Virus record (IMG/VR): IMGVR_UViG_3300021425_000021
DNA from: an uncultured virus (IMG/VR IMGVR_UViG_3300021425_000021)
Lineage: Duplodnaviria; Heunggongvirae; Uroviricota; Caudoviricetes
Length of the DNA: 20,000 nt
Direction: 5' to 3' (one strand)
Shown here: one piece after another, positions 1 to 20,000 of the stretch
How the letters are laid out: the number at the start of each line of letters is the position of its first letter
How positions within the stretch are numbered: position 1 is the first letter of the stretch
Notes under the pieces: generated by a model
Told to the model about the DNA's origin: nothing
What the model saw: only the letters and a program-made list of their open reading frames with translations
Database searches by the model: none
Translations under genes and position numbers: made by a program

Positions 1-707
1 GTTTTTTGTACACCTCCTTCATAAAGCTTATGAAACATATTACCAATACCATTTGCGGTAGAAGTAATAATGACGCGTGAGGTTTTACCAGATGACACGA
101 CTGGATATGTTGAGGTATAAAACTCAGTGTCATTTTCAACAAACGCAAACTCATCGAGATAAAGAAGACTTACAGACTTACCACGAATAGAAGATGATGA
201 AGTTGCATGCGCTTCAATTCGAGTGTTATTTGAAAACTCAATGCTACCTTTGTTTAATGCCTTACAACCTGGTTGTAAAAAGAATGGTAGATTCTCGAGC
301 ATTAATGTGATACGAGATAGCATCTCTTTTGATGTTGCGGCTTTGTTAGCAAGAACAGCAATGAGTTTGTCAGAATGAAAAATAGAATACCAAAGCAAAT
401 ACGCACAAACCGAAATAGACTTACCTGATTGTCGACAAGCAAGAACAACATTAAATCTATTATCATTGAAAGTTTTAAATAGCTTTTTCTGATAATCATA
501 TGGCTTAAAGTATACTAAACCTTTATCAATATGAATAATCTTAATATAGTTCTCAACAAAATAATCAACTGATTGTTTACAACGTACGTATTCTTCTAGT
601 TCCTCTTGCGTAAAAGAGTGTTGAACGCCATCTCTCTTAACAGAAATATTGCCCAAATAGCCTTTATGCTGGTCGGTATTTTTTTCTAGATTAATCTTCG
701 GTTTCAT
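1..707 (-). CDS. gp17: Large terminase subunit (T4 gp17-like), N-terminal ATPase part; 3' end runs off the window
   Basis: Manual translation from ATG at 707 is open to the window edge: MKPKINLEKNTDQHKGYLGNISVKRDG...FKPYDYQ...VLACRQSGKS (Walker A)...IRGKSVSLLYLDEFAF (Walker B)...IITSTANG (coupling motif). It follows gp16 and overlaps its end. Confidence 0.96.
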   Translation of the reverse strand, partial: MKPKINLEKNTDQHKGYLGNISVKRDGVQHSFTQEELEEYVRCKQSVDYFVENYIKIIHIDKGLVYFKPYDYQKKLFKTFNDNRFNVVLACRQSGKSISVCAYLLWYSIFHSDKLIAVLANKAATSKEMLSRITLMLENLPFFLQPGCKALNKGSIEFSNNTRIEAHATSSSSIRGKSVSLLYLDEFAFVENDTEFYTSTYPVVSSGKTSRVIITSTANGIGNMFHKLYEGGVQK

Positions 708-1107
708 CAAAATCTGCGTCAATTATTTCATTACGTACATTATCTATAGCAGAAAGAAGTTCTTGAGTTGTGCCTTCAAAGGCTACCGTAGGTTGTTCGT
801 TTTCCTGTAGCAACTGCTTAGGGCGATCTGCCGGTGAGGGTCCATCCTGAGTAATAACTTGCATTTTTCTCTGTAGATCAACCAACTTACTATTTATATC
901 CGCAGTATGCTTAATGCCATTGAAAAGAACTTCATACGCTCTTGGATGCTCTGCGTCCTTCGAAAGCTGTTGCAAATCTTGAATCGCATCAATAGAAACC
1001 TGAATTAGCTCATGATACGTGTCGCGCGAAAACGTATAATCCTTTTCAAGATCATCTGCCTCATCAATTTTAGCAATTAACTTTTTTGCGGTTTCTTTGT
1101 TATCCAC
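691..1107 (-). CDS. gp16: Small terminase subunit (T4 gp16-like)
   Basis: Motifs DYTFSRDTYHELI, EHPRAYEV, KLVDLQRKM and FEGTTQELL are typical of T4-like gp16, and the gene sits directly before gp17. The ORF track starts it at GTG 1149; GTG 1107 (preceded by AAAGAG, with minimal overlap) is my preferred start, but the start is uncertain. Confidence 0.9.
   Translation of the reverse strand: MDNKETAKKLIAKIDEADDLEKDYTFSRDTYHELIQVSIDAIQDLQQLSKDAEHPRAYEVLFNGIKHTADINSKLVDLQRKMQVITQDGPSPADRPKQLLQENEQPTVAFEGTTQELLSAIDNVRNEIIDADFDETED
891..898 (-). promoter_or_regulatory. Possible T4-type late promoter (TATAAATA) inside gp16, ~185 bp upstream of the gp17 start
   Basis: Exact TATTTATA on the + strand. 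It is intragenic, so it could be chance. Confidence 0.4.
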
Positions 1108-1588
1108 GTTGGAACTCTTTAAATGTCTTACGCTCGGTCTTTGGCTCACTTAGTTCTTGATACTTACGAAACGTCTGATACGTCGAAGGAGGGATGAGAC
1201 CGAGTTTACCATCTGTTACTTTCTTTAGCAGCATATGAGCAACAAGAACCGTTGCCGGCCCAGTGCCCGGTATTGGAACTGCAGCAAAAGCTCCAAGACC
1301 TATCATACGAAGAAAGTCACCCGTCAACTTAGCCATAGACCTACTAGCCTTTGCTAATGTCTCAGGACTAGGGTTTGCCACCGCAGCTTCAATATTACTA
1401 AACTCACGATTATACGTATCGCTAAACGCTTTAGACATTTTCTCAAGAGACGCTGCTCTATCAGCTTTCTTAAGAGTTAGCGCCTGACCAAAGAACTTAA
1501 TTATGCCATCCATAAGGTCAGAGTTATCAGAACCAATAATTTTCCTGAGGCTATCAACAAACCCTTCGTCTAGTATTTCTTCGTTCAT
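1100..1588 (-). CDS. Hypothetical protein inserted between gp15 and gp16; candidate head-internal protein
   Basis: 162-aa ORF coupled to the gp15 stop (TAATG). It has N-terminal ILDEG, a Gly/Ala hydrophobic segment (LRMIGLGAFAAVPIPGTGPATVLVAHMLL) and C-terminal KTFKEF. Confidence 0.8.
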   Translation of the reverse strand: MNEEILDEGFVDSLRKIIGSDNSDLMDGIIKFFGQALTLKKADRAASLEKMSKAFSDTYNREFSNIEAAVANPSPETLAKASRSMAKLTGDFLRMIGLGAFAAVPIPGTGPATVLVAHMLLKKVTDGKLGLIPPSTYQTFRKYQELSEPKTERKTFKEFQRG

Positions 1589-2349
1589 TACTCAAACCCA
1601 TATGTATATGTTAAATCAATAGTATGTGTATCATTTGGATCATTTGCAGATTGTGGATTTACTGATTGTGTAATTGTTAACTCATCAGTGGTATTAGACG
1701 AATCAGTAAAGTTTACAATAGAATTCAATATGACATTCTTATTATCGTCAATTCTGCCGAAAATATTCATTCTGACATCAAACGCTAAAGTGTATACGAT
1801 CTTACGATTTCTAACAAAATCATTCTCATATGTGTCTTCCTTTGATACATTCAGCAGCTTAAATATAACTTCATCTGTAAATGTTTCACCATCAATTGGA
1901 TAATAAGAACGACGAATAGATGGCTTAAAATAAGGAATAATTTGCTCTACGATTTGTAAAGCTTCATCTTGAGTTTTTGCGTATACTAATAAATTAAGAG
2001 GAATAATGTATGGAGCTGGTGAATATACCGACACTGGATCACCTGCTGCATTTACTAATTTACATACATTATTTTTCGGAAGCTGGCGCTCGGTATCATA
2101 CGTAAGCGCACCCGCAATTTCAAATGACATTCTAGGTAACGTTAGTGCTACGCGTTCATCTGTCAAATCTGGATTTTCTGCTAAGCGAACTAGAAATGAT
2201 TCTCTTGGCGCATATGCTAAAGGAACTCGCCTTTGATTCGATAGTTTACCAGAACCATCTTTTCGAGCAACGTGTATATCATTAAACATATCACCAAATA
2301 GGGCAACGATTTTTCTAATAATACCGTTATATGAATATGTTCCGTACAT
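1588..2349 (-). CDS. gp15: Tail sheath stabiliser / tail terminator (T4 gp15-like)
   Basis: IRKIVALFGDMFNDIHV, VPLAYAPRESFL, LPRMSFEI and QIVEQIIPYFKP; gene order 13-14-15. Confidence 0.95.
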   Translation of the reverse strand: MYGTYSYNGIIRKIVALFGDMFNDIHVARKDGSGKLSNQRRVPLAYAPRESFLVRLAENPDLTDERVALTLPRMSFEIAGALTYDTERQLPKNNVCKLVNAAGDPVSVYSPAPYIIPLNLLVYAKTQDEALQIVEQIIPYFKPSIRRSYYPIDGETFTDEVIFKLLNVSKEDTYENDFVRNRKIVYTLAFDVRMNIFGRIDDNKNVILNSIVNFTDSSNTTDELTITQSVNPQSANDPNDTHTIDLTYTYGFE

Positions 2350-3362
2350 TAAAAATCACCAAATGGGTTTGTAGAATCGAAAGCTGTTATGCTATCAGCG
2401 ATCTCTTCAATCTGGTCATTACTAGAATAACCTGTGTTATTGTTTTCACTAATAGAAAGTATAGTGGCTGTTTGTCCAGATGTTTTTCCGGTAATGGTTC
2501 CAGCGCTAAACGTAACAAACTTATTCGATTCATTACGCACATTTGATACATGCATAAGATTTATGTTATTACCATTCGATAATTTTTGGATTTCAGCAGT
2601 AACAGTATTTGAGCCAACAGTTTGAGAGACTAATTCACCGTCGGTAAATCCTGATACCGAATCAACCGTAAGTATATACTCAGTGGCAAATTTATGTTCA
2701 TCAATTCCAATATCATCAAGATCCATATTTTCTCCGGAGTACTCAAAGAGTGAGGCGTTAAGTTTATATACCGGAAGATTATTGAGTTGATAAAAAGGTT
2801 TTTCATGCTCAACGAAGGTAATTTCAAAAATAGTATTAGATGCTGGCATATAGATAAGATCACCTTCTCGAGGACGAGAAAACTCATCTATATTAGTTCC
2901 ACTTAAAACAGGATCTTCTTGACTATTATTTGAATCATGTCTTGAGAGTATGACATTTGGACCTTCGATACTCACGGTTCTAGATTTAATTATATTGCCA
3001 GCACGGTCTAATGTTTCAATTCTATCTGTAGCGGTAGGAAGAAACCCTTGGGCTACTACACTTTCCCATCTACTCTTTGCAACAACAAATGTAGCTTCGT
3101 CGCGAATCTCTACGCCAAACTTTTGGAATATATCGCCGCTATCAAATCCTGTTTTATTTTCAATATACATTTCGATTTGTAACGAGTTTTTAAATTTAGA
3201 GAAAATGTCTTCTCCAAAAATATTATCTTTCGTTACAATTTCTCGCGGCACATAATGATAATCTTGGCCATATATTTTTAAGGCCTCAATAATAAGATTC
3301 TCATATAGACTTTGTTGAGTACTAAGCCCGCCGCTTTCAGTAAAATTTGGATTGAGTGCCAT
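2349..3362 (-). CDS. gp14: Neck protein (T4 gp14-like)
   Basis: MALNPNF, ENLIIEALKIYGQD..YVPRE, KFGVEIRDEATFVV, RPREGDLIY, FEITFVEHEKPFYQL and C-terminal NPFGDF. Confidence 0.95.
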   Translation of the reverse strand: MALNPNFTESGGLSTQQSLYENLIIEALKIYGQDYHYVPREIVTKDNIFGEDIFSKFKNSLQIEMYIENKTGFDSGDIFQKFGVEIRDEATFVVAKSRWESVVAQGFLPTATDRIETLDRAGNIIKSRTVSIEGPNVILSRHDSNNSQEDPVLSGTNIDEFSRPREGDLIYMPASNTIFEITFVEHEKPFYQLNNLPVYKLNASLFEYSGENMDLDDIGIDEHKFATEYILTVDSVSGFTDGELVSQTVGSNTVTAEIQKLSNGNNINLMHVSNVRNESNKFVTFSAGTITGKTSGQTATILSISENNNTGYSSNDQIEEIADSITAFDSTNPFGDF

Positions 3363-3366
3363 TTAC

Positions 3367-4116
3367 TTATCCAATAAAAAAATCAACCGGCGGTTGATAC
3401 CTGCGTTGCATCTCGTCTTCGAGCTCAGCTTGACGCGCTTTTCCTTCATTATAAATTGTAGTGCCGTCCATAGTAATACCACCAATTAGTTCAACACCGT
3501 TAAACTTAATTAGATTTAGACCCCATTGCTTTTGTATTAAAGCTTGAGCATATGCCTTTAGCCAACGGTCATTCCACGCATTTGCGGTTGCGGCTGGATC
3601 AATGAAGCGATATCCACGTGTTACGATATAGTCTCCAGGCTTAACATCGTCATCCCAATCAAGTTGAATATTTAATTTATTTTCGTAACGTGAATATTGA
3701 AAATGATCTATACCCTGAAATAAATCATCTAAAAGGCCAAGATATTGTCTGGCTTGTACGTATGTAGTAACACCGCCCGAAAATGATAAATCAAATAAGT
3801 CATTCAAATGTAATTGATACTCAATGTTGAACAGAGAGCTATCAAAACCAGACCTTTGATTAATTGGAATTACTCGAGTAATATATGCTACATTGTTTCC
3901 AACCGTGATATATTCATTATCAATGTCCGTTTGAGTCAGTTGTGTTTTAAAATAGTCTTCAACTAACGCATCTACATGAAACTCTTGCCAATATTGAATA
4001 GCATCATCAATACGATCTTCAACTTGATTATCAGATACATTGATTTCTAGAACATCTTTACCAAGTGCTCTTAAGCAGAATTCTTTAAAATCAGTGCGTG
4101 TTCCTGGCTGTGCCAT
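3367..4116 (-). CDS. gp13: Neck protein (T4 gp13-like)
   Basis: KEFCLRALG..VLEINV...QVEDRIDDAIQ, WNDRWLKAYAQALIQKQWGLNLIKF.GVEL.GG and C-terminal PPVDFFIG. Upstream AAAAGGA ribosome-binding site. Confidence 0.96.
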   Translation of the reverse strand: MAQPGTRTDFKEFCLRALGKDVLEINVSDNQVEDRIDDAIQYWQEFHVDALVEDYFKTQLTQTDIDNEYITVGNNVAYITRVIPINQRSGFDSSLFNIEYQLHLNDLFDLSFSGGVTTYVQARQYLGLLDDLFQGIDHFQYSRYENKLNIQLDWDDDVKPGDYIVTRGYRFIDPAATANAWNDRWLKAYAQALIQKQWGLNLIKFNGVELIGGITMDGTTIYNEGKARQAELEDEMQRRYQPPVDFFIG

Positions 4117-4136
4117 TAATGTATCCTTTTAGAATA

Positions 4137-4144
4137 TATTTATA
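4137..4144 (-). promoter_or_regulatory. T4-type late promoter (TATAAATA) for gp13
   Basis: Exact motif 20 bp upstream of the gp13 ATG, overlapping the upstream gene's stop codon and followed by an SD-like AAAAGGA. Confidence 0.8.
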
Positions 4145-4559
4145 TGATCCTATCAAGTACAAGAGTGATAGTACCATCATCTTGAACAGTTCCTTCGCCA
4201 TCACGTATTTCAAAAAAGATTTGAGAAGTTGCTGAGTTAGTACCAGTGAGAGACCAGGTGCGTGATGATGTGAGAGCTTGCCATGTATTGAGCGTGCCTG
4301 ATGGTGTTGAACCACTACTAAGAGTTGCTCGTATCTCATAGTCGCCTGGGGCAGATGACTTTGGATCGACCCAATCACCTAACGAAGCTGAAGGCGTGCC
4401 AGACGGCGCAACAATGTCACCGTCAGATTGAAACTGCACAGAAGCAGTATTTGTTCCCGAAACAAACTGAGTCGTGATAGTTCTTGTAGGAACTCTGATA
4501 ACATCAGCCGGCTCTGCCGAGTTAATACACTGCGCCAGCATATGAAGAATCATACTCAT
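4140..4559 (-). CDS. Small Ser/Thr/Gly-rich beta-type protein; putative fibre-tip or fibre-associated subunit
   Basis: 139-aa ORF coupled to the fibre gene (TAATG), with a short hydrophobic N-terminus (MSMILHMLA). Function is inferred from position and composition only. Confidence 0.6.
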   Translation of the reverse strand: MSMILHMLAQCINSAEPADVIRVPTRTITTQFVSGTNTASVQFQSDGDIVAPSGTPSASLGDWVDPKSSAPGDYEIRATLSSGSTPSGTLNTWQALTSSRTWSLTGTNSATSQIFFEIRDGEGTVQDDGTITLVLDRII

Positions 4560-6877
4560 TAAGTTAGATTTCCAAATACATGACAGTCTGTGCTAGTACG
4601 AAATAATACCGCCATAGTACTATTTCCTGCCAAAGTTACTGAAGCAGTATTAGCACCATTAAAGAACATAGACAAACCAGATCCACGCGTAATAGTTCTA
4701 GAAGTACTTCCAGTACTAATGATAACAATATCACGTCCTGTAAAGGTTCCACTTGGTATTGTTATATCACCATCCGCGAATACAACTGTATTAGCATCAG
4801 CCGATGTAATAGAAGTACGAGACGCTCCGGTAGATCGTCCAGTTATGGTGTCAGCGGTAAAGTCACCACTAACATCAACGTCGGTTGGCAAGCCAATAGT
4901 AACAGTAGAACCTTCTGATCCAGAACCAGATACTTCTACTTCATTGGCTGTTCCAGCGATTGTTGCAATATAATTACCTGTTGTGTTTGTTCCTAAAGCA
5001 ACTGCATTATTTGTTATTGTTGCGGTCAATGTTCCAGAAGCAAGATTCGTAAGAGTAACTGATCCGCTTAAGTCTCCGGCAAGAGTAATGACCGGATCAG
5101 GAATATTAGTAAAGTTTGCAAACTCTAGGTAATGTGATCCTTGTTGACCATCGAGTAAATCAGCATCTAAGCCAGAAGTAGCACCATCATTGCCAGCATG
5201 CCAAATAACGTTATTAGTATTATTATCTCTAATATATACGCTTGATACGTTTCCATTATCTATGCCAGAAAATATATGAGAACCTTCTGTTTCAATGAAA
5301 AGAGAACCACCGTTTTGTCTGATGCGCGATTCGTCAGATCCAGAGCCTTGATCAGTTTCATTAAGAATAATTCTAGGCTCAGCCAAAGAAACTGTTAAGT
5401 TACCGGTGATAGTTCCACCGGTAGAAGCTAAGTAACTTAGGGCTGGAATTCTTGCTGAGTCAAATGTGCCTGTTGTAACCTTTGACGCATCAAGACTAGG
5501 GATTCTAGCGGAGGCAAAGGTTCCGGTAGTAATTTTTGATGTGTCTAGACTTGGAATACGAGATGCTGAAAACGTTCCAGAAGTAATCTTTGACGCGTCA
5601 AGACTAGGGATTCTAGCTAAGGCAAGGGTTCCGGTAGTAATGTCAGCCGCATCATGAGTTTGAGCAGTTAGCTCTTGCTGAACAAATTCTGTAGTTGCTA
5701 ATCGTGTTGAATCATTACCGGTCGCCTGTGTTACTGCGGTTGGGTTTCCGGTAAAAGTAGGAGAAGCCAATGGCGCTTTCAAATCTAATGCCGTTTGAAG
5801 ACCATCAATATTACCAATCACATGGTTATGAGAATCATCGACAATAGAAACTGTAAGAGTACCAGACGCAAGATTTGTTAGCGTCACACTACCTGTCGCA
5901 TCACCCGCTAAGGTTATGACTGGATCAGCAACATTTGTCAGATTAGTAAAGTCTAAGTAGTATGATCCTTCTTGACCGTCAAGTAAGTCAGCGTCTAGTC
6001 CCGATCCAGAACCAGCGGCAAATCTAGCGGTTGGAATAGTTCCAGAGCTAAGATTACTTGCGTTAGTGTAGTAGCTACCTTGTTGACCATCGAGTAAATC
6101 GGCATCTAGACCAGAAGCAGCGCCATCATTACCAGCATGCCATACTGTATTCGATGATACTGCCAACACACCGGTCGATGTGTTCCACGTAAAATTAGAA
6201 TTACCTTCGATCGTACCATCACCCGTCCATACCGCAACTTGATTATCTGCTGGCGTACCAACTTTTAAAACATCACCGCCACCAGAAGCAGCAACTGCGC
6301 TTTGTACGAATTGGGTTGTAGCAATTTGAGCTGTAGAAGTTCCAGACGTAGCAGTTGGCGCCGTAGGAGTTCCGGTCAAAGCCGGTGAAGCTAGGGTAGC
6401 ATATGTGCCAAAGTCAGAAATCTGCGACTCAGTAATTGATAGAGCGGCTTGATGTTGAGTGACATTTGACTGCGCAATTCGAGCATCTAAAAAGGTGCCA
6501 GAAGTAATAGCGCTTGTAGATAAACTTAAACTGCCGATTTCCTGCTGAACAAATGCTGTAGTAGCTATTTGTGTAGTATTAGTCGATCCAGAAGCAGTTG
6601 GTGCCGCTGGCGTTCCAGTAAAAGTAGGAGAGGCTAACGATGCTTTACCTGCTAAGTCAGCATCAACCTCATTAATAGCAACAACTAAGTTGCCGTTGGC
6701 GGTTGTTGTAAGTGATGATAACGTGCCAATCTCGCCATCAATTTCGTTAATTGCGGTTGCAACACTAGTTGCCGTAGTCGTAAGAGTAGAGATTTCGCCT
6801 ACGTCTGTCACGAAAAGATTATATTGATCTGCCCATGCACCGAGTAGTGTTGAATCTGTTACTGATCTATCTGCCAT
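4559..6877 (-). CDS. Repeat-rich tail fibre-like protein (772 aa)
   Basis: Contains motifs typical of phage fibres: TLTTTA..V..AINE x2, LASP.FTG.P.APT...T.IATT.FVQ x3, GLDADLLDGQ x3, DPVITLAGD..GSVTLTNLASGTLT x2 and RIPSLD.SK.T.GTF x3. It occupies the slot between the baseplate and neck genes. Confidence 0.85.
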   Translation of the reverse strand: MADRSVTDSTLLGAWADQYNLFVTDVGEISTLTTTATSVATAINEIDGEIGTLSSLTTTANGNLVVAINEVDADLAGKASLASPTFTGTPAAPTASGSTNTTQIATTAFVQQEIGSLSLSTSAITSGTFLDARIAQSNVTQHQAALSITESQISDFGTYATLASPALTGTPTAPTATSGTSTAQIATTQFVQSAVAASGGGDVLKVGTPADNQVAVWTGDGTIEGNSNFTWNTSTGVLAVSSNTVWHAGNDGAASGLDADLLDGQQGSYYTNASNLSSGTIPTARFAAGSGSGLDADLLDGQEGSYYLDFTNLTNVADPVITLAGDATGSVTLTNLASGTLTVSIVDDSHNHVIGNIDGLQTALDLKAPLASPTFTGNPTAVTQATGNDSTRLATTEFVQQELTAQTHDAADITTGTLALARIPSLDASKITSGTFSASRIPSLDTSKITTGTFASARIPSLDASKVTTGTFDSARIPALSYLASTGGTITGNLTVSLAEPRIILNETDQGSGSDESRIRQNGGSLFIETEGSHIFSGIDNGNVSSVYIRDNNTNNVIWHAGNDGATSGLDADLLDGQQGSHYLEFANFTNIPDPVITLAGDLSGSVTLTNLASGTLTATITNNAVALGTNTTGNYIATIAGTANEVEVSGSGSEGSTVTIGLPTDVDVSGDFTADTITGRSTGASRTSITSADANTVVFADGDITIPSGTFTGRDIVIISTGSTSRTITRGSGLSMFFNGANTASVTLAGNSTMAVLFRTSTDCHVFGNLT
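5141..6142 (-). repeat. Dispersed ~60-bp direct repeat encoding WHAGNDGA.SGLDADLLDGQQ (copies at ~5141-5203 and ~6080-6142; a partial third copy at ~5960-6005)
   Basis: tgttgaccatcgagtaaatc occurs at 5142 and 6081 (939 bp apart, in frame), with high identity continuing through ccagcatgcca. Confidence 0.85.
5445..5650 (-). repeat. Coding tandem repeat, 54-bp (18-aa) unit, ~3.5-4 copies
   Basis: Units RIPSLDASKITSGTFSAS / RIPSLDTSKITTGTFASA / RIPSLDASKVTTGTFDSA. The DNA tttgacgc.tcaagactagggattctagc recurs at 5481 and 5589, 108 bp apart. Confidence 0.9.
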
Positions 6878-7082
6878 TCTTTAACTCTTGAACTGTGCTG
6901 TTTAACTTATTTATCTGCTCACGTAATTCATTTAATTCTGTTCTAAGCATTTTTAGCTCTATGTCTTTTTCTCTTTGAGCCGATGCTATTTGCCTCGCTG
7001 CCTCTAACTTTTTCCTATTGACAGAAACAATTGCTCCATCTTTATTACGCCTAAGATCAGGTTTACCTTCAACTTTTAACAT
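6867..7082 (-). CDS. Small coiled-coil protein of a type seen after VrlC-like genes in T4-like phages
   Basis: KVEG.PDL.R...GAIV N-terminus plus a heptad C-terminus (ELKMLRTELNELREQINKL). Coupled to the upstream gene by TAATG. Confidence 0.75.
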   Translation of the reverse strand: MLKVEGKPDLRRNKDGAIVSVNRKKLEAARQIASAQREKDIELKMLRTELNELREQINKLNSTVQELKNGR

Positions 7083-9181
7083 TATGTAGCTAAAGCAATA
7101 CTTCTAAAGTCAGTGAGACGAGGAACATCTGACGTTGTTGGTGAACGGAATACTAATTTATATTGATAACGTGTAAATGGATCTAGCGTAGTCGTCGTTG
7201 TTGGTATTGTATATTCGTACTCACGGAATATTTCAATATTATCATCGGCTGGTATGACTTCGTCTGGAGTCGCTAGTGTCCAATCAACTTCAGTGAGATC
7301 TACATCATCGCCAGAATTAGCTACACGGAAGTAAAGGTCAATGAATGTTCCACTAGGACGATTAGCGGCAAAGAATACTTTTAGGCCAATTGCCTCTTCA
7401 TTAAGAGTAATTGCTTTAAATATATGTTTAGCTGTAGCCGTACCACCCGTCGCATCTGTTTCTGCGACATATATTTCAGGAGTATTATAACCAGCTGTCG
7501 ATCCTGAAGCTTCCTGATTATCAATGCGGTTTCTAATTACGCCGGCCGACATTCTAGATAAGTCAATTACCGGAGCAACAAAGTTTGAAGTGCTTGATAG
7601 AGTTGCTCTCATCGTAAGTGATTTTTTGCCAGCACCTAGGTTTGTGGTTTCGTTTACTGTTGAAGCAACAACCTGTGGTCCTTCAAATGTGTTATTTTTA
7701 TTGATTAGCATACTTGAAAATGTACTATCTTTTACATATTCAGTTTCTTGCTGTGAAGGTGAAGCACCGGTCGTAGTTTTAAATGCCCAATCAACTGTGG
7801 CATTTGGATGACTTAGCTGATTTATATTTGGATATAAAGTATCAAATTGATTTTGGCCTGTTGCGAATCCATTTGAACCACCACCGGATACTGCGCTTGT
7901 ACTTGTTGCGGCCGAAACTACGATAGTAAAGCTATCAAAGTCTTCAGCATCTGCGACAGTATGCGTAGTATTTAATTGGCCAGCGGTAATACCACCTACC
8001 GCGGTAAGGCCACTAAATGTTACGGATGAACCATTCGTAAGACCATGATTAGGCATAGTTACTCGAATAGTTGGAGCGGCTTGAACATTCGTTACGCGAA
8101 TTGAATCGGTGGCTAATGCAACCTCTGGTAAACTTACGTTTTCGAAATATGCTACAGTGTTTGTGCCGATATTAAACTCAGCTCTATTAAGTCTAAACAT
8201 TAAGTCGCGAGATTGGTCAGGCGTCCATGTAGATCCATTCTGAGATTTAAAGAAAGAACCAAGTGTTGGTTGTTGCATTACACGTTGTGTAGTTGAACCA
8301 AACAAAAACTCGGTAACTGCTGCAGTCCAAGCTTCATAATCAAGTGATTCAGAAATAACAACAATGGCATATTCATTTAGTCCGTTGAGATATATTGGTG
8401 CCGGAAACGTAAACTTTGTTAGTGCTGCTCGACCAGAAGGACTATTCGGATCGGTCGTAGTATTAACATCAGCCGCAGCAACCATCACCTCACCACCAGG
8501 TACAGGTTGATTTGTTGGTATACCATTTACCATTGGACGTATTTGAACACGAACAGGTTGCCCACCCGTAGTTGGTTTAGTTCTAAAGAACAAGTCAACC
8601 GAAGTTATATATACTCCGGTTTCTCGTTCAACCAAAAAGCTTTGTGCAATTGGATCGATCCAAACAACTGGTTGCGGAGATGGCTGTGGACGTATCGTAG
8701 TAACCTGAGTACTTTGTGTTTCCAATGTACCTTGCGCAGTATATGTAGAAAATGCTGAAGAAACGGCATCATCATCAGTAGTAGCCACAGAATCACGTAC
8801 TTTAAATTCACGAGCACCGGTTCTAAATCGAATAGAATCCGTATTTGGAATAAAGAACGAACCTTCAATCGTACCATTTGCGTCAGAAATTAGATTACTA
8901 GAAGTTTCTGGATGACCAGATAGAAACTCAGTTTCATTATTTCCGGTCAAATCGTCAGCAACATCTGCCATAAATTGGAATGCTTCTTCACGACACCAGT
9001 CAGAAACATCTACTCCATCAAAAAACGGAGTATGTTGCATATTAGGCAGTAAGCCTTCAATCTTAAAAAAAACTTTTCTTGAACGAATAAATGGAATAAG
9101 CGTAGTACTAACTGTTATAGTATCAGTTGTTTGCGTAATTCCTCCTGGTAAGGAAATAGTCGTGACTCGTGGCGTTAGCAT
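7082..9181 (-). CDS. VrlC/DUF4815-like virion structural protein, C-terminal half
   Basis: IPFIRSRKVFFK, FFDGVDV, DPIAQSF, GVYITSVDLFF, GSFFKSQNGSTWTPDQ..DLMF.L.RAEF and C-terminal PRLTDFRSIALAT. Confidence 0.85.
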   Translation of the reverse strand: MLTPRVTTISLPGGITQTTDTITVSTTLIPFIRSRKVFFKIEGLLPNMQHTPFFDGVDVSDWCREEAFQFMADVADDLTGNNETEFLSGHPETSSNLISDANGTIEGSFFIPNTDSIRFRTGAREFKVRDSVATTDDDAVSSAFSTYTAQGTLETQSTQVTTIRPQPSPQPVVWIDPIAQSFLVERETGVYITSVDLFFRTKPTTGGQPVRVQIRPMVNGIPTNQPVPGGEVMVAAADVNTTTDPNSPSGRAALTKFTFPAPIYLNGLNEYAIVVISESLDYEAWTAAVTEFLFGSTTQRVMQQPTLGSFFKSQNGSTWTPDQSRDLMFRLNRAEFNIGTNTVAYFENVSLPEVALATDSIRVTNVQAAPTIRVTMPNHGLTNGSSVTFSGLTAVGGITAGQLNTTHTVADAEDFDSFTIVVSAATSTSAVSGGGSNGFATGQNQFDTLYPNINQLSHPNATVDWAFKTTTGASPSQQETEYVKDSTFSSMLINKNNTFEGPQVVASTVNETTNLGAGKKSLTMRATLSSTSNFVAPVIDLSRMSAGVIRNRIDNQEASGSTAGYNTPEIYVAETDATGGTATAKHIFKAITLNEEAIGLKVFFAANRPSGTFIDLYFRVANSGDDVDLTEVDWTLATPDEVIPADDNIEIFREYEYTIPTTTTTLDPFTRYQYKLVFRSPTTSDVPRLTDFRSIALAT

Positions 9182-9209
9182 AAAGTAATTACCTTTTGTT
9201 TTCTACACC

Positions 9210-9217
9210 TATTTATA
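9210..9217 (-). promoter_or_regulatory. T4-type late promoter (TATAAATA) between the two VrlC-like halves
   Basis: Exact motif in the 38-bp intergenic gap, followed by an SD-like AAAAGGT (9191-9197) before the ATG at 9181. Confidence 0.8.
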
Positions 9218-9219
9218 TA

Positions 9220-12200
9220 TTAAAACCGTACGCGCTCAAATTCATTTAGAGCACCACCACCGCCTGAACTCCATGGATCAACAACTGGTGGCGTATTATC
9301 AGTTATGTTATCATCACCGGTCCAATTCCAATTCCAGTTATCCCAGTTATCGTCAAGATTAGGAGATACCACCGGTGTTCCGGTGCCTGGATTTAAACTA
9401 CCAACTTGTGTAACCGCGGTCGTTGTGGTTTCAACATCTCTCCATTCATCTGAATCTGGAGAAAGTGTAATAAAGCCAATACCGGTTGTGATAGCGTAAG
9501 GATTAACATTCACTACGCTTGATGCCTGAAGCTGTTCTGTTTCAGCAACTTCAGTATATTGCATGAATAATTGATCGCCCTTTTTAATAACGTTATTTGA
9601 TATATCGTTATCGCCGCTTGTTGATTTGTAAATTAGGCGTGTATTCTTTTCAACAAATTCGGCACGAACTTCACCAAGACGTGGATTAATTGATGAACGA
9701 TTATTAGGATTATCAACATCTGAGAACCTATGGTCATCAAAGGAATCTACAAAAAAGCCAGCTTGAAATCTGCTGTTACCATTTGCGTCAATAACGTTTA
9801 GGTTAGAAGTTTCATTTTCAAGCAATGATAGAGTAGACCATTCTTCAACACGAGAAATACGAGACTCAAGTCTACCGATATCTCTCATTGTGTAGCGCTT
9901 ATTTTCAATGAAGCTCATTCCAACATCTAATTGGTCTAGAGTACCTGGACCAAAACGAACTACATATAGTGGCATCACATCATTTGGAATTGGCGGTGGA
10001 ACCGGCGTTTTTGAAGAAATGCCTTTTGCAAATCCAAAGTTACCTTCAGAAGAAAGATATAGGATATCAGTACGAGGAAGATAGAAAGTGACGTCAGCTT
10101 GTATAGCTTCACCGTTAAGAGGTATCTCATTAACCAACGCGCCAGCTGTGCTATAGTCAGTGTTATCATCGTCAATAACAGGTCGGAAATCAAATACTTC
10201 AGCTAGGAAAACACTAACACCATCAGGTCTTACAAATGTTGGAATATTAGTATATGAATATGACGGATCTGAAATAAATGAGTTATATGAATCAACATTG
10301 AAATAATCGCCAGCGCCATGCTGAAAATATTTAAATGTAACTTTTACATTTCCGCTTGGGGCAGAAGCACCAGATTTCAGCTTTAGCTTACCAATTTGAT
10401 AAGAATTCGTACGTTGACCATTATCAAGTGTGTAACGATTGGTAATATCAGCATCGCCATCACTAACATCTTTTACTACGTCAATGACATAGATATCATG
10501 CTGACCTAAGCTAACTTCATTGGTTCCAACACCACCAGTTCCTGGAGTAATTACTGAATCGGTAACGGTCGTAAGAGTTTTACTTCGTGCTGAAGTTGTA
10601 GTAGTCGTTTTATCTACATATGCTATAAGTGTATGAGCGGTTGATGCCGCTAATCCAGAAAGTGTAATTGTTTGTAAACCAGCCGTAGTAGCTGATACTG
10701 TAACAATAGTACCTGAATTATTTACAAGAATCCATCCAGCAGTATTAGCCCATGTTACATTCGAATCAAGGGTATCGAGCGTCTCATTGCCAGAACCGTC
10801 AGTAGTAAAAGTAATACGTCGCTGTGCTCTTACTGTAATATCTTGAATAGTTTGTATACGCGACCGCAACATTGGAAACAGTAATGTGTTATTCGCCGTA
10901 TCTTTTAATTTAGCATTATCGCTTGTGAGTACGTTACCAGCATCATCAATAATGTTCGCTTCAAATCCAGTAGCTTGAAGATCGCGAACTTCATTAAAGC
11001 CTTTTGCAGAATTCATTGAAACATCAAAAAGATAGAAATGATAAATTGAAGCTGACTTATATTCAACAGCACGAACTCTTGCTGTACCAATTGTAGCATT
11101 AGTCGAATCTCTAAGATTAACTAACTCAAATGTAGAAATATCTGGTAGACCAGTCGGAGCTGAAGTCCGAACATAATTACCAAATGTCACTGGAATACTA
11201 GCGTTATTTTGAGTTTCTGTATCTAGAGCTCGATCATGAATAATATTTGTTGATGTATATTTTTCAATTTCATAACCACGAACATATGCTTTACCGGGAT
11301 CGGCAACGAATGTAAGTTTCGTATCATCGCCTGATGTCAATTCGCTGTGAATAATAAATGGATCGACTGTATAGTTCCCAGACTCATCGAATGTTCGACG
11401 TGCTAACTCATCACCAATTAAAGAGTATTGAGTTCTAGTCAGTGACTGTACTACACGTGTACCTTTAATGATCGCGATCGTAAAGTAATCTACGTCAACA
11501 TCACCATTCGTATCTTCAATGTCTGATTTTTTTGTAAGTGTCAGTGCGTATTTAAGACGATCGGCGCCTGGAGCATTTACATTATTTGTTCCGGCCGCGT
11601 TTGAAAGAAGTGAGCTATCGCTTCCGGAAGTAACAATACTTTCGCCAACAACGAGTCCAACCTCAAACTCATCAGATGCAACTCCATATTTTTCTAGAAT
11701 AAGTGATTGCGATGTAGCAACAACAAAGAATCCATTAACAAAGTAAATACCTTTATCAAGATTCGCTTTTGTTCCTGTGCCAGTTGCAGATGCCGCGGCA
11801 ACAGTAAATGCTCCACTCGATCCACCATTAGGATTTGTAAATGTAAGTGTTTCGCTATTTTGAAACCGGCCACCAGTGCCAGATCCACCGTCGGTATAAC
11901 GTATGTATAGAGTCGCAGGATCTGATCCAGCGGCCGCTACAGCTTGAATTAAAATAGCAGTGATTCCGCTAGTGCCACCTACAACAGTGGCTCCAGCTTG
12001 GATACTAGAAATATCAACATCTTGAACCTTCACAAACTCATAATTAGAATCAACTGAGATTCCACCAGGAATAACAACAGTGCCATCTTTAAAAATATTT
12101 TGACCAAACCGAGTAATTTGATTCTGCAAAATAGTTTGAAGTTGAGTTAGCTCTCGCGCTTGAACTGCCCGAGAAGGCCTAAATAGGAGTCTATGAAAAC

Positions 12201-12255
12201 CTTTATCTTCATTAAAGTCATCATAGTATGGTGCGAGACTAGTATCAATTGCCAT
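9220..12255 (-). CDS. VrlC/DUF4815-like virion structural protein, N-terminal half
   Basis: PYYDDF...K.FHR.LFRP...VQARELTQLQTILQNQI..FG..IFKDG, APGADRLK, LARRTFDESGNYTV.PF, PGKAYVRGYE, NKRYTMRDIGRLE.RI, GFFVDSF and VNVNPY; it follows gp8. Confidence 0.88.
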   Translation of the reverse strand: MAIDTSLAPYYDDFNEDKGFHRLLFRPSRAVQARELTQLQTILQNQITRFGQNIFKDGTVVIPGGISVDSNYEFVKVQDVDISSIQAGATVVGGTSGITAILIQAVAAAGSDPATLYIRYTDGGSGTGGRFQNSETLTFTNPNGGSSGAFTVAAASATGTGTKANLDKGIYFVNGFFVVATSQSLILEKYGVASDEFEVGLVVGESIVTSGSDSSLLSNAAGTNNVNAPGADRLKYALTLTKKSDIEDTNGDVDVDYFTIAIIKGTRVVQSLTRTQYSLIGDELARRTFDESGNYTVDPFIIHSELTSGDDTKLTFVADPGKAYVRGYEIEKYTSTNIIHDRALDTETQNNASIPVTFGNYVRTSAPTGLPDISTFELVNLRDSTNATIGTARVRAVEYKSASIYHFYLFDVSMNSAKGFNEVRDLQATGFEANIIDDAGNVLTSDNAKLKDTANNTLLFPMLRSRIQTIQDITVRAQRRITFTTDGSGNETLDTLDSNVTWANTAGWILVNNSGTIVTVSATTAGLQTITLSGLAASTAHTLIAYVDKTTTTTSARSKTLTTVTDSVITPGTGGVGTNEVSLGQHDIYVIDVVKDVSDGDADITNRYTLDNGQRTNSYQIGKLKLKSGASAPSGNVKVTFKYFQHGAGDYFNVDSYNSFISDPSYSYTNIPTFVRPDGVSVFLAEVFDFRPVIDDDNTDYSTAGALVNEIPLNGEAIQADVTFYLPRTDILYLSSEGNFGFAKGISSKTPVPPPIPNDVMPLYVVRFGPGTLDQLDVGMSFIENKRYTMRDIGRLESRISRVEEWSTLSLLENETSNLNVIDANGNSRFQAGFFVDSFDDHRFSDVDNPNNRSSINPRLGEVRAEFVEKNTRLIYKSTSGDNDISNNVIKKGDQLFMQYTEVAETEQLQASSVVNVNPYAITTGIGFITLSPDSDEWRDVETTTTAVTQVGSLNPGTGTPVVSPNLDDNWDNWNWNWTGDDNITDNTPPVVDPWSSGGGGALNEFERVRF

Positions 12256-12272
12256 TCGTATTTCTTCTTTTT

Positions 12273-13841
12273 CTAAAACTGTACTACGAGTTTAATATCT
12301 TCGGTCTGATCAGCGGCACGAGAAACTGGCGAGCGATTTTCTAAGTAAACCATTCTACCCGAAAAGTTATCAATCTCTGATGGGTTCGATGCACCCGAAG
12401 CAGCAATTGTTCCGGTTGATGTACCAGCACCACTTAACGATTCACCATCAGTAAACGCAGTATATCCTGTGTCATCGGTTTGAGTATAATACAAATAGTT
12501 ATTAGCGGAGTCATAGTAGTTAATATATGCTTTAGCGCCAGACGATCCACCAGTAATAAGATCATCTTCTGCCCATGTTCCACCGCCAGCAACATCAAGG
12601 AAAGGCATTGCAGTTCCGGTAGATGCCGTATAAGCTTTTTGAGTGACACTACGATCAAGTGGATTTTTAATGATCATTAGTTGGCGATAATTATTCGATG
12701 GAATAAAATCACCTGAACCTTCGGCGCCGGTCAACACAACATTATACATTAGATAGTTTGCTTGAAGATCAATGACTGGATCATAGCCAAAGCCACCCTT
12801 TACAGCAGTAAATTGTGGAACTAAGACCGCATCAGTTCCAGCGGTTGTTTCAGCTGGTGTAACCGTAGCATTAGTATAACTATATCCAGCAGTATTAATC
12901 GTTGGCGACGCTTGAATCGTATTAGAAGTTACTGTAGCGGTTGCGGTTGCATCAAATCCATCACCGACAATATTAAGTGTTAAAGAACCATTCGTATAAC
13001 CAGATCCACCATTAGTAACATCAATACTTGCAATTTCTCGGCCGAGTGAAACCGGAGCAAGAACTGGATCAATTACAGCTGGTGTAGTAGGCGATCCACC
13101 AGTAATTACTACTCTAGCATATGTATATCCTGAACCAACTGCCGTAACGGTAATGCCAGTGATTACACCACCAGCAACAGTCGCTGTAGCGGTTGCGCCT
13201 GTGCCATTTCCTTCAATCGCTAAAGTCGGTGCACTAGAATAACCAACACCAGCATTTATAATATTATAATCCCAAATCTGTCCAAGCGTAGAATTGGATG
13301 CAACGTTAGCATCACGGAAGACTGGCATAAAATCATTAGTAAGATACTTATCCGACTGAGAAGCTGAAATAGTATAAAGGAACTTCCATACATAACCATC
13401 AGCTCCAGCAGATGGGGCAACTGATCCTCTATCTCCGGCAACGCCAGATCCACCATCATCTACACCGTTAGGCTCAGTAGTTGAAGCACCAGCACCCGCT
13501 CTCAAACAAATGTAAACGTTCTTTTCACTATTTAGTACATAGTATTGTTTAGTATTTTGCGTAGGATCATTATCATCATACGCTACATACGTGTTACCAT
13601 TTGTCCAATTATATCGAGGAACGCAATTAGCAATATCAGTGATTTGTTTCATTGATTGCATTGCTAAGCGTGCAGCGTTCTCATCTTCGGGATCAATATT
13701 CGGTGTTGGTGGATTAGTATCTGTTGGCCAATCGATTGCACGACCAATCGCCAGATAGTATCTATCGACGCCAGAATCAATATCACGCTTAGTGTATTGA
13801 AGATTCTGAAGACGAAACTGATTTGTAATAATTGCAGTCAT
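12273..13841 (-). CDS. gp8: Baseplate wedge subunit (T4 gp8-like)
   Basis: MTAIITNQFR, YL.IGR...W, PRYNW, VYICL, DGYVWKFLYTI, FMPV, YRQL.IIKNP and C-terminal SG...YLENR.P..RA.DQTEDIKLVVQF. Confidence 0.92.
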   Translation of the reverse strand: MTAIITNQFRLQNLQYTKRDIDSGVDRYYLAIGRAIDWPTDTNPPTPNIDPEDENAARLAMQSMKQITDIANCVPRYNWTNGNTYVAYDDNDPTQNTKQYYVLNSEKNVYICLRAGAGASTTEPNGVDDGGSGVAGDRGSVAPSAGADGYVWKFLYTISASQSDKYLTNDFMPVFRDANVASNSTLGQIWDYNIINAGVGYSSAPTLAIEGNGTGATATATVAGGVITGITVTAVGSGYTYARVVITGGSPTTPAVIDPVLAPVSLGREIASIDVTNGGSGYTNGSLTLNIVGDGFDATATATVTSNTIQASPTINTAGYSYTNATVTPAETTAGTDAVLVPQFTAVKGGFGYDPVIDLQANYLMYNVVLTGAEGSGDFIPSNNYRQLMIIKNPLDRSVTQKAYTASTGTAMPFLDVAGGGTWAEDDLITGGSSGAKAYINYYDSANNYLYYTQTDDTGYTAFTDGESLSGAGTSTGTIAASGASNPSEIDNFSGRMVYLENRSPVSRAADQTEDIKLVVQF

Positions 13842-13871
13842 GTTATCTACACTCTAAGTTACTGTTATCTT

Positions 13872-13879
13872 TATTTATA
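13872..13879 (-). promoter_or_regulatory. T4-type late promoter (TATAAATA) for gp8
   Basis: Exact intergenic motif 30 bp upstream of the gp8 ATG. Confidence 0.8.
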
Positions 13880-13883
13880 TAGT

Positions 13884-14111
13884 TTATGGAAGAAGATCAT
13901 CATCATTTTCGATTTCTTCTTCGGGCTCTTCTTCTGGTTCTGGCAAATTGTAAAATGTTCTAGCCTCTTCTTCGGTATCAAACCAACGCCAACCTCCTTC
14001 GGTTGGATATGTATACGAATCCTTTTCTTCTTTTATAAGGGTATACGTTGGCGCAAACACAAAGTTAGGAGCTTCAAAAAGTTCTTCATCTTCGACTCTA
14101 AAAAATGACAT
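13884..14111 (-). CDS. Small acidic hypothetical protein (75 aa) following the LRR genes
   Basis: Probable start is the ATG at 14111 (MSFFRVEDEELFEAPNFV...YTYPTEGGWRWFDTEEEA), 4 nt after the LRR gene stop. The longer start in the ORF track overlaps the LRR gene. Confidence 0.7.
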   Translation of the reverse strand: MSFFRVEDEELFEAPNFVFAPTYTLIKEEKDSYTYPTEGGWRWFDTEEEARTFYNLPEPEEEPEEEIENDDDLLP

Positions 14112-14115
14112 AATA

Positions 14116-16443
14116 TTATCCTGACACGGTCCAGTTTTTATTTGTTGCGATTGATGTGTTAACAGCAGGATCATCATGGCCCCACTGATTAGAAATAGTT
14201 ATGGTTCTACCAGTAGCACCAGTGAGGTCTGGTAGATTAGTGAAAACATTATTAAGTTCATTAGCATCTAATTTTCCAAAAGGAATATAAAAGTTTTGTG
14301 TTAGTCCGGTAACCTTACATTTAATTATCGAAGACATATTATTACCAAACGTATGATTATTTATTAATGTTACTCCGCTGAGGTCTAATTCTGGCACTTC
14401 CTTTAAACTTCTATTAACATAAAATATATCTCGTATATCATTTACATTATGAAAATTTTCAATCTTTGGTATATATTCTAAAGCAGGGCAATAATAAAAC
14501 ATATATCTTGCTGTTATATTAGAAAGTGATGTAGGTAAGATAATTTTCGGTGCAACCCGCATGCAATAATTTTCGCGAAATAAATTTTCCATATCAGGAT
14601 AAGTTAAGCTCGATAAATCCATTAACCTAGGATATCGTTTTAACGAAAAGCATCTATAAAACATGTGCTCTACATTTGCACAATTACTTAAGTCCATATC
14701 TGGAACAGATTCTAAAGATCTGCAATCATAAAACATATGGCTTGTGGTTATTATTTTTCCAGACGTAAAATCGTAACTATCAGATAAGCTAGTAAGAGAA
14801 AGACACTCTCTAAATGTATTAACAAAATTAGTACACCGCGTTGTATCAAACGCTGGCACCTGCGCTAATGATCTGCACACATAAAACATACTTTGTGCCG
14901 ACAGCGGCGCGGAATTAGACATGTCAATATCTATTCTTTTCAAAGCGTGGCAATGCGAAAACATTTCGTGGGTTCTTGCTAAATTATGCATAGGCGAACC
15001 GGTAACATTTTTTAGATAATAACATCTTTCAAACATCGAGTGCGCATCTACTAAATTTGGCGCATGAATTTCTATATTTTCTAAGCCATAACATGAATAA
15101 AACATATTAATAGCATTGCCCAGCTTAGGCGCATTAATAACAAAATTTCGTTCGAACCTCAGATTATGACAATCATAAAATAACTGAGTGGCGTTTTGTA
15201 GATTTTCAAATACAAATGTACTCGGAATTTCCTTTAATGCGTGACAGGAATTAAACAACCGATTAGCATATGATAATTTTTTATTAAACTTAACATCAAC
15301 TCGCTCGAGATTATAACAATTAGAAAATAAACTGTATATTCGACTAGCATTTGATAAATCTAAATTAGGAGCACAAATAATATTATAACATTGTTCAAAC
15401 GTCGATACTGCATCCCCCACAGATGAAAAATCGTATTTTGGTATATTTTTTAAAGAATAACAACCCAAAAACATATAATTAACATCAGTTATATGGCTAG
15501 TATTTAAATTTTCCGGAGGATGAGTTAAACTTGTACAATATGCAAATAAGCTATTAAGGCTATACGTAGATGAGGGTATATTGAGCACTGGAACAGATCT
15601 AAGAGATCTGCATCCAGTAAACATGTAATTTAGTTCTGATATTCCCAAATTAAATCCAGAAAAAGTTTCCAGTCTATCAGCTCTACCATATCGGTCTATT
15701 TGTGTACCGCTTGAATCATATAATCTAAAGATTGAAACTATAGATAAGTTTACGTGTATATCCAAATACGCATACATATGCGCATCGGATGAACTAATTT
15801 CATTTGGCAAAGTAAAAGGATTAAAATAAAAATAAGAACAAAGACCATTGAATGTAACAAGAATTACAGCTTGTTTATATGGCAATAAATTAGTAGTGCC
15901 AGTAGAATCAAATGTAATTGGTGTTCCATTCTTTTCTTCGGAAATTTGAAATGTATCAGTAGTCGGGTTTACGATATAATATTCTTTATATTCCGAAATA
16001 TTAGTTGGACCCACCACATCATTTAAAGTAATTTTATAGCCTGAAGGATAGCCATGAGAGCTTCGATTTATTGTATTTGTGCCAATAGTAGCGGGTGCAT
16101 TTGTATCATCGAATGCACTATTTGAACTTTGATATACATGTTCTGGAAAAAAATTACCAGTACCTTGTGGATCAAATGTCTCAACTGTACCATCTCCCCA
16201 ATCAACCGTACAGGTGGCAGGTATAATTGAGGATGCCTCATGTAATCGAAGAACTAAATTTACATATGTTTCGCCTGGATCAATTGCGACCAATGCAGCA
16301 ACCTTTTCACCATCTTGAACATTTGGCATTGCTAACCAACTTGGATTACGAACCCAATCATCACCTAAAGTGTCATTGAACTCATAGTCACTATTCAGTC
16401 CAGTATTTTCTATTTTTTTACTATTTAAGTTTGTAACCGTCAT
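14116..16443 (-). CDS. BspA/DUF285-type leucine-rich-repeat protein with a PKD-like (DWGDG) N-terminal region; paralogue 2
   Basis: About 17 repeats of ~23-25 aa with core xxMF/LFxxCxxLxxxP (e.g. NYMFTGCRSLRSVP, SHMFYDCRSLESVP), VDWGDG, and C-cap IATNKNWTVSG. Start placed at the ATGA overlap with the upstream stop (16443). Confidence 0.85.
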   Translation of the reverse strand: MTVTNLNSKKIENTGLNSDYEFNDTLGDDWVRNPSWLAMPNVQDGEKVAALVAIDPGETYVNLVLRLHEASSIIPATCTVDWGDGTVETFDPQGTGNFFPEHVYQSSNSAFDDTNAPATIGTNTINRSSHGYPSGYKITLNDVVGPTNISEYKEYYIVNPTTDTFQISEEKNGTPITFDSTGTTNLLPYKQAVILVTFNGLCSYFYFNPFTLPNEISSSDAHMYAYLDIHVNLSIVSIFRLYDSSGTQIDRYGRADRLETFSGFNLGISELNYMFTGCRSLRSVPVLNIPSSTYSLNSLFAYCTSLTHPPENLNTSHITDVNYMFLGCYSLKNIPKYDFSSVGDAVSTFEQCYNIICAPNLDLSNASRIYSLFSNCYNLERVDVKFNKKLSYANRLFNSCHALKEIPSTFVFENLQNATQLFYDCHNLRFERNFVINAPKLGNAINMFYSCYGLENIEIHAPNLVDAHSMFERCYYLKNVTGSPMHNLARTHEMFSHCHALKRIDIDMSNSAPLSAQSMFYVCRSLAQVPAFDTTRCTNFVNTFRECLSLTSLSDSYDFTSGKIITTSHMFYDCRSLESVPDMDLSNCANVEHMFYRCFSLKRYPRLMDLSSLTYPDMENLFRENYCMRVAPKIILPTSLSNITARYMFYYCPALEYIPKIENFHNVNDIRDIFYVNRSLKEVPELDLSGVTLINNHTFGNNMSSIIKCKVTGLTQNFYIPFGKLDANELNNVFTNLPDLTGATGRTITISNQWGHDDPAVNTSIATNKNWTVSG

Positions 16444-18701
16444 CCTGTCACTGTCCATCCCTTTGCGGTTGCAATTGTAGGATCATCATATAATCTGCCT
16501 CGGTTATTACTTATATTTATCGTTTTTCCGGAAACAGTAGGCAAATAAGTATAAAACTCATTGAGGCCTTCTCCGGTCATATAAAGTCTTTGTAAATATA
16601 TATTATTTGTAAATGTGGCCCTAAGTTTACGTAGTGCAAATGAATTTAGAAAAACCTGTTCATTATTAACCACTGAACTAAAATCACCTTTAATGTCATG
16701 AATTCTAGAGCGCCCGCCATACGTAGCGCCAGCAATTGCTAGTGAAGCTTCAGTTGCAAGTGGAGCGTTAAATTCTAGTTTTTCCATACTCATCGAATTA
16801 TAGAATGCATAATCTATTCTAGTTGCCTTTGGAACTGTTATTCGCATAGTCTTAAGACTATAGCAATTTTGAAATACTTGATTAAATGTTAAAACTTCTG
16901 GAATATTGTCAAATGCCACTGACTTAAGAGAAAAGCAATTTCTAAACGATCTATATAAGTCTTGTACAAGAGGAAGACTATTGTTTGTTATTTCTACTCG
17001 CTCTAAAGAATAGCAATCATACGCTAAATGATCTAGATCAGTAGCCGCGGCAAAGTTAAAATTAGGAAGAGTTTTAAGACGTCTCATGCCATAAAAAAGA
17101 TATCTAGCATTTCCGCCAGTGATTGCGCTTACATCAAAGACATCTATACTTTTCATAGATCGCGCATTCGTATAAGCTTGATATGCTGATATTGAGAGCG
17201 CAGATGAAGTTATAATTTTTGCTTTTTGAAGCATGTGACAGTCATTAAACATGTAATCTATTCTTGTTACATTAGGAATATTTATGTCATAGCGAATATT
17301 CTTAAGTGTATAGGCGTATCGAAAGCACTGATCTGTTTGAGTCACACTACTAAAATCAAAATAAGGAAGATTGCCCTTTAATCCAACATACTCAAAGGTT
17401 CTATGAAAAGTTGTATTAGAGCTCGTGTCATATGCTGGAATATGACATAAAGATCGCATATAGCCAAATGCTTGTTGAAAGCGTGTGACGCCGCTAGTAT
17501 TAAAATATGGAAGTGTAGATGCTTGTGTACTACCGTAAAAAGAATTATATAAATTAGTTGGAGCAGTATTATAACCTGGAACTGCCTGTAGTGAATAATT
17601 TTGGTTATGAATGCTTTGAATATCTACAGTACTTTGTAGATTTTTATGTGCCTCTACATTAACTCTTTTAATATTCATGCAGTTTTGAAAACAACTATGT
17701 AATCGTGAAATTTGACCATGTGAATCATAATTTGGTATTTCTCTTAAGCTAAAGCAATTTCCAAAATATAAGTATTGATCACCGGTAACTGTCCACGGAA
17801 GATCTGGTATATGCTGAATACTATAATTTTCATAGAACATTAGATTATTGCTAACACCAGAACCAGTGTATAAGCCAAATGTTAAAGATCTAAGAGAATG
17901 CATAGACCGAAAAACATCAGTAAAATGATTCGGTGAGCCTAAATGTACAGCATTCATCTTTTCAATTAAAAGAGGTTGAGCCTCATCACCATTAGACCCG
18001 TGATCAATATCTGTTGCGTTTGGTAAAGAAAACGCAATATCTCTAAAATTAGAAACGTATCTATATAGAGATAGGCTATGTTTAAGATCAGTCCTAACGC
18101 CAGTGATAATAGCATCTCCAACCGGAGTAATTGTTATTACAGCCTGCTTATATGGAAGAATTACACCTGTTCCAGACGCAATAGTAATAGGACTACCGCC
18201 TTCAGATAAAGCTAGTTGAAATGTATTTGATTGCGCATTTACCACATAGTAATAAACTAATCTTTCGATAGTACTAACTGAGCTTTCATAGAAAGATATA
18301 CGATCATCATTTGAATAGCCATGATTTGTTAATGTAACGGTATCAGAGCCAAACGTAACAGGTTTGTTTGTTCCATCTAGATTGCTATCATTATAATCAT
18401 ATGTATGTTCTGCGGTAGCATTCGAATTATATGTCTGAACGGTGCCATCTCCCCAATCAACTTGTGATTGGCCACCAGACGTAGTTACTTGGACTCGAAC
18501 ATGATTCATGGTCGTGTCTTCAATGCTCATAAGACCAGCATAAATTTCATCAGAGCTAGTAATAGTGGGCAAATCTAGCCAGTGTTGATTCCGTTGCCAC
18601 ACATCAACAATTGGATTTGGAGTCATGTCATAATAAGTATTAGTCGTTCTTTTAATAGAACGTTCTGAGCTTCTACATTTATGAAGCCGCTTAATACTCA
18701 T
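16440..18701 (-). CDS. BspA/DUF285-type leucine-rich-repeat protein with a PKD-like (DWGDG) N-terminal region; paralogue 1
   Basis: Repeats such as YFGNCFSLREIP, CFQNCMNIKRV, MFNDCHMLQKA, SFRNCFSLKSV and VFQNCYSLKTM; VDWGDG; LPYKQAVI; C-cap IATAKGWTVTG. Confidence 0.85.
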   Translation of the reverse strand: MSIKRLHKCRSSERSIKRTTNTYYDMTPNPIVDVWQRNQHWLDLPTITSSDEIYAGLMSIEDTTMNHVRVQVTTSGGQSQVDWGDGTVQTYNSNATAEHTYDYNDSNLDGTNKPVTFGSDTVTLTNHGYSNDDRISFYESSVSTIERLVYYYVVNAQSNTFQLALSEGGSPITIASGTGVILPYKQAVITITPVGDAIITGVRTDLKHSLSLYRYVSNFRDIAFSLPNATDIDHGSNGDEAQPLLIEKMNAVHLGSPNHFTDVFRSMHSLRSLTFGLYTGSGVSNNLMFYENYSIQHIPDLPWTVTGDQYLYFGNCFSLREIPNYDSHGQISRLHSCFQNCMNIKRVNVEAHKNLQSTVDIQSIHNQNYSLQAVPGYNTAPTNLYNSFYGSTQASTLPYFNTSGVTRFQQAFGYMRSLCHIPAYDTSSNTTFHRTFEYVGLKGNLPYFDFSSVTQTDQCFRYAYTLKNIRYDINIPNVTRIDYMFNDCHMLQKAKIITSSALSISAYQAYTNARSMKSIDVFDVSAITGGNARYLFYGMRRLKTLPNFNFAAATDLDHLAYDCYSLERVEITNNSLPLVQDLYRSFRNCFSLKSVAFDNIPEVLTFNQVFQNCYSLKTMRITVPKATRIDYAFYNSMSMEKLEFNAPLATEASLAIAGATYGGRSRIHDIKGDFSSVVNNEQVFLNSFALRKLRATFTNNIYLQRLYMTGEGLNEFYTYLPTVSGKTINISNNRGRLYDDPTIATAKGWTVTG

Positions 18702-19028
18702 TTAGACTATTTCTGAACCAAAGAGAGAAAAGGTGTTTGTTGCCTGATCACCATAAACTGAAACAACGTCTCCAGCAGATAGCGTAATTCCAATTGTAAG
18801 AAACACGCTATCGCGAGAATCTACCCAATTGTCATATACAATATAATGACTATCAGCAATTGACGCACCGCCCGGTCTAATCGCAACACGAAAAGAAGAA
18901 GTGTTCGCTCGTGAACACACTGCCAACGTTGAGCATACTGCGTTGGTTGCAGCCGGTACAGTATATAGATCAGTAAGCGTATTTGCGGCAGGAGCTACCT
19001 GACCAAGTATTTTATATGTTGTTGCCAT
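18702..19028 (-). CDS. Small beta-sandwich-like hypothetical protein (MATTYKILGQ...LYTVP type)
   Basis: 108-aa ORF coupled at both ends, with motifs TDLYTVP, YIVYD, GITLSAGD and FSLFGSEI. I recall this type from uncultured phage tail regions; not verified. Confidence 0.75.
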   Translation of the reverse strand: MATTYKILGQVAPAANTLTDLYTVPAATNAVCSTLAVCSRANTSSFRVAIRPGGASIADSHYIVYDNWVDSRDSVFLTIGITLSAGDVVSVYGDQATNTFSLFGSEIV

Positions 19029-19243
19029 TATGCACCCATAAGTAAGAACGAATGTAAATCATCACCGGATGGCCCGGTTGGTCCAGTAAGAGAATAACTC
19101 AAATCGTTCCATGTTGTTGAGCCATCGCCTATTTTAATTTGTCCAGTATCTGTATTAATACCAGGCTCACCCGCAGCTAGAACTGGATTAGCCGCGGCCC
19201 AGGTAGAAGCCGTATCTCTGCGTAATTGAATTCGTGTTGCCAT
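19028..19243 (-). CDS. Stand-alone Mtd_N-like (major tropism determinant N-terminal) domain protein
   Basis: IQLRRDTA..W...NPVLA.GE.G..TDT...KIGDG.T.WNDL.Y is the Mtd_N-type signature. It is followed only by GPTGPSG and FLLMGA*. Confidence 0.85.
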   Translation of the reverse strand: MATRIQLRRDTASTWAAANPVLAAGEPGINTDTGQIKIGDGSTTWNDLSYSLTGPTGPSGDDLHSFLLMGA

Positions 19244-19461
19244 TAATCTATGTCTCCATCCAATGTACTAAAATGAGACGCATTAGCATCTCCACCATCG
19301 TATATAATATCTTTATCATCATTATCAATAGCTCCGCCACCATGCGCTATTTCGGTTGTATTCGTACGCCAACGATTCTTTAGCGTTTCGAATTTAAAAT
19401 TAATACCACCTACAGTAACAATATCACCATCTAAAGGGTTAGAAGGAAAATCAATTGCCAT
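19243..19461 (-). CDS. Small hypothetical protein (MAIDFP type)
   Basis: Probable start is the ATG at 19461 (MAIDFPSNPLDGDIVTVGG...W); acidic C-terminus with YDGGDA...LDG; coupled to the next gene by TAATG. Confidence 0.7.
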   Translation of the reverse strand: MAIDFPSNPLDGDIVTVGGINFKFETLKNRWRTNTTEIAHGGGAIDNDDKDIIYDGGDANASHFSTLDGDID

Positions 19462-19651
19462 ATTGGTTAGCGTAGCTTTCACATGCTTTTGTCATGACAA
19501 ATTGGACATAATCCAAATCTGTGGCTTTATAGTCATCATGATCTTCTAGGACCTGATCTTCTTCTAAAGCTAGTGCATTATTATATGCATCGCGCGCTGA
19601 AGTCAATCCGGCTAAAAGATTATCTTCGGTAATAGTAATTGTAAAGTCCAT
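19451..19651 (-). CDS. Small acidic hypothetical protein
   Basis: 66-aa ORF with a strong GAGGA ribosome-binding site and TAATG coupling to the upstream gene. Confidence 0.75.
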   Translation of the reverse strand: MDFTITITEDNLLAGLTSARDAYNNALALEEDQVLEDHDDYKATDLDYVQFVMTKACESYANQYGN

Positions 19652-20000
19652 TATAGTTCCTCATTAGTAATAATTTCGAGATCATTCAGAGCTGCAACAT
19701 GATTTACATGAGCTGAACCCGTTAAAGTGTTTTCATTTATAATTGGGTCAGCGCTAACAATTAACGCTGATCTGATTGTATTTATCTGATCTTCTGTATA
19801 ATTTTCCAGCATCGCAAAAATATACTGATTGTAGATCGCCAGATCACTCTCGACCTGCTGCGCTTTAGTCTGAGCATTCGAACGTTCACGTACTGCAGCG
19901 TTGTAATCATTAATTGGTTTTCTAATGGCGGTTAGCTGTTCGTGGTAGGCAACCTTGTCAGCCTCGAAGGTTTCGCTTTCAGGGTCAGGATAGGTCAGGG
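19651..20000 (-). CDS. Hypothetical helical protein, 5' end outside the window
   Basis: Manual translation is open from the window edge: LTYPDPESETFEADKVAYHEQLTAIRKPINDYNAAVRERSNAQTKAQQVESDLAIY...LEIITNEEL*, with the stop at 19651-19653. Not in the ORF track. Confidence 0.75.
   Translation of the reverse strand, partial: LTYPDPESETFEADKVAYHEQLTAIRKPINDYNAAVRERSNAQTKAQQVESDLAIYNQYIFAMLENYTEDQINTIRSALIVSADPIINENTLTGSAHVNHVAALNDLEIITNEEL

Follow-up and report, generated by a model that had tools for sequence, protein, structure and literature searches.

The long tail fibre of T4 is a serial assembly of gp34, gp35, gp36 and gp37 that follows the order of their genes and has a small joint protein linking segments, and in the branched tailspikes of CBA120 (TSP1-4) and G7C (gp63.1/gp66) adaptor domains, of the T4 gp10-like kind, mount further separately encoded receptor-binding proteins. 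In KP32, K11 and KP34, podophages of Klebsiella, a branching domain of RBP1 is combined with RBP2's conserved docking peptide (Latka et al., 2026, PMC13352976), and Mtd of Bordetella phage BPP-1 is a trimeric receptor-binding protein located at the tail-fibre ends (Miller et al., 2008, PMC2408619). The DUF7941 filaments of Goslar (Chimalliviridae) are homo- or hetero-polymers of many copies, confined to chimalliviruses, and some members bear LRR or carbohydrate-binding cargo (bioRxiv 10.64898/2026.04.21.720040). The preliminary description of the locus analysed here held that no system of its kind had been described. Indeed, we found no description of these particular connector pairs in the literature searched, but docking peptides and multi-protein fibres as such have been published (KP32/K11/KP34 and Goslar DUF7941).

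We analysed a window of 20,000 nucleotides from an uncultured virus (IMG/VR IMGVR_UViG_3300021425_000021), a marine T4-like phage in which the Pfam/PHROG scan revealed gp8, gp13, gp14, gp15 and terminase genes. Five coupled genes, all on the minus strand, form a chain whose junctions read, in order, TAATG, TAATG, TAA-ATG and ATGA:

19243 to 19461, minus strand: 72-aa connector protein (MAIDFP...), with an INFP/IDFP-type N-terminal head, a Gly-rich linker and a two-part DGG tail
19246 to 19302, minus strand: DGG tail peptide IIYDGGDANASHFSTLDGDID of the 72-aa protein, a two-part [DN][GAS]G C-terminal motif
19028 to 19243, minus strand: 71-aa connector protein, with an Mtd_N head, two collagen-like triplets and an FLLMGA tail
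19031 to 19048, minus strand: FLLMGA C-terminal tail peptide of the 71-aa protein, of the motif class found before MATTYK genes
18702 to 19028, minus strand: 108-aa MATTYK protein, a predicted eight-stranded jelly roll and proposed joint between tail peptide and cargo leader
16440 to 18701, minus strand: LRR1, a 753-aa DUF285/BspA-type LRR protein (DUF285 and LRR_5), presumed receptor-binding cargo
18606 to 18701, minus strand: LRR1 leader and linker at the N-terminus, residues 1-32 (MSIKRLHKCRSSERSIK...), with low pLDDT and the leader motif
14116 to 16443, minus strand: LRR2, a second DUF285 protein with a leader-like start (MTVTNLNSKKI), ATGA-coupled to LRR1

All genes named in the preliminary description were recovered on the minus strand with the termini quoted there, and its statement that the first two chain proteins carry no cargo domain holds true, as each consists of an N-terminal head, a Gly-rich or collagen-like linker and a tail. 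Mechanical calling extends the 72-aa ORF to a GTG at 19482, whereas its homologues begin at MAINFP. The whole chain was seen again in three metagenome contigs (L110, L111 and L112); L111 and L112 keep it in its entirety with 42-43% identity of the first protein, and a second LRR gene is also present downstream in L112.

We consider it fairly probable that the five genes encode a single tail appendage, assembled end to end in gene order through docking of peptides onto domains. The 72-aa protein would be anchored through its INFP head and would present its C-terminal DGG tail. The 71-aa protein would dock on this tail through its Mtd_N head and leave its own FLLMGA peptide exposed. The next docking site, for this peptide, would be the MATTYK jelly roll, to which it would probably add a beta strand; the jelly roll, which is probably oligomeric, would grip LRR1 by its flexible N-terminal leader, and perhaps LRR2 likewise, with LRR1 and LRR2 serving as the receptor-binding cargo. 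The two tiny proteins would thus be fibre segments (head, shaft, tail) that have no shaft and convert one connector type to another. Gene order, motifs, enrichment and spread are observations; we infer every physical contact in this scheme, as well as its stoichiometry and its location on the virion. Docking is consistent with the persistence of the tail motif where MATTYK lies 2.9 kb away, with the common leader borne by unrelated cargo classes, with the occurrence of natural MATTYK-cargo fusions and with the predicted disorder of the LRR1 leader. The colinear, modular docking interpretation put forward earlier is partly supported.

Like the T4 long tail fibre, the proposed appendage would join several gene products serially in gene order. 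Unlike in T4, segments can here be reduced to a head and a tail, and myo-, sipho- and podophages have the junction motifs in common; the Pfam/PHROG matches of the five chain proteins include no homology to gp34-gp37. The proposed chain, with its conserved leader, would resemble the KP32 type, in which a short conserved N-terminal peptide of a separately encoded receptor-binding protein docks on a dedicated domain of another tail protein and the cargo behind the peptide is exchangeable. In the KP32 type, however, the socket lies inside RBP1 and binding was established experimentally, whereas we propose a free-standing 108-aa jelly roll held by the preceding C-terminal peptide. No sequence family common to the KP32 type and the chain was listed by Pfam/PHROG, and gp10/branching-domain families are absent from the Pfam and PHROG matches of the five chain proteins (E up to 0.01; sequence profiles only). 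Likewise, in contrast to CBA120 and G7C, T4 gp10-like domains were not detected in the window by the Pfam scan. The chain also differs from the Goslar filaments in belonging to a different family and in being a defined series of distinct connector types; DUF7941 is not among the matches listed by the window's Pfam scan.

Gene order and terminal motifs recur well beyond the window, and we counted them at each junction. A FLLMGA-like tail ended 68 of the 74 ORFs directly upstream of MATTYK vs. 80 of 4415 mechanical ORFs of at least 40 aa, of the 45 ORFs that precede Mtd_N genes 31 had the two-part DGG motif, vs. 21 of 703 background genes, and the leader M-[SA]-[IVF]-[RSKG] opened 34 of 62 unique ORFs downstream of MATTYK vs. 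4 of 630 background genes; the motif regexes were written after inspection of the data, so that these enrichments are somewhat flattered, and many of the counted loci are related to each other. All three motif-domain adjacencies proposed earlier are therefore enriched in loci that were retrieved independently, which clearly favours the docking reading.

The MATTYK protein, with at least 2653 relatives, matches no Pfam family; in PHROG it matches phrog_1276 (unknown function) and, weakly, tail-fibre families. Chaperone families of the tail fibre assembly type (Tfa/Caudo_TAP) are absent from its Pfam/PHROG matches, and its profile yielded no match under E 0.19 to PDB sequences. The AF2 model shows eight strands in jelly-roll topology (pLDDT 95.8), a likeness of fold alone and not membership of a named family. 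The top Foldseek match is the STMV coat protein (E 6.5e-4), and the VIA matches reached Z 9.8 (92 aligned at rmsd 2.5), with Z 9.5 for the KHP40 cement protein. Jelly rolls of a generic kind make up these matches (capsid, cement, nucleoplasmin, Ena pili), and since the best Z of 9.8 barely exceeds the typical level of unmatched models, the fold is uninformative on oligomer or role. A complex prediction with three MATTYK and three 71-aa chains (alignments A2 and A3), run without controls, scored 0.02, a value on which we base no conclusion.

Small genes after fibre genes often encode chaperones, and jelly-roll knobs terminate many fibres. Possibly, MATTYK is an end knob or assembly helper of the upstream fibre, recognised by FLLMGA, rather than a joint that bears load, while the LRR proteins attach elsewhere (e.g., to the baseplate) via their leaders. 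Weak fold matches to the C-terminal domain of the Bd2133 fibre and to the C-terminal part of the tail-fibre chain of Agrobacterium phage 7-7-1 agree with this, as do variants in which entire domains form insertions behind the first strand (P0124, P0130, P0148, P0153 and P0159), such as a display knob might have. Nevertheless, we regard a knob or helper as unlikely, since the leader motif follows MATTYK regardless of the cargo family, and since clients of 42 aa require no folding helper. Moreover, MATTYK forms the N-terminal part of rare natural fusions, in a single chain with cargo that is either DUF285 (P0125) or a beta-helix-like protein (P0122), although both come from short contigs in which assembly error is possible; in a mixed alignment for the P0125 fusion (A6), LRR N-termini were wrongly placed on MATTYK. 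Annotations of cultured phages also speak against a knob or helper: in HTVC010P, gp23 (...TALAIALG at its end) is followed by the MATTYK relative gp24, annotated as "virion structural protein", and in Endor1 the corresponding gene, gp20, lies between two minor tail genes, gp19 (ending ...QIMRIMGVW) and gp21.

The proteins downstream of MATTYK take the place of cargo in the docking model. In the window, both LRR proteins score above the Pfam gathering score, LRR1 with DUF285 (51.7 bits, 8.8e-14) and LRR_5 (38.3 bits, 1.5e-09), and LRR2 with DUF285 (78.7 bits). The AF2 model of LRR1 (mean pLDDT 83.9) is confident over the body and falls below 50 in residues 1-32, so that the leader is predicted to be disordered. 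Among 60 downstream proteins scanned, 23 carried DUF285, 19 Gly_rich_2, 8 Laminin_G_3 and 1 fn3, and 9 had no family; the leader is common to these unrelated cargo classes. It is a fuzzy motif, and the 28 of 62 ORFs that the regex misses are mostly near-matches.

On the upstream side of MATTYK, the 71-aa protein ends in GPTGPSGDDLHSFLLMGA, with FLLMGA as its last residues, and its residues 5-43 match Pfam Mtd_N (PF18454; E 7.2e-18, 64.7 bits vs. a cut-off of 26.3), a domain that occurs in 657 phage records; the profile of the Mtd_N alignment (A5) matches HylP structures (e.g., 6x3m at 1.3e-15). Two fibres aligned with the protein, of 330 and 1073 aa, have the same head and long collagen shafts, and in one of the two alignments the long-shaft relative shares the FLLMGA end as well. 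We examined 77 MATTYK instances, drawn from 79 IMG/VR loci, the window and phiPsal1, of which 74 had an upstream ORF, using [FLMIV][FLMTV][LMTF][MILSAG]G[AGMIV] directly before the stop codon as the tail regex; the loci range from 33 to 68% GC. The 80 ORFs with such a tail comprise the 68 mentioned above, 8 whose ends lie near position 6000 of the locus, at the site of a MATTYK match that escaped the regex, and 4 others situated 2.5-3 kb upstream of a MATTYK gene. Tail-bearing proteins are 42 to 1748 aa long, and the 63 bodies of at least 45 aa fall into 15 BLAST clusters. Six of the 74 upstream ORFs have no tail: the ORFs called in L022, L024, L072 and L073 are spurious, with the genuine tail lying farther upstream, and in L079 and before the second MATTYK of L043 no tail was found upstream. 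HMO-2011 likewise has a MATTYK-like gene and no tail, and in L216 the 3.3 kb after an LMLGGM tail contain no MATTYK.

The conserved gene ends could also be nucleic-acid signals, either for ribosome binding or re-initiation, or as short homologous junctions for recombination of modules, which are clearly shuffled. Codon choice is biased at the final two positions of the tail (GGA in 45 of 64, GCA in 37 of 64), and GGA-GCA reads GGAG 5-9 nt before the MATTYK start; hence, part of the G-A conservation may reflect a ribosome-binding site, and the TAATG or ATGA overlaps would suit re-initiation. As an explanation of the conserved ends, however, such signals appear very improbable to us. The Leu and Phe codons of the hydrophobic core vary freely, with all six Leu and both Phe codons in use, which points to selection acting on the protein, and the distance between the stop and the following start differs from one tail-bearing ORF to another (-1 to +12 nt). 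Moreover, L022, L072 and L077 keep the tail (LMLGGM) although four opposite-strand genes (2.9 kb) separate it from MATTYK, and the DGG tail, of about 20 residues, is degenerate at the DNA level. Read-through or frameshifting that joins the ORFs was rejected as a general mechanism, since junctions elsewhere are mostly 1-nt or 4-nt overlaps in another frame with variable spacing; in the window, MATTYK and LRR1 are in the same frame across a single TAA. Nor does composition point to a recent foreign import of the LRR genes, whose G+C is lower (0.33-0.35) but whose GC3 is even with that of the whole window (0.19-0.28).

The first junction of the docking model involves the 72-aa protein, whose head spans about residues 1-33 and whose C-terminus runs YDGGDA...LDGDID. 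The MAIDFP family is small, with 14 matches in 1.84 billion representatives and zero tblastn matches to the protein in 50,697 phage records; five (72-75 aa) of six inspected members of 59-75 aa carry the tail Y[DE]xGxA...L[DEN]GG[ST][SA] before the stop codon. The INFP-type head domain also opens long fibres, and all that an IMG/VR scan with the MAIDFP family yielded were INFP-headed fibres of a generic kind that lack the DGG tail. In a hand-picked set of five cultured phages, four (Javan474, Constance, Splinter and Bosa) have the DGG tail before Mtd_N and S-RIM2 does not; in Arthrobacter phage Constance, a 70-aa DGG-tail protein precedes the Mtd_N fibre. The arrangement resembles that in BPP-1 (NC_005357), where the fibre gene bbp9, with a DGG-tail-like end (...GLADLGGIA), immediately precedes mtd, an Mtd_N-domain gene, and where we infer that the C-terminus of Bbp9 contacts the N-terminus of Mtd. 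Unlike Mtd, the Mtd_N protein of the window has a second connector in place of a receptor-binding body. That the two tiny ORFs are functionless remnants of decayed longer fibre genes, as their alignment with both ends of long fibres from which the shaft is lost and the rarity of the MAIDFP family might suggest, is scarcely credible, given that L110, L111 and L112 keep the two ORFs intact and in synteny (42-96% identity of the first protein), that equally short head-plus-tail proteins of 42-86 aa precede MATTYK in many lineages, and that Constance has its own short DGG-tail protein ahead of an Mtd_N fibre.

In uncultured phages, most tail-fibre genes are not assignable to a structure from sequence alone. 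If the motifs described here mark which product sits on which, the architecture of a fibre could be read from genomes, as could the point at which the conserved scaffold gives way to the exchangeable part that recognises the host. This would cover a large set of phages, abundant marine ones included, given the numbers of MATTYK relatives (at least 2653) and of records with Mtd_N (657), and would explain many tiny "hypothetical" genes of tail modules as connector pieces. We further put forward, tentatively and at somewhat less than even chances, that a small, interoperable set of connectors, which can be recombined like standard parts, is common to phages with each of the three types of tail and with marine, freshwater and soil hosts. 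The set may comprise the DGG tail with the Mtd_N head, the FLLMGA-type tail with the jelly-roll joint (MATTYK and its MANTFK-type cousins), and the joint with the M-S-I-R-type leader. Should this be true, fibre segments could be recombined with unrelated receptor-binding cargo and with spacers whatever their length, the two tiny genes of the window would be pure converters between connector standards, and multi-gene fibres would follow a general wiring rule readable from sequence. Cultured carriers that are harmless exist (HTVC010P, Melnitz, phiPsal1, Endor1 and Constance); in phiPsal1, a protein ending in ...ALMLMGG is followed by MASSYK and then by MSIRSL....

Judging by sequence, the window belongs to a marine T4-like myophage and represents its structural module; all genes lie on the minus strand. 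Those recognised encode both terminase subunits (large and small), gp15, gp14 and gp13, the gp8 wedge, a 772-aa fibre and a VrlC/DUF4815 protein, and likeness at the DNA level is limited to short stretches of pelagimyophages (HTVC008M, Mosig) and cyanomyophages. Ahead of gp8 in transcriptional order comes a chain of five genes joined, in order, by TAATG, TAATG, TAA-ATG and ATGA. The preliminary description, which had proposed that each C-terminal peptide docks the N-terminal domain of the next product, was accurate as to the order and termini of these genes, and its ATG for the first gene is borne out by homologues that begin at the same ATG.

Genes of the chain, in order of transcription
19243-19461, minus strand: MAIDFP protein, 72 aa; start codon as in homologues
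19028-19243, minus strand: Mtd_N protein, 71 aa, C-terminus FLLMGA
18702-19028, minus strand: MATTYK protein, 108 aa
16440-18701, minus strand: LRR1
14116-16443, minus strand: LRR2

Fibres of 330 and 1073 aa align with the 71-aa protein and have the head and the FLLMGA end in common with it, but bear long collagen shafts, and fibres of up to 777 aa open with the INFP head found in the 72-aa protein. Hence, we regard both proteins as shaft-less head-plus-tail segments. Equally short proteins (42-86 aa) precede MATTYK in other lineages.

The junction between the FLLMGA tail and MATTYK was analysed in 79 IMG/VR loci obtained through MATTYK alignment, with ORFs called mechanically. A MATTYK regular expression found 77 genes, those of the window and phiPsal1 included, and overlooked a divergent P-SSM2 copy and eight loci whose upstream ORFs still have the tail. 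An ORF ends no more than 80 nt upstream of 74 of the 77 genes, and 68 of these 74 ORFs end in an FLLMGA-like tail (46 in its strict form). Across all sources, the loose pattern occurs in 80 of 4415 ORFs of at least 40 aa: besides the 68 before MATTYK, eight end near position 6000 in their loci, at the site of a MATTYK match missed by the regular expression, and four sit 2.5-3 kb upstream of a MATTYK gene. The distinct tail-bearing proteins (n=66) range from 42 to 1748 aa, the 63 bodies of at least 45 aa fall into 15 BLAST clusters, and a Gly-rich or collagen-like linker precedes the tail. In three loci (L022, L072, L077) the tail is kept even though four opposite-strand genes part the Mtd_N protein from MATTYK. 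It is absent before MATTYK in L079, before the second copy in L043 and before the MATTYK-like gene of HMO-2011, and L216 has the tail, yet no MATTYK within the following 3.3 kb. The Leu and Phe codons of the tail vary freely; its final two codons favour GGA-GCA, giving GGAG ahead of the next start, so part of the motif may serve translation.

The MATTYK-selected loci range from 33 to 68% GC. Among cultured phages, the tail/MATTYK pair or a cousin is carried by the siphophage phiPsal1, by the Streptomyces siphophage Endor1 (between two minor tail proteins, behind the tape measure) and, more distantly, by P-SSM2; in Melnitz (a myophage) and HTVC010P (a SAR11 podophage) an end of the form ...TALAIALG is followed by a MANTFK protein. 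Four loci (L043, L044, L070, L071) each hold two full cassettes in tandem, consisting of a tail-bearing protein, MATTYK and a leader-bearing cargo. In another four (L214, L220, L193, L104), other short hydrophobic tails, ...AMAIVFGG, ...ISAQVFS, ...AVQIFR and ...PLILALS, precede proteins of 107-123 aa starting MAAPNIV, MATFTK, MATYSK or MPNTFK; these may be additional tail and jelly-roll subfamilies.

The MAIDFP family is small (14 matches in 1.84 billion representatives). Six members of 59-75 aa were inspected, and five of these, of 72-75 aa, have a common architecture of INFP head, Gly linker and terminal Y[DE]xGxA...L[DEN]GG[ST][SA], to which the window protein conforms. The whole chain recurs in metagenome contigs L110, L111 and L112 (first-protein identity 96, 43 and 42%), which are relatives and not independent cases, and is cut off in L113. 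An independent sample of 80 IMG/VR loci, obtained through the Mtd_N head, yielded by regular expression 57 ORFs with an Mtd_N start (48 distinct, 45 with an upstream ORF). A two-part [DN][GAS]G motif ends 31 of these 45 upstream ORFs vs 21 of 703 other genes, and several of the 14 misses have one half of it. In four of five cultured phages, hand-picked across a spread of 657 records, the Mtd_N gene follows a DGG-type end: S. pyogenes prophage Javan474 (where hyaluronate lyase comes after an endopeptidase ending ...ILDGGN), Arthrobacter phage Constance (where the preceding protein, of 70 aa, has the two-part tail), Gordonia phage Splinter and Xanthomonas phage Bosa; S-RIM2 has no such end there. 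In BPP-1, mtd comes after the fibre gene bbp9, which ends ...GLADLGGIA, and Mtd trimers are reported to sit at the tail-fibre ends (PMC2408619). Among the Mtd_N-selected loci (L150-L228), the C-terminus W-V-V-x-G-D-L-x-A is found on 18 of 49 distinct proteins headed by Mtd_N, and of those for which an ORF was called downstream, five of 13 precede starts of the MSKRAGR...NDFLQP type or a close variant; this end may be another conserved junction, or just the final strand of a shared end domain.

The ORF behind MATTYK, encoding the cargo (a presumed receptor-binding protein), usually overlaps the MATTYK stop by 1 or 4 nt. An N-terminal leader, M-[SA]-[IVF]-[RSKG]-x-[LAVIM], opens 34 of 62 distinct ORFs after MATTYK vs 4 of 630 background genes (at least 100 aa), and the remainder are for the most part near-matches. 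Since the 60 post-MATTYK proteins comprise 23 DUF285/LRR, 19 Gly_rich_2, 8 Laminin_G_3, 1 fn3 and 9 without a family, the leader is common to unrelated cargo. In the AlphaFold2 model of LRR1 the body is confident and the 32-residue leader stays at pLDDT <50, as would a peptide ordered only upon binding. HTVC010P (L232, 3027-4985) encodes three paralogues of 205-217 aa, gp30-gp32, about 2-3 kb downstream of gp24 (MANTFK, 'virion structural protein'); gp31 and gp32 start MALVKYNN and MSIVKLNN, resembling the cargo leader.

At least 2653 proteins of similar length are homologous to MATTYK, which matched no Pfam family; its ESM Atlas entries are viral clusters only, none with a family. The AlphaFold2 model (75 sequences) is an eight-stranded sandwich with pLDDT 95.8. 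Foldseek matched it to the coat proteins of satellite viruses and to a fibre end domain from Bdellovibrio, and VIA-align (Z 8.0-9.8) to HDT1/nucleoplasmin, the trimeric KHP40 cement protein, subunits of Ena pili and a viral turret protein. These matches are solved structures of the generic small jelly-roll kind, and since their Z values are only slightly above those of unmatched models, we conclude on the fold alone. A sequence profile search of solved structures found no MATTYK homologue, and BFVD holds many phage look-alikes, a portion annotated as virion structural proteins. Longer relatives are scarce (55 vs at least 2653) and include fusions to DUF285 (P0125) and to a beta-helix-like body (P0122) and a tandem MATTYK. 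In five of them (P0124, P0130, P0148, P0153, P0159) at least one extra domain is inserted directly behind the first strand (MATTYKVLGQ...), hence the jelly roll doubles as a scaffold displaying other domains.

We propose that the fibre would be colinear with gene order, each C-terminal peptide docking on the N-terminal element of the product that follows it and MATTYK serving as a free-standing joint. The analysis itself establishes the gene order, the motifs with their enrichment and spread, and a predicted fold for MATTYK; the contacts in such a fibre, the oligomeric state of MATTYK, binding by strand addition and the anchoring site of the INFP head are what we infer for this model. The T4 long tail fibre and the CBA120/G7C adaptors are analogues of such a chained fibre. 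Two publications describe further analogues, the branching domain and docking peptide of Klebsiella phages (PMC13352976) and the DUF7941 chaining of Goslar (bioRxiv 10.64898/2026.04.21.720040). In the Pfam and PHROG scans, no family was seen to be shared between the chain and any of these four systems. Our search of the literature outside subscription journals found neither a description of the FLLMGA tail nor one of a DUF285 fibre system in phages.

Elsewhere in the window, the VrlC/DUF4815 homologue is split over two minus-strand ORFs (7082-9181 and 9220-12255), which match the N-terminal and C-terminal parts of one PHROG profile, phrog_358. In the 772-aa fibre (4559-6877, minus strand), which has matches to many PHROG tail-fibre families, the motif GLDADLLDGQ.GS.Y occurs three times. 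Finally, a small acidic ORF (13884-14111, minus strand) lies 4 nt behind LRR2; it probably starts with MSFFRV at 14111, which gives 75 aa, with GGWRWFDTEEEARTFY near the end. It may encode a fibre helper, and in L022, L072 and Melnitz similar small proteins, ending in W..E..W-type motifs, come after the cargo genes.
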